Below, piece after piece: positions 1 through 64,000 of a stretch of 64,000 nt of DNA. Every line of letters starts with the position of its first letter. The first letter of the stretch is position 1. The notes beneath the pieces were generated by a model. That model did no database searches. It had not been told where the DNA came from and was given only the letters and a program-made list of their open reading frames with translations. A program made the translations under genes and the position numbers. Source of the DNA: Candidatus Sericytochromatia bacterium (lineage in GTDB: Bacteria > Cyanobacteriota > Sericytochromatia > S15B-MN24 > UBA4093); contig JAKFBU010000027.1 in NCBI GenBank assembly GCA_036676985.1, positions 233,354-297,353 of the forward strand, in the 5' to 3' direction.

Positions 1-423
1 TGCAATCAACTTGTATTTCATTTGCTAATCCGCCACAAACTCTGGCGGCCTCCTGTGTCCCCATTATCATTTGCCCCCCATGATCCTCCGACCGTAGTTT
101 TTTCGGAGATTTATGACCTCTTAAACAAGCGGATCGTTGGGCAGGCATTGGATATACGGAATACATGGCCGGACGATCCGTACAAACTCCGGATGCCGGA
201 AGTCCGCGTTAGTACAACAATCAGTATCAACAGGAAGGGCGGCGAGTGAAACCGCAAATCAAGAGGTTACGCCCCTTACCTTTATAAGTATCCGTAGTTT
301 CTGCTCAGTAAGTAACGTATCGCGTAAGTCGACCACAAATGTTGAACCAAGCGAACACCTTGCACTTGATTAACCGGGTGACCCACAACTTGAGAGCGCC
401 GTAAGAACGGCAAGGAAGAGACC

Positions 424-1023
424 ATGAAAGCAACGAAACTGATGATGGTGGCCGCGAGCCTGCTGGTCGTCGGGAGCATCGCCTGGGCGCCCGCCACGCT
501 CGCCGCCAAGGGCCCCTCGATCGACTTCAGCTCGGACAGCAAGGTCTGGATGGAAGGCGATTCGACCATGCACGCCTACAAGGCGACCTCGAGCAAGTTC
601 AAGATCAACGCCGACCTCTCGGCGCCCAAGGTTCAGGATGCCAACCTCGCCGACCTCACGGTGGAGATCCCCGTCAAGTCCCTGAAGTCGGGTGAGGGCG
701 CTCTGGACACCAACCTCTACAAGACGATGGAGGCGAGCAAGTACCCGACCATCAAGTTCAACCTGAGCAACGCCAAGGTGAAGGTCTCGGGCTCGGGTGA
801 CGTGGACGTCAACGCCGAAGGCGTGCTGAACATCCACGGCCAGGAGAAGACGGTGGATCTGGTCGCCGAGGGCAAGGTCACCGGCAACACCATCCGCATC
901 AAGGGCAAGAAGGCCCTCTTGATGAGCGACTTCGGCGTCAAGCCGCCCAACCTGATGTTCGGTGCCATCAAGTGCTCCGACAAGATCACCGTCGGCTTCG
1001 ACCTGGTCGGCGAGATCAAGTAG
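424..1023 (+). CDS. yceI: YceI-family periplasmic polyisoprenoid-binding protein
   Basis: Signal peptide; motifs IPVKSLKSG, KYPTIKF, LNIHGQEK, DFGVKPP typical of YceI. Confidence 0.85.
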   Translation: MKATKLMMVAASLLVVGSIAWAPATLAAKGPSIDFSSDSKVWMEGDSTMHAYKATSSKFKINADLSAPKVQDANLADLTVEIPVKSLKSGEGALDTNLYKTMEASKYPTIKFNLSNAKVKVSGSGDVDVNAEGVLNIHGQEKTVDLVAEGKVTGNTIRIKGKKALLMSDFGVKPPNLMFGAIKCSDKITVGFDLVGEIK

Positions 1024-1053
1024 CGACAAGCGAACCTCCCACGGTTCCCGAGT

Positions 1054-1085
1054 GGCCCCGCCTGATGTCAGGCGGGGCCTTCTTG
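1054..1085 (+). terminator. Intrinsic terminator hairpin
   Basis: GGCCCCGCCTGA-TG-TCAGGCGGGGCC followed by a T-rich tract, after yceI. Confidence 0.7.
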
Positions 1086-1204
1086 TCTGAACGGAACAGG
1101 GAGCCGGTCTTCGGAGTGAGGGGGCCCATGAGCAAGGCGCCTCGTCGCGCCTGACGCCCTCTCTGCGGGCGTCGGGGCTTGGAGGCGCCCGCGAGCCGTT
1201 CCGG

Positions 1205-2101
1205 TTACACGTACGCGGTCTGGAAGGCGTCCCGGTTGGCCTGGACGAACTCCGCGAGGGCGCGCGCGGGATGTCCCGCGACGTCCGAGACCGTGCCCGT
1301 CAGGCCGGCGCTGCGACCGTCGCGCACCCGGGAAAAGGCCTCGACCAGGTCATCGGCGAACCAGCCCGGCAATCCGCTCTGCACCAGCGACGAGCGAACC
1401 TCCTCGGGAGGCGTCTCCACGCAGCGAATGTCGCGCTGCAGCCCCTCCGACAGGATGCGCGCCACGTCCGTGAACGACAGCTCTTCGGGACCCGTGAGCT
1501 CGTAGACGCGGTGGGCATGACCCGGCTCGACGAGGGCCGCCACGGCCACGTCCGCGATGTCCCGGACGTCCACGAGGGCCACCCGTCCGTTCCCGGGCGG
1601 GGCGAAGAAGACGTCCTCGGCCATGACGCTCGGGGCCACGACCAGCAACAGGGTCTGCATGAAGAAGCGAGGCCGAATGAAGGTATAGGGGACGCCGGAC
1701 TCCCGGATCGCCGCCTCGATGGTCCAGTTCCACTGGGCATGGACGAGGTCGGAGCCGGGCTCGGCCCCCAGATCCGAGATCTTCACGATCTGACGGACGC
1801 CGGCACGAGCCGCGGCGGCGATGGCCCGGCACTGGAGGGTGACCTGCTCGGCGGAGCCCGGCGTCACCAGGAAGAGGCGCGAGACGTCGCGACAGGCCCG
1901 CTCCAACAACTCGTCGTCGAGCGTGTCCCAGCAAACGGCGTCCATCCCGCGGGCCTCGAAGGCCTTCGCCAGGTGTGCGCTCGGCGTCAGCACCCGCAAT
2001 CGAATCTGGCGCTCGAGCAACCGCGCCATGACCTCTTCGCCGCCGTACTGGCCCAGGAGCTCCCCGCCCACGCGCCCCGACGCCCCTATCACCAGAATCA
2101 T
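1205..2101 (-). CDS. NmrA/SDR-like NAD(P)-binding oxidoreductase
   Basis: N-terminal GASGRVG Rossmann motif; YTFIRPRFFMQ; VDVRDIADVA; YELTGPE. Confidence 0.85.
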   Translation of the reverse strand: MILVIGASGRVGGELLGQYGGEEVMARLLERQIRLRVLTPSAHLAKAFEARGMDAVCWDTLDDELLERACRDVSRLFLVTPGSAEQVTLQCRAIAAAARAGVRQIVKISDLGAEPGSDLVHAQWNWTIEAAIRESGVPYTFIRPRFFMQTLLLVVAPSVMAEDVFFAPPGNGRVALVDVRDIADVAVAALVEPGHAHRVYELTGPEELSFTDVARILSEGLQRDIRCVETPPEEVRSSLVQSGLPGWFADDLVEAFSRVRDGRSAGLTGTVSDVAGHPARALAEFVQANRDAFQTAYV

Positions 2102-2556
2102 GGGTCACCTCCTCGTAAGGGACGCCGCGCGTCCCGGTGGCAATGCCGGAGCGCCGTCGGAGGCGCCTGCGTACAGTTGCACGACATGGCTGTATCACGT
2201 CGCGATTAGCGCAACTATCCGTTAGCACCACGGATCTTGGCCATGGAAAGGCGCGATCGACCCTTAAAGTGGGAAATGACGTAGATTTTACGGAACGCTG
2301 CCGTTACCTGGGGGCACAGGTGTCTCCATGACGCCACGGGGCACCGGGTGGCCGCCGCCCCTTGCGATCGCTCCCGGAAGCGGCTCATGAACCACGCGTA
2401 GCTTCTCCGCTTGACGCCCGCTACCCTGCACGATAGGTTGGACTATCACGGCGCGGCCGGCTCGCCGGACGATCGTCCCTCAGCCGACCTGAAACGCGCC
2501 ATCGCAAGCTTTGAAGCCCCGACACCCACCGTGTCCTATCAGGGAGAACGCACCAC

Positions 2557-3786
2557 ATGCAGAAGATCAAGGTGAAGAATCCCGTCGTCGAACTCGACGG
2601 CGACGAGATGACTCGCATCATCTGGAAGTTCATCAAGGAGAAGCTGATCCTTCCGTACCTGGACATCGACCTCAAGTACTACGACCTGGGGATCGAGTAC
2701 CGCGATCAGACCGACGACAAGGTCACGATCGAGGCGGCCGAGGCCATCAAGAAGTACGGCGTGGGCGTGAAGTGCGCCACCATCACTCCGGACGAGGCCC
2801 GCGTCAAGGAGTTCAACCTCAAGAAGATGTGGAAGTCGCCCAACGGCACGATCCGCAACATCCTGGACGGTACCGTCTTCCGCGAGCCCATCATCTGCAA
2901 GAACGTGCCCCGCCTGGTGCCGGGCTGGACGCAGCCGATCGTCATCGGCCGTCACGCCTTCGGCGACCAGTACCGCGCCACCGACTTCGTCGTGCCGGGC
3001 GCCGGCAAGCTGACCATGAAGTTCGAGGGCGCCGACGGCAAGGTCATCGAGCACGAGGTCTTCACCTTCCCCGGCGGCGGCGTGGCAATGGGCATGTACA
3101 ACCTGGACGAGTCGATCCGCGGCTTCGCCCGGGCCTGCATGAACTACGGCCTCCAGAAGAAGTGGCCCGTCTACCTCTCGACCAAGAACACGATCCTCAA
3201 GGCCTACGACGGCCGCTTCAAGGACCTGTTCCAGGAAGTGTTCGACCAGGAGTTCAAGGCCAAGTTCGACGAGCTCGGCATCACCTACGAGCACCGCCTC
3301 ATCGACGACATGGTCGCGGCCGCCCTCAAGTGGTCGGGCGGGTTCGTCTGGGCCTGCAAGAACTACGACGGCGACGTCCAGTCCGACACCGTCGCCCAGG
3401 GCTTCGGCTCCTTGGGCCTCATGACCTCGGTGCTCCTGAGCCCCGACGGCAAGACGGTCGAGGCCGAGGCGGCCCACGGCACGGTGACTCGCCACTACCG
3501 CGAGTACCAGAAGGGCAAGGAGACCTCGACCAACCCGATCGCCTCGATCTTCGCCTGGACCCGCGGCCTCTACTACCGCGCCCAGTTCGACGGCACCCCC
3601 GAGGTGGCCAAGTTCGCCACCTCGCTCGAGGAGGTCTGCGTCGAGACCGTCGAGTCGGGCTTCATGACCAAGGACCTGGCCATCCTCATCGGCCCGGATC
3701 AGCCCTGGCTCACGACCAACCAGTTCCTCGACAAGCTCGACGAGAACCTCAAGAAGAAGATGGGCCTCGCGGCCACCGTCTCCTAA
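2557..3786 (+). CDS. icd: NADP-dependent isocitrate dehydrogenase
   Basis: [45 protein letters not shown] motifs. Confidence 0.97.
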
Positions 3787-3799
3787 CCGGTCGTAACGC

Positions 3800-3832
3800 C
3801 GAAGGCACCCCCCGGATCGGGGGGTGCCTTCG
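3800..3832. terminator. Hairpin between convergent genes
   Basis: CGAAGGCACCCCCC-GGATC-GGGGGGTGCCTTCG. Confidence 0.7.
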
Positions 3833-3855
3833 CGTTGGGGCCTTGGGCTCGCCGG

Positions 3856-4668
3856 CTACGCCGCGGTGCCGAACCGGAAGCTCGAGACCACGATGCCGCC
3901 GAAGAAGTCGTCCTGATGGTAGACGCAGGCGCCCGGCTCCGCTTCGGCCGCGCCGACGACGACCATCAGGGGCAGCAGGTGGTCCTCCTGGGGATGGCAT
4001 TGGCGGGCGGCGGGCGCCTCGGTCCAGTGCTCGAGCCGCTCGGTCCGCACGTCCGGCTCCGAGCGGGTGAGGACCTGCTGGAGCCAGCCGTCGAACTGGC
4101 GAGAGGGCTCATGGGCCTGCGGGCCGAAGTTGCGGAGGTTGTGGTAGCTCACGCCGCTGCCGACGATGAGCACGCCTTCTTCCCGCAACGGCGCCAGGGC
4201 GCGACCGATCGCCACGTGGACCGCCGGGTCGTAGTCCGCCCTGAGCGAGAGCTGGACCACGGGGACGTCCGCCTCGGGATACATCACCACCAGCGGCACG
4301 AACGTGCCGTGGTCAAACCCCCGGCGCGGATCCTGGCGCGCCTCGATCCCGGCGTCCACCAACAGCGACTGCACCCGTGCGGCGACCTCGGGCGATCCCG
4401 GGGCGGCATACTTGACGCTGTAGGTATGAGGTGGGAAACCGCCGTAATCGTAGATCATGGGCGGGTGTTCGCCCGAGGAGACGGTGACCTCCCGCTCCTC
4501 CCAGTGACCCGTGATGACGAGCACCGCCTTGGGGCGCGTCCCCAGCTCGCGGACCATGGCTTCCAGCGAGGCCTTGAGCTCGGTGAACATGGGAGCCCAG
4601 TCTTCCATGTACGGCCAGGGGCCGCCACCATGCGATACGTAATACGTCGGCAATTTGCTGGACGACAT
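3856..4668 (-). CDS. DODA/LigB-type class III extradiol dioxygenase
   Basis: SHGGG, TGHWE, RGFDHG, GSGVSYHNL, HPQEDHLLP motifs. Confidence 0.9.
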   Translation of the reverse strand: MSSSKLPTYYVSHGGGPWPYMEDWAPMFTELKASLEAMVRELGTRPKAVLVITGHWEEREVTVSSGEHPPMIYDYGGFPPHTYSVKYAAPGSPEVAARVQSLLVDAGIEARQDPRRGFDHGTFVPLVVMYPEADVPVVQLSLRADYDPAVHVAIGRALAPLREEGVLIVGSGVSYHNLRNFGPQAHEPSRQFDGWLQQVLTRSEPDVRTERLEHWTEAPAARQCHPQEDHLLPLMVVVGAAEAEPGACVYHQDDFFGGIVVSSFRFGTAA

Positions 4669-4723
4669 GGGACCTCCTCGCCCGCAAGGGGATGACCCGA
4701 TGCCTTCGGGCTACGGTCCCACT

Positions 4724-4743
4724 ATAGTACTAGTTAGAACTAT
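4724..4743. promoter_or_regulatory. Imperfect palindrome, candidate operator upstream of the dioxygenase
   Basis: ATAGTACTAGTTAGAACTAT, AT-rich dyad immediately adjacent to a minus-strand TTGACG. Confidence 0.45.
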
Positions 4744-4776
4744 CGTCAAGCAGAGCCGTCCGCTCGGGCTCGGGTC

Positions 4777-5268
4777 TTACGAGCCAAGCCTGCGATACCC
4801 CTGGTAGTACAGGAGCGGGTCGTTCGGATCGAGCACGCGCAGCCCGATCACCTCTCCGACGAACAACGTATGGTCGCCGCCGTCGTATTCCGCCCACGTG
4901 CGGCACGCCAGGTTGGCCATGCCAGTGGCGAGCATGGGGATGTCCTCGTGCCAGTCGTAGGCGAGCTGGGCCTCGACTTCCGGCGTGCGCTTGCCGGCAA
5001 AGTAGTTTGAGAGGTGCTCATGCTCGCTCTTCAGCACCGTGATGCCGAAGCGCCGGGACTCCTGAAGGAAGCCATGCATGGCGGATCCCTTGCCCACCGA
5101 CACCAGCACCAGGGCCGGCGACAGCGACACGGACGTGAAGGAATTGGCCGTCATGCCGACGACCTCCTCGCCCTTGGTCGTCGTGACGACCGTGACCCCG
5201 GTGGCGAATGTGCCCATGGCCTTGCGGAAATCGGCACTCTCGAAGGTGGTGGAAATCGGAGCAGTCAT
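4777..5268 (-). CDS. Flavin reductase family protein
   Basis: FRKAMGTFATGVTVVT, GMTANSFTSVSL, GGDHTLFVGEV. Confidence 0.92.
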   Translation of the reverse strand: MTAPISTTFESADFRKAMGTFATGVTVVTTTKGEEVVGMTANSFTSVSLSPALVLVSVGKGSAMHGFLQESRRFGITVLKSEHEHLSNYFAGKRTPEVEAQLAYDWHEDIPMLATGMANLACRTWAEYDGGDHTLFVGEVIGLRVLDPNDPLLYYQGYRRLGS

Positions 5269-5600
5269 GAAACGGTCCCTTCTAGGCGGGTAGCGCTGGC
5301 AAGCGGCCTCTGTCGTCAGCCCGCCGGCCTTGATGTAAGTGGGGTTGAGCGTTGGTGCGCCCGAGCAGGCTCAAGCCATCCGAGCGTCCCTGAAATTGTA
5401 GCACTCGCCGTGGCGGGCCACACCATTTCCACAGCCCACAGCTGATGACCGGGACTTCATCTCCCGGCCCGATCAGACACCGACCAGCTCCTCACAGACC
5501 CGACTGCCTGGGCATGGGCGGGAACTTCCGAGCCATCCCGGCGGTCATGAGCTGAAAGCGGCGAGCCAGGGCTCGCAAAGCAACGGAGCGAGGAGGGACC

Positions 5601-5951
5601 ATGGGTATCGACGGCCTTTCGGGTGGGGGCATGCGCTCGCTGCAGGCCTGGCAAGTTCGGCGCGAGGCCAAGCAGGTCGCGGAGCCTGATCCCCGCGAGT
5701 TCATGGAGTTGGTGGCCGACGTGCCGGGCATGGAGGCGCCGGGCGGCATGAGCGGGGTAGCGGCGCTGGAGGCTTCGCGTCGGCTCGAAGAGCTCCGGAA
5801 GACCACCATCCCGGACGTGGCGGCGATCGACCAGGCAGGTCTGAGCCAGCACAACTTCGTCAACCTCGAGATGCAGACGCTGCCCAAGCTCTGGCAGGAC
5901 GACAACCAGGTCCGCTCGCGGACCCTCCGGGACATGCTGGACGGTCGATGA
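5601..5951 (+). CDS. Hypothetical protein
   Basis: GAGGAGG RBS upstream and GC3-biased codons; no family recognised. Confidence 0.6.
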   Translation: MGIDGLSGGGMRSLQAWQVRREAKQVAEPDPREFMELVADVPGMEAPGGMSGVAALEASRRLEELRKTTIPDVAAIDQAGLSQHNFVNLEMQTLPKLWQDDNQVRSRTLRDMLDGR

Positions 5952-6028
5952 ACAGCCTGGATGGCTGGTCACACCTAGAAGGGTCGGACCGGGGCCCAAG
6001 GGCCCGGATGCATGGCTGAGCCTCACGC

Positions 6029-6058
6029 TTGACATGCAAGTCACGGCTTGCATATTAT
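6029..6058 (+). promoter_or_regulatory. Sigma70-like promoter with overlapping ArsR-type operator
   Basis: TTGACA...TATTAT with palindrome ATGCAAG-N6-CTTGCAT (6034-6053). Confidence 0.65.
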
Positions 6059-6080
6059 GGACCAGGAGATCTGCTGGAAG

Positions 6081-6374
6081 ATGCCTGATCCTGATGACGA
6101 CGTATACCGAGCCATTGCCGACCCGACCCGCCGAGCCCTCATGGACGTGCTCAGCGAGCGCGGGGGGCAGACGTTGTTCGAACTATGCTCCCGGCTGGTC
6201 ATGCAGCATGGGGTCAGTTCGACGCGACAGGCCATCTCCCAGCACCTGGAGGTGCTGGAGGCCGCGGGCATCGTCGTGTCCAAGCGTGAAGGCCGGACGA
6301 AGCTCCACTGGTTCGACGGCGCACCGCTCAGACACATCCTGGAGCGGTGGCCCATCCCCCCTCGACAGGAGTGA
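6081..6374 (+). CDS. ArsR/SmtB-family regulator
   Basis: AIADPTRR, RQAISQHLEVLEAAGIV, REGR. Confidence 0.88.
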   Translation: MPDPDDDVYRAIADPTRRALMDVLSERGGQTLFELCSRLVMQHGVSSTRQAISQHLEVLEAAGIVVSKREGRTKLHWFDGAPLRHILERWPIPPRQE

Positions 6375-6377
6375 CCC

Positions 6378-6770
6378 ATGAGAATCTACGTAACCTCGGT
6401 CTTCGTGGACGACCAGTCCAAGGCGCTCACCTTCTACACCGACGTCCTCGGGTTCCGGAAAAAGCACGACATTCCGCTCGGCGAGCACTCGTGGCTCACG
6501 GTGGTGTCCCCCGAGAATCCGGAAGGGACGGAATTGCTGCTCGAGCCCGACGTCCACCCGGCGGCGAGGGCGTATAAGCAGGCACTCGTGGAGGACGGCA
6601 TCCCCTGTGCCTCCTTTGCGGTCGACGATGTTCCGGCGGAGCACACCCGGCTCTCGGGGCTGGGCGTACGCTTCACCCAGCCCCCACTCGACATGGGGAA
6701 CGTCGTGACGGCGGTCTTCGATGACACGTGCGGGAACTTGATCCAGATCGTCCAGATGAAGGCGGCCTAA
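6378..6770 (+). CDS. VOC/glyoxalase family protein
   Basis: SVFVDDQSKALTFYTDVLGF, FDDTCGNLIQI. Confidence 0.9.
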   Translation: MRIYVTSVFVDDQSKALTFYTDVLGFRKKHDIPLGEHSWLTVVSPENPEGTELLLEPDVHPAARAYKQALVEDGIPCASFAVDDVPAEHTRLSGLGVRFTQPPLDMGNVVTAVFDDTCGNLIQIVQMKAA

Positions 6771-7143
6771 GGGAGCCAGCGAATTGGGTGAGCGGCGGCA
6801 GATGAAGGCGGCAACGCCGTGAATTCGCCCGTACGCTGAGCACGAAACAGCAAGGGAGCCTGGTGGATGACCCACCGGGCTCCCTTGTTGTTCGTGCGCT
6901 TGCCGGGAGGGTCTGGGATCTCGACTTACCCCAATGCTGTCGACTATGGGTCCTGGCGTCCCATTCGGAATCAAGCGGGCTCAATGGAGGAAGGAGAGCT
7001 AGGCAGTTCCAGAAGGGCACTAGCGACGCTGGGTAACAGGAACGTCATTCATCCTGATATTGTTCCGGGTCCTGGATCGGCCCTAGAAAGGGGGAGGTTG
7101 CGGGAGCAACGAGGCAACGCTCGACAAGGACAGAGGGGTGAGC

Positions 7144-8601
7144 ATGAGAAGAGGAAGGATACGTCTGCTTGTTTTGTCTGCGGCGTTCGCCGGGATCGTG
7201 TCCTGCGCCGTTAGCACGGCATGGCCTACCGCCGCGTCCTACAGGCCGGCGTCCGCCTCGGCATCGCCGACCTCGACTCCCATCGAGACGATTGGATCCT
7301 TCGAGGACGTGGTGGTCGATGGAAACGTCACCGATTCCTATTTCAGCCTGGCGGTCGACATCAACAAGGACGGAAGGTTCGACATCGTCAAGCTGAATCT
7401 GGGGCTCGCTGCCGGGGCACGAGGGCCGAACGATCCTCCGCAGGACCAGCCGGGCCAGATCGTGTGGTACGAGAATCCGAGCTGGAAGAAGCGTGAGATA
7501 GCGAGCCTGTCCGTTCCGGTCAGCATGCACCATGCGGATGTAGACGGTGACGGCTACCAGGACCTGGTCGTGGGTGACCAATATGGGCTTTGCATCTTCA
7601 AGTGCAAGCCAGAGAACGGGCGCATCGCATGGTTACGGAACCCCGGAGCGAACGCCAGCGCGACCTGGAGCCTCCACCCCATCGGGCACCTGATGGCGGT
7701 TCATCGCCTGAGGTTTGGTCACTTCACGCAGGACCGGTCACTAGAGCTCATGGCGTTTCCAGTTGTCGGCGGTACGGATGGTGACGTGCATGCGCCGCTG
7801 AAAGTCTTGCTGTTTTCCAGGCCGAGCAACGTCCTCGATGCCAAGCAGTGGCCAAGCACCATCGCAAACGACACGGTGCGAGCCATGCACGGTGAAACGG
7901 TCGGCAAGTTCTCAGGAACGGGCTCGCGCCTCGATTCCGTCCTGCTGGCAAGTGAAGAAGGCATTTCCCTGCTGCGGTACTTGCCCAACGGAACGTGGGC
8001 CACGACCAACATCGCACAAGGAGAGCCGGCAGACACGACCTCGCGGAATCCGATCCAATGGAAGGGGAGTGGTGACGTGGACGTGGGCAAGGTCGGCGCG
8101 GACAACACGGCCTATATTGTCGCGCTGGAGCCCTTCCACGGGAAAAAGCTCGTCGTGTACACGAAGGCTGACCAACCTCAGGTGGATCCGAATAACCCGA
8201 TCGGGAGCGCCCGATGGACCAGAAGGGTCCTCGATACCTTTGGAACGACCCAACCCAAAACGGATGAGGGCCCGGGCCACCATGTGCTGACCGGCGACTT
8301 CGATGGGGACGGAAGCGACGAGTTCCTCGTGGCGTTACGAGGGCCCATGCCGACCCAAGGGGTGTATCTGTACAAGGTGGTCGATCTTGCCGCGGGCAAG
8401 TTCGTCCGGCAGCGACTTTCCACCATCTCTGCCAGTCGCCTGGCGATCGCGGACTTCGATGGCGATGGTCGGCTCGATGTTGCCAGCGTTCCCTACGTGG
8501 TGACGACCTTCTTCAAGGCACAAGACCCCAAGGTGATGCTGTATTTGAATCGCACCCCTCATGCCAGGCCGGCGGTCAGGGCCGACTTCGTGAAGCCATA
8601 G
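7144..8601 (+). CDS. Secreted FG-GAP beta-propeller resembling the aldos-2-ulose dehydratase N-terminal domain
   Basis: Signal peptide; DxDGDG repeats; HRLRFGHFTQ, GSGDVDVG, EPFHG, GPGHHV motifs. Confidence 0.7.
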   Translation: MRRGRIRLLVLSAAFAGIVSCAVSTAWPTAASYRPASASASPTSTPIETIGSFEDVVVDGNVTDSYFSLAVDINKDGRFDIVKLNLGLAAGARGPNDPPQDQPGQIVWYENPSWKKREIASLSVPVSMHHADVDGDGYQDLVVGDQYGLCIFKCKPENGRIAWLRNPGANASATWSLHPIGHLMAVHRLRFGHFTQDRSLELMAFPVVGGTDGDVHAPLKVLLFSRPSNVLDAKQWPSTIANDTVRAMHGETVGKFSGTGSRLDSVLLASEEGISLLRYLPNGTWATTNIAQGEPADTTSRNPIQWKGSGDVDVGKVGADNTAYIVALEPFHGKKLVVYTKADQPQVDPNNPIGSARWTRRVLDTFGTTQPKTDEGPGHHVLTGDFDGDGSDEFLVALRGPMPTQGVYLYKVVDLAAGKFVRQRLSTISASRLAIADFDGDGRLDVASVPYVVTTFFKAQDPKVMLYLNRTPHARPAVRADFVKP

Positions 8602-8617
8602 GGTTCTCCGCCGTACC

Positions 8618-8657
8618 AAAAAAGGGGCCCAGTAACCCGGAGCGTTACTGGGCCCCT
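8618..8657. terminator. Terminator hairpin (U-tract on the minus strand)
   Basis: A6-GGGGCCCAGTAAC...GTTACTGGGCCCC. Confidence 0.7.
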
Positions 8658-8660
8658 AAA

Positions 8661-8686
8661 TACCCGCAACGGGACAGTGATCGAAC
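8661..8686 (-). repeat. Degenerate copy of the tRNA-Glu 3' end (att-like)
   Basis: Minus strand GTTCGA-tcactg-TCCCGTTGCGGGTA vs tRNA GTTCGA-C-TCCCGTCGGGGGTA (12/14 in the terminal part). Confidence 0.4.
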
Positions 8687-8796
8687 GTTTGTGGTCCACT
8701 TCATCGCGGCCCTGACCGAGCCCGATGCTCCCGCCGGACAGGATGGATCTGACTGGCATTCGAGCACTGTGACGGACGAGGTGCTACCATTGCGGC

Positions 8797-9858
8797 ATGT
8801 TGCCGACCGCCGCCGCCATCACCCAAGCTCTGCACGCCGAAGGGTTCCTGCAAGCTGGCGAAGTTGTCGCCGTCGAAGTGGTCGAATCGTTTCAAGCACT
8901 TGCCACCGCTGTCTACCGGTGCCGGCTTCGTTATCGCGACGAGACCTCGCAGGGCATGCCCGAGACCATGATTTGCAAGGTCTATGGCCCCGAGTGGTAC
9001 CAGCGTGGAGGGTTGCAGGAAGTCCTGGCTTATCGGCAGATCACAGCGGCACTGCGCCTATCCATCGCCCCCACGCTCTACGGCCTCATCGACGATCCAG
9101 CCGCTGAGACCTGCGTGCTCTTGATCGAGGATCTCGAAACTTGCCATCAGCCGGTCGCATCGCCCATGGCCGATGCTTGGCTGGACCTCCTCGTGGACAC
9201 CCTGGCCGACTTCCATGCCCAGTGGTGGGAGGATCCTGTGCTTCATACCGCAGCCTTCCTCCAGCCGGAGGACACCGTGATGCGCATGGCGCAGGCGATT
9301 TCGCCCCAAGGGATTCAGGCAAACGCGGCATCAGCGAGAATTGCCGTCTCGCGCTTCCGGTCGGAGTATGGATCTGAGCTCAGCGAGGAAGAAGCTCACC
9401 TCCTCGCGCGACTGGACGCTCGATGGGCTGGCGCTTTCATCGAGCGTACCGTCGACCAACGTGGCCTGACCCTGCTGCATGGCGATTTTCACCTCCTCGG
9501 CAACGTCTTCACCGCCAGGCAACCCGACGCGGTCAGCCCGATCAAAGTCATCGACTGGGGCCAGGTCAAGCGTGGCCTGGGGCCGCACGACCTGATGTTC
9601 GCCTTGCTGTCGGTTGACGCTGTGGACCGCCGAAGCCGTGACCTCGAGTTGCTGCGGCGTTATCACCAACGACTCCTGGCGCGAGGAGTCAATCACTATG
9701 GCTGGGACCAGTGTCTCTGGGACTATCGCTTCTCCCTCCTTACGAACGTCTACCAATCGATCTTTCAGGGGAGCTTGCGATGGTTCAGGAGAACGCTCGA
9801 TGTGGTCGACCTCTGGGAGGCGCAAGAGCTGCTCAATGGGAGCGCGAACACGATCTAG
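8797..9858 (+). CDS. Aminoglycoside/choline/ecdysteroid kinase-like phosphotransferase
   Basis: LLIEDL, TLLHGDFHLLGN (Brenner motif), VIDWG. Confidence 0.8.
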   Translation: MLPTAAAITQALHAEGFLQAGEVVAVEVVESFQALATAVYRCRLRYRDETSQGMPETMICKVYGPEWYQRGGLQEVLAYRQITAALRLSIAPTLYGLIDDPAAETCVLLIEDLETCHQPVASPMADAWLDLLVDTLADFHAQWWEDPVLHTAAFLQPEDTVMRMAQAISPQGIQANAASARIAVSRFRSEYGSELSEEEAHLLARLDARWAGAFIERTVDQRGLTLLHGDFHLLGNVFTARQPDAVSPIKVIDWGQVKRGLGPHDLMFALLSVDAVDRRSRDLELLRRYHQRLLARGVNHYGWDQCLWDYRFSLLTNVYQSIFQGSLRWFRRTLDVVDLWEAQELLNGSANTI

Positions 9859-9883
9859 CCTGCCGATGCTCGAACGCCCAACG

Positions 9884-9919
9884 AAAAAGGCCTCGACTCA
9901 ATTCACTTGAGTCGAGGCC
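9884..9919 (-). terminator. Terminator downstream of tRNA-Glu
   Basis: GGCCTCGACTCAA-N5-TTGAGTCGAGGCC plus U5 on the minus strand. Confidence 0.8.
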
Positions 9920-9925
9920 AATTAG

Positions 9926-9997
9926 TACCCCCGACGGGAGTCGAACCCGTCCTACCACCTTGAAAGGGTGGTGTCCTAACCGATAGACCACGGGGGC
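9926..9997 (-). tRNA. tRNA-Glu(TTC), CCA not encoded
   Basis: GCCCCCG acceptor stem, CCACC-CTTTCAA-GGTGG anticodon arm, GGTTCGACTCC T-arm. Confidence 0.95.
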
Positions 9998-10073
9998 TAG
10001 GACGTGCGCCCGTTCAGCGCGCGTTTATCTAAGATAGTACAAATGCTGGCCAGTTTCAAGCCCATCGAAGCGA

Positions 10074-10655
10074 TCAATCCCGGCTCCTGAGCGGGCGAGG
10101 TGGCTCCCCCTGGAACGGAAAGCGATGTAGGACGCTGTATTGCGCCCCCTGGGGCGCCAGGATCGACCGGTACAGAGCGGCTTGCTCCACCCGCCAGCGG
10201 ATGGGTTCCACCGCGACCTCCGCGGCGAGGTCCGCGACCCGCAACGTGGTCCGCGGGTCGCGCGCGAGCGTGATGTGCGGAGAGTAGGGACGCACCTCGG
10301 CGAGGAGGCCCAGATCCGCGATCGCCGCGCGCATGGTCTGCTCCAGCGCATGCAAGCCCTGCGTTAAATCGTCGACCCCCAGCCAGAGCACGCGCGGCTG
10401 CCCGCGCCGGGGAAAGGCGCCCAGGCTCCCCAGGCGCAGCTCGAACGGCGCGAGGACGTGGCTCGCGTCCGACAGGCGTTCGGCCAGAGGAGGCACCGCC
10501 TCCTCGGGGACCTCGCCGAAGAAGTGCAGGGTGACGTGCATGTTGGCGACCGGCTGCCAGCGCTTCACGTCCACGCGCTCGGCGAGCCCCCGCTCCACGC
10601 GCTCGATCTCCCGCTGGGCCTCGGGGGCGATCGCCACGGCCGAGAACAGACGCAT
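10074..10655 (-). CDS. thpR: RNA 2',3'-cyclic phosphodiesterase (2H family)
   Basis: MRLF start; two HxT motifs (HVTL, HITL); RVLWLG. Confidence 0.92.
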   Translation of the reverse strand: MRLFSAVAIAPEAQREIERVERGLAERVDVKRWQPVANMHVTLHFFGEVPEEAVPPLAERLSDASHVLAPFELRLGSLGAFPRRGQPRVLWLGVDDLTQGLHALEQTMRAAIADLGLLAEVRPYSPHITLARDPRTTLRVADLAAEVAVEPIRWRVEQAALYRSILAPQGAQYSVLHRFPFQGEPPRPLRSRD

Positions 10656-10763
10656 GTCGCCTCCTTTGTAGGACGAGCCGAAGCCGCCCCGATTATAAGC
10701 GCGCAATGGACGAAGTCAACGCGGCGCGATCGCCCAAAAATGGAGCGGGGAAAGGAGGGCTCC

Positions 10764-11228
10764 GTGGGGGAATGGTTTCACCGGTTCGCCGTCAAGATCG
10801 CCGAGATGACGGGGACGCCGGGCGTGTTCGTCCTGGCGATCGTCATCATCGCCATCTGGGGCCTCTCCGGGCCCATGTTCGGCTATTCGGACACCTGGCA
10901 GCTCGTCATCAACACGGGGACCACCATCGTGACCTTCCTGATGGTCTTCCTCATCCAGAACACCCAGAACCGCGACGCCAAGGCGATCCACCTCAAGCTC
11001 GACGAGCTCCTGCGGAGCGTCGAGGGCGCGCGCACGAGCCTGGTGGATCTGGAAGAAGACTCCGACGAGGACCTGGAAGCCCTGCGTAAGGAGTTCCAGG
11101 AGCTGCACAAGCGGTTCAGCGCCGAGATCGGGCATCCCCCCGCGCCGGAGAAGCCCAAAAAGACCGATCAAGCACCGGAGTCCGGCCAGACACCGGAACC
11201 CGAGAAACCCGCGGACGAACAGCCCTAG
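10764..11228 (+). CDS. Low-affinity iron permease (Fet4-like) family protein
   Basis: SDTWQLVINTGTTIVTFLMVFLIQNTQNRD...KLDEL; AGGAGG RBS before GTG. Confidence 0.9.
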   Translation: MGEWFHRFAVKIAEMTGTPGVFVLAIVIIAIWGLSGPMFGYSDTWQLVINTGTTIVTFLMVFLIQNTQNRDAKAIHLKLDELLRSVEGARTSLVDLEEDSDEDLEALRKEFQELHKRFSAEIGHPPAPEKPKKTDQAPESGQTPEPEKPADEQP

Positions 11229-12877
11229 CGGGCGCCGGTCGCCACCGAAGCAGGGACGGCCCGCGTGCGGGCCCACTGACGGATATCCTCGACCCGCTCG
11301 CGCATGGTCACGTAGAGCGGGACCGTCCGCTCGATGGCGCCCACCAGGTGGTGTGCCAGGAGGTCGGTGCCCGAGTCGAAGGCGTCGTAGAGGCCCGAGA
11401 TGATGACCTGCTCGATCTCGGCCCCGCTAAAGCCCTCGGTGGCCTCGACCAGCTCGTTGAGGCGGAAGAGCATGGGCTTGCGGTTGCGCTTGGTCAGGTG
11501 GATCTCGAAGATGGTCTTGCGCTCCCGGGCGTCGGGCAGGTCGATGAAGAAGATCTCGTCGAAGCGCCCCTTTCGCAGGAGCTCGGGCGGCAGACAGTCG
11601 ATCTGGTTGGCGGTCGCCACCACGAAGACGTTGGACTTCTTCTCCTGCATCCAGGTGATGAAGGTGCCGAAGACCCGGGCGGTGGTGCCGCCGTCCACGC
11701 TGCCCGAGCTCTGCATGCCCGAGAAGCCCTTCTCGAGCTCGTCCACCCAGAGCACGCAGGGGGCGATCGCCTCGGCGAGCTTGATGGCTTTGCGCATATT
11801 CTCTTCACTAGAGCCCACCAGGCCCCCGAAGAGCTTACCCACGTCGAGGCGAAGCAGCGGCAGCTGCCAGTTGCTCGCGATGGCCTTAGCGCTCAGGCTC
11901 TTGCCGCATCCCTGGACGCCCGTCAACAAAACGCCCTTGGGCTCAGGGATCCCGAACTCCCGGGCCTCGCGGGTGAAGGCGCGGGAGCGCTTACGCAGCC
12001 AGTCCTTGAGGTTCTCCAGGCCGCCTACGTCCGAGAGCGACTCCTCGGCGGGGTAGTAGTCCAGGATGCCCGACTTCCGTATGATGAGCTGCTTCTCGGC
12101 GAGGATGGCGTGGATGTCCGAGGGATCCAGCGTGCCGTCGTTCATAAGGGCAGCAGAGAAGGCGTTGTCCGCCTCGTCCAGCGTGAGGCCGAGGGCCGCT
12201 TCCAGGAGCTTGTCCTTGTCCTCGGGCTTGAGGCGCACGTAGGCCTTGCCGAACTGGGCCGTCTGCTGGATCTGATCATCCAGCAAGGACAGGAGCTCCT
12301 CACGATCGGGCAGGGGGAAATCGAAGACCACGAGCTCTTTCTCGAGCTCCTGGGGGATGTTGAGGACGGGCGAGACGAGGAGCACCGCTTTTCCCGTCTG
12401 TCGGTCGCGCCGGAGGTCGTGATAGATGTCGCGTAGCATGCGCACGGCCGCGTTGCGCTCTGGGTTGAGGTCATGGCCCATCCAGGGATGCAGGTCGCAG
12501 AAGACGAACAGCCCCGAGATGTCCATGCGCTCGACCGCGCGGAGCGCCGTGAGCGGGTCGCCGATGGTCTTCTGGTCGAAGCAGCGGCCGTCCTGGAGGT
12601 TGATGAGGCCCTTGGTGTAGGTCCAGACGAACATGGCCTTGCCGAGCCCGTAGCGGGCCTGCAGGCCGGAGATGAAGCGCCGCTCCTCCCAGGTCGACAC
12701 GTAGATGATGGGATAGCACGCCTTGATGAACGTATCGAGGCCAGCGAGCTGCTGGTGCCGGCGGCGGATCGGGGGGCGCTGCTGGCCCATGGGCCTGAGG
12801 GGCGGCGGGTTGCCGTTCGGCATGGAGGGCGCCGGGCGCCCTATGGTACGGCTCTTGTTGGGATCGAACTGGTCCAT
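11225..12877 (-). CDS. Ycf46-like AAA+ ATPase
   Basis: Walker A GVQGCGKS, Walker [17 protein letters not shown]; Ycf46-type N-domain ([12 protein letters not shown]). Confidence 0.88.
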
Positions 12878-12931
12878 GCTCCCCCCTTCGGTCGGTCGGG
12901 GATCTTGTACCCGAAGGGGCGCTCGCCGACT

Positions 12932-14392
12932 CTAGGGACTTTCGATCGTCAGCAGCTGGGGCGGGGTGGCGTCCGCCGGGAAGAGCAGGGTCGTCGTGAC
13001 GTCGAACCGCGTGCGGGCCGGGACCTCGAGCGTCACGAAGGGCGGCATGGCCTGGCCATGCTGGATGACCAGGTGCACGAAGCGCTGCTGCCGCTGGCCC
13101 GCCTCGTCGAACCACTCGACCCGCACCGGGCCGCGGAACATGACCGGCCGGTTGGGCGGATCCACGTAGACCGCCGCCGAGGCCGGCCGATCCCCCACCA
13201 CCTTGGACGGGTGCGAGAGCGAGAGCGCAAAGGTGCGAGGCACCTCCGACTGGTTGTCGAGCGGGATGCGCAGCTCGTAGGTGACGCCGTAGTTGCCGTG
13301 CGCCTGGTAGGCGCTGCCCACGTAGCGCTTGACCATCGGCGCGCTCTGGACCTGGCCGGTGCCGAGCGTGTTGAGGACGGCCGTGGCGATGGGGTAGCCC
13401 TGACGCTCACCGGGTCCGGGCAGGCGCAGGCCCGAAAAATCAGCCGTCCAGCGATCGCCCTTGCTGACCCCGGCCACGCGACCGTAGCGGAACGGCCCCT
13501 GCGGCAAGGGCTCGCCCGGGACGTATGGGGTGGCGGGGGGCTCCGCCGGCCCTGCCCGGCGAGCAGCCAGGAGCACGGCGAGGAAGTCGTCGGGAACAGG
13601 GACCGTGAAGGCCCCGCTCGGAGACTTGGGAGCAAAGTACGCGACCTCGGAAAGGCTCACGGGGCCGTCGCTCCGCATCCGCATGAGCGTGGTGCGGCCG
13701 TTGGTCGGCGGGCCGATCTCGACGGTGGTGGGGATGCTCCAGTGGTAGAGCAGCACCGTCTGCCCGGGCGGCAGCGAGAAGCGCGCGGGCGCGATGGGCG
13801 AGCGGCCATGCAGCATCTCGGTGGCGATACGATCGCCGGGGCCCGCGTAGATGGTACCCTCGGGGTCGAGGAGCAGGGGTTGAAGGGACTTGAAGGGGGC
13901 GTCCGGCTGGCTGAGGAAGCTGGCTCCGGACAACATGTCCAGGGTGACGGGGCGCTCCGCGCGGTTCGTGGCGAGGAAGCCGAGGTAGAGGAGCTTCTCG
14001 CCGGGGACCAGGTCCTTGGCGATGTGATGGGAGAAGACGCTGAAGTCGCCCTCGAAGGCCTGGTCCAGGAACACGGGGGCGTCGTCGGTCGCCGGCGGCG
14101 TCATGGTCGAGAGCAGGATGCCCGGCTCCTGCACGATCTCCGGGTTGTTGCTGTTGAAGACGAGCGTGTTGTCGAGTCCCCCGGGCAACGGCTGGATGCG
14201 CACCGGGACCTGGACGGGGACCTGTGGGCGCGGGGTGGGCGTGGGCACGGGCATGCCGGGCTCCGGACGGCGCTGGGACACTGCCGCGCACCCCGCCGCG
14301 AGCGACAGGATCGTGCAGGCGATCGCCAAATGCTGTAGCCGGAAGCCCTTGACTTCAATGGCCACCGGAAGTCGGGAGTTCATGCGCTTCAT
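12932..14392 (-). CDS. DUF3370-family lipoprotein
   Basis: Lipobox LAAGC; PLPGGLD..VFNSNNPE, GILLST, AHGNYGV, PADATPPQLL; start codon uncertain. Confidence 0.75.
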   Translation of the reverse strand: MKRMNSRLPVAIEVKGFRLQHLAIACTILSLAAGCAAVSQRRPEPGMPVPTPTPRPQVPVQVPVRIQPLPGGLDNTLVFNSNNPEIVQEPGILLSTMTPPATDDAPVFLDQAFEGDFSVFSHHIAKDLVPGEKLLYLGFLATNRAERPVTLDMLSGASFLSQPDAPFKSLQPLLLDPEGTIYAGPGDRIATEMLHGRSPIAPARFSLPPGQTVLLYHWSIPTTVEIGPPTNGRTTLMRMRSDGPVSLSEVAYFAPKSPSGAFTVPVPDDFLAVLLAARRAGPAEPPATPYVPGEPLPQGPFRYGRVAGVSKGDRWTADFSGLRLPGPGERQGYPIATAVLNTLGTGQVQSAPMVKRYVGSAYQAHGNYGVTYELRIPLDNQSEVPRTFALSLSHPSKVVGDRPASAAVYVDPPNRPVMFRGPVRVEWFDEAGQRQQRFVHLVIQHGQAMPPFVTLEVPARTRFDVTTTLLFPADATPPQLLTIESP

Positions 14393-14456
14393 GGGTCCCC
14401 ACGGGGTATAATCGACCGTTGCCGATCCATCCTACCATCCTAGAGGAAGAGGGCCG

Positions 14457-14543
14457 ATGGCCACCCCCGTCGAACGCGTTTGTGCCGACTCCTTCCTGTC
14501 CGCAAGGCAGCTAAAGGAAGCCTCCTTGCGGGGTATGGACTAA
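14457..14543 (+). CDS. Possible 28-aa leader ORF
   Basis: MATPVERVCADSFLSARQLKEASLRGMD with a purine-rich RBS and TATAAT at 14407. Confidence 0.3.
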   Translation: MATPVERVCADSFLSARQLKEASLRGMD

Positions 14544-14624
14544 AGGACACCTTCCAGGCGACCGCGGGCGTCGCTTCGCCGCGGCGCTGAACCACCCGGA
14601 TCCCTATCCAGAATCGAGGTAACC

Positions 14625-15101
14625 ATGGCGAACAACAACGTGATTGCCGGGCTCAAGAAGGCCTGGGACGACACCCGGTCCTTGCCGGACGGAAACGCCG
14701 CCTTCAGCGCCCTCTTCGGCAAGCTGGTCCCCTACGCGGCCACCATCGACCCGCTCGTCGTCCAGCTCGAGGCCGGGCACGCCCGGATCCAGATGCAGGA
14801 CCGCGAGCCCGTCCGCAACCATCTGAGCTCGGTGCACGCCGTGGCGCTCATGAACCTGGGCGAGATGACGAGCGGCCTGGCCCTCGCCTACTCCCTGCCC
14901 GAGGACGGCCGCTCGATCCTCACCAAGCTGACCATGGAGTACTTCAAGAAGGCACGCGGCCCCCTGGAGGCCGAGTGCCGCTTCACGGTGCCGGAGTTCC
15001 CCGAGAAGTCCGAGCATCACCTCGAGATCCCCATCCGGGACGCCGAGGGTGAGGTGGTGGCCAAGGCCACGGCAATTTGGCTCGTGGACCGCAAAGCCTA
15101 A
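14625..15101 (+). CDS. Hotdog-fold PaaI/DUF4442 thioesterase
   Basis: NHLSSVHAVAL..LGE, YFKKARG. Confidence 0.85.
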   Translation: MANNNVIAGLKKAWDDTRSLPDGNAAFSALFGKLVPYAATIDPLVVQLEAGHARIQMQDREPVRNHLSSVHAVALMNLGEMTSGLALAYSLPEDGRSILTKLTMEYFKKARGPLEAECRFTVPEFPEKSEHHLEIPIRDAEGEVVAKATAIWLVDRKA

Positions 15102-15298
15102 GCGCCTTTTAATCCAAGCCCCTGACCCGCCGTGATCACCGCACGGCGGGTCTAGTCTACGGAGCAGTCGGCGGAACGGGCCTCGGAACGGCAATCAGGT
15201 TTGATTTTTGCGCCCAAACTGCCTATACTGAGCCGGTGAGATGAGGCCTGTCATCCCTGTCGTCGCGGCCTCACGCCCCCTGCATCGAGGATCCAATC

Positions 15299-16720
15299 TT
15301 GAGCGAACAGCAGCAGAAAAAGCCGTATCACTACTTCCCCGATCGCGTGTACCACACCGTGCAAGACTGGCCCGAGGCCGGCAAGGGCCTGGCCCGCGCG
15401 CACCAGCTCGGACCCGAAGGGACGATCGCCGAGGTCCGTACCGCCAACCTGCGCGGTCGCGGCGGCGCCGGCTTCCCGGCGGCCATCAAGTGGGCGAACA
15501 TCCGCGCCGACAAGTGCCCCATCAAGTACACGGTCTGCAACTCGGCCGAAGGGGAGCCCGGCACCTACAAGGATCGCTGGCTCATCCGCCACAACCCCTA
15601 CATCATCCTCGAGGGCGTCGCGATCGCGGCCTACGCGCTCGGCGCGAAGGAAGCCTACATCTGCATGAAGGTCATCTTCGAGCGCGAGTACGACCGCCTG
15701 ACGGCCGCCCGCGACGAGATGGTCGCGGCGGGCATGCTGGGCGACATCCCCGTCCACATCGTCAAGGGTGCCGACGAGTACCTGCTCGGCGAGGAGCGCG
15801 GCCTGCTGGAGGCCATCGAGGGCAACTTCCCGTTCCCCCGCGTGTCGCCCCCTTACGTGCACGGCCTCTTCACGGCGCAGGGCATGTTCTCGGCCGAGAC
15901 CGAGGAGAACAACCCCGCCTGCGTCAACAACGTCGAGACCCTGACCCACGCCTGCAACATCCTGCGCGAGGGCGTCGACTACTTCAAGTCGGTCGGCACC
16001 GAGGCCACGCCGGGCACCACCATCTTCACGCTGCAGGGCGACGTGGAGCGCCAGGGCATGTACGAGCTGCCCATCGGCACCTCGTTCCGCCACCTGCTCG
16101 AGGAGTGCGGCGGCGGCATCAAGGGCGGCCGGCAGTTCAAGATGATGCTCTCGGGCGTGTCCTGCGGCGTCCTCACCAAGAACCACCTGGACACCCCCAT
16201 GGACTTCGCGACCATGAAGGCCGTCGACTCGGGCCTCGGCTCGGGCGGCTACATCATCTTCGACGACACCTGGAACGCGGTGGACATCGCCTACGCGTAC
16301 TCCAAGTTCCTCGCCAACGAGTCCTGCGGCCAGTGCCCCTCGTGCAAGATGGGCACCGCCGAGATCACCATCGCCCTCGAGAAGCTCTCGTACGGCGTCG
16401 GCAGCCAGGAAGACCTCGAGACCATCGAGAAGGGCCTGGGCCTCGTCGCCACGGGCAACCGCTGCTTCCTCCCGGTGGCCGAGAAGGCGCTCATCCGCAG
16501 CATCTTCTCGAACTTCCCCGAGGATTTCCAGGCGGCCCTCAAGCCCCGCGCCGACCGCAAGGAGCCGCCGGTGGCCAAGATCCTGGACTTCAACCCGGAG
16601 ACCCGCGAGTTCACGTACGACCCCAAGTATCCGTACAAGCGTCCCGACGGCCGCTACAACAGCAAGGCCGAGGGTCCGTACCGCTATACCTTCACCGAGA
16701 AGGTCAAGGCGCACGTCTAG
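15299..16720 (+). CDS. nuoF: NuoF/HoxF-like FMN and 4Fe-4S NADH-binding subunit, orphan
   Basis: LRGRGGAGF, EGEPG, GEE, NNVETL, CGQCPSC...C cluster ligands. Confidence 0.85.
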   Translation: MSEQQQKKPYHYFPDRVYHTVQDWPEAGKGLARAHQLGPEGTIAEVRTANLRGRGGAGFPAAIKWANIRADKCPIKYTVCNSAEGEPGTYKDRWLIRHNPYIILEGVAIAAYALGAKEAYICMKVIFEREYDRLTAARDEMVAAGMLGDIPVHIVKGADEYLLGEERGLLEAIEGNFPFPRVSPPYVHGLFTAQGMFSAETEENNPACVNNVETLTHACNILREGVDYFKSVGTEATPGTTIFTLQGDVERQGMYELPIGTSFRHLLEECGGGIKGGRQFKMMLSGVSCGVLTKNHLDTPMDFATMKAVDSGLGSGGYIIFDDTWNAVDIAYAYSKFLANESCGQCPSCKMGTAEITIALEKLSYGVGSQEDLETIEKGLGLVATGNRCFLPVAEKALIRSIFSNFPEDFQAALKPRADRKEPPVAKILDFNPETREFTYDPKYPYKRPDGRYNSKAEGPYRYTFTEKVKAHV

Positions 16721-16800
16721 GCTCGAATCGGGCTATAACCGAAAAGGGGCGGGGTAACCCGCTCCTTTTTGCATCCGAGGACCGCGAGGACCCGCTACGC

Positions 16801-18075
16801 ATGCGCAACGGACTGTTTTTGGGCACCTTGATCCTGGCGCTCGCCGGCGGCCAGGGGCTCGCCCTCGGCCTCACGCCGGCAGCGGCGGGTACGAAAGCAG
16901 CGGCCGCCGGAACGGGCACCGTCGTGCTGGCCGGCGGCGGCCTGTCGGACGACAACCGCGCGCTCTGGCAGGCGCTGTGCCAGGCGGCTCGATCCGTGAG
17001 CAGGCACGAGCGCCCGCGCATCGCCGTCATCGGCAGCGGGCGCCCCTCGTTGCAGGTTGCCAGGGCCGCCTTTTACCAGGACGAGGACGGCCACCTCTCG
17101 TATCAGAACCTCTTCAGGCGCTACGGATTCGATCCCGTCTTCGTGCCCATTGCCATCGACGCCTACCGCTCGGTCAACTCGGACCCCGCCGTCGTCTCGT
17201 TGGTCACGGGCGCGGATGCCGTCTGGTTCGGCGGGGGGTCGCAGGCCTACCATGCGCGGTGCTTCCTACAGGACGACGGCTCGGATACGCCCTTGATGAC
17301 GGCGGTCCGCGGCGTGCACCGCAAGGGCGGGGTCGTGGGCGGCACGAGCGCCGGGGCGGCCGTCATGGACGAGTTCACCTACGGCGAGGCCCGGAGCCAC
17401 GGCTACTTCCTCGCCAACAGCCTGCCCTACCGGCCGCTCGCGGCCATGCACGACGGCCGGGATTCCTCGCTCGCGTCCGAGGGTCCGGGCGGCGGCTACA
17501 CCCGCGGCCTCGGAATGGTGGCGGACATCGATGCGGCCGTGGACACCCACGTGAACGCCCGCGGCCGCTACGGCCGGGTGATGGTCGCCATGCGCGCGCT
17601 GAAGTACCGCTACGGCATCGCCGTCTCCGAGGACACGGCCCTGTTCATCAAGGGCAAGCGCGGCACGGTCATGGGCGCGGACCGCGTGCTCATCGCGGAC
17701 GGGACAGCCGCACGCTACGGCTCCGACCAATACTTCCAGGTCTCGGACCTGATGCTCTCGAGCCTCCGGGGCTCCGACGGCTTCGACTTCGCGACGGGCA
17801 CGGCCACGAGTGCCAGGCCTGCGGTCTCGGGGAACGGGACCGCGCCCGGGTTCGATGCCTCCGACGTGTTCGGCGGCGCCGAGTTGCCCAAGGCCCTCGA
17901 GACGCTCGGTGCCTCGGGCCAGTCCGCGGCCTCGGGCAGGTCGCGGGAGGTCACTCCGACGGGCTTCCGGCTCGACCTGAAGCGATCGCCCCGGACCCTC
18001 GCCACCCGGGATCCCGCCACCGGCCGGCTCAGCGTCCTCCACGTCACGGCCACCGTCACGCCCACCGCACCCTAG
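16801..18075 (+). CDS. Secreted cyanophycinase-like peptidase S51
   Basis: Signal peptide; WFGGGSQ, GGTSAGAA nucleophile motif, DTHVNARGR, EDTA. Confidence 0.82.
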   Translation: MRNGLFLGTLILALAGGQGLALGLTPAAAGTKAAAAGTGTVVLAGGGLSDDNRALWQALCQAARSVSRHERPRIAVIGSGRPSLQVARAAFYQDEDGHLSYQNLFRRYGFDPVFVPIAIDAYRSVNSDPAVVSLVTGADAVWFGGGSQAYHARCFLQDDGSDTPLMTAVRGVHRKGGVVGGTSAGAAVMDEFTYGEARSHGYFLANSLPYRPLAAMHDGRDSSLASEGPGGGYTRGLGMVADIDAAVDTHVNARGRYGRVMVAMRALKYRYGIAVSEDTALFIKGKRGTVMGADRVLIADGTAARYGSDQYFQVSDLMLSSLRGSDGFDFATGTATSARPAVSGNGTAPGFDASDVFGGAELPKALETLGASGQSAASGRSREVTPTGFRLDLKRSPRTLATRDPATGRLSVLHVTATVTPTAP

Positions 18076-18105
18076 CGCCCGCTGCTATTCCATAAGGAGA
18101 CTGCC

Positions 18106-19419
18106 TTGAAACGCTTCGCCCTTGCGATCGCCCTCCCCATGCTCCTCGTCGGCCCCGCGCTCGCCGCCGACCCGGGACAGCAGGCCAAGGCCCTGATGAA
18201 AGGGTACTTCGACTCCTACGTCGCGGACCTGCGCACCATCACGAACATCGACTCGGGCACCGGGGACGCGGAGGGCAGCCGGAAGATCGCGGAGTTCCTC
18301 AAGGGCAAGCTCGAACCCATGGGGGCAAAGGTCGAATTCCGGAGCAACGCCCGCTCGACCCACGTCATCGCCCGCTTCAAGGGTGAAGGCCGGCTCAAGC
18401 TCCTCTTGATGGCGCACACGGACACGGTGTTCCTCAAGGGCGACGCCGCCAAGCGTCCCTTCCGGATGGACGCCCAGCGCCGGGCATACGGCCCGGGGGT
18501 TGGAGACGACAAGGCCACGGTCATGCAGACCGTCTACGCCATGCAGGTCCTCAAGGACCTGGACCACCGCAAGTACGGCGAGATCGTCCTCTACTTCGAC
18601 GGCGAGGAAGAGACGGGCTCGGACCTGACGGAGGCCATCATCAAAGAGCTTTCCGCCAAGGTCGACGCGGTGCTCGTCCTGGATACGGCGCGCCCCAACT
18701 GGGGCATCGTGACCAAGCGCAAGGGCCGGGCCGAGTACGAGATCAAGGTATCCGGCCGCTCGGGGCATGCGGGTAACGCGGCCCACCACGCGGCGAGTGC
18801 GGTCATGGAGCTCGGGTACCAGCTCACGAAGCTGCACCAGCTGGCGAGCCCGTTGCCCAAGGATCCCGGCGCCTTCACGCGCGAGAGCCTGGAGCAGCGG
18901 GGCATCAAGGAGCACGGGCAGTTCGTGCCGGCCAACACCATCAACGTGGGGGTGATCCAGACGCCCAACCAGAAGCTGAACGTCATCCCGGACCAGGCGG
19001 TGGCGAAGCTGGAAGTGCGCTGCTTCGAGACCAAGGAGCAGGAGCGGCTGGACCGGGCCATCCGGGCGCTGGCAAAGCAGCCGACGGTGGGTGGGACGAC
19101 GGTGACGGTCACGGGCGAGATGACGGGCACGCCCATGGAGAAGACTCCTGCGGTGCAGGTGCTCGTGGATGCCTACCGGGACGTGGTGAAGCGGGAGTAC
19201 GGGGCGGAGGTCATCGAGTACTCGGCGGGCGGGCTGACGGACGGGAACATCTCGTCGCCCTACGCGCCGACCATCGATGCCCTGGGCATCGAGAACTACG
19301 ACGAGCACACGGACCGGGAATGGGTGGACCTGAACACGGTCGAACCGCGGACGGTGGCACTCGTGAGGCTGATCCAGGAGCTCGAGGGGCGGCTGGATTT
19401 GCTCAAGAAGGCGCGGTAA
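18106..19419 (+). CDS. Secreted M20 metallopeptidase (carboxypeptidase G2-like)
   Basis: Signal peptide; AHTDTV, GVGDDK, EEETGS, GHAG, EHTDRE. Confidence 0.88.
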   Translation: MKRFALAIALPMLLVGPALAADPGQQAKALMKGYFDSYVADLRTITNIDSGTGDAEGSRKIAEFLKGKLEPMGAKVEFRSNARSTHVIARFKGEGRLKLLLMAHTDTVFLKGDAAKRPFRMDAQRRAYGPGVGDDKATVMQTVYAMQVLKDLDHRKYGEIVLYFDGEEETGSDLTEAIIKELSAKVDAVLVLDTARPNWGIVTKRKGRAEYEIKVSGRSGHAGNAAHHAASAVMELGYQLTKLHQLASPLPKDPGAFTRESLEQRGIKEHGQFVPANTINVGVIQTPNQKLNVIPDQAVAKLEVRCFETKEQERLDRAIRALAKQPTVGGTTVTVTGEMTGTPMEKTPAVQVLVDAYRDVVKREYGAEVIEYSAGGLTDGNISSPYAPTIDALGIENYDEHTDREWVDLNTVEPRTVALVRLIQELEGRLDLLKKAR

Positions 19420-19578
19420 CGCGGTTCTTTCGGCTGCTCACTTTACCCCCCCTTCCCCCCCTGCCTCGCAAGGGGGGCACAAAGAGTCCTGCTGCGCAGG
19501 TTTTGACGCGTGAGAAACCTTTGAGGAATCTGCCCCCGCCAGGGGGCCGTCCACCAAAAGCCCCCCTTGCGAAGCAGG

Positions 19579-20847
19579 TGTATAGACCGGACACATGGGT
19601 AACAGGTGTTCGGGGACATGGGTAACACTTACCCATCCACTCTGAGGTCTACTTCTGCCACCCGTTGGTGGCAGAAGTAGACCTCGAATCTTCCGTCATC
19701 CAGGGTGGGGCGCAGGGCTACGGGCAGCCCCTTGAAAGCAATGCCCACCTTATGAATTCGGTTCTTGTAATGGATTTCGCCCTTCTGCTGGACCTTACGC
19801 ACGATATCGTCCGGACCGTATTCGATGGGCGGTAGCTGCTCGGGGTAGTCACGCCAACTCACCCGGTAGCGGCTTCCCGGGACGTCCATGTTCAAGGCCG
19901 AGTGCGGGCGTTCGTAGTTGTAGACGTGCAGCCACTCGTCAAAGTGGTACTGGCAGTGTTTCAGGTCTCTAAAGCTACGGTTGTTAAGGACTTCCGCCTT
20001 GAGCGTCCGGTGGAAGCGCTCGTCCTTTCCCTGCGTCTGGGGGTGGAAAGGCCGAGAATGACTCACACGGATACCCAGCCGCATGAGCCATACCGTGAAG
20101 GCCGTGTAGTCATGCATCCCAGAGGATCCCCAAGGCGGCCCATTGTCCATGGACATCCTGTCGGGGAGACCATATCGCCGGAAGGCCTCGGTTAAGCGGG
20201 ATTGGACCGTGCCTCCCTTTTCGTTTGGGCACGCCTCGAGGACCAAGGCGTAGCGCGAGTGGTCGTCTAGAACCGTCAGGGGATGGCATTTGCCTTCCCC
20301 CGTCTCGAAGTAGCCTTTGAAATCCATCTGCCAGAGTTGGTTGGGAGCCTTGTGCTCGAAACGTTGCCAAGGCTTGTGCTTCTTGGCTTCCTTGGGGTCG
20401 AGAAGACCATGCTTACGGAGGATCTCGGTGATCGTCGAAGCCGCGGGCACCCCTTCTACCCCTAGCTTGATCAAGCGAGACCTGAGCAATCGCCCACCCC
20501 AAGCAGGGTGTGCCTGACGTAGCGTCAGGATTCGCTCCACTACTGCATCAGGCGTCTGCTTGGGTGACGAATGGGGACGTCTAGTTCGGTCTTCTAGACC
20601 GCTCAGTCCAGCTTCTTTGAAGCGATGGAGCCACTTGTAGGCTGTCTTCGGGGCGATTCCAAAGCGTCGACAAAGTTGAGAGATATTAGCCCCCGGGGCA
20701 CTGGCCAGGAGCACGAACTCGGTTCGCAAAGACATGGTTGAAACCTCTCGCCATGGCATCGATCGTCCTCCTTCTTGGAAGACGATCGTGCCTCAGAGTG
20801 TTACCCATGTCTCCGAACGAGTGTTACCTATGTCCCCGGTCTATACA
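19579..20847 (-). mobile_element. IS481-family insertion sequence, apparently intact
   Basis: TGTATAGACCGG...CCGGTCTATACA ends; internal repeated ACATGGGTAACA sites; 5-bp target duplication GCAGG. Confidence 0.95.
19629..20759 (-). CDS. IS481 DDE transposase
   Basis: HTH, WQMDFKG, DDHSRY, DNG, QGKDERFHRT, RPHSAL. Confidence 0.95.
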   Translation of the reverse strand: MPWREVSTMSLRTEFVLLASAPGANISQLCRRFGIAPKTAYKWLHRFKEAGLSGLEDRTRRPHSSPKQTPDAVVERILTLRQAHPAWGGRLLRSRLIKLGVEGVPAASTITEILRKHGLLDPKEAKKHKPWQRFEHKAPNQLWQMDFKGYFETGEGKCHPLTVLDDHSRYALVLEACPNEKGGTVQSRLTEAFRRYGLPDRMSMDNGPPWGSSGMHDYTAFTVWLMRLGIRVSHSRPFHPQTQGKDERFHRTLKAEVLNNRSFRDLKHCQYHFDEWLHVYNYERPHSALNMDVPGSRYRVSWRDYPEQLPPIEYGPDDIVRKVQQKGEIHYKNRIHKVGIAFKGLPVALRPTLDDGRFEVYFCHQRVAEVDLRVDG

Positions 20848-20878
20848 GCAGGGGGGGAAGGGGGGGTGGTAACTCGGT

Positions 20879-21349
20879 TCAGGGCAACTTCGGCTGCACC
20901 GGCCGCGGCACCTCGGGGTTCACCTCGAGCAACCGCACCTCGTCCCCCACCCGCATGGTGCCGCCCACCACCACCCGGGCCAGCTGCCCGCGCCGGCCCC
21001 AGCTCTCCTTGAGCAACCCCGGGCGGATCCGGTTGACCTTCGAGCAGGGCACGCACGTCATCGTCAGCTCCACCACCACCTCGGGCCCGAGCGCGATCCG
21101 CTGCCCCGGCGGCAAGGTCTCCAGGGGAATCCCCGCCACCAGGACGTTCTCCTTCAGCGCTCCCGGCGCAAGTCCCAGCGCCTCCCGGTCCGCGTCATCC
21201 AGCAAGAGCACCTGGCGCTTGCCGCCTGCCCGCTTCATGAAGTGGCGATCGCCCACCAGGCCCCGCTCCGCCACCGCCTCGGCCACCGCCACCGGCGTCA
21301 CGGGCGTCTCGCGCTCCATGGCCAGGTGCAGCCCCACGATCTCCGCCAT
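20879..21349 (-). CDS. MOSC-domain protein
   Basis: GLVGDRH, RQVLL, ENV, CVPC, GGTMRVGD. Confidence 0.85.
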   Translation of the reverse strand: MAEIVGLHLAMERETPVTPVAVAEAVAERGLVGDRHFMKRAGGKRQVLLLDDADREALGLAPGALKENVLVAGIPLETLPPGQRIALGPEVVVELTMTCVPCSKVNRIRPGLLKESWGRRGQLARVVVGGTMRVGDEVRLLEVNPEVPRPVQPKLP

Positions 21350-21352
21350 CCG

Positions 21353-22516
21353 CTACTCCTTGATCCGGCCGTACTTGCGCATGACGTCCTTCAGGCGATC
21401 GAGCGGCAAGGCGAAGACCTTGTTCCCATCCCGTCCCTCGGTCGTCGTGGCCATGGTCAGCGCGTTGCCGATGGCCTCCTCGACGGCCTCGGCCGTCGCC
21501 TCGAAGAGGGGCGTGAGGTGCGTGTTGTCGTAGGCCGTGATGGCCATGGTGGGCTCGTCCGGATAGTGCGGCACCACCGTCGCCGTCGAGAAGGCGAGCA
21601 TGAAGTCCCCAGAGCTGTGCGCCGCCGGGCTGCCCGTCCGTGCGAGCCCCATGGCCGCGCGCTTGGCCACCCGCTGGAGCTGATGAGGCAAGAGGGGCGC
21701 GTCGGTCGCCACGATGGCGATAATCGAGCCCTCGCCAGGCTTGCGGAGGGGCATGAGATCGGAGATCTCGCGACCCACGGGCACCCCGTCGATGCGCAGG
21801 GCCGAGCGTGCGCCCATGTTGCAGTTCACGAGCACGCCCACCGTGTAGCCGCCGGCGTCTTTCGGCAGCACCCGGCTCGCGGAGCCGATGCCCCCCTTGA
21901 AGCGGTAGCTCACCATGCCCGTGCCCGCCCCCACGGCTCCCTCGGCCACCGGCCCGGTCTTGGCGCCCTCGATGGCCGCGAGCACGTCCTGCGGCTGCAC
22001 GTGCCGCCCTCGCTGGTCGTTGAGGAAGGAGTCGTCGCACTCGGCCACCACCGGGAGGACCACGTCGTCGGTGATGCCCATCTGGGGATAGCGCTTCGCC
22101 ATCCAGGTGACGACGGCGTCCGAGACCTTGCCGACGCTCAGGGTGTCCGTGAGCAGGATCGGCGTCTCCAGCCAGCCTGCCTCGTTGATCCAGCTGAGGC
22201 CCGTCATTTCACCGTTGCCGTTGAGGACGAAGCCGCCGGCGAAGACCTTCTTGTTCCAGACGTCGTCGCGGGGCACGATGGCCGTCACGCCCGTGCGCAC
22301 GGGGCCCTGGCCGGGCACGAGCTTGCCCGAGCCGCGGTTCAGCGTGACCTGGCCAACCTTGACGCCGGCCACGTCCGTGATGGCGTTCCAGCGGCCGGTC
22401 GGATACTGGCCGATGGCGACGCCGAGCTCGCGCAGGCGCTGGCGCGGGGGCTCGGCCGCGAGGGCCGAGGTCGATAGGGTGACGAGGGCGAGGGCAGCGA
22501 CGGCGATGCGGGACAT
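21353..22516 (-). CDS. Secreted DmpA/P1 (S58) aminopeptidase
   Basis: NAITDVAGVKVG, RTGVT, VGAGTGM, EGSII autoprocessing site, SGD. Confidence 0.9.
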   Translation of the reverse strand: MSRIAVAALALVTLSTSALAAEPPRQRLRELGVAIGQYPTGRWNAITDVAGVKVGQVTLNRGSGKLVPGQGPVRTGVTAIVPRDDVWNKKVFAGGFVLNGNGEMTGLSWINEAGWLETPILLTDTLSVGKVSDAVVTWMAKRYPQMGITDDVVLPVVAECDDSFLNDQRGRHVQPQDVLAAIEGAKTGPVAEGAVGAGTGMVSYRFKGGIGSASRVLPKDAGGYTVGVLVNCNMGARSALRIDGVPVGREISDLMPLRKPGEGSIIAIVATDAPLLPHQLQRVAKRAAMGLARTGSPAAHSSGDFMLAFSTATVVPHYPDEPTMAITAYDNTHLTPLFEATAEAVEEAIGNALTMATTTEGRDGNKVFALPLDRLKDVMRKYGRIKE

Positions 22517-22626
22517 GGAAGCTCCTCCAGGCAGGCGTGCAGCTTCCAAGGTGCGACAGCGGACATTGCCTGTCAAGCGCGGGATGCAGGGCCGGCCCGG
22601 CGGGGTAAGATGGAAGCGGAGGACGT

Positions 22627-24351
22627 ATGGCCGACGCCACGATACAGGGAATCAAGGCCTTTCAGGCCGGTCGCTACGCGGAGGCGATCGTCGCCTTCGG
22701 CCACGCCCTCCAGGCCCATCCCGAGGATCCCAAGCTCCACCTGCTCCTGGGCCGGGCCTACCACCACAATGCCCAGTTCGCGCTCGCGCAGGCGCACTAC
22801 GAAGCGGCGATCGCCGCCACCGAGAACCCGAGCCTCGTCGCGGTCGCCCAGCAGGGCCTGGACATGGCCGTCCGCCAGACCGTGCCCACGGCCCCCCAGG
22901 CCGCTCCCGCCCCGCCGCAGCTTCCCGCGCGACCCCGGGCCGATCGGCTCGTCTGCCCCGCCTGCGGCGAGGCGCTGCCCGCGGGCGCGTGCGTCTGCGG
23001 GTTCGCCGTCGCCGATCCCGAGCGCCTCGGCCTGGACCTGGTGCATGCCTTCAGCGCCCGCCACGAGGTGCTCGTCGTCGTCCGCAAGGGCCTGGACCAC
23101 TACCTCATCGACCCGGATCAGGTGCGCTACCGGTCCGGAGGCGACAGGCTCCACCCGGTGGATGCCCGGCTGGTCTTTCCCCCGGTCCACGGCGTGCCCG
23201 CTCTCTGGGAGTACGAGCTCTCCCCCCTCCAGTCGCCCGGCCTCAAGGTCATGCTCTCCCCCATGCCGGGCAAGCCGGGTCAGAACCGCCTCCTCAGCTT
23301 CGAGGCGTTCGCGGCCGAGGTGGCGGCCATGCTCGGCCAGGAGGCGCCGATCCCGCTGCCTCCGTTCGATGCCGCCGCCCTCTACCGCCGCTGCAAGCTC
23401 CTGCCCAAGGGCGAGCTCGTCCGGATCCAGTCCGTCGCCGACCACTGGGGCATGACCTTCGGGCAAGCCCTCATGAAGTCGAGCCAGAGCCCGCCCCGCC
23501 TCCTGCTTCAGGCGATGCTCGGGGAGGACGTGATCTTCCGGCCCACCAACCGCATGTCCAACAGCCTGGCAGGCGCGCTGCTCGCCGACGGCCTGATCTC
23601 GCCCGAGACGGTGACGGACCTGCTCGCGCGGCAGGTCGAGTACCCGCGGAGCATGGCGCAGTTGGTGCTCTCGGCCATGGGCCTCCAGGAGGCGGACGTC
23701 GCCCCCTACCTCGAGTCGCTCCGCGCCCAGCGCCCGGTGCGACCGGTGCGCGATCGCCTCGGTGAGCTGCTCGTCGCCCAGGGCGCCATTTCCCGCGCTC
23801 AGCTCGACGAGGCCCTGATTCAGGCCAGGGGCCGCTCGGAACTCCTGGGCTCGGTACTGGAGACCCTGGGGACCCCGCGCAAGGCCATCGACCGGGCCCT
23901 GCACCACCAGCGGGTCAAGGATCAGCTGCGCTTCGGCGGGCAGGTCCGGCTCGGAGAGATCCTGGTCAAGCGGGGGGTCATCAGCCGGCAGCAGCTCCTG
24001 GAGGCCCTCGTCGAGCAGATCGACCAGCCGTTGCCCCTGGGCGAGCTCTTGATCCAGCGGGGCTCGGCCACGCCCGAGCAGGTCTACCTGGCCCTCTGCC
24101 AGCAGGAGACCACCCTCGACGCCTTCGTCCGCATCGAGGTCGACCTGGAGGGCAAGGACGAGGCCCCCTCGTCGGGAAACGTGCTCAGCTTCTCCATCGA
24201 CCTGGACAAGGAGAAAGAGCGCCTGGGCTCGCTGTTCGGCAACTTGAAGCAGGGCTTCCAGAGCGGGCTCAAGGAGGTCCGGACCGCCTTCCAGGCCATC
24301 CAGGAAGCCTCCGCCGTGCCCCCCGGCAAAGAGGGGATTGACAACTTTTAG
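22627..24351 (+). CDS. TPR + zinc ribbon + MshEN-like repeat protein
   Basis: N-terminal TPRs; CPAC...CVC; RLGELLV..GAISRAQLDEAL, RLGEILV..GVISRQQLLEAL, PLGELLI; no ATPase domain. Confidence 0.7.
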   Translation: MADATIQGIKAFQAGRYAEAIVAFGHALQAHPEDPKLHLLLGRAYHHNAQFALAQAHYEAAIAATENPSLVAVAQQGLDMAVRQTVPTAPQAAPAPPQLPARPRADRLVCPACGEALPAGACVCGFAVADPERLGLDLVHAFSARHEVLVVVRKGLDHYLIDPDQVRYRSGGDRLHPVDARLVFPPVHGVPALWEYELSPLQSPGLKVMLSPMPGKPGQNRLLSFEAFAAEVAAMLGQEAPIPLPPFDAAALYRRCKLLPKGELVRIQSVADHWGMTFGQALMKSSQSPPRLLLQAMLGEDVIFRPTNRMSNSLAGALLADGLISPETVTDLLARQVEYPRSMAQLVLSAMGLQEADVAPYLESLRAQRPVRPVRDRLGELLVAQGAISRAQLDEALIQARGRSELLGSVLETLGTPRKAIDRALHHQRVKDQLRFGGQVRLGEILVKRGVISRQQLLEALVEQIDQPLPLGELLIQRGSATPEQVYLALCQQETTLDAFVRIEVDLEGKDEAPSSGNVLSFSIDLDKEKERLGSLFGNLKQGFQSGLKEVRTAFQAIQEASAVPPGKEGIDNF

Positions 24352-24365
24352 AATTAGTCTAAAAT
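24338..24365 (+). promoter_or_regulatory. Promoter with ICE/Irr-box-like operator
   Basis: TTGACA-16bp-TAAAAT with TTTTAGAATTAGTCTAAAA (24346-24364) overlapping the spacer and -10. Confidence 0.75.
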
Positions 24366-24372
24366 GAGATCT

Positions 24373-24795
24373 ATGAAAGCACAGGGAATCGAGAAGCATC
24401 ACATCGAGCAGGAGCTCCGCGACAAGGGCATCCAGCCCACCGCGCAGCGGGTCGAGGTGCTGTTCCACCTGCGCACCGGCTGTCACCACACGGCCGACGA
24501 GCTCTACGAGATCCTCAACGAGGAATTCTCCAAGGTCTCGCGCGCCACGGTCTACAACACGCTCAACCTCCTGAAGGACCATGGCCTCATCGGCGAGGTG
24601 GTCGTCGAACCGGGCAAGTCCATCTTCGATGCCAACGCGCATGCCCACTACCACTTTTACAACGTCGACACCAAGGAGCTCATCGACATCCCCGCCGACC
24701 AGATCTGCGTGACCTGCCTGCCGGGTTACCCCGCGGGCAAGGAGTTCCTCGGCGCCGACGTGATCATCCGCATCGGCGAGCCGGCGAGCGAGTAG
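24373..24795 (+). CDS. Fur-family regulator, Irr-like
   Basis: TAQR, HHTADELY, SRATVYNTL, HAHYHFYNVDTKELIDI; lacks the paired structural CxxC sites of Fur/PerR. Confidence 0.85.
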   Translation: MKAQGIEKHHIEQELRDKGIQPTAQRVEVLFHLRTGCHHTADELYEILNEEFSKVSRATVYNTLNLLKDHGLIGEVVVEPGKSIFDANAHAHYHFYNVDTKELIDIPADQICVTCLPGYPAGKEFLGADVIIRIGEPASE

Positions 24796-24809
24796 TTTTT
24801 TTTGCCCCT

Positions 24810-24830
24810 GACTTAGACTTTGTCTAGGTC
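24810..24830 (+). promoter_or_regulatory. Second ICE-like operator
   Basis: GACTTAGACTTTGTCTAGGTC dyad sharing the TTAGAnTnnGTCTA core. Confidence 0.6.
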
Positions 24831-24859
24831 TATACGGTATCTACACAGGGAGTGTTACG

Positions 24860-24994
24860 ATGTATGAAGACCTCTACAACGAGGCGATGGTTCACTTTGC
24901 GTGTACCGGCTGTCAATCGATGAGCGATGCGGACGGGGACGAGCCCGTCGCAGGAAGGGACGCCAACGCATGGAACGATTCGATCTCATCGTGA
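24860..24994 (+). CDS. Small acidic CxxC peptide (44 aa)
   Basis: MYEDLYNEAMVHFACTGCQSMSDADGDEPVAGRDANAWNDSISS; AGGGAG RBS; overlaps the next start codon. Confidence 0.5.
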   Translation: MYEDLYNEAMVHFACTGCQSMSDADGDEPVAGRDANAWNDSISS

Positions 24995-26451
24995 TCGGCG
25001 CGGGGAGCGCGGGCTTTGCCGCCGCCCGCGTCGCGGCCTCCGATCTCGGCGCTAGGGTGGCGTTGGTCGACAAGGGTCCCCTGGGCGGGCTGTGCATCCT
25101 GGCCGGCTGCATGCCCTCGAAGGCGCTCATCCAGTCGTCGAACGCCGCGCACCTGGTCGCGAAGTCCCAGGAGTTCGGGATCGTCGGGGCGACGGGCAAG
25201 CCGGACTTCCAGGCCATCATGGCCCGCAAGGACCGGCTCATCAAGGGCTTTGCGGACTACCGCACCGAGAGCATCGAGTCCCTGCCGAACACGGAGCTCG
25301 TCTTGGGCGCGGCACGCTTCATCGACCAAAAGACCATCCAGGTGGGCGATCGCACCCTCACGGCGCCGAAGTTCATCCTGGCTCTCGGCTCGACGCCCAT
25401 GATCCCGCCCATTCCGGGGCTGCGCGAGACGGGCTTCATGTTGAGCGACCAAGCGCTGAGCCTGGAGACCCAGCCCGAATCCCTCGTCATCATCGGTGGC
25501 GGCATCATCGCCCTGGAAGCGGGGCAATTCTACGCCCGGATCGGTACCAAGGTCACGATCCTGGAGGCCGCGCCACGGCTGATCGCCCGAGAGGACGAGG
25601 ACGTCTCCGAGGTGATCACCCACCGCCTGCGGCAAGAAGGTGTCGACGTCTACACGGGCATCAAGCCGCTATCCGTCGAGCGACGGGGCGACCTCAAGGT
25701 CGTCCGCTTCCAGACATCCGCCGGCCAGAGCACCGAGGTCGCGGGCACGGATCTCTTGGTGACGACGGGGCGCGAGCCGAACGTCAAGAGCCTGGACCTC
25801 GAGAAGGCGGGCGTTCGGATGGAGGGCCGGCGCATGGTGCTCGATCGCTGCATGCGCACGACCAACCCCGACGTCTATGCCGCGGGTGATGTGACGGGCG
25901 GGTCTTATCTGGTGCATGTGGCGATCGCGGACGGCGAGCTCGCGGCGCGCAACGCCCTGATGGGCTGTGCGCCCACGCCGGCGGCCGAGCACCTGTTCAT
26001 CTCGGCGGCCTTCACCGAGCCCAACATCGCCCGGGTGGGGCTCTCGGAGCTGGAGGCCAAGCAGCTGGGGCGCGAGGTCCTGGTGGGGCGGTACCGGTTC
26101 CGGGACCACGGCAAGGCCGAGATCCTGGACGAGACGGACGGCTTCGTGAAGCTGATCGCCGATCCGCGCACGGGTGAGATCCTGGGGGCGACCATCGTGG
26201 GTCCGCACGGCGCGGAGCTCATCCACGAGATGGCGTGCGCCATCACCTTCCGGGCGACGGTCGAGCAGTTCCTCAAGGTGCCGCACGTGCACCCGACCCT
26301 CGCCGAGATCCTCACCTACCCGGCCGAGGAGATCATGGAGCTGATGCGCACCCGCGCCCGGGTCCAGAGCACCCTTTACCCTTCCGGCTACAACGACCAG
26401 GACGAGGAGTCCGCGTTCGAGGTGCAGGCCAAGAAAGGAGCCAACGCATGA
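24970..26451 (+). CDS. Class I pyridine nucleotide-disulfide oxidoreductase (Lpd/MerA/RclA-like)
   Basis: GAGSAG, GGLCILAGCMPSK, GGGIIALE, AAGD, HPTLAE; no MerA C-terminal CC. Confidence 0.9.
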   Translation: MERFDLIVIGAGSAGFAAARVAASDLGARVALVDKGPLGGLCILAGCMPSKALIQSSNAAHLVAKSQEFGIVGATGKPDFQAIMARKDRLIKGFADYRTESIESLPNTELVLGAARFIDQKTIQVGDRTLTAPKFILALGSTPMIPPIPGLRETGFMLSDQALSLETQPESLVIIGGGIIALEAGQFYARIGTKVTILEAAPRLIAREDEDVSEVITHRLRQEGVDVYTGIKPLSVERRGDLKVVRFQTSAGQSTEVAGTDLLVTTGREPNVKSLDLEKAGVRMEGRRMVLDRCMRTTNPDVYAAGDVTGGSYLVHVAIADGELAARNALMGCAPTPAAEHLFISAAFTEPNIARVGLSELEAKQLGREVLVGRYRFRDHGKAEILDETDGFVKLIADPRTGEILGATIVGPHGAELIHEMACAITFRATVEQFLKVPHVHPTLAEILTYPAEEIMELMRTRARVQSTLYPSGYNDQDEESAFEVQAKKGANA

Positions 26452-26690
26452 TGAAGCTTTACCAGTTCGAGGGCTGTCCCTACTGCAAGATGGTGCGGGA
26501 GAAGCTCTCGGAGTTGCAGATCACCTACATCAACGTCAACGTTCCCCGCGACAAGAGCCGGCGCCAGGAGGTCATCCAGGTCTCGGGGCAGCCGTCGGTG
26601 CCGGTCCTGGTGGACGGGGACACGGTGCTCGACGACGAGGAGAAGATCCTGCCGTATCTGATGGAGAAGTACGGAGCGGCCAAGGTCTAG
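26448..26690 (+). CDS. Glutaredoxin-like protein
   Basis: CPYC active site; SVPVLVDG; AAGGAG RBS; ATGA overlap with the upstream stop. Confidence 0.9.
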   Translation: MMKLYQFEGCPYCKMVREKLSELQITYINVNVPRDKSRRQEVIQVSGQPSVPVLVDGDTVLDDEEKILPYLMEKYGAAKV

Positions 26691-26764
26691 GTCCTTTGCC
26701 CCTCGCCGGATCCGGCGAGGGGCGTTATCATGGGGCGTCTTCCCGCTATCGATTCGAGGCCCCC

Positions 26765-26998
26765 ATGGCACAGTGCCCGGAATGCACCTACGACGTCCCC
26801 GCCGGCTCGCCGGTCTGCTCGACCTGCGGGGCGAACATGCCCGTGGGTGACAGCGAGGCGCCGGCGGGTAAGACGGCCTCCAAGGGGATGGACGAGATGC
26901 TCCTGCGGGGGGTGATCGGGTTTCTGATCGTGTGCGTCTTGGGGGCGGCCGCTTTCACGGTCTATTCCATCTTCGCGCAGATCCTGACCAAGCCATAA
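26765..26998 (+). CDS. Zinc-ribbon membrane protein
   Basis: CPEC...CSTC plus a C-terminal TM helix. Confidence 0.65.
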   Translation: MAQCPECTYDVPAGSPVCSTCGANMPVGDSEAPAGKTASKGMDEMLLRGVIGFLIVCVLGAAAFTVYSIFAQILTKP

Positions 26999-27003
26999 GG
27001 AAC

Positions 27004-27037
27004 CCGTTCGCCTTTCGACCTGGCTCAAGACGAACGG
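27004..27037. repeat. REP-like palindrome, copy A
   Basis: CCGTTCGCCTTTCGACCTGGCTCAAGACGAACGG; reverse-complement homolog at 45354-45387. Confidence 0.75.
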
Positions 27038-27061
27038 TTCCTTATTCCCTCGTCGTGGCGC

Positions 27062-28327
27062 TCACCTCAGCCCCTGAGCCTCCAGGTGCTTCTCCTCGAA
27101 CCGGGCGATTCGCGGGTTGAGGGAGGCCACGATCCCGACCAGGGCCACGCACGCCAGCCCGCCTAGCGTCACCGCCGGCCCCGCGCCCAGGAACTGCGCG
27201 ACCACCCCCGCCTCGAACTCGCCGAGCTGGTTGCCCGACACCGCAAAGAAGTAATTCACCCCGCCGATCCGGCCGCGCATCTCCTCGGGCGTCAACAGCT
27301 GGCGAATGCTCTGCCGCATGGTCATGCTGATGGTGTCGGCCACCCCCGTCAGCGCCAGCATGGCCCACGACAGCCACATGTGCCGCGACCAGCCGAAGAC
27401 CGCCGTTGCAAGACCGTAGACCAGGATGGTCACGAGCACCACCCGCCCCGGATGCCGCGGCCGTCGCAACAGCGTCACGCCCGCCGCCCCGATCATCGCG
27501 CCCAGCGCCGGCGCCGAGGACAAGAGGCCCAGCCCCTGCGGGCCCACCTGCAGGATGTCGCGCGCGAACACCGGCAAGAGCAGGAGCGATCCGCCGAACA
27601 AAACGGCGAAGAAGTCCAGGAGCATCAGGGACAGGATGATGCTCTCGCGGCGCAGGAAGGAGAAGCCCTCCTTCAGGCGGCGCATCGCGGCGGCAGCCGA
27701 GCGATCGTCCAGTACATGCTCCGCGAAGGCCTGAGAAGGCCGCACCATCAGGAGGACGACGAGGACCGCCAGGAAGGACGTCGCATCCACCATGTAGGCG
27801 ACGCCCACTCCCCACCCCCCGATGATGAGGCCGCCGAGCGCCGGACCGAGCACGCCCGCCAGGCTCCACGAGAGGTTGTTCAGCGTGATGGCGTTGGTCA
27901 TCATGCCGCGCGGCACCAGCGACGGCACGATGGCCGAGTGCGTCGGACCGTCGATGCTCGAGGCCGTGGCCATCAAGAGGATGATGAGGTAGAGCATCCA
28001 GACCGAAGCCGTGCCCGTCAGGGCGAGCCCCGCCAGGAGGGCCGAAAAGGCGAGCAGCAGCGTCTGCGTGATGATCAGCAGCCTGCGCCGGTCCATGCTG
28101 TCCGCGAGCACCCCGCCGAACAGGGAGAACAGGATGACGGGCGCGGCCTTGATGAGCCCGATGAGCCCCAAGCTCAGGGGCTGGTTGGTCAGGAGATAGA
28201 CCTGCCAGGCCAGGGCCACGGTGGTCATCTCACCGCCCAGCTTGGACAGGGTGTTGCCGATCCAGTAGAGGCGAAAGTCGCGCACCTGGAGGGACTGGAA
28301 GGCGTCGGGATTGATCAGTCGGTTCAT
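27062..28327 (-). CDS. MFS transporter (DHA3/EntS-like)
   Basis: Multiple TM segments; GGVLADSMDRRRLL; PEEMRGR. Confidence 0.9.
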   Translation of the reverse strand: MNRLINPDAFQSLQVRDFRLYWIGNTLSKLGGEMTTVALAWQVYLLTNQPLSLGLIGLIKAAPVILFSLFGGVLADSMDRRRLLIITQTLLLAFSALLAGLALTGTASVWMLYLIILLMATASSIDGPTHSAIVPSLVPRGMMTNAITLNNLSWSLAGVLGPALGGLIIGGWGVGVAYMVDATSFLAVLVVLLMVRPSQAFAEHVLDDRSAAAAMRRLKEGFSFLRRESIILSLMLLDFFAVLFGGSLLLLPVFARDILQVGPQGLGLLSSAPALGAMIGAAGVTLLRRPRHPGRVVLVTILVYGLATAVFGWSRHMWLSWAMLALTGVADTISMTMRQSIRQLLTPEEMRGRIGGVNYFFAVSGNQLGEFEAGVVAQFLGAGPAVTLGGLACVALVGIVASLNPRIARFEEKHLEAQGLR

Positions 28328-28388
28328 CTGAAAGCCTGGTATGCTCTAGTCGGGAAGACCGTCACTCCCCTGGGATCTAGAGTACGCG

Positions 28389-29255
28389 ATGATGGGCATC
28401 TTGTGGGCGGCCGTGGCCTCCATCGGCTGGGGCACCGCCGACTTCTTCGCCAAAGTGAGCTCCGAGCGCATCGGCGCAAGCTCCACCCTGTTCTGGATGC
28501 AGGGCGTGAGCGCGCTGGCCCTGGGCCTGCTCATCCTGCTCACGGGCGCATGGCCCGCGGCTCCTGGCTGGGCCTGGGCCGGGGCCCTCGCGCTCGGCCT
28601 GAGCAACATGGTGGCCGTCTTCTTCCTGTACCGCGCCTTCGAGGTGGGCAAGCTCTCCCTGGTCTCGCCCATCGCTTCGAGCTTTCCGGCCGTCAGCCTC
28701 CTGCTCGCCCTGATCTTCCTCGACGCCCCCTGGACGCCCCTCAAGGCGGCGGGCATCGTGACCATCCTCGGAGGCACGCTCCTCGCCTCCCTGGTCCCGG
28801 GCGACGCATCGGCCGAGGAGCGCCTGCGCCCCGTCGCCAACGGCGTGCCCGAGGCCCTCGTGGCATGCCTCGTCACGGGGGGCACCATGTTCGGGCTCGC
28901 CTACGTGGCCGAGCCGCTCGGCAGCCTGACGTCGACCTGGGTCCTGCGGGCGGTGGCCACCGCCCTCCTCTTGATCGGCCTGGGCCTGCGGCGGGCCATC
29001 GTGGCGCCGCCCACGGGGCGCCTCTGGGCCGTGGTGCTCGCGGTGGCGGCCTTCGACACGCTCGCCTTCGTGGGGTACAACCAGTCGCTCGTGGGCGGAG
29101 AGGTGGGTCTCGCCGCCCCCATCTCGGGCACGTTCGCCATCGTGACGCTGGTGCTCGCACGCGTGGTGCTGAAAGAGCGCCTGAAGCCCCACCAGTGGCT
29201 GGGGGTGCTCGCGGTGCTCACGGGAATCGGGCTGGTGTCCCTGCCTCAGGGCTGA
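28389..29255 (+). CDS. EamA/DMT transporter
   Basis: Two EamA repeats; WGTADF, SLVSPI, LKERL. Confidence 0.88.
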   Translation: MMGILWAAVASIGWGTADFFAKVSSERIGASSTLFWMQGVSALALGLLILLTGAWPAAPGWAWAGALALGLSNMVAVFFLYRAFEVGKLSLVSPIASSFPAVSLLLALIFLDAPWTPLKAAGIVTILGGTLLASLVPGDASAEERLRPVANGVPEALVACLVTGGTMFGLAYVAEPLGSLTSTWVLRAVATALLLIGLGLRRAIVAPPTGRLWAVVLAVAAFDTLAFVGYNQSLVGGEVGLAAPISGTFAIVTLVLARVVLKERLKPHQWLGVLAVLTGIGLVSLPQG

Positions 29256-29578
29256 ACCCGCAGGTGCTCCACCTCGGGGGCGATCGCCGCGAGGGCGATC
29301 GCCCCCTTGTCCGTGAGCGAGCGCCACGTCATGACGAGCACGCCCTTGCGCAGGGTCTCCTCGCTGTGCTGGCGCAGGAAGCGCACGTCCTCGCCCAGGA
29401 GGATGCTGCCCTGCTCGCGACCCTCGGGGCGCATGCCGCCCAGCTCGTCGGCCAGGTAGGCCGTCAGGTCGTTGACGAGCTCCACGTTCTCCTTGTCGTC
29501 CAGGGTGAGGCGCAGGGTGAGCTCGTAGGGATGCTTGGGGCCGGGCTCGGGTTCGGCCCGCTTGAACCAGTTGCGCAT
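29246..29578 (-). CDS. Hypothetical protein
   Basis: GGAGG RBS and codon bias; no family recognised. Confidence 0.6.
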   Translation of the reverse strand: MRNWFKRAEPEPGPKHPYELTLRLTLDDKENVELVNDLTAYLADELGGMRPEGREQGSILLGEDVRFLRQHSEETLRKGVLVMTWRSLTDKGAIALAAIAPEVEHLRVQP

Positions 29579-29640
29579 GCGCGTGCCTCCAAGAAACGCG
29601 AGGGAACCGGTCTCCCGGTCCCCTCGCAAGTCTGGCCTTT

Positions 29641-29722
29641 TAGAGCACCTAACAAAACCAGGCATGTGAAACCTTTGGCCGCCTATCGGCGGCTCGTAGG
29701 AACAGTCTTGTTAGGCGCTCTC
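29641..29722. repeat. 82-bp structured MITE-like element, copy 1 (intergenic)
   Basis: Terminal IR AGAGCACCTAACAAAAC / GTCTTGTTAGGCGCTCT; inner hairpin GCCGCC-N4-GGCGGC; 69/82 identical to the inverted copy at 32826. Confidence 0.85.
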
Positions 29723-29727
29723 GTGGC

Positions 29728-29994
29728 CTAGTGGTGGGCGTGGCCCTCGAGGTGCGAGATGACGTGGTTGAACTCGTTCTCGTCCTCGATGTTGACGAGC
29801 GTGTCGTTCTCCATGCGCATGAGGAGCACTTCGGGCTCGTCGGCCTCGACGTTCTCGGGCTTGGTCAGCAGGGCGTACTGCTTGCCGTGGATCTCGACGA
29901 CGTCGAGGATGACGAAGTCCTCTTCGTTGCCGTCCTCGTCGACCATCGTGATGACGCTCAGTTCCTGCTCGTCGTCGTGTTCGTGCTCAGCCAT
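29728..29994 (-). CDS. DUF1292-family acidic protein
   Basis: ITMVDEDGNEEDF, GKQYALL, IEDENEF. Confidence 0.85.
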   Translation of the reverse strand: MAEHEHDDEQELSVITMVDEDGNEEDFVILDVVEIHGKQYALLTKPENVEADEPEVLLMRMENDTLVNIEDENEFNHVISHLEGHAHH

Positions 29995-30094
29995 CGGGAT
30001 TGAACTCCTTATTTCGGGGAACGACTCAGCGCTCCGTCGGCGCCTTGGTCAGCACCTGCTTCAAAGTAGATGATTATACTACCATCCGGGCACT

Positions 30095-30298
30095 CTAGCC
30101 CTCGGCCGGTAGCTGAAAGCTCTCGTCTCCCATGGCGACCTCGGCCCGCTCGCTCATCCTCGCCCTTTCCGCCGCGGAGAGGGGCTCGTGGCAGAGATGG
30201 CAGCGCTCCGGGAGGGCGCGGGTCTCGCGGGCCGTCTCGCCCCAGTGCAGCTTTTCGTGACAGTGGGGGCACTGGGCGGTGTAGATGAGGATGGGCAT
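30095..30298 (-). CDS. Small zinc-ribbon protein
   Basis: CPHC...CHLC; GGAG RBS. Confidence 0.6.
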   Translation of the reverse strand: MPILIYTAQCPHCHEKLHWGETARETRALPERCHLCHEPLSAAERARMSERAEVAMGDESFQLPAEG

Positions 30299-30434
30299 GG
30301 GGCGGACTCCGGGGCTCGGGCGACAACGCTCCAGCCTAAGGCCTATCGCCTGGGGCGACAAGGGCAAGGCCGCCAACGCCGGAACGCCCGACCCGGCAGG
30401 CGAACCTACGGGGTCGGGCGTTTCGGGGGCGGGG

Positions 30435-30698
30435 CTACGCCCGGATCTTGGTGAAGCAGGGGCGACAGTAGACCGGCTTGCCGTTGGTCGGCTCGAAGGG
30501 CAGGGTGGTCGCCGCCTGGCAGGCGCTGCAGATGGCCGGGTAGTCCGGCCGCGAGCTGAAGCGGCCCACACCGCCCAGCGACGGCGCCTCGGGAGCGCGG
30601 GAGCGGGAAGCGGAGGGCTTCTTCTTCCGCTTCTTGTATTTCATGGCGTACTCCTCGTTCCGCCGGATCTTCTCGAGCTTGGTCTTGTTCTTGCCCAA
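30435..30698 (-). CDS. CxxC-x17-CxxC domain protein with basic N-terminus
   Basis: CSAC..TTLPFEPTNGKPVYCRPCF. Confidence 0.85.
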   Translation of the reverse strand: MGKNKTKLEKIRRNEEYAMKYKKRKKKPSASRSRAPEAPSLGGVGRFSSRPDYPAICSACQAATTLPFEPTNGKPVYCRPCFTKIRA

Positions 30699-30903
30699 AA
30701 CGACCTCCTGCTGTGCTGTGGTGGCACCCCATCAACAGGAGCATCCTAAGCCGATCCGGCGAACGGTCCGTAGTGGCCGGCGGCCAAGATCATCGGCAGT
30801 ATTGCCGAAGTTTGTTAAATATTATTACGAGTTAGCGTTTCCATATCAATAGCATCACCCCCGGCTCGAGGATCGAGCCGGGGGTGGCAAAGGGGGCGAC
30901 GGG

Positions 30904-31362
30904 CTAGGTGGTGAGGCGATCCTTGAGGGCCCGGCGCAGGAGGGAGCGTTGCTTGCGGAGGCTGTCGAGGGCCGACTTCAGCTCATCGGTGGAGTGGGTC
31001 TGGAGCAGCTCGGTCACCTTGATCTTGCTCGAATGGCGGTTTTCCAGCTTGGTGATCCGCTCGTCGAGGCGTGCGATGCGCTCCATCATCGAGTCGTGCA
31101 GGCGATCGCGCTTTTCCTTGAGCTCCTGCAGGATCTCGACCGGGCTGCGGCGGTTACGGCGCCCGGCGGCAGCCTTGGCGGTCTTCGCCGCCTTCTCCAT
31201 CACGCCGGCCTTGCCCTTGGTGGGGGTCGAGGTCGCCTTGCCCTTGGCGGGCGCAGGGGACTTGGTCGCGGTCGCCTTGGGAGTCGCCACCTTGACCGAT
31301 CCGTTCGCCGAGGCGCGGCGAGACGACTTCTTCTGAGCCGGCTTGGTCAACAGCTGGGGCAT
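30904..31362 (-). CDS. Lys/Ala/Thr-rich basic protein with coiled coil (histone H1-like)
   Basis: KATATKSPAPAKGK low-complexity region then heptad-like helix; GGAGGA RBS. Confidence 0.7.
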   Translation of the reverse strand: MPQLLTKPAQKKSSRRASANGSVKVATPKATATKSPAPAKGKATSTPTKGKAGVMEKAAKTAKAAAGRRNRRSPVEILQELKEKRDRLHDSMMERIARLDERITKLENRHSSKIKVTELLQTHSTDELKSALDSLRKQRSLLRRALKDRLTT

Positions 31363-31556
31363 GAGCACTCCTCCATCATGTCAGCGAATCCTGGCCGTCC
31401 GTGGGCGGCATCCGCTGGAACGTCGTAAAGCTTGTTTGCTGAATGTAACAAATGTTTAAGCGACTGACAACTCCCCGACCGGCCTCGACGGCGCTTTTTT
31501 TCATGGGAAACGTCCCGGCCTGCTCGCGCGGGCCGGGACGTTTCGAAGGGGGGAGG

Positions 31557-32882
31557 CTACTTCAGGGCGGCGAGGAACTCGTCCCACTGGGTCTTGGCGG
31601 CAAACGAGGTGTCCTTGTAGACGGGATCGACCTGGCCCTTGAGCGGCAGGTAGATCGAGAGGCCGCGGGGCACCTTCTTCTCCTCGCGGGCGCTGCGGGA
31701 CATGAGGATGGCCCCGCGGCCGTTCTTGAAGAGGGCGTCGTCGACGCGCTGGCAGGCGGCCTGGACGCGGGCGTCGGGCACGCGCAGCTTGAGCTGGTCG
31801 GCGACCTCGTTGAGGTCCCGGTGGTCGAAGTCCGTCTTGTCGTAGCCCGAGACCGAGAAGGGCTCGACCTGCTTGAGGGAGAGCTGGATGGCGCTCTTGT
31901 ACTGGGGCATGGCCGCCATGAGGGCGCGCGCCAGCTCGTCGACGGCCGAGGCCACGTCGTCGGCCTTGGAGAGGTCGATGGCCGACAGCGTGAAGAAGCG
32001 CTTGTCGTCGCCCTTGCGGTTGGCCTTGAGCACCAGGGTGCGGCCCATGGCCGCCGCGTCCTGGACGGGCTTCTTGGCGAGCTCGGCGAGGGTCTTGTCG
32101 TAGTCCATGCCGAGCGGGTAGGAGGCATCCTCGCTCGCGACCATGACCTTGGCGGCGTCCTTGAGCTCGTAGGCGACCTCGGCGGTGGCCATCAGGCAGG
32201 CGTCGAAGGAGACGAGGTCCAGCTTGCGGCCGCCCGAGCCGCCCTTGAGGGCCTGGGCGAGCTGCGGCAGGCGGATGATGGAGGCGGCCATGTCGTCCTG
32301 GGCGATGCCGTAGTAGCCGCCGCCGTGGCTGTTGATGTCGAGCCAGCGGAACTGACCGGGGTAGTCCCCGAAGCCCCACTTGACCGCACGGCGCAGGATC
32401 TCGGGCGAGCCCGTGTTCATGTCGCCGCGCTTGTCGGCGGGCACGTAGGGGCTCGTGACGGCCGCGGGCTTGGCATCCTGGCGGACGTAGTAGCGGTAGG
32501 TGTTCCGGGGACCGAAGTCGTCGGTATAGGCGAGCACGTTGACGTTCTGGCTGGAGCCCGCCTTCTCGAGGGTGTTCAGGTGGTCGGAGAGGGTCGTGCC
32601 CAGGTTGTTCTCGAGGGCCTTGTAGGTGAGGAAGGTGACGGGCTTGGTCTTGCCGACGGTGGGCAACTGCTTGACGAGGGTGCCCTGGGCCGTCTCCTGG
32701 AGCCTGGCCTTGGTGATCTGCTGCTCGATCTCGGGGTAGTCCGCGAGCGCCTCGAGGCTGTCGCCGGCTCCCATGGGGAGCGGCCCCCCGGCCAGACCGC
32801 AACCGGTCAGGGCGTAGAGGCTGATGAGAGCGCCCGACAAAACTGTTCTTTCAAGCCGCCGGATGGCGGCCATAGGCTTCAC
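31557..32882 (-). CDS. Clostripain (C11) family cysteine peptidase lipoprotein
   Basis: Lipobox LTGC; SHGGG catalytic His; FDACLM catalytic Cys; GLSIYLP; start GTG 32882 or ATG 32873. Confidence 0.88.
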   Translation of the reverse strand: MKPMAAIRRLERTVLSGALISLYALTGCGLAGGPLPMGAGDSLEALADYPEIEQQITKARLQETAQGTLVKQLPTVGKTKPVTFLTYKALENNLGTTLSDHLNTLEKAGSSQNVNVLAYTDDFGPRNTYRYYVRQDAKPAAVTSPYVPADKRGDMNTGSPEILRRAVKWGFGDYPGQFRWLDINSHGGGYYGIAQDDMAASIIRLPQLAQALKGGSGGRKLDLVSFDACLMATAEVAYELKDAAKVMVASEDASYPLGMDYDKTLAELAKKPVQDAAAMGRTLVLKANRKGDDKRFFTLSAIDLSKADDVASAVDELARALMAAMPQYKSAIQLSLKQVEPFSVSGYDKTDFDHRDLNEVADQLKLRVPDARVQAACQRVDDALFKNGRGAILMSRSAREEKKVPRGLSIYLPLKGQVDPVYKDTSFAAKTQWDEFLAALK

Positions 32883-32907
32883 ATGCCTGGTTTTGTTGGG
32901 TGCTCTC
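32826..32907. repeat. 82-bp structured MITE-like element, copy 2 (overlaps the clostripain start)
   Basis: GAGAGCGCCCGACAAAAC...GTTTTGTTGGGTGCTCTC 18-bp stem with G-U pairs. Confidence 0.85.
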
Positions 32908-32995
32908 AAGGCCAGTAGTCCAAGGCGTCGAGCCATCCGTCACTCCCGGGAAAGTAAGAAGAGAGGTCCCCGTGCCGGGGACCTCTCGGCGAGGG

Positions 32996-33880
32996 TTACT
33001 GCTCCGAGCGGTAGTCGCCGGTCCAGATGTCGCGGGCCGTGCTCTCGAAGACCTCGTAAGGCATGTGGAAGTAGCCGCTGTCGCCCCAGGCGTCACCCCA
33101 CGAGTTGCGGACCGTCACGATCTGCTTCTGGTTGTCGTAGCCGACCGCGAGGACCGCGTGGCCGCCCAGGCGCTTCTCGCCGGCCTTGGGAACGGGCATC
33201 ATGCCGTCCTTGCCGATGCTGCGGAAGCTCTCCATGACGTCGTAGGCGAAGAGGACGGGCATGCCCTTGGAGAGCGCGACCTTGGTGTCCTCGAGGCCGT
33301 TGATGCGGATGAACTGGTCGTACTTGAACTCCTTGGCCGTGTCGTAGGCGGCGGCAGGAGGCGTGAACGAGAACTTGGTGATGTCGTAGGCCCAGCTCTC
33401 CTCGGTGGCGATGCCGGTGCGGGAGACGACCTCGACGTTGTCGGTGTTGGTGGAGCCGGAGTCGCGGCCCTTGTCCCAGCGCGATTCGTAGTAGAGGAAG
33501 AGGGCCGACAGGGGCACCTGGCGCTCGCCGTCCTTGCGGATCATGTACTCGCGGAAGCCCTTGCCCATGGCGAAGGCGGTGCAGGCGCCGAGCTTGCCCT
33601 GGTTGGCGACGGGCGAGCAGTACTGGCGGTTGTCCATCTTCACGGGCAGGAGGGTCTGGCGGGGCAGCTTGGTGACCTTGTGCTTGTTGGCGACCTTCTG
33701 GTAGCGGGTGTCGCTGAAGCCGAGCACGAACTCCTGACCGCCCTTGGTCTTGATCGAGGGCAGCTCCTCGACGTCGGACGGCATGCGGGCGGTGACGCCG
33801 GAGGCTCCGCAACCGACCACGGAGGCCACGACGCTCGCGAGGATGGCAACCGGCAGGACCCGCTTCAACTTCTTCGACAC
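32996..33880 (-). CDS. Papain-like C1 cysteine peptidase lipoprotein
   Basis: Lipobox VVGC; QGKLGACTAF, GGHAV, RNSWG catalytic motifs. Confidence 0.9.
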   Translation of the reverse strand: MSKKLKRVLPVAILASVVASVVGCGASGVTARMPSDVEELPSIKTKGGQEFVLGFSDTRYQKVANKHKVTKLPRQTLLPVKMDNRQYCSPVANQGKLGACTAFAMGKGFREYMIRKDGERQVPLSALFLYYESRWDKGRDSGSTNTDNVEVVSRTGIATEESWAYDITKFSFTPPAAAYDTAKEFKYDQFIRINGLEDTKVALSKGMPVLFAYDVMESFRSIGKDGMMPVPKAGEKRLGGHAVLAVGYDNQKQIVTVRNSWGDAWGDSGYFHMPYEVFESTARDIWTGDYRSEQ

Positions 33881-34047
33881 GCTTCGCTCACTTTCTCAGA
33901 TCGACGACCGCACTTGTTAGGGGGGTTATCGGGCGGTGGGCGGGGCGAGTCGGTTATATGAAGGCGAAGGATGGCTTAAGTTACGGTTAATTTACACCCG
34001 GAGGGGAGTTAACCGTTTTGAGGGGCTCGTACCGGAGGGCACTGCTC

Positions 34048-34155
34048 TGGACCCCCGCTTGCGCGAGGGTGACGGACCGGTCACTAACGCTCGAATAGCA
34101 TTCACATGAAGACCTGAGTTGGCGCTCCCGTCACCCTCGCGCAAGCGGGGGTCCA
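34048..34155. repeat. REP doublet (28-bp perfect inverted repeat)
   Basis: TGGACCCCCGCTTGCGCGAGGGTGACGG ... CCGTCACCCTCGCGCAAGCGGGGGTCCA. Confidence 0.8.
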
Positions 34156-34183
34156 CCGTCGCCCCATGAGGTGGCGTCAGGTG

Positions 34184-34870
34184 CTAGGCAGAAGCCAGCG
34201 TCCGCCCGTACGCACACGCCGTAGCAAGCGGGCACTCCCCGCAGCGCGGGGCCTGCGGGTGGCAGAAGTGGTGGCCCAGCCCGTCGATGAGGGCGTGGTA
34301 CTCGTTGAAGAGCGGCACGTCCGCCTCCAGGCGCTCCATGAAGAACCGGCGCATGGGCTCGTAGCCGATGCGCTCGTGAAAGTACCCGAGGCGGCTGAAG
34401 ATGCGCCGGGTGTAGGCGTCCACCACGAAGCTCGGGTGCTCGGCCGCGTACAGGAGGATGCAGTCCACCGTCTCCGGCCCCAGGCCATGCACGGCCAAGA
34501 GCTCCGGCCGCAGCTCGGCCATGGGCCGCGCGAAGAGCCGGGCCAGCTCCCCGTCGTAGCGCTCGACCACATGCGCTGCGAGCGACTTGAGCTTCCGGGC
34601 CTTGGCCTTGAAGAAGCGCGACGGGCGGATGAGCGTCTCCAGCACCTCGTCCGGGGCCGTGTGGAGGGCATGCCAGTCCATCATCCCCGCCGCCTTGAGC
34701 TGCGCGAGGCACTTCTCCACGTTGCGCCAGGCCACCGACTGGGTGAGCAGAGCCCCCACCATCATCTCGGTGGCGGACTCCGCCGGCCACCAGCCGCGCG
34801 GGCCGAAGTGGGCGAAGAGGCGCTCGTAGAGCGCATGCAAATCGGTTGAACGGGCGTCTTGCAAAATCAC
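34184..34870 (-). CDS. HhH-GPD endonuclease III-like DNA glycosylase
   Basis: WWPAES, LTQSVAWRNV, GLGPETVD, VVDAYTRR, C..P.C..CPL...C; start approximate (GTG 34870 or TTG 34864). Confidence 0.85.
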   Translation of the reverse strand: MILQDARSTDLHALYERLFAHFGPRGWWPAESATEMMVGALLTQSVAWRNVEKCLAQLKAAGMMDWHALHTAPDEVLETLIRPSRFFKAKARKLKSLAAHVVERYDGELARLFARPMAELRPELLAVHGLGPETVDCILLYAAEHPSFVVDAYTRRIFSRLGYFHERIGYEPMRRFFMERLEADVPLFNEYHALIDGLGHHFCHPQAPRCGECPLATACAYGRTLASA

Positions 34871-35017
34871 GAAGGCAGTATACCAGGCGATGACCGGAGT
34901 CACACCGGACGAGTGACCTTCGTCGAAGAACACATGGCCGTAACAAACGATCAATCGAGGGTTCAGGCCCGCGGGACATAAGAGGATCAGGCGAGGGTTA
35001 TCCAAAGGAGGTGCAAG

Positions 35018-35164
35018 ATGGTGGTTTACGTCCTCGGGTTCGTCGCCCTGAGCGTGATCAGCAACGGCGCCCTCATGTGGCTGGTCCGCCGGGCCCCCGT
35101 CGTCGAGGGCCGCCCGCGCGCCCACATGATGCCCAAGCCGCCGGAGCTTCCCCTCGTGGGCTAG
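35018..35164 (+). CDS. Small single-TM protein (48 aa)
   Basis: AAAGGAGGTG RBS; MVVYVLGFVALSVISNGALMWLVRR...; terminator at about 35191-35215. Confidence 0.65.
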   Translation: MVVYVLGFVALSVISNGALMWLVRRAPVVEGRPRAHMMPKPPELPLVG

Positions 35165-35358
35165 CCCCAAGCGTCCTCATCCCCCGCTTCGACCCGCCCT
35201 CTGGGGCGGGTTTTCCTTGTCGAACGCCCGCCCCTTGTCAACATATCAACGTGAACCTGGCCCGATCCCACGGCTGGAGCGGAGTCGGCATCCCGTCTAT
35301 CACACGTTGATTTGCTTCCGTAGACACCGCGTCCGGCGATGGTTTAGGCTCCATGCAT

Positions 35359-35372
35359 CGAACAAGTGTTCT
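35359..35372 (+). promoter_or_regulatory. SOS (LexA) box, GAAC-N4-GTTC type
   Basis: CGAACAAGTGTTCT about 20 bp upstream of dnaE2. Confidence 0.8.
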
Positions 35373-35392
35373 AACGCTTCGGAGGCCGACCC

Positions 35393-38300
35393 ATGAGCCA
35401 GCTTGTCCACCTGCAAACCCACTCCGTCTACTCGCTCCGCCGCAGCCTGCTCGGGATCGACGCCCTGGTGGCGGCCGTCGCCGAACGCGGACACCGGGCC
35501 GTCGCCCTCACGGACGTCGACGGCGTCTATGGCATGGTCCCCTTCGTCAAGGCCGCCCGCTCTGCCGGCGTGAAGCCCATCGTCGGCGCGGAGCTGACGC
35601 TCGACGTACCGGGCCTCGTGGCCGACAAGCCCCACCGCGTCACCCTCCTCGCTCGCGACGCCCGGGGCTACTCCAACCTCTCGCGGCTCGTCAGCCGCTT
35701 CCACCTGACGGACCGTGTGGGCGTCGGGCTCGCCGACCTCGCCGCCCATGCCCGGGGGCTCACGCTCCTGACCGGCGGCCAGCACGGTGCGCTTCCCCGC
35801 ATGCAGGCGACCATGGGGCCTGATGCCGCCCTGAAGCTCCTGGGCGACTGGAAGGACGCCTTCGGCCCCGAGCACTGCCACGTGCAGCTCGGGCCCTGGT
35901 GGCCCGCCTCACGCCTCCTCGAGCTCGCCGACAAGGCGGGCCTCGGCGTGGTCGCGGCCCAGGAGGCATGCTACCTCCGGCCCGAGGAGGAGGAGACCTG
36001 GAAGCTCTTGCAGGCGGGCCACGGCCTGGGCCACCCGGCGCCGGGGCCGCGCCACCTCGCGACCGACGCGGAGCTCCTCAGGGCCTGGAAGGAGGTCCCC
36101 CGGGCGATCGCGGCCATGGGGGCGATCGCCGAGACCTGCCGTTACGAGCCCGTGTTCGGCGTGCCGCGCCTGCCCGAGTACCGGGGCATCGAGGGGCTCT
36201 CGAACCCGGACTACCTGCGTAGGCTCTGCGCGGAGGGCCTCGAGCGCCGCTACGCGGGCCGCCCCCTCCACGCCGAGGCAAGAGAGCGCATGCAGTACGA
36301 GCTCTCCGTCATCGAGCAGATGGGCTTCGTGGACTACTTCCTCATCGCCTGGGACATCGTGCGCTTCGCCCGGAGCCGGGGGATCCCCTACATCCCCCGC
36401 GGGAGCGCGGCGGGCAGCCTCGTCCTCCACCTCTTGGACGTGACCTCCATCTGCCCTTTGGAGCACACGCTCTGCTTCGAGCGCTTCCTGCATGTGGAGC
36501 GCAAGGCCCTGCCCGACATCGACATGGACTTCGACTGGGAGCGCCGGGACGAGCTCATCGACTACTGCTTCTCGATCTACGGCGAGGACCATGTGGCCCG
36601 CATCGCCACCCACCAGCACCACGGCCCGCGCGGGGCCATTCGCCTGGCGGGTGCGGCCCATGGCCTCGAAGAGGAGACGGTGGGCAAGCTCGCCCGCAAG
36701 ATGCCCTGGTCGGGGCCGGTCGCGAGCGCTCCGGATATCCAGGGTCTGCCCCTGCACAAGGAGCCCTACAAGAGCCTGATCGCCACCGCCGACTCCTTCC
36801 AGGGGCTGCCCGATCACCTGAGCCTGCACCCCTGCGGAATCGTCATCAGCCGCGAGCCCCTCACCGAGGTCGTCCCCCTCGAGGCCTCGGCCATGGGGCC
36901 CATCGTCACTCAGTTCGAGATGCACGGGGTCGAGGAGGTGGGCCTCCTCAAGATGGACCTCCTGTGCAACCGCAACCTACGCATCCTTGCGGACGTGGTG
37001 GCCCTGGTCGAACAAAGGCACGGCATCCGCCTGGTGCCCGACGAGCTCCCTCTGGACGACGCGCGGGCCTTCGAGCTCATCCGCACCGGGCGCACGCTCG
37101 GCATCTACCAGCTCGAGTCGGGCGGCGTGCAGGGTCTCCTGCGCCAGTTCCTGCCGACGCATGTCGAGGACATCACGGCCATCACGAGCCTCTACCGCCC
37201 GGGGCCCATCGACGGGGGCATCACGCCCCGCTACGTGGCCAGGCGCCACGGCCAGGAGCCCGTCACCTACCCGGACCCGTGCCTCGAGGGGGTCTTGAAG
37301 CACACCTACGGCCTCATCCTCTTCCAGGAGCAGTGCCTCCAGGTGACCTCGGTGTACGCCGGCATGAGCATGGGCGCCTCGGACAACCTGCGCCGGGGGA
37401 TCGCCAAGCGCATCCGCCCGGAGGTGGAGCGCATCAAGGCCCCCTTCTTCGAGGGTGCTGCACGGCTGGGGCGCGACCCCAGGTGCACCGAGGAGGTCTG
37501 GCGGTTGCTCGAGAGCTTCGCGGGCTACGGCTTCGTCAAGGCGCACGCGGCGTCGTGCGCGTCCTTGGCCGTGCGCGAGGCCTACATCAAGGCGCGCTGG
37601 CCCGTCGAGTACCTCGCCTGCGTGCTCTCCACGGGCATGGGCTACTACCCGGCCCGGGTGTACGTCGAGGACGCCCGCCACTTCGGCGCCGAGATCGCCC
37701 TGCCGTGCGTGAACCGCTCGGGGGCGACCTACACCGTCGAGGGCGAGAACGTCCTGCGCGTCGGCCTCTCTTACCTGCATGGCATCGGCCCGGCCGGGGT
37801 GCGCGCGATCCTGGACGCCCGCGAGGCCGGGCCCTTCACGAGCCTCGCGGATCTCAAGCACCGCACGGGCCTCGCGCGCCCGGAACTGGAGACCTTGATC
37901 CGGCTGGGCGCCTGCGAGTGCTTCGGCCTGAGCCGCCCGGTCCTGTTGCGGGAGCTCTCGGGGCTCGGCAAGAGCACCCCACCGCCCGCCTCGCAGCTGA
38001 GGCTCTTCACGGAGGTGGACCGTCCGGCTCCCAAGGTGCCCGATCACGGGGACTACCCGCTCGCCATGCGGCAGTCCATCGAGCGGGAGATGCTGGGGTT
38101 CACGGTCACGGTCCAGCCCCTGCCCCGGGAGGTGGGCAGCGTCTCCTTCGCCGAGGCCAAGGCGCTGCCGCGCAAGGCCCGGGTGAGCGTGGTGGCGGAG
38201 GTCGTCTCGCGCTTCGGCCACCGGACCAAGAAGGGCGAGCGCATGTCCTTCCTCACGCTCTCGGACGGCGTGGAGCACTGCCAGGCCGTGCTGTTCCCGG

Positions 38301-38437
38301 AGGCCTACCGCCGGCTGTCCGCGGCCTCGCGGCGGGGACCCGCCATGTTCTCGGGCGTGGTCGAGCAGGATCGCGGGGAGTTCCTGTTGGTCGTCAACGA
38401 GATCGAGGCCCTGAGCGATCGCTGGGGGGTGTCCTGA
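35393..38437 (+). CDS. dnaE2: DNA polymerase III alpha subunit, DnaE2-like (error-prone)
   Basis: PHP domain, RGSAAGS, PDIDMD, KMDLL, YGFVKAHA, OB fold; SOS-boxed and coupled to dinB. Confidence 0.85.
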   Translation: MSQLVHLQTHSVYSLRRSLLGIDALVAAVAERGHRAVALTDVDGVYGMVPFVKAARSAGVKPIVGAELTLDVPGLVADKPHRVTLLARDARGYSNLSRLVSRFHLTDRVGVGLADLAAHARGLTLLTGGQHGALPRMQATMGPDAALKLLGDWKDAFGPEHCHVQLGPWWPASRLLELADKAGLGVVAAQEACYLRPEEEETWKLLQAGHGLGHPAPGPRHLATDAELLRAWKEVPRAIAAMGAIAETCRYEPVFGVPRLPEYRGIEGLSNPDYLRRLCAEGLERRYAGRPLHAEARERMQYELSVIEQMGFVDYFLIAWDIVRFARSRGIPYIPRGSAAGSLVLHLLDVTSICPLEHTLCFERFLHVERKALPDIDMDFDWERRDELIDYCFSIYGEDHVARIATHQHHGPRGAIRLAGAAHGLEEETVGKLARKMPWSGPVASAPDIQGLPLHKEPYKSLIATADSFQGLPDHLSLHPCGIVISREPLTEVVPLEASAMGPIVTQFEMHGVEEVGLLKMDLLCNRNLRILADVVALVEQRHGIRLVPDELPLDDARAFELIRTGRTLGIYQLESGGVQGLLRQFLPTHVEDITAITSLYRPGPIDGGITPRYVARRHGQEPVTYPDPCLEGVLKHTYGLILFQEQCLQVTSVYAGMSMGASDNLRRGIAKRIRPEVERIKAPFFEGAARLGRDPRCTEEVWRLLESFAGYGFVKAHAASCASLAVREAYIKARWPVEYLACVLSTGMGYYPARVYVEDARHFGAEIALPCVNRSGATYTVEGENVLRVGLSYLHGIGPAGVRAILDAREAGPFTSLADLKHRTGLARPELETLIRLGACECFGLSRPVLLRELSGLGKSTPPPASQLRLFTEVDRPAPKVPDHGDYPLAMRQSIEREMLGFTVTVQPLPREVGSVSFAEAKALPRKARVSVVAEVVSRFGHRTKKGERMSFLTLSDGVEHCQAVLFPEAYRRLSAASRRGPAMFSGVVEQDRGEFLLVVNEIEALSDRWGVS

Positions 38438-39618
38438 TGGCCCGGAGCATCATGCACGTGGACATGGATGCGTTCTTTGCCTCCATCGCGCAACTCGACA
38501 ACCCGAGCCTCCGGGGCAAGCCCGTCATCGTGGGCGGCCACTCGATCAAGCGCGGGGTGGTGGCGAGTGCGAGCTACGAGGCGCGGGCCTTCGGCGTGCG
38601 CTCGGCCATGCCTCTCTACAAGGCCGTGGAGCTCTGCCCCCATGCCATCCGGGTGACGGTCCGCATGGACCGCTACCGCGAGGTGAACCGCCAGCTCCAG
38701 GAGATCTGGGGGCGCTTCGCCCCCCTGGTCGAGCCCGTGGGCTTCGACGAGGCCTACCTCGACATGACGGGCACCGAGGCCCTCCTCGGCCCGCCCGAGC
38801 AGGTGGCCTACGCCATCCGGGCGGCCATCCTCGCCGAGACGCAGCTCAGCGCCTCGGTGGGGGCCGGCAGCTCGAAGCTGCTGGCCAAGATCGCCTCGAA
38901 AGCGGCCAAGCCCTCGGGCGTCTGCGTCGTGCCCCAGGGCGAGGAGATGGAGTGGCTGCACCCGCGCGACGTGGGGCTCATCCCGGGCGTCGGGCACCGC
39001 ACCCGCGAGCGGCTGGAGGCCCTGAACATCCGCACCATCGGGCAGCTCGCCGACGAGAGCCTGGAGAAGCTCATCGAGGACTTCGGTGCGCAGGGAGCGG
39101 ACCTCTACCTCATCGCCCAGGGCAAGGATCCCCGTCCAGTGACGCCTGGCGGGCCGCCCAAGAGCATCGGGGGCGAAGAGACCTTCGACGGCGACAGCGC
39201 GGATCCCGTCTACCTGCGCCGCCGCCTGCTCAAGATCGTCTGCGAATTGGGCTACCGCCTGCGAAAGCAGGGCCTGACGGCCGCGACCGTCTCGGCCAAG
39301 CTGCGCTACGCCAAGACCTTCGAGACGCTCGAGCGGAGCCTGACATTGCTTGCGGCCTCGGACGACGACGACGTCTTCTACGAGACGGCCTGGAAGCTCC
39401 TGAAGGCGGGGTGGGACGGCAAGCGCCCCCTGCGGCTGGTGGGCGCCACGCTCTCCAACTTCCAGCCGAACGCCCAGCTCACGCTGTTCTCCATGGGCAA
39501 GAGCCGGAACTCGACGGCCCTGCACCAGGCCCTGGACAACATCCGCGGGCGCTACGGCCTGGAGGCGGTGCAGCGAGGGGCGTTGGTGGGCGATCGCCGC
39601 GCCCGAAAGCGGAGGTAG
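38437..39618 (+). CDS. dinB: DNA polymerase IV (Y family)
   Basis: HVDMDAFFAS, ASYEARAFGVRSAMP, GFDEAYLD, LAKIAS, QLTLF; TGATG coupling. Confidence 0.93.
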   Translation: MARSIMHVDMDAFFASIAQLDNPSLRGKPVIVGGHSIKRGVVASASYEARAFGVRSAMPLYKAVELCPHAIRVTVRMDRYREVNRQLQEIWGRFAPLVEPVGFDEAYLDMTGTEALLGPPEQVAYAIRAAILAETQLSASVGAGSSKLLAKIASKAAKPSGVCVVPQGEEMEWLHPRDVGLIPGVGHRTRERLEALNIRTIGQLADESLEKLIEDFGAQGADLYLIAQGKDPRPVTPGGPPKSIGGEETFDGDSADPVYLRRRLLKIVCELGYRLRKQGLTAATVSAKLRYAKTFETLERSLTLLAASDDDDVFYETAWKLLKAGWDGKRPLRLVGATLSNFQPNAQLTLFSMGKSRNSTALHQALDNIRGRYGLEAVQRGALVGDRRARKRR

Positions 39619-39622
39619 GAGC

Positions 39623-39889
39623 ATGCACGAGTTGAAGCAGCGACCGTTCGAGCTCCTCATGCTCCTGGTCTCGTTCCACGAGCGCCGACGCCAGCCGCCC
39701 TCCCTGCGGGAGCTGGCGAAGCTCTTGGGGATAGGATCCGTCTCGACGGTGCACCACCACGTGACGGTGCTCGAGCGTGAGGGCTACCTTGAGCGCCTGC
39801 CCACGCAGAACCGGGCCATCCGGCTGACGGACAAGGCCTTCGAGCACTGCCGGCAGTCGCTAAGGACCAGACGCACGGGCCAACGCTAG
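39623..39889 (+). CDS. LexA DNA-binding-domain-only protein
   Basis: PPSLRELAKLLGIGSVSTVHHHVTVLEREGYL..RAIRL; no Ala-Gly site or S24 peptidase domain. Confidence 0.8.
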   Translation: MHELKQRPFELLMLLVSFHERRRQPPSLRELAKLLGIGSVSTVHHHVTVLEREGYLERLPTQNRAIRLTDKAFEHCRQSLRTRRTGQR

Positions 39890-40009
39890 CCCCCGAGCGT
39901 CCCTCCGTCCTCCTGAAGCGAGCAAGCGACCGGATTTAGGGCGAATTGCCCGCTAAGCTTCGGCCGGAGTACCCGTGAACCGAAGCTTGCCCCGTGCAAG
40001 CATGGCGCC

Positions 40010-40648
40010 ATGACCACGATCCGCAAACTCGTCCCGCGGGCGATCGTCCTGCTCGGACTCCTGAGCCCGACCGGGTGCGAGGGCCCTCGACCGGTCGCCC
40101 TGCTCGCCTTCTGGGACGCGAGCGCCTCCTCGCTCCCCTTCCAGAAGGAGTGCCAGGAGATCATCCCGCAGCAGACGCGGCGGCTGCTCCCCAAGGACTC
40201 CCTGAGCCTGTACCGGGTGGCCCAGACCGTGACCACCGTGCATGCGGGCCCCGCGCTCGGCAACAGCCTGAAATCGACCTTCCGGACCTACTTTCAGGTC
40301 GATCCGAAGGAGCGGGGCACGTCCATGGGCATGGCCTTCCGCCTGGCGAGCCGCGACGCCCACCAGCTCGCAACAGCAGGCTATCGCCCGGTCATCCTGT
40401 TCCTCGGGGACCTGGCGGACGAACGCGGCCCGGGCACCGAGAACATCGACTGGGAAAGCCTGCCCCGCCTCGCAGCCGAGCTGCCGCCCGAGACCAAGAT
40501 CGTCTGCATGTTCAGCGAGCCGCACTTCACCGAGCGTCTCACCTCGAGCCTGCTGCCCATCCTCAAGGATCGCCTGATCCTCATCAACCCGGAGCTCGCC
40601 CGGAGCACCGGCGGGCGCCGGCTCCTGCGCGACGCGATCGGACGCTAG
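40010..40648 (+). CDS. vWA-like lipoprotein
   Basis: Putative lipobox PTGC; MIDAS-like DASAS ... GTS ... LFLGD. Confidence 0.6.
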   Translation: MTTIRKLVPRAIVLLGLLSPTGCEGPRPVALLAFWDASASSLPFQKECQEIIPQQTRRLLPKDSLSLYRVAQTVTTVHAGPALGNSLKSTFRTYFQVDPKERGTSMGMAFRLASRDAHQLATAGYRPVILFLGDLADERGPGTENIDWESLPRLAAELPPETKIVCMFSEPHFTERLTSSLLPILKDRLILINPELARSTGGRRLLRDAIGR

Positions 40649-40657
40649 GAGGACACC

Positions 40658-41482
40658 ATGAGCGAACAAGGCAACGTCCTCGCCGAGGCCTTGCTCCAGG
40701 CCATCCAGGCCTACCATGCCCATGGCACCAAGGAAGCCGACCTTCGCCTCGGCCGCGACGACGAGGCCCTCAGAGAGTGGAAGGTCCAGCGCAAGGAGCA
40801 CCTGCTCGAGGTCAAGGCGCGCGCTCGCGCCTACGAGAATCAGCAGGACCTCACGCCGACCGAACGCCAAGAGCTCGGCAGGCGGGGGCACGGCCTGCTC
40901 AAGCGGCGCTACGGCCTGTACGTCCTGTCGGGTCTCGTCATCATCGTGGCGAGCTACCCGGCGAGCCTCTCGGCCGCCACCATCCTCGGCGCCCCGATCA
41001 CCATGGTCGGGGACATGAAAGTCGTCTGGCCCTTGTGGGTCTGGTTCTCGCTCTTGGTCCTGGTCGCCGAGCTCCTGCTGGTGACGAGCATCTCGCGGCT
41101 GCTCTGGCATGCCGACGTGAGCGCGAACCTCGAGACGGCCCAGGCCCTGGACGAGTCGGAGCGACGCCAGGGCAAGCGCATGGAGATCCGGGATCCGGCC
41201 CAGCAGAAGCGGGCCCGGCTCTGGCTGTGGGGGCAGATCGCGCTCGCGACGATGCTCGTCCTCATCGACTTCGCGGCCAACGTCCAGTTCCTGTTGACCG
41301 AGAGCGAAGCCAGCATGGGCCTCTCCTACTTCCTGGCCTTCGCGGGCTTCATCTCCTTCATCGGCATCTCCGTCCTGCTCGGCCGCGCCAAGCACCAGGA
41401 GGACTGGATCGATAGCGCCCTGCGCAAGAAGCGGGATCCCAAGAACCGACACTTCGGCGGCCTCGCCAACGGCGGACTCTAG
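40658..41482 (+). CDS. Uncharacterised 4-TM membrane protein
   Basis: AGGAGG RBS; charged helical N-terminus and two TM hairpins. Confidence 0.7.
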   Translation: MSEQGNVLAEALLQAIQAYHAHGTKEADLRLGRDDEALREWKVQRKEHLLEVKARARAYENQQDLTPTERQELGRRGHGLLKRRYGLYVLSGLVIIVASYPASLSAATILGAPITMVGDMKVVWPLWVWFSLLVLVAELLLVTSISRLLWHADVSANLETAQALDESERRQGKRMEIRDPAQQKRARLWLWGQIALATMLVLIDFAANVQFLLTESEASMGLSYFLAFAGFISFIGISVLLGRAKHQEDWIDSALRKKRDPKNRHFGGLANGGL

Positions 41483-41583
41483 CCCGTCGATTCGGGGTCT
41501 CGAGCACCCGCCGCTGCGACAATCGTGGGCATTTGGGGTTTAAAGCAGATAGCCGTTCGCACCGCCCCCCCCCCAGAGGCCCC

Positions 41584-44565
41584 ATGCACGAATCAACCCT
41601 TTCCACCTCCTCCGTCACCTCGCCGACCGGGCGCGTGACGCTCGTCTTCACGGACGTCCAGGGCTCCACCAACCTCTGGGAGCGCCACACCGACGCCATG
41701 CGCGCCGCCCTGACGCTGCACAACCAGGAGCTCCGGCAGTTGCTCGCCCAGAGCGGCGGCTACGAGGTGAAGACCGAGGGCGACGCCTTCATGCTCGCCT
41801 TCACCAGCCCCGATGCCGCCCTGCACTGGTGTCTCGCGGCCCAGGAGACCCTGCTCGGGCTCGACTGGCCCCACGAGCTCTTGAGCCACGAGGACGCCTG
41901 CGAGGTGCACCGCCCGGACGGCACCCTCCTCTTCCGGGGCTTGCGGGTGCGCATGGGCCTCCACACCGGCGAGCCCGAATGCCGCCCGGACCCCGTGACC
42001 GGCCGCATGGACTACTTCGGCCCCATGGTCAACCGTGCCGCCCGCATCGCGAGCGCGGCCCACGGCGGCCAGATCGTGGTCGGATCCGACGCCTGGAAGG
42101 CACTCGAGACCCGGCTCGCGGAGCTGGGATCCCCCGAGGCCCGCGAGCTCGGAACCTTCCACTTCAAGGGCCTGCTCGAGCCAGAAGCCCTCGTGCAACT
42201 GCTGCCGAGGACGCTCGGCGATCGCGCCTTCCCGCCTCCCAAGGCGCAGGACGTCAAGAAGACCAACCTGGTCCCGAATCCCAGCCGCTTCATCGGACGC
42301 GCGAACGACCTGCGCCGGCTGCAGGACCTCTTCGGCGAGGGGTCCCGCCTCGTCACCCTGCTCGGCCCCGGCGGCACGGGCAAGACCCGGCTCTCCCAGC
42401 AGTTCGCCGTCGAGAACCCGGGCGACTTCGAGGGGGGCGCGTGGTTCTGCGATCTGACCGAGGCCACCACGGTCGAGAGCATCTGCGAGGCCGTCGCCGC
42501 CGTCCTGGACATCCCCCTGACCGTGGCCCGAACCGACGCCGACATGGTGCGCCGGATCGGAGACGCGCTCGCCGGCCGCTCGCGAACGCTCGTCATCCTC
42601 GACAACTTCGAGCAGCTGGTCGAGCAGGCCGCAGCCACCGTCGGCCAGTGGCTGAAGCAGGCCCCGCAGGGGGTCTTTCTCGTCAACTCGCGCGAGCTCC
42701 TGCGTCTGCCGGGCGAGGTGGCCTACGAGCTTTCCCCGCTCGGCCTGCCGAACGACCCGGCGGACATCGCGGGATCGGAGGCCGTGCAGCTCTTCGTGGA
42801 CCGCGTGCGCGCCGTCCGACAAGACTACGAACTCGCCGACAGCGAGGCCGCAACCGTCGCCGAGATCGTGCGCCAGCTGGACGGCATCCCGCTCGCCATC
42901 GAGCTCGCCGCGGCCCGCATGAGCGTGCTCACCGCCGCCAAGCTGCTCGAGCGCCTTCCCAGGCGCTTCGACCTGCTCTCGAGCGGCAGGCGGGATGCCA
43001 GCGCGCGCCAGGCGACCCTCAAGGGCCTCATCGACTGGTCCTGGAACCTCCTGCAGCCCTGGGAGCAGGCCGCGCTGATGCAGTGCTCCGTCTTCCGGGG
43101 CGGCTTCACCCTCGAGGCCGCCGAGGCAGTCCTGGACCTCTCGGACTACCCCGACGCCCCCTGGACCATGGACGTGATCCAGAGCCTGCGCGAGAAATCG
43201 CTGCTCAAGACCCAGCCCTGCTCTCTGGAGCCGCGCTTCGGCATGTACCTGAGCATCTGGGACTACGCGCACCTGAAGCTGGAGGCAATGGGACCGGCAG
43301 ACGCCGTCCGTGACCGCCATGCGGCTTACTACCTGGACATGGCGCAGCATGCCAGGGGCATCCTGACCGACCCCAAGACGCTCCCGCGGCTGGCCGTCGA
43401 GCGCGAAAACTTCCACGAGATCCATGCCCGGGCCAGCGCCATCTCCCCGCCCACCGCCGAGAGCGTCAACCGCACTCTGCAGGCCGCCCTGGCGCTCGAC
43501 CCCGTCCAAACCGTCCGGGGGCCCTTCGGCCCGCACTTCCAGCTCCTGGACCATGCCCTGCGCCATGCCGAGCTGCCGGGCGTCTCGGCTGCCCTGCGGG
43601 GACGGGCCCTGGATGCTCGGGGACGTTGTAACCGCTTGCTCGGCAAGATGGCCGAAAGCCTCCAGGATCATCAACAGGCGCTCGCGCTCGCCACCGAAAC
43701 CGGCGACATGGAGCTCGAAGCCATCAGCAGCCAGATGATCGGACTCATCCATCAGAACACGGGCGCCCTGACAGAGGCCAGACAGTGCTACGACCGGGCC
43801 CTCGCCATCGCCCAGACGCTACCCGTCAACCCCTACGAAGGCCGCATCATGATGGCCATGGGCTACCTGCACCTCGAAGAGGGGCAGCCCGAAAAGGCCC
43901 TTCCTATCCTCATCCGATCCGTCGAACTGCTGCATGCCATAGGAGACGAGCGCTTCGAGGGCATTGCCCGCAGCCACCAGGGCTATGTCCTGCTCGAATT
44001 GGGACGCAACGACGAAGCCTACAAGTGCTTCGAGGCCGCGATCCAGCTCTGCCGCAAGGTGGGCGATCGCCGCTTCGAGGGGATCATCTACGGCACCTAC
44101 GGTGATCAGGCCTTCCTCGAATGGCGCCTGGACGATGCCCTCCTCCACTACGAGCGGAGCCTCGCCATGGTCCGGGAGGTGGGCGAGCTCCGGTTCGAGA
44201 AGCTGTACATGTGTCGCAAGGGAGGCGTACTGGCCGCCATGGATCAGCACGCCGAAGCCGAACGGGTCCTGGAACGCGTCGGCGCGAACCTGTCGGAGGC
44301 CTTCGACCCGGTCAACCGGACCGTGATGGCCCTCCATGCCGCCCAGCTGCAGCTGGCCCGCGCCCGAGCCGCCACGGCCGCCGGGGGGTACGACGTCGGG
44401 CCATGGCTCGCGGACATCCAGACGCTGCTCACGGAGTGCGAGGAGCCCGGCCCGGCCACCCCGGAGCATCCGAACGGCCAACCCTCCAAGGTCTCGCAGT
44501 CCGACGAGATCCGGCTCTCGGTGCGCATGCTGCGCCGCGACCTCGCGCGGCCGGACTCCAAGTAG
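41584..44565 (+). CDS. Adenylate/guanylate cyclase + NB-ARC ATPase + TPR (STAND) protein
   Basis: FTDVQGST, EGDAF, VNRAARI; GPGGTGKT; LDNFE; DGIPLAIELAA; C-terminal TPRs. Confidence 0.9.
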   Translation: MHESTLSTSSVTSPTGRVTLVFTDVQGSTNLWERHTDAMRAALTLHNQELRQLLAQSGGYEVKTEGDAFMLAFTSPDAALHWCLAAQETLLGLDWPHELLSHEDACEVHRPDGTLLFRGLRVRMGLHTGEPECRPDPVTGRMDYFGPMVNRAARIASAAHGGQIVVGSDAWKALETRLAELGSPEARELGTFHFKGLLEPEALVQLLPRTLGDRAFPPPKAQDVKKTNLVPNPSRFIGRANDLRRLQDLFGEGSRLVTLLGPGGTGKTRLSQQFAVENPGDFEGGAWFCDLTEATTVESICEAVAAVLDIPLTVARTDADMVRRIGDALAGRSRTLVILDNFEQLVEQAAATVGQWLKQAPQGVFLVNSRELLRLPGEVAYELSPLGLPNDPADIAGSEAVQLFVDRVRAVRQDYELADSEAATVAEIVRQLDGIPLAIELAAARMSVLTAAKLLERLPRRFDLLSSGRRDASARQATLKGLIDWSWNLLQPWEQAALMQCSVFRGGFTLEAAEAVLDLSDYPDAPWTMDVIQSLREKSLLKTQPCSLEPRFGMYLSIWDYAHLKLEAMGPADAVRDRHAAYYLDMAQHARGILTDPKTLPRLAVERENFHEIHARASAISPPTAESVNRTLQAALALDPVQTVRGPFGPHFQLLDHALRHAELPGVSAALRGRALDARGRCNRLLGKMAESLQDHQQALALATETGDMELEAISSQMIGLIHQNTGALTEARQCYDRALAIAQTLPVNPYEGRIMMAMGYLHLEEGQPEKALPILIRSVELLHAIGDERFEGIARSHQGYVLLELGRNDEAYKCFEAAIQLCRKVGDRRFEGIIYGTYGDQAFLEWRLDDALLHYERSLAMVREVGELRFEKLYMCRKGGVLAAMDQHAEAERVLERVGANLSEAFDPVNRTVMALHAAQLQLARARAATAAGGYDVGPWLADIQTLLTECEEPGPATPEHPNGQPSKVSQSDEIRLSVRMLRRDLARPDSK

Positions 44566-44635
44566 GCGCACCGGAAGTCGATCGTCCCCCCAGGCCAATC
44601 ACACGATCCCAGCCTGGATATGGGACACTGGCGGC

Positions 44636-45322
44636 ATGCGCACCGCCGAACTCCTGACGCTCCTCCAGCGGTTGGGCCTCTACTTCGTCGTCACCCTCTC
44701 TCTGGCCTTCCTGGCGCTCGCAGGCTTCGCCGAGCTCGCCGAGGAAGTCCTCGAGGCGGAATTCAGGGGCTTCGATCGCACCGTACTCACCTGGGTCAAC
44801 GCGCACGTGCGCCCGGAGTGGACCCCGTACGTCCTGGAGCTCTCGTTCCTCGGCTCGCCGCTCGGCATCTCCCTCTGCGGCCTGCTGTTCGGCGTCCTGC
44901 TGCTCGGCCGAAAGAAGGCCTGGGACGCCCTGACCCTCCTGGTCCTCCTCTTCGGAGCCGGAGCCCTGACCGTGGGGCTCAAGAGCCTCTTCCGTCAGCC
45001 TCGGCCCGACCTCTTCCCACCCCTCACCCTCGAGACCAGCTTCGGCTTCCCGAGTGGCCACGCCCTGCTCGGGACCTGCTTCTTCGGCTACGTCGCCTAC
45101 TGGATCGTCGCCCAGGGCCCCAGGAGCTGGTGGCGCTGGGTATTGGCCGCCCTGTGCCTCGCAACGGCCGTCCTCATCTCGCTCAGCCGCCTGTACCTCG
45201 GCGTCCACTGGCCCACCGACCTCGCGGCCGGGACCCTCGTGGCAATCTTCTGGCTGTCAGGATGCCTATCCATCCGGCGCTGGATCGCCGTCACCCACGC
45301 CGGCACGGAAGGGCCGGGCTAG
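44636..45322 (+). CDS. PAP2-family phosphatase
   Basis: K..FRQPRP, FPSGH, SRLYLGVHWPTD. Confidence 0.92.
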   Translation: MRTAELLTLLQRLGLYFVVTLSLAFLALAGFAELAEEVLEAEFRGFDRTVLTWVNAHVRPEWTPYVLELSFLGSPLGISLCGLLFGVLLLGRKKAWDALTLLVLLFGAGALTVGLKSLFRQPRPDLFPPLTLETSFGFPSGHALLGTCFFGYVAYWIVAQGPRSWWRWVLAALCLATAVLISLSRLYLGVHWPTDLAAGTLVAIFWLSGCLSIRRWIAVTHAGTEGPG

Positions 45323-45353
45323 CAGCACCTACTCACTATCCCGACAACAAATT

Positions 45354-45387
45354 CCGTTTGTCTTGAGCCAGGTCGAAAGGCAAACGG
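45354..45387. repeat. REP-like palindrome, copy B
   Basis: CCGTTTGTCTTGAGCCAGGTCGAAAGGCAAACGG; 32/34 to the reverse complement of copy A. Confidence 0.75.
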
Positions 45388-45397
45388 TTCCTTACCC

Positions 45398-45946
45398 CTA
45401 GCCACGCTCGTAGGGCGTGAACACCTCCACCCGCTCGACGCCGGCCGAGGTCGTGAATTCGAGGTCCCAGCCCTCGATGGGGATGAGATCGAGCTGGCGG
45501 TTGCTCGCGATGAAGGGGATGAACCCCGCGAAGGTCAACGCCTGCCGCTTGCCCTTGGCAAGGGTCAGGCCCGGCAGGCGGATGGAGGCCGGACGGCTCG
45601 ACGCTTTGTCGCCCAGCTGGTGCTGGGTCTCGGCCTGAAAGACGTCGCTCGGCAGCGCGAGCAGGTCGCGCGTGACGTACTCTCCGAGCGCGAAATTGAC
45701 CTGGAGCTGGGTCCCGGGCACCCGCTCATGGCTGAGCCGGATCCGCTGCAGGGTGACAGGCCCATACAGCGCCCGGATCGTGAGGTTGACGTGGTAGTAG
45801 AGGCGCGGACCCGAGCGCGGCTCCGCGACGGCCGCCTCGATCGTCACCTGCAGGGTCGGCTTCCGGAAGAGCTGGACGACGAACCAGGAGCTCGCAACGA
45901 GCCCCAGGACGGCGACCACGAGTTTGAGGCTTTCCAGGACGTCCAT
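45398..45946 (-). CDS. Hypothetical protein with N-terminal TM anchor
   Basis: Hydrophobic N-terminus, beta-rich body. Confidence 0.6.
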   Translation of the reverse strand: MDVLESLKLVVAVLGLVASSWFVVQLFRKPTLQVTIEAAVAEPRSGPRLYYHVNLTIRALYGPVTLQRIRLSHERVPGTQLQVNFALGEYVTRDLLALPSDVFQAETQHQLGDKASSRPASIRLPGLTLAKGKRQALTFAGFIPFIASNRQLDLIPIEGWDLEFTTSAGVERVEVFTPYERG

Positions 45947-46028
45947 CGCTACGTGACCCAGGGCAAGGAGTGCCTCCCTATCCTAGCATCACCGGACGAG
46001 GAGGGGCCTTGCCTCGGGTCACGATGCG

Positions 46029-46508
46029 CTAGATTCCATTCTCGACCACCGGAAACCCGGCCTCCTTCCAGCCGGCGATGCCGCCCTGGAGGAGAAGCAT
46101 GTTCGTGTTCCCGTAAACCTGATTGACCGCTTGCGCCACACGGGCGCTACTCGCCTCGTCCACTCAGGCACAGTACAGGACGATGGTCTGATCTCGGCTC
46201 AACGTGGGGCCCCACACCTGATAGTCGGCACCCGGCAACGAGATCGCGCCCGCGATGTGCAGGAGGTCATAGGAAGCGCGGCCCCGGACGTCCGCGATCA
46301 CGATGTTCTCCCCCTGCGCGATCCGAGTCTGCACCTGCTGGGGCGTGATCCGCGTGAGGGAGAAGACGCCGGGCGCGGGTTTGGCTGCTGACTGGGGCGG
46401 TTCGGTGCTGCCGCCCGGCGTCGTGGTCGGTGGAGCGTTCGGGGGGGTCGTGGTGCAGCCCCACAGGACGATGGAAGATAGGGCAATGAATAGGGCTAGG
46501 CGTCGCAT
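46029..46508 (-). CDS. Rhodanese-domain lipoprotein with in-frame UGA (probable selenocysteine, CxU motif)
   Basis: Lipobox LWGC; DVRG..Y..HIAGA; IVLYCA-UGA-VDEASSAR continuing in frame to LQGGIAGWKEAGFPV and TAG. Confidence 0.85.
46122..46163 (-). promoter_or_regulatory. Candidate bacterial SECIS element
   Basis: GCGCC-CGUGU-GGCGC hairpin starting 16 nt after the UGA, with G near the start of the loop. Confidence 0.55.
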
Positions 46509-46632
46509 GGCCGTCTCCTGTTCGAAGGCATGGTTCCTTGCTCTACGAACGATAATGGACTTCCCGAACCGGGGACACGTCCAGTTTTCCAGGAGATTTT
46601 CGGCCGCCCTGTCAGGCTCCGGAGATGCCCGG

Positions 46633-47070
46633 CTAGCCTACCCGCGTCGCCTTGTACGCCGCTCGGCAGATGGCCAGCGGGGCCGACTCGGCCCGGGCGG
46701 AGGCCTCGACCAGCTCGGAGTCCTTGCCGCTGGGGGCGGGGCGCTGGAACCTCAGCGTGCAGACCCACTCACCGCCCTGAAGGCGCAGGTCGACCTGATC
46801 GTAGCCCTCGACCAGGGCCCAGGCCGCGCCGATGTCCGTCGAGTACTTGGGCAGCGCCTTGATCGAAAAGGTCGCAGGCGTGGCGTAGAGGTTGAGCGTC
46901 TCGGCCTCTTCGGCGCTGACCTGCTTGAGATCCTTGCCGCTCGGCAGGAGCCAGTGGGACGAGGCCAGTCCCAGGCGGATGGGGCCCTCGCCCTCCACCC
47001 AGCGCCAATCGAAGAAGAGGTGCGCGATCATCGCATCGCGCTCACGGACGGACATTTCGGCTTTGCTCAT
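46633..47070 (-). CDS. BC1872/phage ABA-sandwich domain protein
   Basis: PKYSTDIGAAWALVE ... APLAICRAA. Confidence 0.7.
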   Translation of the reverse strand: MSKAEMSVRERDAMIAHLFFDWRWVEGEGPIRLGLASSHWLLPSGKDLKQVSAEEAETLNLYATPATFSIKALPKYSTDIGAAWALVEGYDQVDLRLQGGEWVCTLRFQRPAPSGKDSELVEASARAESAPLAICRAAYKATRVG

Positions 47071-47169
47071 GGCTCAATTATAGCAACGAAGCCAGCCTGC
47101 GCGACAAGCCTCAGGGGCGGCACGACTCGCGTGCCGCCCCTGAGGTCCGAAGTCCCGTGATCGTGCGCG

Positions 47170-47469
47170 CTAGTCGAAGTCGAAGAGCTCACCGAGGAAG
47201 GACTTGTGCTTCTTCTTGTGGTAGCCGTGCCCCTCCTTGTAGTACTCGCCGTCGTACCGCGGGGGATAGGGCTGCGCCTGAGGGGGATGCGTCTGTGCCT
47301 GCGGCCGCATCTCGGCCCGGGGCGCGGCATTAGGAATCGATCGCTCGATGATCTTGTCCAACTCGCCGCGGTCCAACCAGACGCCGCGGCACTGAGGGCA
47401 GTAGTCGATCTCGATCCCCTGGCGGTCCGACATCACGAGCGCTGCGGTCTTACAGACAGGACAGTTCAT
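47170..47469 (-). CDS. zf-TFIIB domain protein
   Basis: MNCPVC..IEIDYCPQCRGVWLDRGEL; KKKHKSFLGELFDF. Confidence 0.9.
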   Translation of the reverse strand: MNCPVCKTAALVMSDRQGIEIDYCPQCRGVWLDRGELDKIIERSIPNAAPRAEMRPQAQTHPPQAQPYPPRYDGEYYKEGHGYHKKKHKSFLGELFDFD

Positions 47470-47621
47470 AAATCCCTCCATTGTTGGGCGTCATCTTTCT
47501 CTATGACAACCGAGAGATCCGAGAAGTTCCCCGGGCCGTACGACCGGCACGGACCAGCAGCATCGGCGATGGCCCGATCAGCAAACTTGCGGATATCCGG
47601 ATAATCACATATGCTTGGCTG

Positions 47622-48005
47622 ATGAAATCGCACGATCTACCCAGGAAGCCGCACCCCGTCGAACTCACGGCGGTCATCAAGACCTTCAAGGCCTTGTCGG
47701 ATGCCACTCGCCTGCGGATCGTCCTCCTGCTTGTCCACGGTGAACAGTCGGTTGGGGACCTCGTCGCCAGCCTCGACCTGCCCCAGAGCACCGTCTCGAG
47801 ACACCTGGCCTTGCTCAGGGCCGCAGAGCTCGTGGAAACGCGGCGCGTGGGCAGTCATATTCATTACCGGCTCATCAACGCGCACCTGGGTGACCTGGTG
47901 CTTCAGGCGTTCTCTCACGCCGAACACGAGCGCCTCGGTCTTCCGGACCATGGGTCGAGCGCGGGGCCACTTACCAACCACCACCATCCTGCCGAAAGTT
48001 GTTGA
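47622..48005 (+). CDS. Metal-sensing ArsR/SmtB repressor
   Basis: FKALSDATRL, QSTVSRHL; alpha5-like NAH...HAEH; His-rich tail; ATAT..ATAT dyad upstream. Confidence 0.88.
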   Translation: MKSHDLPRKPHPVELTAVIKTFKALSDATRLRIVLLLVHGEQSVGDLVASLDLPQSTVSRHLALLRAAELVETRRVGSHIHYRLINAHLGDLVLQAFSHAEHERLGLPDHGSSAGPLTNHHHPAESC

Positions 48006-48007
48006 GG

Positions 48008-49309
48008 ATGCTTCAACCGATATCTCCACACCGCATGACCGTTGCTCGTTCGACGTCCTGCCCCCCCGCCGTGGCGCGACTCCTTCAGGGGACGCTCGTC
48101 GTTCAGCTGATCGGGCTCCTGGCCGTCTCCCCATGCGGAGCACAATCGACCACCTGGAGCGAGGACCAAGCAGTCGCCGCGTTTCTCGCTCGGAGTCCGC
48201 TGGTTGCTGCCGCCAAGCAGCAGGTCCAGGTGTCCGGTGCCGACGTTATCGGCGCCAGCATCAGAGCCAACCCCGTGCTGGAGGTAGCCCGAGAGCAGGT
48301 GTTCCCGGCCGCAGGATCGAGCGAAGAAAACCGCTTAGGCCTCCAGGTGCCGATCTCGCTGCCAGGGAAGCGTGATCGGCGGGTCGCCATCGCCCAGTCC
48401 GGGGTGGCGATCGCTCAGGCCAGGGTCCAGGAGCGCCTCCAGGAGCTGACCCTCGAGTTCCGTTCGGTGTATGGCGAGGCCTACGCCGCTGCCGCCCGCG
48501 GCGAGGCCCTGGCAGCAGACCTGGCCGGGCTGCGCCGCATCGAACGGGTCATCGAGGCCCGTGCCAAGGCGGGGGAGAGCGCCGGCTACGATCTCATCCG
48601 GGTGCGTCTCGCGCGCTCCGCGGCCGAAGCCAGACTGGCCTCGGAGCGAGCAGAAGCCGAGCGCCAACGGGCTCGCCTTGCCGGCTTGGCGGATCTGGCG
48701 GCGACCGGCTCCCTCAAACTCGGCACTCCGACTCCTTTGCCCTCGGAGGACGACCTGATCACCTACGCCTTGGCGCACCGTTCCGAACTCCTCACCGTGC
48801 GCGCCGAACGTGCACGGGCCGAGCAGGCGATCGACCTGGCCCAGCAACACCGTTGGCCGGACCCCGCCGTTGCGGTCGGCCTCAAGCACACCAGTGAGCC
48901 GACCTCGCAGGGACTGGGCTACACCCTCGGTCTCACATGGCCGCTTCCCTTCTTCGATCGGGCCCAGGGCGAAGCGGCCCGAGCCAGCGCGGAGCGCGAG
49001 CGCCTGGGGCTCCAGGAGGCGGCGATTGTCGCCCGGCTACGCAGCGACGTTCCGGCCGCCCGCAAGGCCCTTCAGCAACGGTTGGACGCCCGGGCGCGCT
49101 TCGAGCGAGACGCCCTCGCGCGGCTGCCCGAGATGACGCGCATTGCCGAAACCGCCTACACGGAAGGGGACCAAGGCATCGTCTTGCTGCTGGATGCAAG
49201 CCAAGCCGCCCTAGACACCCGGCTCCAGGCCATCGACCTGGCGCTTTCCGTCCATTCCGCCCAGCTCGAACTCGAGCGCCAGGTTGGCGCTCCGCTCACC
49301 CGCCCGTAA
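48008..49309 (+). CDS. czcC: TolC/CzcC outer-membrane factor
   Basis: OEP repeats (ANPVLE, LPFFDRAQG); first structural gene of the RND operon; start uncertain. Confidence 0.8.
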   Translation: MLQPISPHRMTVARSTSCPPAVARLLQGTLVVQLIGLLAVSPCGAQSTTWSEDQAVAAFLARSPLVAAAKQQVQVSGADVIGASIRANPVLEVAREQVFPAAGSSEENRLGLQVPISLPGKRDRRVAIAQSGVAIAQARVQERLQELTLEFRSVYGEAYAAAARGEALAADLAGLRRIERVIEARAKAGESAGYDLIRVRLARSAAEARLASERAEAERQRARLAGLADLAATGSLKLGTPTPLPSEDDLITYALAHRSELLTVRAERARAEQAIDLAQQHRWPDPAVAVGLKHTSEPTSQGLGYTLGLTWPLPFFDRAQGEAARASAERERLGLQEAAIVARLRSDVPAARKALQQRLDARARFERDALARLPEMTRIAETAYTEGDQGIVLLLDASQAALDTRLQAIDLALSVHSAQLELERQVGAPLTRP

Positions 49310-49319
49310 AGGAACCAAG

Positions 49320-50897
49320 ATGAAGCGCCTGTCGATCGTCCTTCTCGCCTCGTCCCTCCTCGTCCTCGCCGGTTGCCGCCCGCAAGCCGAGTCGTCGCAT
49401 GAGCAGACGGGACACGAGCACGCCCAGCCGGCCACCGAGCTGCCGGTAGAGGCCGTCACCCTTTACACCCCCAAGAGCGAGCTGTTCGCGGAGCACCGCA
49501 CCTTCGTCGTGGGCGAGGAGGCGAAGCTCGCCGCTCATATCACGGACCTGCGCGATTGGTCGCCCGTGACCGAGGGGCGCATGGAGGCCGTCCTGATCGA
49601 TGCCAAGGGGCGCGAGACCGTGTTCCCCGTGGACGGCGTACTGCGACCCGGAATCTTCCAACCGATCATCAAGCCGAGCGTGGCAGGGGAGTACGAGCTG
49701 CTGCTCCGGCTTACGTCACCCCGACTGTCGGACACCATCCGGGCGGGCAAGGTGACGGTCCATCCGGACGCGAAGGCGGCTCTGGCCACCGCGACCGAGG
49801 AGGACGCCTCCCCCGAGGAAATCAGCTTCCTCAAGGAGCAGCAGTGGAAGATCGGCTTCATGACCCGACCCGCGGCCATCGGAAGCGTCCAGGAAGGCAC
49901 GACCCTCCAGGGCGTCGTCACCGCAGCGGGTGGTCATGACGTGGCCATCACCTCTCCGGCGGACGGTCGCCTCGTCGTGGGCCAAGGCCGCCTGCCGACG
50001 CTGGGATCCGAGGTCCGAGCCGGCGAGGTGCTCGCCGTCCTGACGCCCTTCGAGGGGGCGGACACGGACCGGGTGCTGCTGCGGAAGGAGGTCAAGACGG
50101 CCGAGGCCACCCTCCGTCAGGCCAAGCAGGAGCTGGCGCGCGCCGAGCGCCTGTTCGCGGCGCAAGCGATCCCCGGCAAGCGGATCGACGAGGCAAAGAC
50201 GGCCGTGTCGGTCGCAGAGGCCCAGCTGATGGCCGCCCAGGACCACCTCCAGGCAAAGGAGGCGACCTTGAGAGGGGCAGGCGGCGTCACCGAGGAGAGC
50301 TTCCGGCTCACTGCCCCGATCAGCGGCACGGTGGTCGAGGCCAAGGCGGTGCCGGGCGCTGCCGTGACGAGCGGGGCGCCGCTCTACCGCATTGTCGACC
50401 TGCGCACGGTCTGGGTCGAGGCCCGGGTACCGGAAGCCGACCTCAATCATGTCGCCAAGGCGGGCGGCGCAGAGATCTCCGTCGCGGCGGCGGCCCCCGT
50501 GACCGTCGGCAAGGGGCGCGGTGGGCTGGTGACGGTCGGCAGCGTGCTGGATCCGGTGAACCGGACGGCTCCGGTCGTCTACGCGGTTCCCAACCCGGAC
50601 CGGACCTTCCGCATCGGGATGACGGCCGAGGTGCGGGCCCTCACGGGGCCGACCCACCCCGCTCCGGTGCTCCCCAAGGACGCCGTGGTCGACGACAACG
50701 GGCGGCCCATCGCCTACGTCCAGACGGGCGGAGAGAGCTTCGAGCGACGGGAGCTGAGGCTGGGCGCCAAGCAAGGGGATCTGGTGCAGGTGCTGTCCGG
50801 CATCTCGGCCGGTGAGCGCGTGGTCACGCGCGGTGGCTACGAGATCCGCCTGTCGACCCTGTCCAATGCCGTGCCGGCTCACGGGCACGAGCACTAG
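49320..50897 (+). CDS. czcB: CzcB/CusB membrane fusion protein
   Basis: Lipobox LAGC; APISGTV, GERVVT.G; HGHEH C-terminus. Confidence 0.85.
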   Translation: MKRLSIVLLASSLLVLAGCRPQAESSHEQTGHEHAQPATELPVEAVTLYTPKSELFAEHRTFVVGEEAKLAAHITDLRDWSPVTEGRMEAVLIDAKGRETVFPVDGVLRPGIFQPIIKPSVAGEYELLLRLTSPRLSDTIRAGKVTVHPDAKAALATATEEDASPEEISFLKEQQWKIGFMTRPAAIGSVQEGTTLQGVVTAAGGHDVAITSPADGRLVVGQGRLPTLGSEVRAGEVLAVLTPFEGADTDRVLLRKEVKTAEATLRQAKQELARAERLFAAQAIPGKRIDEAKTAVSVAEAQLMAAQDHLQAKEATLRGAGGVTEESFRLTAPISGTVVEAKAVPGAAVTSGAPLYRIVDLRTVWVEARVPEADLNHVAKAGGAEISVAAAAPVTVGKGRGGLVTVGSVLDPVNRTAPVVYAVPNPDRTFRIGMTAEVRALTGPTHPAPVLPKDAVVDDNGRPIAYVQTGGESFERRELRLGAKQGDLVQVLSGISAGERVVTRGGYEIRLSTLSNAVPAHGHEH

Positions 50898-50906
50898 GAG
50901 GTCGGC

Positions 50907-53900
50907 ATGCTGGATCGCATCATTCAGTGGGCGCTGGGCAACCGCCTTCTGGTCCTGGCCTTAGCGGCCGCCCTCCTCATCGGTGGAACGTGGACGGCCA
51001 GCCGGATGCCGGTGGACGTGTTCCCCGATCTGACGGCTCCGACGGTCACCGTGCTTGCCGAGGCCCATGGCCTCGCTCCCGAGGAAGTCGAGAGCCTGGT
51101 GACCTTCCCGATCGAAACGGCGATGAACGGCGCCACGGGCGTCCGCCGGGTTCGCTCCAGCACGGCCGCGGGCATTTCCGTCGTCTGGGTCGAGTTCGAA
51201 TGGGGCACCGACATCATCCGGGCCCGTCAGCTCGTCAACGAGAAGCTGCAGCTCGCCCAGGCGAACTTGCCCGAGGATCTGCCGCCGCCCGCGCTCGCCC
51301 CGGTGTCGTCCATCATGGGCGAGATCATGTTCATCGGGATGAAGGGCAATGACCGGGCCACGGCCATGGACGTCCGCTCCGCGGCGGACTGGGTCGTGCG
51401 TCGTCGCCTCCTGGCGTTGCCCGGCGTGTCCCAGGTCATTCCCATGGGGGGGGATGTCAAGCAGTTCCAGGTGCTTGTCGATCCCGCCAAGCTCCAGGCC
51501 CGTGGGCTGTCGCTGAGCCAGGTCGCCGACGCCGTGTCGCGATCCAACCGCAACGTCTCGGGGGGCTTTTACGTCTCGGGAGGCCAGGAGTACTTGATCC
51601 GGGGCCTCGGGCGGGTGCAAGGCCCTGAGGACGTGTCGGCGGCCGTGGTCGCGCTGCGCAACGGCGCCGCGGTCCGGGTGGGAGACGTCGCCGAGGTGGG
51701 GGTCGGTCCGGCCCTCAAGCGTGGGGTGGGCTCGCTCAACGGCGAACCCGCGGTCGTGCTCGCCATCCTCAAGCAACCCGACGCCAACACCCTCGAACTG
51801 ACCGAGCGGGTCGACCTGGCGCTGGACGAGATCCAGGCCTCCCTGCCACCGGGCATCACCATCGACCGGCACAACTTCCGACAGTCGGACTTCATCGCGC
51901 GGGCCGTCACCAACGTGGAACACGCTCTGCGGGACGGGGCCATCCTGGTGGCGGTCATCCTCCTGGCCTTCCTGCTCAACGTGCGGGCGACCGTCATCTC
52001 GCTCATCGCCATCCCGCTGTCGCTCCTGGTGGCCATTCTCGCGCTGAAGGCCATGGGCGGCTCCATCAACACCATGACCCTCGGCGGCCTGACCATCGCC
52101 ATCGGCGCCCTGGTGGACGACGCCATCATCGACGTCGAGAACGTCCACCGGCGCCTCCGGGAGAACCGCGCGAAGCCGGAGGCCGAACGCCGCCCCGCCC
52201 TCGCAGTGGTCTTCGACGCCAGCCGCGAGGTGCGCGGCGCCATCTTCTTTGCGACCCTCATCATCATGCTGGTCTTCGTCCCGTTCTTCTTCCTCTCCGG
52301 GGTGGAAGGACGCCTCCTGAAGCCGCTGGGCATCTCGTACCTGGTCGCCATCTTCGCCTCTCTGGTCGTGGCGCTGACCGTGACGCCGGTGGCTTGCTAC
52401 TACTTGCTCGGCCGCGAGCGGGGGCACGGCGAGGAGCGCGAGAGTGTCGTCGTCAGGTCTCTCAAGCGCGCTTACCAACCGCTGCTCGAGAAGGCGCTCG
52501 TCCATCCCCGAACGGTCATCGGCGCCTCGGTCGCCCTCTTGGTCGTCGCGCTCGCGATGGTGCCGTTTCTCGGACGCGCCTTCCTGCCGGAGTTCAACGA
52601 GGGCGCGCTGACCGTGAGTGCGGTGACGCTGCCGGGCACGTCCCTGGAGACGTCGGACGACCTGGGCCGGCGCCTGGAGCAGATCATGCGGTCCTTCCCG
52701 GAGGTCGAGACGACCTCGCGGCGCACCGGTCGGGCCGAGCTCGACGAGCATGCGCAGGGCGTCAACTCCTCCGAGATCGACGTGGTCTACCGGCTGAAGG
52801 ATCGCTCGAAGGAGGCCTTCCAGGACGAGCTTCGCAAGGCCGTGTCGGTCCTGCCGATGAGCATCAGCTTCGGGGGCCCGCTGGCGCACCGGATCGACCA
52901 CATGCTCTCGGGCACCCGCTCGAACATCGCCGTCAAGGTCTTCGGCGAGGATCTCGGGCGTTTGCGCACCATCGGCAAGCAGATCGAGGCGGCCATGCAG
53001 GACGTTCCCGGCGTGGTGGACCTGTCGGTGGAGCAGCAGGTCGAGGTTCCACAGCTGGCCATCCGGTACGACCGCGCGGCCCTGGCTCGCTTCGGGCTGA
53101 CCACCGGGGAGGTGGGCGAAGCCATCGATATGGCCTTCCAGGGCGAGGTCGTCTCGAAGGTGCTGGAAGGGCAGCGGACCTATGACCTGCTGATCCGGTA
53201 CCCGCAGAGCGCGCGACAAGACCTGGCGGCGATCGCCAATACGCTGGTGGCCCTTCCGGAAGGCGGGATGGTCCCGTTGAAGTCGCTCGCGACCCTGACC
53301 CAGGAGCGGGGGCCCAACACCATCTCGCGCGAGAACGTCCAACGCAAGATCGTCGTCTCGGCGAACGTGTCCGGCCGGGATCTGGCCCGCACGGTGGAGG
53401 ATATTCGGGGCGCGATCGCCGCGAAGGTGAGCATGCCGACCGGTTACTACGTGGTCTATGGGGGTCAGATCGAGAGCGCAGATGCCTCCGCGAAGCTCCT
53501 GGGCTGGCTGACCGCGGCGGTGATCGTCGGCATCGCGCTGATCCTCGTGGTCGCGCTCCGGTCCTGGCGGGCGGCCCTCATCGTCATGGCGAACCTGCCG
53601 CTCGCCTTGATCGGCGGGGTGCTAGCGGTCCGGGCCTCGGGGGGCGTGCTCTCGGTGGCCTCGCTGGTGGGGTTCATCACGCTGTTCGGGATCGCAACCC
53701 GCAACGGGCTGATGATGATCACGCACTACCACCACCTCTTGGAGGTGGAGGGCAAGGACTTCCGCACCGCCGTCGTCCAGGGCTCGCTGGAGCGGCTGAG
53801 TCCCATCCTGATGACGGCGCTCACAGCGGGCCTGGCCCTGATCCCCCTGGTGCTGCGAGCGGGTGAACCTGGTAACGAGTTGCAAGCGCCCATGGGCGTG

Positions 53901-54059
53901 GTCATCCTCGGCGGGTTGCTCACCTCGACGTTCCTGAACATGGTGGTCATCCCGGCGCTCTACCTGCAGTTCGGCCGGCCCCGGCCCACCGACGCTACGG
54001 TCGCCTCGTTGGCCGCCGATCACGCGATGGGACAGACCGAGCGACTCCGGTCTTCCTAG
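50907..54059 (+). CDS. czcA: CzcA/CusA heavy-metal RND permease
   Basis: DVFPDL, GALVDDAIIDVEN, FLPEFNEG, RLSPILMT. Confidence 0.92.
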   Translation: MLDRIIQWALGNRLLVLALAAALLIGGTWTASRMPVDVFPDLTAPTVTVLAEAHGLAPEEVESLVTFPIETAMNGATGVRRVRSSTAAGISVVWVEFEWGTDIIRARQLVNEKLQLAQANLPEDLPPPALAPVSSIMGEIMFIGMKGNDRATAMDVRSAADWVVRRRLLALPGVSQVIPMGGDVKQFQVLVDPAKLQARGLSLSQVADAVSRSNRNVSGGFYVSGGQEYLIRGLGRVQGPEDVSAAVVALRNGAAVRVGDVAEVGVGPALKRGVGSLNGEPAVVLAILKQPDANTLELTERVDLALDEIQASLPPGITIDRHNFRQSDFIARAVTNVEHALRDGAILVAVILLAFLLNVRATVISLIAIPLSLLVAILALKAMGGSINTMTLGGLTIAIGALVDDAIIDVENVHRRLRENRAKPEAERRPALAVVFDASREVRGAIFFATLIIMLVFVPFFFLSGVEGRLLKPLGISYLVAIFASLVVALTVTPVACYYLLGRERGHGEERESVVVRSLKRAYQPLLEKALVHPRTVIGASVALLVVALAMVPFLGRAFLPEFNEGALTVSAVTLPGTSLETSDDLGRRLEQIMRSFPEVETTSRRTGRAELDEHAQGVNSSEIDVVYRLKDRSKEAFQDELRKAVSVLPMSISFGGPLAHRIDHMLSGTRSNIAVKVFGEDLGRLRTIGKQIEAAMQDVPGVVDLSVEQQVEVPQLAIRYDRAALARFGLTTGEVGEAIDMAFQGEVVSKVLEGQRTYDLLIRYPQSARQDLAAIANTLVALPEGGMVPLKSLATLTQERGPNTISRENVQRKIVVSANVSGRDLARTVEDIRGAIAAKVSMPTGYYVVYGGQIESADASAKLLGWLTAAVIVGIALILVVALRSWRAALIVMANLPLALIGGVLAVRASGGVLSVASLVGFITLFGIATRNGLMMITHYHHLLEVEGKDFRTAVVQGSLERLSPILMTALTAGLALIPLVLRAGEPGNELQAPMGVVILGGLLTSTFLNMVVIPALYLQFGRPRPTDATVASLAADHAMGQTERLRSS

Positions 54060-55054
54060 CGGCCGGTGCGCGTGGCATTCAACGCGGCCTTTAGGCCTTC
54101 GGAGAGCTGGCGGGTGGGGCCGACGCCCCAGTAGTGGAGGAACATGATCCGCGGGCTCTCCATGGTCATGTGGTTGTGGATGGCCACGACGTTGATGTTC
54201 GCGCGCCGTAGGGCCTTGAGCACGCCCTGCAGCTCGTCTTCGAGCATGGCGAAGTCCCCGTCGACCACTGCCCGGTCGTCGCTGCCGACGAAGGCGGCCC
54301 ACGTGTTCACGCCCATGGTGTTGCCGACCGTGACCCCGTGCATGGTCGTGGTCCGGCCGATTGTGACCTTGTAGACACCATTGGTCAGATCGCCCTTGTA
54401 GCCCAAGATGGCCTCGATCTTCGTGGGGTCGAGGCTGGTGCGGCTCGGGTCAAGGTCGGCGGTCGGGGTCTCGCCCTTTCCGCCCTTCGTCTCGTCGATC
54501 TTGGCCAGCACCTTTCCGACAGCCGAGGCCAGGCGCATCTGGTCACCCATGCCCCCGATGTGCATGAACATCACCTTCGGCTTGTCCCAGAAGAAGTGAT
54601 TGTGCAGGGCCGTGACTTCCAGCCCATTGTCAAGCGCCACGCTCATGACCGGGTTGACCTGGTCTTCGGTCATGACCATATCGCCCATCACCATCGTCTC
54701 GCACCCCGCCTTCTGGAAGGCCGCCCACGAGGTCAGCCCCATGGGCGGGGTCATACGCACGCCGGTCGTCGTGACCTGAAGATCGGTCCGCGGGGCGTTG
54801 ACCTTGAAGACGCCCTCTTTCTCGTCGAAGGAGCCCTTGCGGCCGGTCAGCCGCTCAATCGCCGCCGTGTCGAGTCCTGCCGGATTAGCGGCTGCCGTGC
54901 TGAACATCGGCAGCCCCATCTGGGCCTGGGCTGGCAGGTTAACGCAAGACAGCAACACGAGAGATCCGCCCAGGATCAGAGCGAGTGGAAGATGCTCGTT
55001 TTTCAACGGCACACTCCTAGCGTAACGAAGCAAAGGACGAACAGTCTTCATCAT
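54056..55054 (-). CDS. DUF1259 (LppY/LpqO) metal-binding protein
   Basis: Duplicated domain with TALHNHF and AIHNHM motifs; start uncertain. Confidence 0.85.
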   Translation of the reverse strand: MMKTVRPLLRYARSVPLKNEHLPLALILGGSLVLLSCVNLPAQAQMGLPMFSTAAANPAGLDTAAIERLTGRKGSFDEKEGVFKVNAPRTDLQVTTTGVRMTPPMGLTSWAAFQKAGCETMVMGDMVMTEDQVNPVMSVALDNGLEVTALHNHFFWDKPKVMFMHIGGMGDQMRLASAVGKVLAKIDETKGGKGETPTADLDPSRTSLDPTKIEAILGYKGDLTNGVYKVTIGRTTTMHGVTVGNTMGVNTWAAFVGSDDRAVVDGDFAMLEDELQGVLKALRRANINVVAIHNHMTMESPRIMFLHYWGVGPTRQLSEGLKAALNATRTGR

Positions 55055-55489
55055 GTAGGCCCCTCTAGCAAGACGTCTAGCGTCCGGTCTGTCAGGCCCA
55101 GGGTAAGTCGGACCACTTGAGGGGAAAACTCCAGAGTGAACGGATATGCGGAAAACTCTCGGGCATCGCGGCGGGCCTCAGATGCCGCCTCGGGAACCGC
55201 TTGGTCGTCCGGCGCGTGAGTCGGCGAACCCCGTCTCGGCGTATAGTTCGGCCTATTTTCCTCGACCTATAGACGCCTAGTTTGTGAGCAACTGCCCAAC
55301 CATCGGCCGGATGATTTTGCGACTTTTGCGGATTCGGCAACTGATCCCTAATGCTCAAGCAAGCGGGCTCTGGCGGGAGTGGCGTCCCAAACGACAACCA
55401 ACCTTGTCCAATCCAGTTGTTGTTCAAACAGGTCATACCGAAATAATGACGGAAGTCCACAATAAGATATTTGCGACCGGAGTCTTCCC

Positions 55490-56038
55490 ATGCGAGTAGC
55501 CATCCTGACTGGCGTTCTGATGTTCGCTCTGCTTACGTCTGGGTGTGGCCCACAAAACGCCCCTGCGATGTCCCTAACACCCGGCCCGAGGCCGTCTGGA
55601 AGCCCCAAGGTTGAGCCTTGCTACATCACAACCATCCAGCCGGCCAAGATCTTTGCGGTGAGCGCCGCCAGCGACGCCCATGCAGGCGAAACCATCTCGC
55701 TAATTGTCTGGATCTATCGACCCTACAACGAGTTTCCGATCCAGAACACATTTGTGGCAAAGTTAACCGACGACCATGGCGTCGTTTCAGTAACGGGTAA
55801 AGTCAATCGAACTAACCTCAATCCAAAGGCGTCGAGGTGTGTTGAAGCGGCAGGGGCCCCAGACCCGTTCGCAGCGACCCTTAGCGTGCCGGTCACGCTG
55901 CCGGCCGGCAGTTATACGATACTGATCCCGCCAAGTCACTATATCGCGCAGGTCCCTCCAAACCCCCTCGGTGTTGACCCTTGGCACCCATTTGTTAAAC
56001 CACCAGCAAACGCTTCGATCTCACTCGACGTTCGCTAG
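55490..56038 (+). CDS. Hypothetical lipoprotein
   Basis: Lipobox TSGC; Pro-rich. Confidence 0.6.
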   Translation: MRVAILTGVLMFALLTSGCGPQNAPAMSLTPGPRPSGSPKVEPCYITTIQPAKIFAVSAASDAHAGETISLIVWIYRPYNEFPIQNTFVAKLTDDHGVVSVTGKVNRTNLNPKASRCVEAAGAPDPFAATLSVPVTLPAGSYTILIPPSHYIAQVPPNPLGVDPWHPFVKPPANASISLDVR

Positions 56039-56567
56039 CCATCTCTCCTTGCCCACGGACTGGGTCTTGGCTGGCTGATCCCCCCGCGCAACCCCAAACA
56101 AATAACGGGTCTCGGCCGTCGAGGTCTTGCGCCAAACGGTGGAGAAGCAGCCAGAAACTGGCAACTGATAATAAATCATTGATCCAGGTGCCCCACAGCC
56201 AACCTCAAACCCTTCCCCCACCTCAATTTGTACGCCTGCCCCGTGCCCAAGCCAACGAACGGGTAACACTTTTGGATAACAGGCTGCCGAAAATGGGCCA
56301 ATTCTGACCCTCTCGTGATCTTCTCATTGGTTCGGGACGGGTCTCTCCTGATGGTGTCCATAGTAAGATGAGGGGCCGTCGGCTCGACCGATCTGAAGTA
56401 ACCAATCGAGTTTTGGGCTGTCCTTTTAGCACCTTATGAGGACAGTGCCTAAGGCTCACCGCTCCAGGCAACAATTCAGCGGCTGACGACAGCGCGTGAT
56501 AAACCATCGCTTAGTGGTACATGGCATGATAATAAGGTCACACCAAACTACATCGTAGGAATACCGG

Positions 56568-57248
56568 ATGCCGCCTGCCACACAGCAAGCTCAAGCCCGC
56601 GTGGAACTGTTCGTACCAGGGGAACCAGCCACCTTTGCGACCAAGGGTGAGAAGGCATGGAAGGAAGCGGTCACCGCGGCCGCCTCGCTGTGCGTTCCCT
56701 CGCTCGAGGCCGTCGACGGCGTGTCCCTCGAGTTCAGCCTGTCGTTCCACAGCCGCAACGGCCAGCCCTTCGATCTCGATAACCTCTGCGACCCTGTGTT
56801 CGTCTCATTGAAGAACGAGGGGTGGTTTGGTGGCCGCAACGCGAACGTACGCTGGTGGAGGGCGACGAAGGCGGAAGGGCCGGTCAGTGGGGTTAAGATC
56901 GTGGGGCAGGCAGGACCACCCAACCCTGACCAGCGCTTTTCGCTCTTGCAGGCTGTCTACCAGGGCGACCTGCCACACCACGGACGCCACGAGGGCTTTG
57001 CCGCCTGGGCCCGAGAGATCGCGAAAGGGGTGAAAGGCCCCTTGCCCGATCGTCTTGGAATTGGCGTTCGATTCAGAAACCCCGACCTTACGATCGCCGA
57101 GATTGCGAGCGGCAGGGTGAAGAACATTATCGACTGCCTTTACCTGATCATCGGCGGGGAGGCAAGTGCGCCGCACGATTGGACAGTGAACGAGCTTTGG
57201 GTCGAGCGAGCGTCGGCGAATCTCGATGATCGTGCTGAAGTTGCGTAA
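56568..57248 (+). CDS. RusA-like protein with tandem domains
   Basis: FVPGEP, DLDNL motif; second half KNIIDCL...DWTVNELWVE resembles a second RusA unit. Confidence 0.5.
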   Translation: MPPATQQAQARVELFVPGEPATFATKGEKAWKEAVTAAASLCVPSLEAVDGVSLEFSLSFHSRNGQPFDLDNLCDPVFVSLKNEGWFGGRNANVRWWRATKAEGPVSGVKIVGQAGPPNPDQRFSLLQAVYQGDLPHHGRHEGFAAWAREIAKGVKGPLPDRLGIGVRFRNPDLTIAEIASGRVKNIIDCLYLIIGGEASAPHDWTVNELWVERASANLDDRAEVA

Positions 57249-57417
57249 TGGGAGTAAATCGATCTTACTCTTCATTGACCCGTTTTCGGGTGTAAGTGAG
57301 AAATTGTCAACGAAATCGTGGCAAGCCCATAGGAAGAAGATTCATCCAAGATGAGCATTATAAGACTAATACATTGCTTTCTAGAGAAAGTGAAAGACTT
57401 TTTTGAAAGGCCGATCA

Positions 57418-58212
57418 ATGGGAGAGAACAGGGACGCAAACAAGCCATGCCAATGTGGAAGCGGAAAGAAATTTAAGAAATGCTGCATGGGAAGGAAACC
57501 ACGCCATTCAGCTTACACGGTTGACTTTGGCCATCCAGTCAGCATTGACTCAATCGAGTTTGGCGCCGACGGAAAAATCCGGTTAAAGTCCCAAGGGATG
57601 GTCTTATCGCCGGAAACTTCAAGTCTTTACAAGGGATATTCACGCCCCAAAGGTGACAAAGTCTTAGTTCAAATTGCTGGAGAGTCCGCAAGCCACCGTG
57701 ATTTCCTCTTACAAGATCCTGACATCGCCTTACTGAACTCTTTTGATGTCATTTTTTCTATTGATACGAACACCAGAGTTAATGAAGAGCATCGCGTTTC
57801 AGCATCGGCATTTGCACTGCTGCGACCTCAGCCTCCACAGCAAGATTCATCTGGTAAAACTGTCCACACGGGCAACATGAAAATACTTGCAAGAACTGCG
57901 GCTCTCAATCTACCTGGAAATCCTGAAATCGCGGGCTGGATTGAAGCGATTCAGTGGATTAAAAGCCACTCTGGATATAAACCTCAATTAAGAATTGCTT
58001 TGATCGTTGATAGCGAGCAAGGAAACATCCCAAAATACAATAGCGGGGAATTACTACTGGCCGATGGTTTCGAAATTCCTCCAAATATCAGTCTGTTATA
58101 TGCATCAGATGCTGTATCTGACCACCTTCCCAATAAGATGATTCGATTCTGCCACAATGCTGCCGATGAGATATTAGACCAACTTGAGCGAGATGGACTG
58201 CCAAAGAATTAG
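57418..58212 (+). CDS. SEC-C motif protein with putative RNase H-like C-terminal domain
   Basis: PCQCGSGKKFKKCC; acidic motifs IDTN, PE, VDSE, AD. Confidence 0.65.
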   Translation: MGENRDANKPCQCGSGKKFKKCCMGRKPRHSAYTVDFGHPVSIDSIEFGADGKIRLKSQGMVLSPETSSLYKGYSRPKGDKVLVQIAGESASHRDFLLQDPDIALLNSFDVIFSIDTNTRVNEEHRVSASAFALLRPQPPQQDSSGKTVHTGNMKILARTAALNLPGNPEIAGWIEAIQWIKSHSGYKPQLRIALIVDSEQGNIPKYNSGELLLADGFEIPPNISLLYASDAVSDHLPNKMIRFCHNAADEILDQLERDGLPKN

Positions 58213-58662
58213 GCGAGCAGATCCAATCCATGTAGATGACTTGGCAGGCCCGTCGTTCGCTGACACGGTAGGCGTTGCGCAGATGCGCCGCCAGAAAGCG
58301 CAGCTTGACGGGCCTTAGAGCTTTTTGAAACCACGTCCTGGAGCATCGCCTTATCGAGCGAGAGACCTGCCACCAGCTGCTTGAGCGTGCGGTTTTCCTC
58401 CTCGAGCTGTTTCAGGCGTTTGAGCCCGGATGGGCCCAGCCCGCCATACTTACGCTTCCAGATGTAGAAGGTGTTCTCGGTGATACCCATCTTCCGGAAG
58501 ACCTCGGCCACGGGGGTGCCGAGCTCCGCCTGCTTCAGGGCAAAAGCAATCTGTTCCTCGGTGAACTTGCTCTTTCTCAAGGGAAATCCTCCTTGATAGC
58601 ATACTGTCAATTTGCCTGGATTTCCCTACCTTTGAACGGACCAGTTTTTTGGGGGACCGTCA
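58213..58662 (-). mobile_element. Truncated IS3-family element (left IR, orfA, start of orfB)
   Basis: TGACGGTCCCCCAAAAAACTGGTCC end; RKSKFTEEQI..ENRTLKQLVA; A5G at the frameshift site; no DDE domain. Confidence 0.85.
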
Positions 58663-58682
58663 CGGGTCCTTGCGATACTTGA

Positions 58683-59852
58683 TTAAACGTTGGCCCCATT
58701 ACGTGTAATCAAGTAGTCTGCTAGCTCTTCAGATAAAACAAATCGCCGGGCCTTACTATTGTCAATATTCTTAGCCAATCCAATGCTATTTAGGAAGTCA
58801 AACAGGCTATCGAGTTCAGAATGTTCATCATAGTAGTAGGTCAATGTAGGTTTGCTAGCATTGTAGACCCATGAACGCTTCAAGAGGACAACTTCCCTTA
58901 ATAGGGGGTTGGCTCTCAAGTCTTTTCGCATTTCGAGAAGCAAATCCGGCATCAAGCATTCAGCTTTTTCAAGAGCTGGGCTCTTTGCTATGGTAGTGCG
59001 TGTGGACTGTGGTGGGGCGAGATCCGCAAAGTCACCTGCTCTATGCCAATCAACTCCATCCATGTTCACAATGGAACCCGCACTCTTGAGGCGTAGGCCT
59101 AGTTGCTGTCTACTTTCAGAGGAGTTCGATAGGCGCAGCAAATGCCGACCAGCAATATCGCTAAATGGTTTCAGATTGCCGACCTGGACAAGTAGTGTTC
59201 GTTCTGGGTATCTGCCCAAAGCCATACCTGCCTCAAATATCACGTTTGGGCGTGCCTGAGATGACATTTCACACTCATAGACGGGCTCATGTTCTTCCCA
59301 AAACTCGCGCTTCAAGAGCACATCGTCGTCAGGAGTAAATAGGACAACAATTGCGTGGGCCATTTCCATCGCCACTTCAAGTACGCGCCCCACATATGGT
59401 GTTGGCTCACCGGTTGCCGCCACTGCCTGAGACCACTCAATAGGCTCCAGGCTAAAGGCTCTCAGCAAACTAAAGAGGGCAGTCCTAGCCTTCATGTTAC
59501 GACCATGAACAACGAATACTCGCCGTCCCAAATTGCGAGATTCCTGTTGAGAAGGGATGGCCGAGGTCTGATGCGCGGTAGTTCTTTGACTGATTTTTCG
59601 CTCTCTAATGCGAGCCTCCACGAGTTTGGTTCCCTCGTGGGTGATCGCGATACTGGGCCCGCCCCCATTGAGCAGCCCCTCCCTCGATAGGTAAGTTGCG
59701 ATACGTGAAGCAACATGCTTTTCCAAACCAAGAGCCTCACCGACTTCGGTGTATAGGACGTACCGAGGATCCCTAAGAATGGTGCGATGGTATGCCTCTT
59801 CGAGGTACCTAGCTCGAAGATCGTCTTCTTCTTCAAGATTGATTGGATCCAA
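58683..59852 (-). CDS. wHTH + TIR-like (CAP12/PycTIR-type) protein
   Basis: RVFVVHGRN, FTPDD, ARPNVIFEAG, SDIAG; TTG start with AAGGAGGA RBS. Confidence 0.8.
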   Translation of the reverse strand: MDPINLEEEDDLRARYLEEAYHRTILRDPRYVLYTEVGEALGLEKHVASRIATYLSREGLLNGGGPSIAITHEGTKLVEARIRERKISQRTTAHQTSAIPSQQESRNLGRRVFVVHGRNMKARTALFSLLRAFSLEPIEWSQAVAATGEPTPYVGRVLEVAMEMAHAIVVLFTPDDDVLLKREFWEEHEPVYECEMSSQARPNVIFEAGMALGRYPERTLLVQVGNLKPFSDIAGRHLLRLSNSSESRQQLGLRLKSAGSIVNMDGVDWHRAGDFADLAPPQSTRTTIAKSPALEKAECLMPDLLLEMRKDLRANPLLREVVLLKRSWVYNASKPTLTYYYDEHSELDSLFDFLNSIGLAKNIDNSKARRFVLSEELADYLITRNGANV

Positions 59853-60125
59853 GCAAATCCTCCTTGGCTGCCACGAAAAGGTAGAGGGTTCAGGAATCGC
59901 CAAGCGCTTTCGGAGCAAGAATGTCGGTGAGATTGACCAATGGTGAGCAAACGCCTGCTTGCTGTCAAGTGAAATGGGATGCTCACCTACTTGCGCTATA
60001 GTCATCGAGGCCTGCTTTCCTCGAAATCACCCGATCGCTCGATACCCGTTCTGTTACCCGAGCGCCCCAAAGACAAAAAACGGACCTCAGACCGCGAGGC
60101 CCAAGATCCACTTCCTGCAAATAAT

Positions 60126-60147
60126 TGAGACAGCCGGGATTTGAACC
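60126..60147 (-). repeat. Duplicated tRNA-Lys 3' end (att-like)
   Basis: TGAGACAGCCGGGATTTGAACC, 21/22 identical to 60809-60830. Confidence 0.85.
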
Positions 60148-60154
60148 TAAGAAC

Positions 60155-60631
60155 TTACCCGTTATTTTGCAGTGCCGGCTCAAATTCATAGCCGCAGAAC
60201 CTACAAGCCAGTGCCGCAGCCTTCACCTTTTCTGCACATCGTGGACATGTCTTCTCGGCTTCCGCTGGCTCTTGGTACTCATAGGTAACAGAGAGTACCC
60301 CGTTCGGCTTCACGAGCAGCATGTAGACGAACACGATAAACCCGATGAGGACGAAGCAAAGTAGGAGGGCGAGAATGAAACTGCCGCAACCATAGGAACC
60401 AGGTGCCCAACTTTGAGACGTAGGAAAGTATCCCTGTCTGGCCATATTGGGGCTGTCCGCCTGGAAGCTCGCGAATGCGCCTCTTTCACTGCCCCGATAA
60501 GTCTTTACCAGTACGGCTTGGCGTGAAGATGTGCTTGGCTGCTTTCGTGCACAGGCCTCGGAGCAGAACCGACTACCGTCCTTCTGCACGCCACCGAACA
60601 TGACCTGACCGCAGCCACCACAAGTAGCCAT
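60155..60631 (-). CDS. Membrane protein with N- and C-terminal zinc ribbons
   Basis: CGGC..FCSEAC; TM segment; CPRC..CRFC. Confidence 0.75.
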   Translation of the reverse strand: MATCGGCGQVMFGGVQKDGSRFCSEACARKQPSTSSRQAVLVKTYRGSERGAFASFQADSPNMARQGYFPTSQSWAPGSYGCGSFILALLLCFVLIGFIVFVYMLLVKPNGVLSVTYEYQEPAEAEKTCPRCAEKVKAAALACRFCGYEFEPALQNNG

Positions 60632-60808
60632 GAAATCCACCTTCCGAGTAGGCGAAAATGCTTGCCCTCTAATCCTGAACATTTTATGCCTGGTTGGATT
60701 TTTAGGCAATCGTTTGGATTGTCTGCTGTGGCCACCCGTTACCCGCGGGAAACACCCCAAACAACGAGGGCCCCGAGCCAGTGGCCCGAGACCCTTTCAT
60801 CGCCTAAA

Positions 60809-60881
60809 TGAGACAGCCGGGATTCGAACCCGGGACCCTCTGATTAAAAGTCAGATGCTCTACCGACTGAGCTACTGTCTC
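60809..60881 (-). tRNA. tRNA-Lys(TTT), CCA not encoded
   Basis: GAGACAG acceptor, TCTGA-CTTTTAA-TCAGA anticodon arm, GGTTCGAATCC. Confidence 0.95.
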
Positions 60882-61109
60882 AAGGAAGACATTCAATCTA
60901 GCACAGCAATCGAGCGTGGTCAACGATTGCTCCAGTCCTGACGCCTGTTTGAGCGCCCTCCACCAGCCCAAAAGCCGTCCCTTGGACCTCCTCTCGAGAC
61001 ACGAGCAGCCAACAATCCGTAGACCGGCGCCACCCTCGCCAATACCGGCCCGCTACCCGGTCAACTGGTATGATGGAGCCACGCCGTACCCACGACGAGG
61101 AGACCCAGC

Positions 61110-62654
61110 GTGCCCATGACCACCCGTTCCGTGGCCGAAACCTACCACGAACTGACGAAGTACTCCCCGGAGTCGATCCGCAAGCCGCACAAGATCGACT
61201 GGAACAACCCGCCCGCCCAATCCAAGCACTACGAAACGGGCGTCCACATCGACCTCGAACGGTACCTGCCCCTGGCCGAGCGCCCCCTCACGGCCGAGGC
61301 CGCCCGGTTCGCCGCTTCCATGACCGCCGAAGAGGCATCCCTCGCCAAGCTCTCGCACCTGCTCTACCTCACCAACGGTGTCACGGCCGTCATCCCCTAC
61401 CCCGAGCGCAACTTCCTCATGCGCTCGGCCCCGTCCGCAGGTGGCCTGTATCCGACCGAGCTCTACGTCGTGACCCGGGGCTACGAGGGCCTCGCCGATG
61501 GCGTCTACAACTTCCAGATTGGCGACCACTCGCTAATCGGCTTCTGGGAGGGCGATCGCATGGCCGACCTCCACAAGGCCTGCTTCGAGCACCCTGCCCT
61601 GGAGCACGCCGACCTCGCCATCGTGGCCTCGGCCGTCTTCTTCCGGAGCGCCTGGCGCTACCAGGACCGCGCGTATCGCCGCATCTTCCTCGACACCGGC
61701 CACGTGCTCGGCAACCTTGAAATGGCGGCCCCCTGGTTCGACCGGATCGCCTTCCCCATCGGCGGCTTCTACGACGACGAGATCAACGACCTGCTCTTCC
61801 TCGAACGCGAGACCGAAGAGGCGATCGCCGTCATCGCCCTGCCCAAGCGCGAGAAGATCACCGACACCATGCTCGAGGCGCCGACGGCCCTGCCGTCCGA
61901 GATCGAGCTGGGGCCTCTCACCATCCCGGAAGGCCAGCGCCTGCATGCCCTGCACGAGGCCTCGAAGATCCATGCGATGCCCAAGGACCTCATCGAGCAG
62001 GTGAAGCCCGAGGCGCCCGAAGAAGATCACTACAAGTTCGCCTTTGGAGAGCACCTCACGGGCACGCCGATCGACTGGGAACAGGGCCTCTCGGACGCCA
62101 TCGTCACCCGTCGCTCCACCCGCGCCTACTCGGGCGATCCCCTGACCCGGCTGGAGCTTGCGACGGTCCTGGAGTACACGTACCGGCCCGACCTCTACGA
62201 CGATCCACGCATCAACGCAGATCCCCGGTACTTCGACCTCTCGCTGCTCGAGACCTTCGTGGCCGTGAACCGCGTCGACGGCCTGGACTCCGGCTGCTAC
62301 TACTACAACCCCCGCCGCCGGGAGCTGCGCCAGATCCGGTTCAAGAACTTCGCCGAAGACATCCAGTACCTGTGCCTCGGACAGGAACTGGGCGGCAAGG
62401 CGAGCGCCGTGGTGTTCCACACCGTAGACCTAGCCCGGGCCGTGGAACGGTACGGCGAGCGCGCCTATCGCTACCTCCACATGGACGCGGGGCACCTGGG
62501 CGAGCGACTGAACGTCGCCTGCATGCAGATGGGGCTCGGGGTGAGCGGCATCGGGGGCTTCTTCGACGACCAGGTCAACGACCTGCTCGGCATCCCGGAG
62601 GCCGAGGCCGTCGTCTACATCACGACGCTGGGGCGACCCGCCGCAATCAGCTAA
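61110..62654 (+). CDS. SagB/ThcOx-family tandem nitroreductase
   Basis: RSAPSAGGLYPTELY, WRYQDRAYR, RRSTR, YGERAYRY, GIGGFFDD. Confidence 0.88.
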   Translation: MPMTTRSVAETYHELTKYSPESIRKPHKIDWNNPPAQSKHYETGVHIDLERYLPLAERPLTAEAARFAASMTAEEASLAKLSHLLYLTNGVTAVIPYPERNFLMRSAPSAGGLYPTELYVVTRGYEGLADGVYNFQIGDHSLIGFWEGDRMADLHKACFEHPALEHADLAIVASAVFFRSAWRYQDRAYRRIFLDTGHVLGNLEMAAPWFDRIAFPIGGFYDDEINDLLFLERETEEAIAVIALPKREKITDTMLEAPTALPSEIELGPLTIPEGQRLHALHEASKIHAMPKDLIEQVKPEAPEEDHYKFAFGEHLTGTPIDWEQGLSDAIVTRRSTRAYSGDPLTRLELATVLEYTYRPDLYDDPRINADPRYFDLSLLETFVAVNRVDGLDSGCYYYNPRRRELRQIRFKNFAEDIQYLCLGQELGGKASAVVFHTVDLARAVERYGERAYRYLHMDAGHLGERLNVACMQMGLGVSGIGGFFDDQVNDLLGIPEAEAVVYITTLGRPAAIS

Positions 62655-63684
62655 GGTAATCGACCAAAGGGGCCTGGATCTTTTCCAGGCCCTTGTAGCG
62701 CAGGGCATCGGGGGACATGGTCGCGATCGCCGAGCGCAACTGCGCCCGCCGCTCGGGATCCGCCGCCACGGCGCTCACCGGCGTGAAGTAGGTGCGAATG
62801 GTGAAGACCGCCGCATGGTGCTCCGGAAAGCCCTTGAGGGTCTGGCGCTCGATGCGCATGTAGGTGCCCTCGCCCGCAGCCTCCGGCTCGTAGCGATCCA
62901 GCGCGCGCCCGGGCGGGTTCTCCGGGTGATGGTTGAGCGTCGTGTCCGTGGAGATGCCCCAGGCGAAGCGCACGAACGGCCCCCGGTGGATCATCGCCTC
63001 GATGAGCTTGTCCGAGCCGCGTGCCACCTTCTCGAAGTCCGCCACCGGCTCGTGCACGGCCATGAAGGTCTGCCCGATCTTCTCGGCGGGGCTCCAGTGG
63101 TTCGGAAAGCTCAGGTGCAAGAGCGACAGCCAGTTGTGCCGGGCCTCGGGCTCCACGCTCGTGATGGCGAAGTCTTCCTGGAGCTGGGAGACCAGGAAAT
63201 CCACGGGGTCCGCCCCGACGAAGTCCACATCGGCGTAGACGCCGCCGCCTGGAACTAAAGGCTCACTCGGCTCCGTGCTCTGGACCCGCAGGCACACCAG
63301 GTCCAGACGAGCCGTCAGACCGACCAGACGGTTGGTGAAGGACCAGAGACCCGGCTGCGTCTCGGTCGCCTCGAAGTAGGCCGGATACTCGCCCGCCATC
63401 CGCTCCATGAGCCACAGGGCCACCGAGCGGGCCAGGGCGTCCGTGAGGTCGTGGGTCCGGTAGTACTTGTTCAGGCACTCCTGGCGCGCCGCGCGCTTGG
63501 CGCGCAGGTACGCGTAGTACTGCCCGTCGATCATCAGGAAGTTGGTCTCGATCTTGCCCTGGACCGGCTGCTGCCCCAGGATCTTGAGGCCCGGATGGAC
63601 CTCGTAGCGCCCGGTGTCGATGGGAAAGTAGTCGGCGGGCGGCGGCAGCTCCGCGACGCACTCGGCCAGATCGAGCTCGGTCAT
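62647..63684 (-). CDS. Heme-dependent oxidative N-demethylase alpha-like (DUF3445) protein
   Basis: QEDF, FPNHWSP.EKIG, HEPV, RIERQTL, FTIRTY. Confidence 0.8.
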   Translation of the reverse strand: MTELDLAECVAELPPPADYFPIDTGRYEVHPGLKILGQQPVQGKIETNFLMIDGQYYAYLRAKRAARQECLNKYYRTHDLTDALARSVALWLMERMAGEYPAYFEATETQPGLWSFTNRLVGLTARLDLVCLRVQSTEPSEPLVPGGGVYADVDFVGADPVDFLVSQLQEDFAITSVEPEARHNWLSLLHLSFPNHWSPAEKIGQTFMAVHEPVADFEKVARGSDKLIEAMIHRGPFVRFAWGISTDTTLNHHPENPPGRALDRYEPEAAGEGTYMRIERQTLKGFPEHHAAVFTIRTYFTPVSAVAADPERRAQLRSAIATMSPDALRYKGLEKIQAPLVDYLS

Positions 63685-63686
63685 CG

Positions 63687-63989
63687 CTACTTCTTGCCGA
63701 TGCCGAGGATATCCATGAGGATGCCCGTGAGGGGCTTGGCCTGGGTCTTCTGGGTGTTGAAGCCGGGCGGCAGCTTGGGGATCTCGATCTCGACCTGCTC
63801 GGGGAAGAGGCTCTTGACGAGCGGCTCCTTGGAGAAGGACTGGTGGAGATTCCGGAGGTTGTTGATCTTGCCCGCGAGGCTCGAGATCTTCATCGTGTTG
63901 GCCGCGAACTGCACGGCCTCCTTGCCCTGCATACCGCGCAGGGTCTGAAGGTTGACCTCCTCCTGCTTGCTCGCGGCCTCGGCTTCCAT
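63687..63989 (-). CDS. Hypothetical protein (may start beyond the window edge)
   Basis: Open frame with strong codon bias directly upstream of the DUF3445 gene. Confidence 0.55.
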   Translation of the reverse strand: MEAEAASKQEEVNLQTLRGMQGKEAVQFAANTMKISSLAGKINNLRNLHQSFSKEPLVKSLFPEQVEIEIPKLPPGFNTQKTQAKPLTGILMDILGIGKK

Positions 63990-64000
63990 GAAGAAATGGA

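Follow-up and report, generated by a model that had tools for sequence, protein, structure and literature searches.

A 2026 review of prokaryotic selenoproteomes distinguishes five forms of rhodanese selenoprotein, one of them 'form 3, NF041203, CxU', and its table agrees with a sequence-only reading of the locus described here, which had stated that CxU rhodanese selenoproteins are known. The words periplasm, lipoprotein and signal peptide are absent from the text of that review; we found no exported CxU rhodanese selenoprotein in those portions of the open-access literature that could be searched, and the term 'LYCAU' gave unrelated word matches only, among the matches listed. In the accessible part of the Geobacter ExtI paper, the rhodanese-like ExtH is nowhere called a selenoprotein. 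A UxU rhodanese-related sulfurtransferase selenoprotein is described from Olavius algarvensis symbionts (Zhang and Gladyshev 2007, PMC1976440).

The present gene lies at positions 46029..46508 on the minus strand of a 64,000-nt contig stretch, referred to as the window, from a Candidatus Sericytochromatia genome of 4.68 Mb in 79 contigs (67% GC). It starts at the ATG at 46508, with a Shine-Dalgarno-like AGGAG 6 nt 5' of it (46515..46519, minus strand). Under translation table 11 the open-reading frame has 114 codons, ends in ...SRDQTIVLYCA and stops at a TGA at 46166-46164 (minus strand), after which the frame stays open for 44 sense codons (VDEASSARVAQAVNQVYGNTNMLLLQGGIAGWKEAGFPVVENGI) up to a TAG at 46031-46029. 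The earlier reading had built its proposal of a selenoprotein on this layout, that is an open-reading frame stopping at YCA, 44 further sense codons and a TAG, together with a GCGCC-CGUGU-GGCGC hairpin 16 nt after the UGA, and all of these are present in the sequence as it described them. Translated through the UGA at codon 115, the gene would encode 159 residues: a putative signal peptide with a lipobox (46455..46508), a Thr/Pro-rich, low-complexity tether (residues 19-49, 46362..46454) and a rhodanese domain (residues 50-157, 46038..46361), the last delimited by Pfam, alignments, an AlphaFold2 model and Foldseek. Pfam PF00581 (Rhodanese) matches residues 55-150, across the UGA, at 49 bits against a gathering threshold of 22.2. 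On comparative sequence evidence, we consider it very probable (roughly 0.88) that this is a genuine selenoprotein gene, mis-truncated at a UGA that is read as Sec; its product would be a diverged, probably exported version of the CxU rhodanese selenoproteins already known, and not a new kind.

The best NCBIfam match of the protein was NF041203 (rhodanese_LYCAU; E 2.9e-19), with a score of 69 bits where the curated cut-off is 115, and none of 27 relatives scored against this model reached the cut-off either, the best attaining 88.9 bits. It resembles NF041203 in the literal LYCAU motif (residues 111-115, L-Y-C-A-U), in having a single rhodanese domain, in the placement of Sec two residues past the canonical Cys and in having Cys-containing homologues, but differs in that its putative lipobox signal peptide and ~30-residue tether fall outside the 126-position profile. 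The Olavius UxU form belongs to the same family and uses the same two loop positions, but here Cys comes first (CxU). UxU does occur among the relatives of the protein, in the same-genus orthologue L033 and in Desulfotignum. The GlpE model NF001195 scored 23.4 bits against a cut-off of 102, placing the protein below the threshold for a classical thiosulfate sulfurtransferase, and the TsoB rhodanese/DsbD fusion model NF045694 scored 22.7 bits against 805; the protein is single-domain, with CxU and not UxxxxU. Sulfane sulfur is carried in the periplasm by small exported rhodanese domains such as E. coli PspE and the Wolinella polysulfide-sulfur transferase Sud. To our knowledge neither of these two is a lipoprotein or has a second Cys or a Sec in its loop, and PspE models gave no match to the protein at E <= 0.01; the two may be regarded as its nearest functional analogy as exported rhodaneses.

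Searches of public protein collections recovered the same apparent truncation in other assemblies. A word-indexed search returned two relatives, P0001 (91% identical) and P0002 (61%), both called at 114 residues and ending ...IVLYCA, as well as a 215-residue relative with YCACPGE. A HMMER search of 1.84 billion representatives yielded 4969 matches with E <= 1e-3, of which 350 had E <= 1e-10. Six of the 25 single-domain relatives that we inspected end exactly before a U (...YCA twice, ...YCS, ...YCT and ...FY twice), bearing out the earlier expectation that such a protein would be mis-called as truncated; those ending in ...FY, P0010 and P0048, stop where a UxU form called short would be expected to. 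One further relative, P0003 (121 aa, 49% identical), leaves the family sequence ~20 residues before the active site (...WGPPWTRSRPLSSTSSLPIA), which looks like a frameshift in the source assembly.

Across 61 related genomes, a six-frame search found 68 matches, spread over 39 of the genomes; 23 of the 68 matches contain the in-frame TGA. We aligned 59 sequences, comprising all 23 TGA forms, numerous Cys forms and a further 12 loci belonging to other phyla. The alignment column of the UGA (46164..46166, minus strand) holds TGA in 31 of the 59 (24 CxU and 7 UxU; 23 from related genomes and 8 from other phyla, all in the same column) and TGC or TGT in 20 (CxC), the remaining eight being ordinary rhodaneses without a second Cys. 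The sequence-only reading had proposed homologues at this column as a check: the 51 CxC-type relatives aligned have TGA (31) or Cys (20) there, and never Trp or Arg. The codon of Cys113 (TGT, 46170..46172, minus strand) is itself TGA in the seven UxU relatives, and Y112, C113 and C/U115 do not vary across a 48-sequence alignment. A same-genus orthologue retains 65% identity across and past the UGA. In the tree, the sister of the protein is the same-genus UxU form (SH-aLRT 96), followed by CxC forms of the same bacterial family. This sister (L033:1501-1809, genome G001, on a contig that ends inside the gene) has TGA at both loop positions, FY-U-A-U-VDE, and since it is the nearest orthologue, the residue at the first loop position has changed between Cys and Sec inside a single genus.

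The distribution of TGA forms follows that of selA. We found selA in 23 of the 61 related genomes, in 13 of the 14 with a TGA form and in 10 of the 47 without one; because these genomes are kin and not independent, this co-occurrence is a pattern and not a statistic. The one TGA-form genome in which selA had no match, G006, is 81% complete. Within the bacterial family of the source genome, selA and Sec forms both occur in genera g1 and g3, while g2 and g4, in which selA was not found, carry CxC forms. CxC versions of the protein take its place in relatives where selA was not found.

Comparison of the Sec forms also bears on the hairpin 3' of the UGA, whose arms lie at 46147-46143 (GCGCC) and 46137-46133 (GGCGC) on the minus strand, starting 16 nt past the UGA. 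The published bSECIS model asks for a loop of 3-9 nt, an upper stem of 4-16 bp, a G at loop position 1 or 2, a UGA-to-loop distance of 16-37 nt and an MFE <= -7.5 kcal/mol (PMC13188914, Fig. 2 legend). The candidate core (46133..46147) has a 5-bp stem, a 5-nt loop CGUGU (G second, then U) and 21 nt from UGA to loop, and a 30-nt hairpin core folds at -9.8 kcal/mol; the claim that it fits bacterial SECIS geometry therefore held for the four published constraints, and the helix covaries across the family. We aligned 57-nt stretches around the UGA from 30 distinct Sec forms without gaps. In helix columns 24-30/36-42, which correspond to the hairpin first described from the single sequence, 85.2% of cells pair, against 30-52% in slid controls, and none of 500 shuffles matched the observed pairing or covariation. 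Both-side changes occur in five of the seven helix pairs (43 cells), many of them stemming from one deep split, between the phylum of the window and Thermodesulfobacteriota, and so representing few independent events. Pairs 24-42, 27-39 and 30-36 link third codon positions, so that the compensation is largely synonymous (for example, AGC GCC ... GCG CTG vs. TCT GCG GCA ... GCC GCA). RNAalifold returned the same family helix (columns 26-31/35-40). In 12 in-register Cys forms, 53.6% of cells pair in the same columns, and 58 of 500 shuffles pair at least as much.

Taken singly, the hairpin of this gene is thermodynamically unremarkable. Its 45-nt fold is no more stable than dinucleotide shuffles (z 0.05) and its energy is not distinct from that of synonymous recodings of this GC-rich gene; the exact 5-bp stem was kept in only 193 of 5000 such recodings. 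The single-sequence MFE structure is a competing hairpin, ACGAGGCG/AGUAG/CGCCCGU (46142-46159, minus strand, about nt 5-24 past the UGA), which overlaps the SECIS stem in the CGCC stretch. We rejected it as a conserved element, as only 41.4% of its cells pair among relatives and no covariation was seen. As sequence comparison goes, the evidence of the UGA column and the helix covariation together is far beyond chance.

The genome encodes what is needed to decode such a codon. The earlier reading implied Sec usage in this lineage and named the machinery as a check, and selA (627 bits), selB (381 bits), selD (387 bits, with an in-frame UGA of its own, SGUASK) and selC, the tRNA-Sec (75 bits), were all found in the genome, each exceeding its curated cut-off. 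Selenoprotein genes number at least ten, four of them CxU rhodaneses. Besides the present gene these are SelD (SGUASK), an FdhA-like molybdopterin enzyme (CARTUHAP), a redoxin (WUGAC) with its own lipobox LVAC, two CMD/AhpD proteins with CxxU (CNYU and CPFU), an AhpC/TSA peroxiredoxin (TPGUT) and three further CxU rhodaneses; the nine genes are located at C26:280471-281394 (L001), C27:48025 (L080), C23:238299 (L079), C38:152168 (L081), C41:74186 (L083), C41:21565 (L082), C19:1140-1487 (L084), C7:53273-53578 (L063) and C56:98799-99092 (L062). Because the scan was conservative and overlooked known cases, there may be more.

The stop usage of the genome is odd for its base composition. At 67% GC, TGA would be expected as the dominant stop, and among 1989 long, clearly coding open-reading frames TAG is the commonest (1000) and TGA the rarest (490, with TAA at 499). 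This scarcity of TGA, and a frame that remains open across the UGA, would suit decoding of the codon as something other than Sec, either by near-cognate read-through (Trp, Cys or Arg) or by a lineage-wide reassignment of TGA. We regard this as very unlikely: RF2 was found at 490 bits, above its cut-off, and as TGA also ends 490 of the 1989 frames it is otherwise an ordinary stop, while in-frame TGAs with coding signal on both sides number only 34 genome-wide. Seven of the 34 are in selenoprotein-type families (two CxU rhodaneses and five Pfam-confirmed), and many of the remainder read, from their sequence context, as gene junctions. Neither form of non-Sec decoding accounts for a TGA column that alternates only with Cys, for a covarying hairpin 3' of it or for the association of TGA forms with selA.

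A pseudogene, in which a Cys codon mutated to TGA and left a dead gene or a truncated 114-residue fragment, is more improbable again. TGA is one base away from TGC and TGT, the public gene calls of P0001 and P0002 end at the TGA, and the hairpin of this gene, considered by itself, is unremarkable in stability. This explanation would however require the same-column 'mutation' in 31 genes, spread over no fewer than 14 related genomes and another phylum, and in four paralogues of one genome that share the TGA, and the frame 3' of the TGA is intact and conserved. Metagenomes point the same way, as the three variants found there downstream of the UGA (46095, 46116 and 46092) are all synonymous third-position changes. 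An error of sequencing or assembly is barely credible. Although the genome is a draft in 79 contigs with an estimated 5% contamination, the site is covered by contigs from the runs of other studies, one of which (X4 record 10, spanning 46055-46201) differs at 46095 and 46116 only and so keeps the TGA, and P0001 and P0002, which derive from other assemblies, also end at this codon. Nor is there much to commend the idea that the gene gives rise to two products, an N-terminal protein of 114 residues and a 44-residue peptide begun at the GTG that adjoins the TGA (46163; listed as a 44-aa open-reading frame, 46029-46163), since neither piece is predicted to be a foldable rhodanese, the codon past the TGA is CCG, ACG or GGG in most relatives and not a start, there is no ribosome-binding site, and the Cys forms are single polypeptides.

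We thus favour decoding of the UGA as Sec. During translation SelB with Sec-tRNA(Sec) would bind the hairpin that starts 16 nt past UGA115, and Sec would be inserted there instead of termination, giving the 159-residue selenoprotein that the comparative evidence predicts.

The N-terminus (MRRLALFIALSSIVLWGC) consists of MRR, 13 hydrophobic residues and the lipobox-like L15-W16-G17-C18, followed by the Thr/Pro-rich stretch. The lipobox consensus is [LVI][ASTVI][GAS]C, and the Trp two residues ahead of the lipobox Cys is atypical. The close relatives P0001, P0002, P0003 and P0010 retain LWGC or LGGC, and 18 of the 25 single-domain relatives, like many same-order Sec forms, have a lipobox-like motif; Thermodesulfobacteriota forms are without a signal peptide. 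A signal peptide ending in the lipobox LWGC suggests that the protein is probably exported, and we propose that it is probably lipidated on Cys18 and held at a membrane by the ~30-residue Thr/Pro-rich tether. The earlier description of the protein as a lipoprotein goes as far as this lipobox-like pattern, and lipidation itself is a prediction from it. An RR pair near the N-terminus (MRRLALF, MRRFLYLL, MSRRRIAL and others) was seen in 7 of 25 relatives checked.

AlphaFold2, supplied with the 48-sequence alignment, modelled the protein with a mean pLDDT of 87, rising to 96-98 over residues 50-157 and falling to ~60-67 over residues 1-40, which include part of the tether. The top Foldseek matches of the model were all rhodanese domains (3gk5, 3nhv, 6mxv and YgaP), and against solved rhodaneses it reached a probability of 1.00 with an rmsd of 1.9-2.9 A over ~105-110 columns at 26-28% identity; the predicted fold is the same as that of YgaP (5hbl, 2mrm), Anabaena Alr3790 (3ilm), BH2092 (3nhv) and TVG0868615 (3gk5). 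In the model a strand (108-112) leads into the loop C113-E118 and then a helix (119-132), and a product ending at Ala114 would be left without helix 119-132, strand 137-140, helix 143-149 and strand 154-156. Cys113, at the end of strand 108-112, occupies the canonical catalytic position in alignments with YgaP and other solved rhodaneses; because the YgaP catalytic Cys aligns with Cys113, Sec115 falls two residues past the canonical Cys. The solved single-domain rhodaneses, in contrast, have one Cys and no Sec.

The active-site loop is also unusual in its charge. The usual rhodanese loop consensus is basic, of the CxxGxR type, and the loops that we saw aligned were basic (YgaP CQAGKR, 1yt8 domain 2 CAGRTRS), whereas here the six residues C113-A-U115-V-D-E are acidic and include no Arg or Lys. 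Cys113 would be the canonical persulfide-carrying cysteine. For the chemistry that follows we see about an even chance that Cys113 and Sec115 form a redox pair through an intraloop selenenylsulfide, the protein serving as a periplasmic sulfane-sulfur/persulfide (or selenium) relay or a thiol oxidoreductase and not as a classical thiosulfate:cyanide sulfurtransferase. A broader and decidedly more tentative suggestion is that the exported, mostly lipoprotein CxC/CxU/UxU rhodaneses might constitute a distinct functional subfamily outside the curated models, devoted to periplasmic selenenylsulfide (or diselenide) redox or to a sulfane-sulfur/selenium relay, with an acidic loop that excludes thiosulfate, and systematically truncated in public annotation.

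The gene neighbourhood was considered as a functional clue and dropped, as it is not conserved among relatives. The neighbours of the gene are a Zn-ribbon protein, a weak Phage_ABA_S match and a membrane protein, and the cluster is divergent from an ArsR regulator and RND efflux operon at 47481-54059 (plus strand), which runs from the ArsR-family regulator to an outer-membrane factor, a CusB/HlyD-type adaptor and an AcrB-type RND pump. In 14 relatives, the flanking regions have nothing in common with this neighbourhood; they carry Tim44-like and esterase, sigma-70 and TPR, NHL propeller or cytochrome c genes. Elsewhere in the window, on the plus strand, are a DNA polymerase III alpha-type gene with PHP, finger and HHH domains (35393-38437) and a small protein with only a LexA DNA-binding domain (39623-39889), which may form an SOS mutagenesis cassette. 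A 1010-residue protein (41533-44565, plus strand) with an N-terminal adenylate/guanylate cyclase followed by AAA/NB-ARC and TPR has a STAND-like architecture.

The picture of Sec decoding is unchanged by this selenoprotein. In public collections the protein and several relatives are entered as 89-118-residue fragments without the C-terminal third of the fold, and the closest curated selenoprotein model would not rescue these fragments because their scores are below its cut-off. The locus adds an exported, membrane-tethered version, as predicted from its N-terminus, to the CxU rhodanese selenoproteins. Across the family, Cys/Sec switching at both loop positions (CxC, CxU and UxU) tracks the presence or absence of selA, even inside one bacterial family, and the switching at both positions argues that both residues are redox-active.
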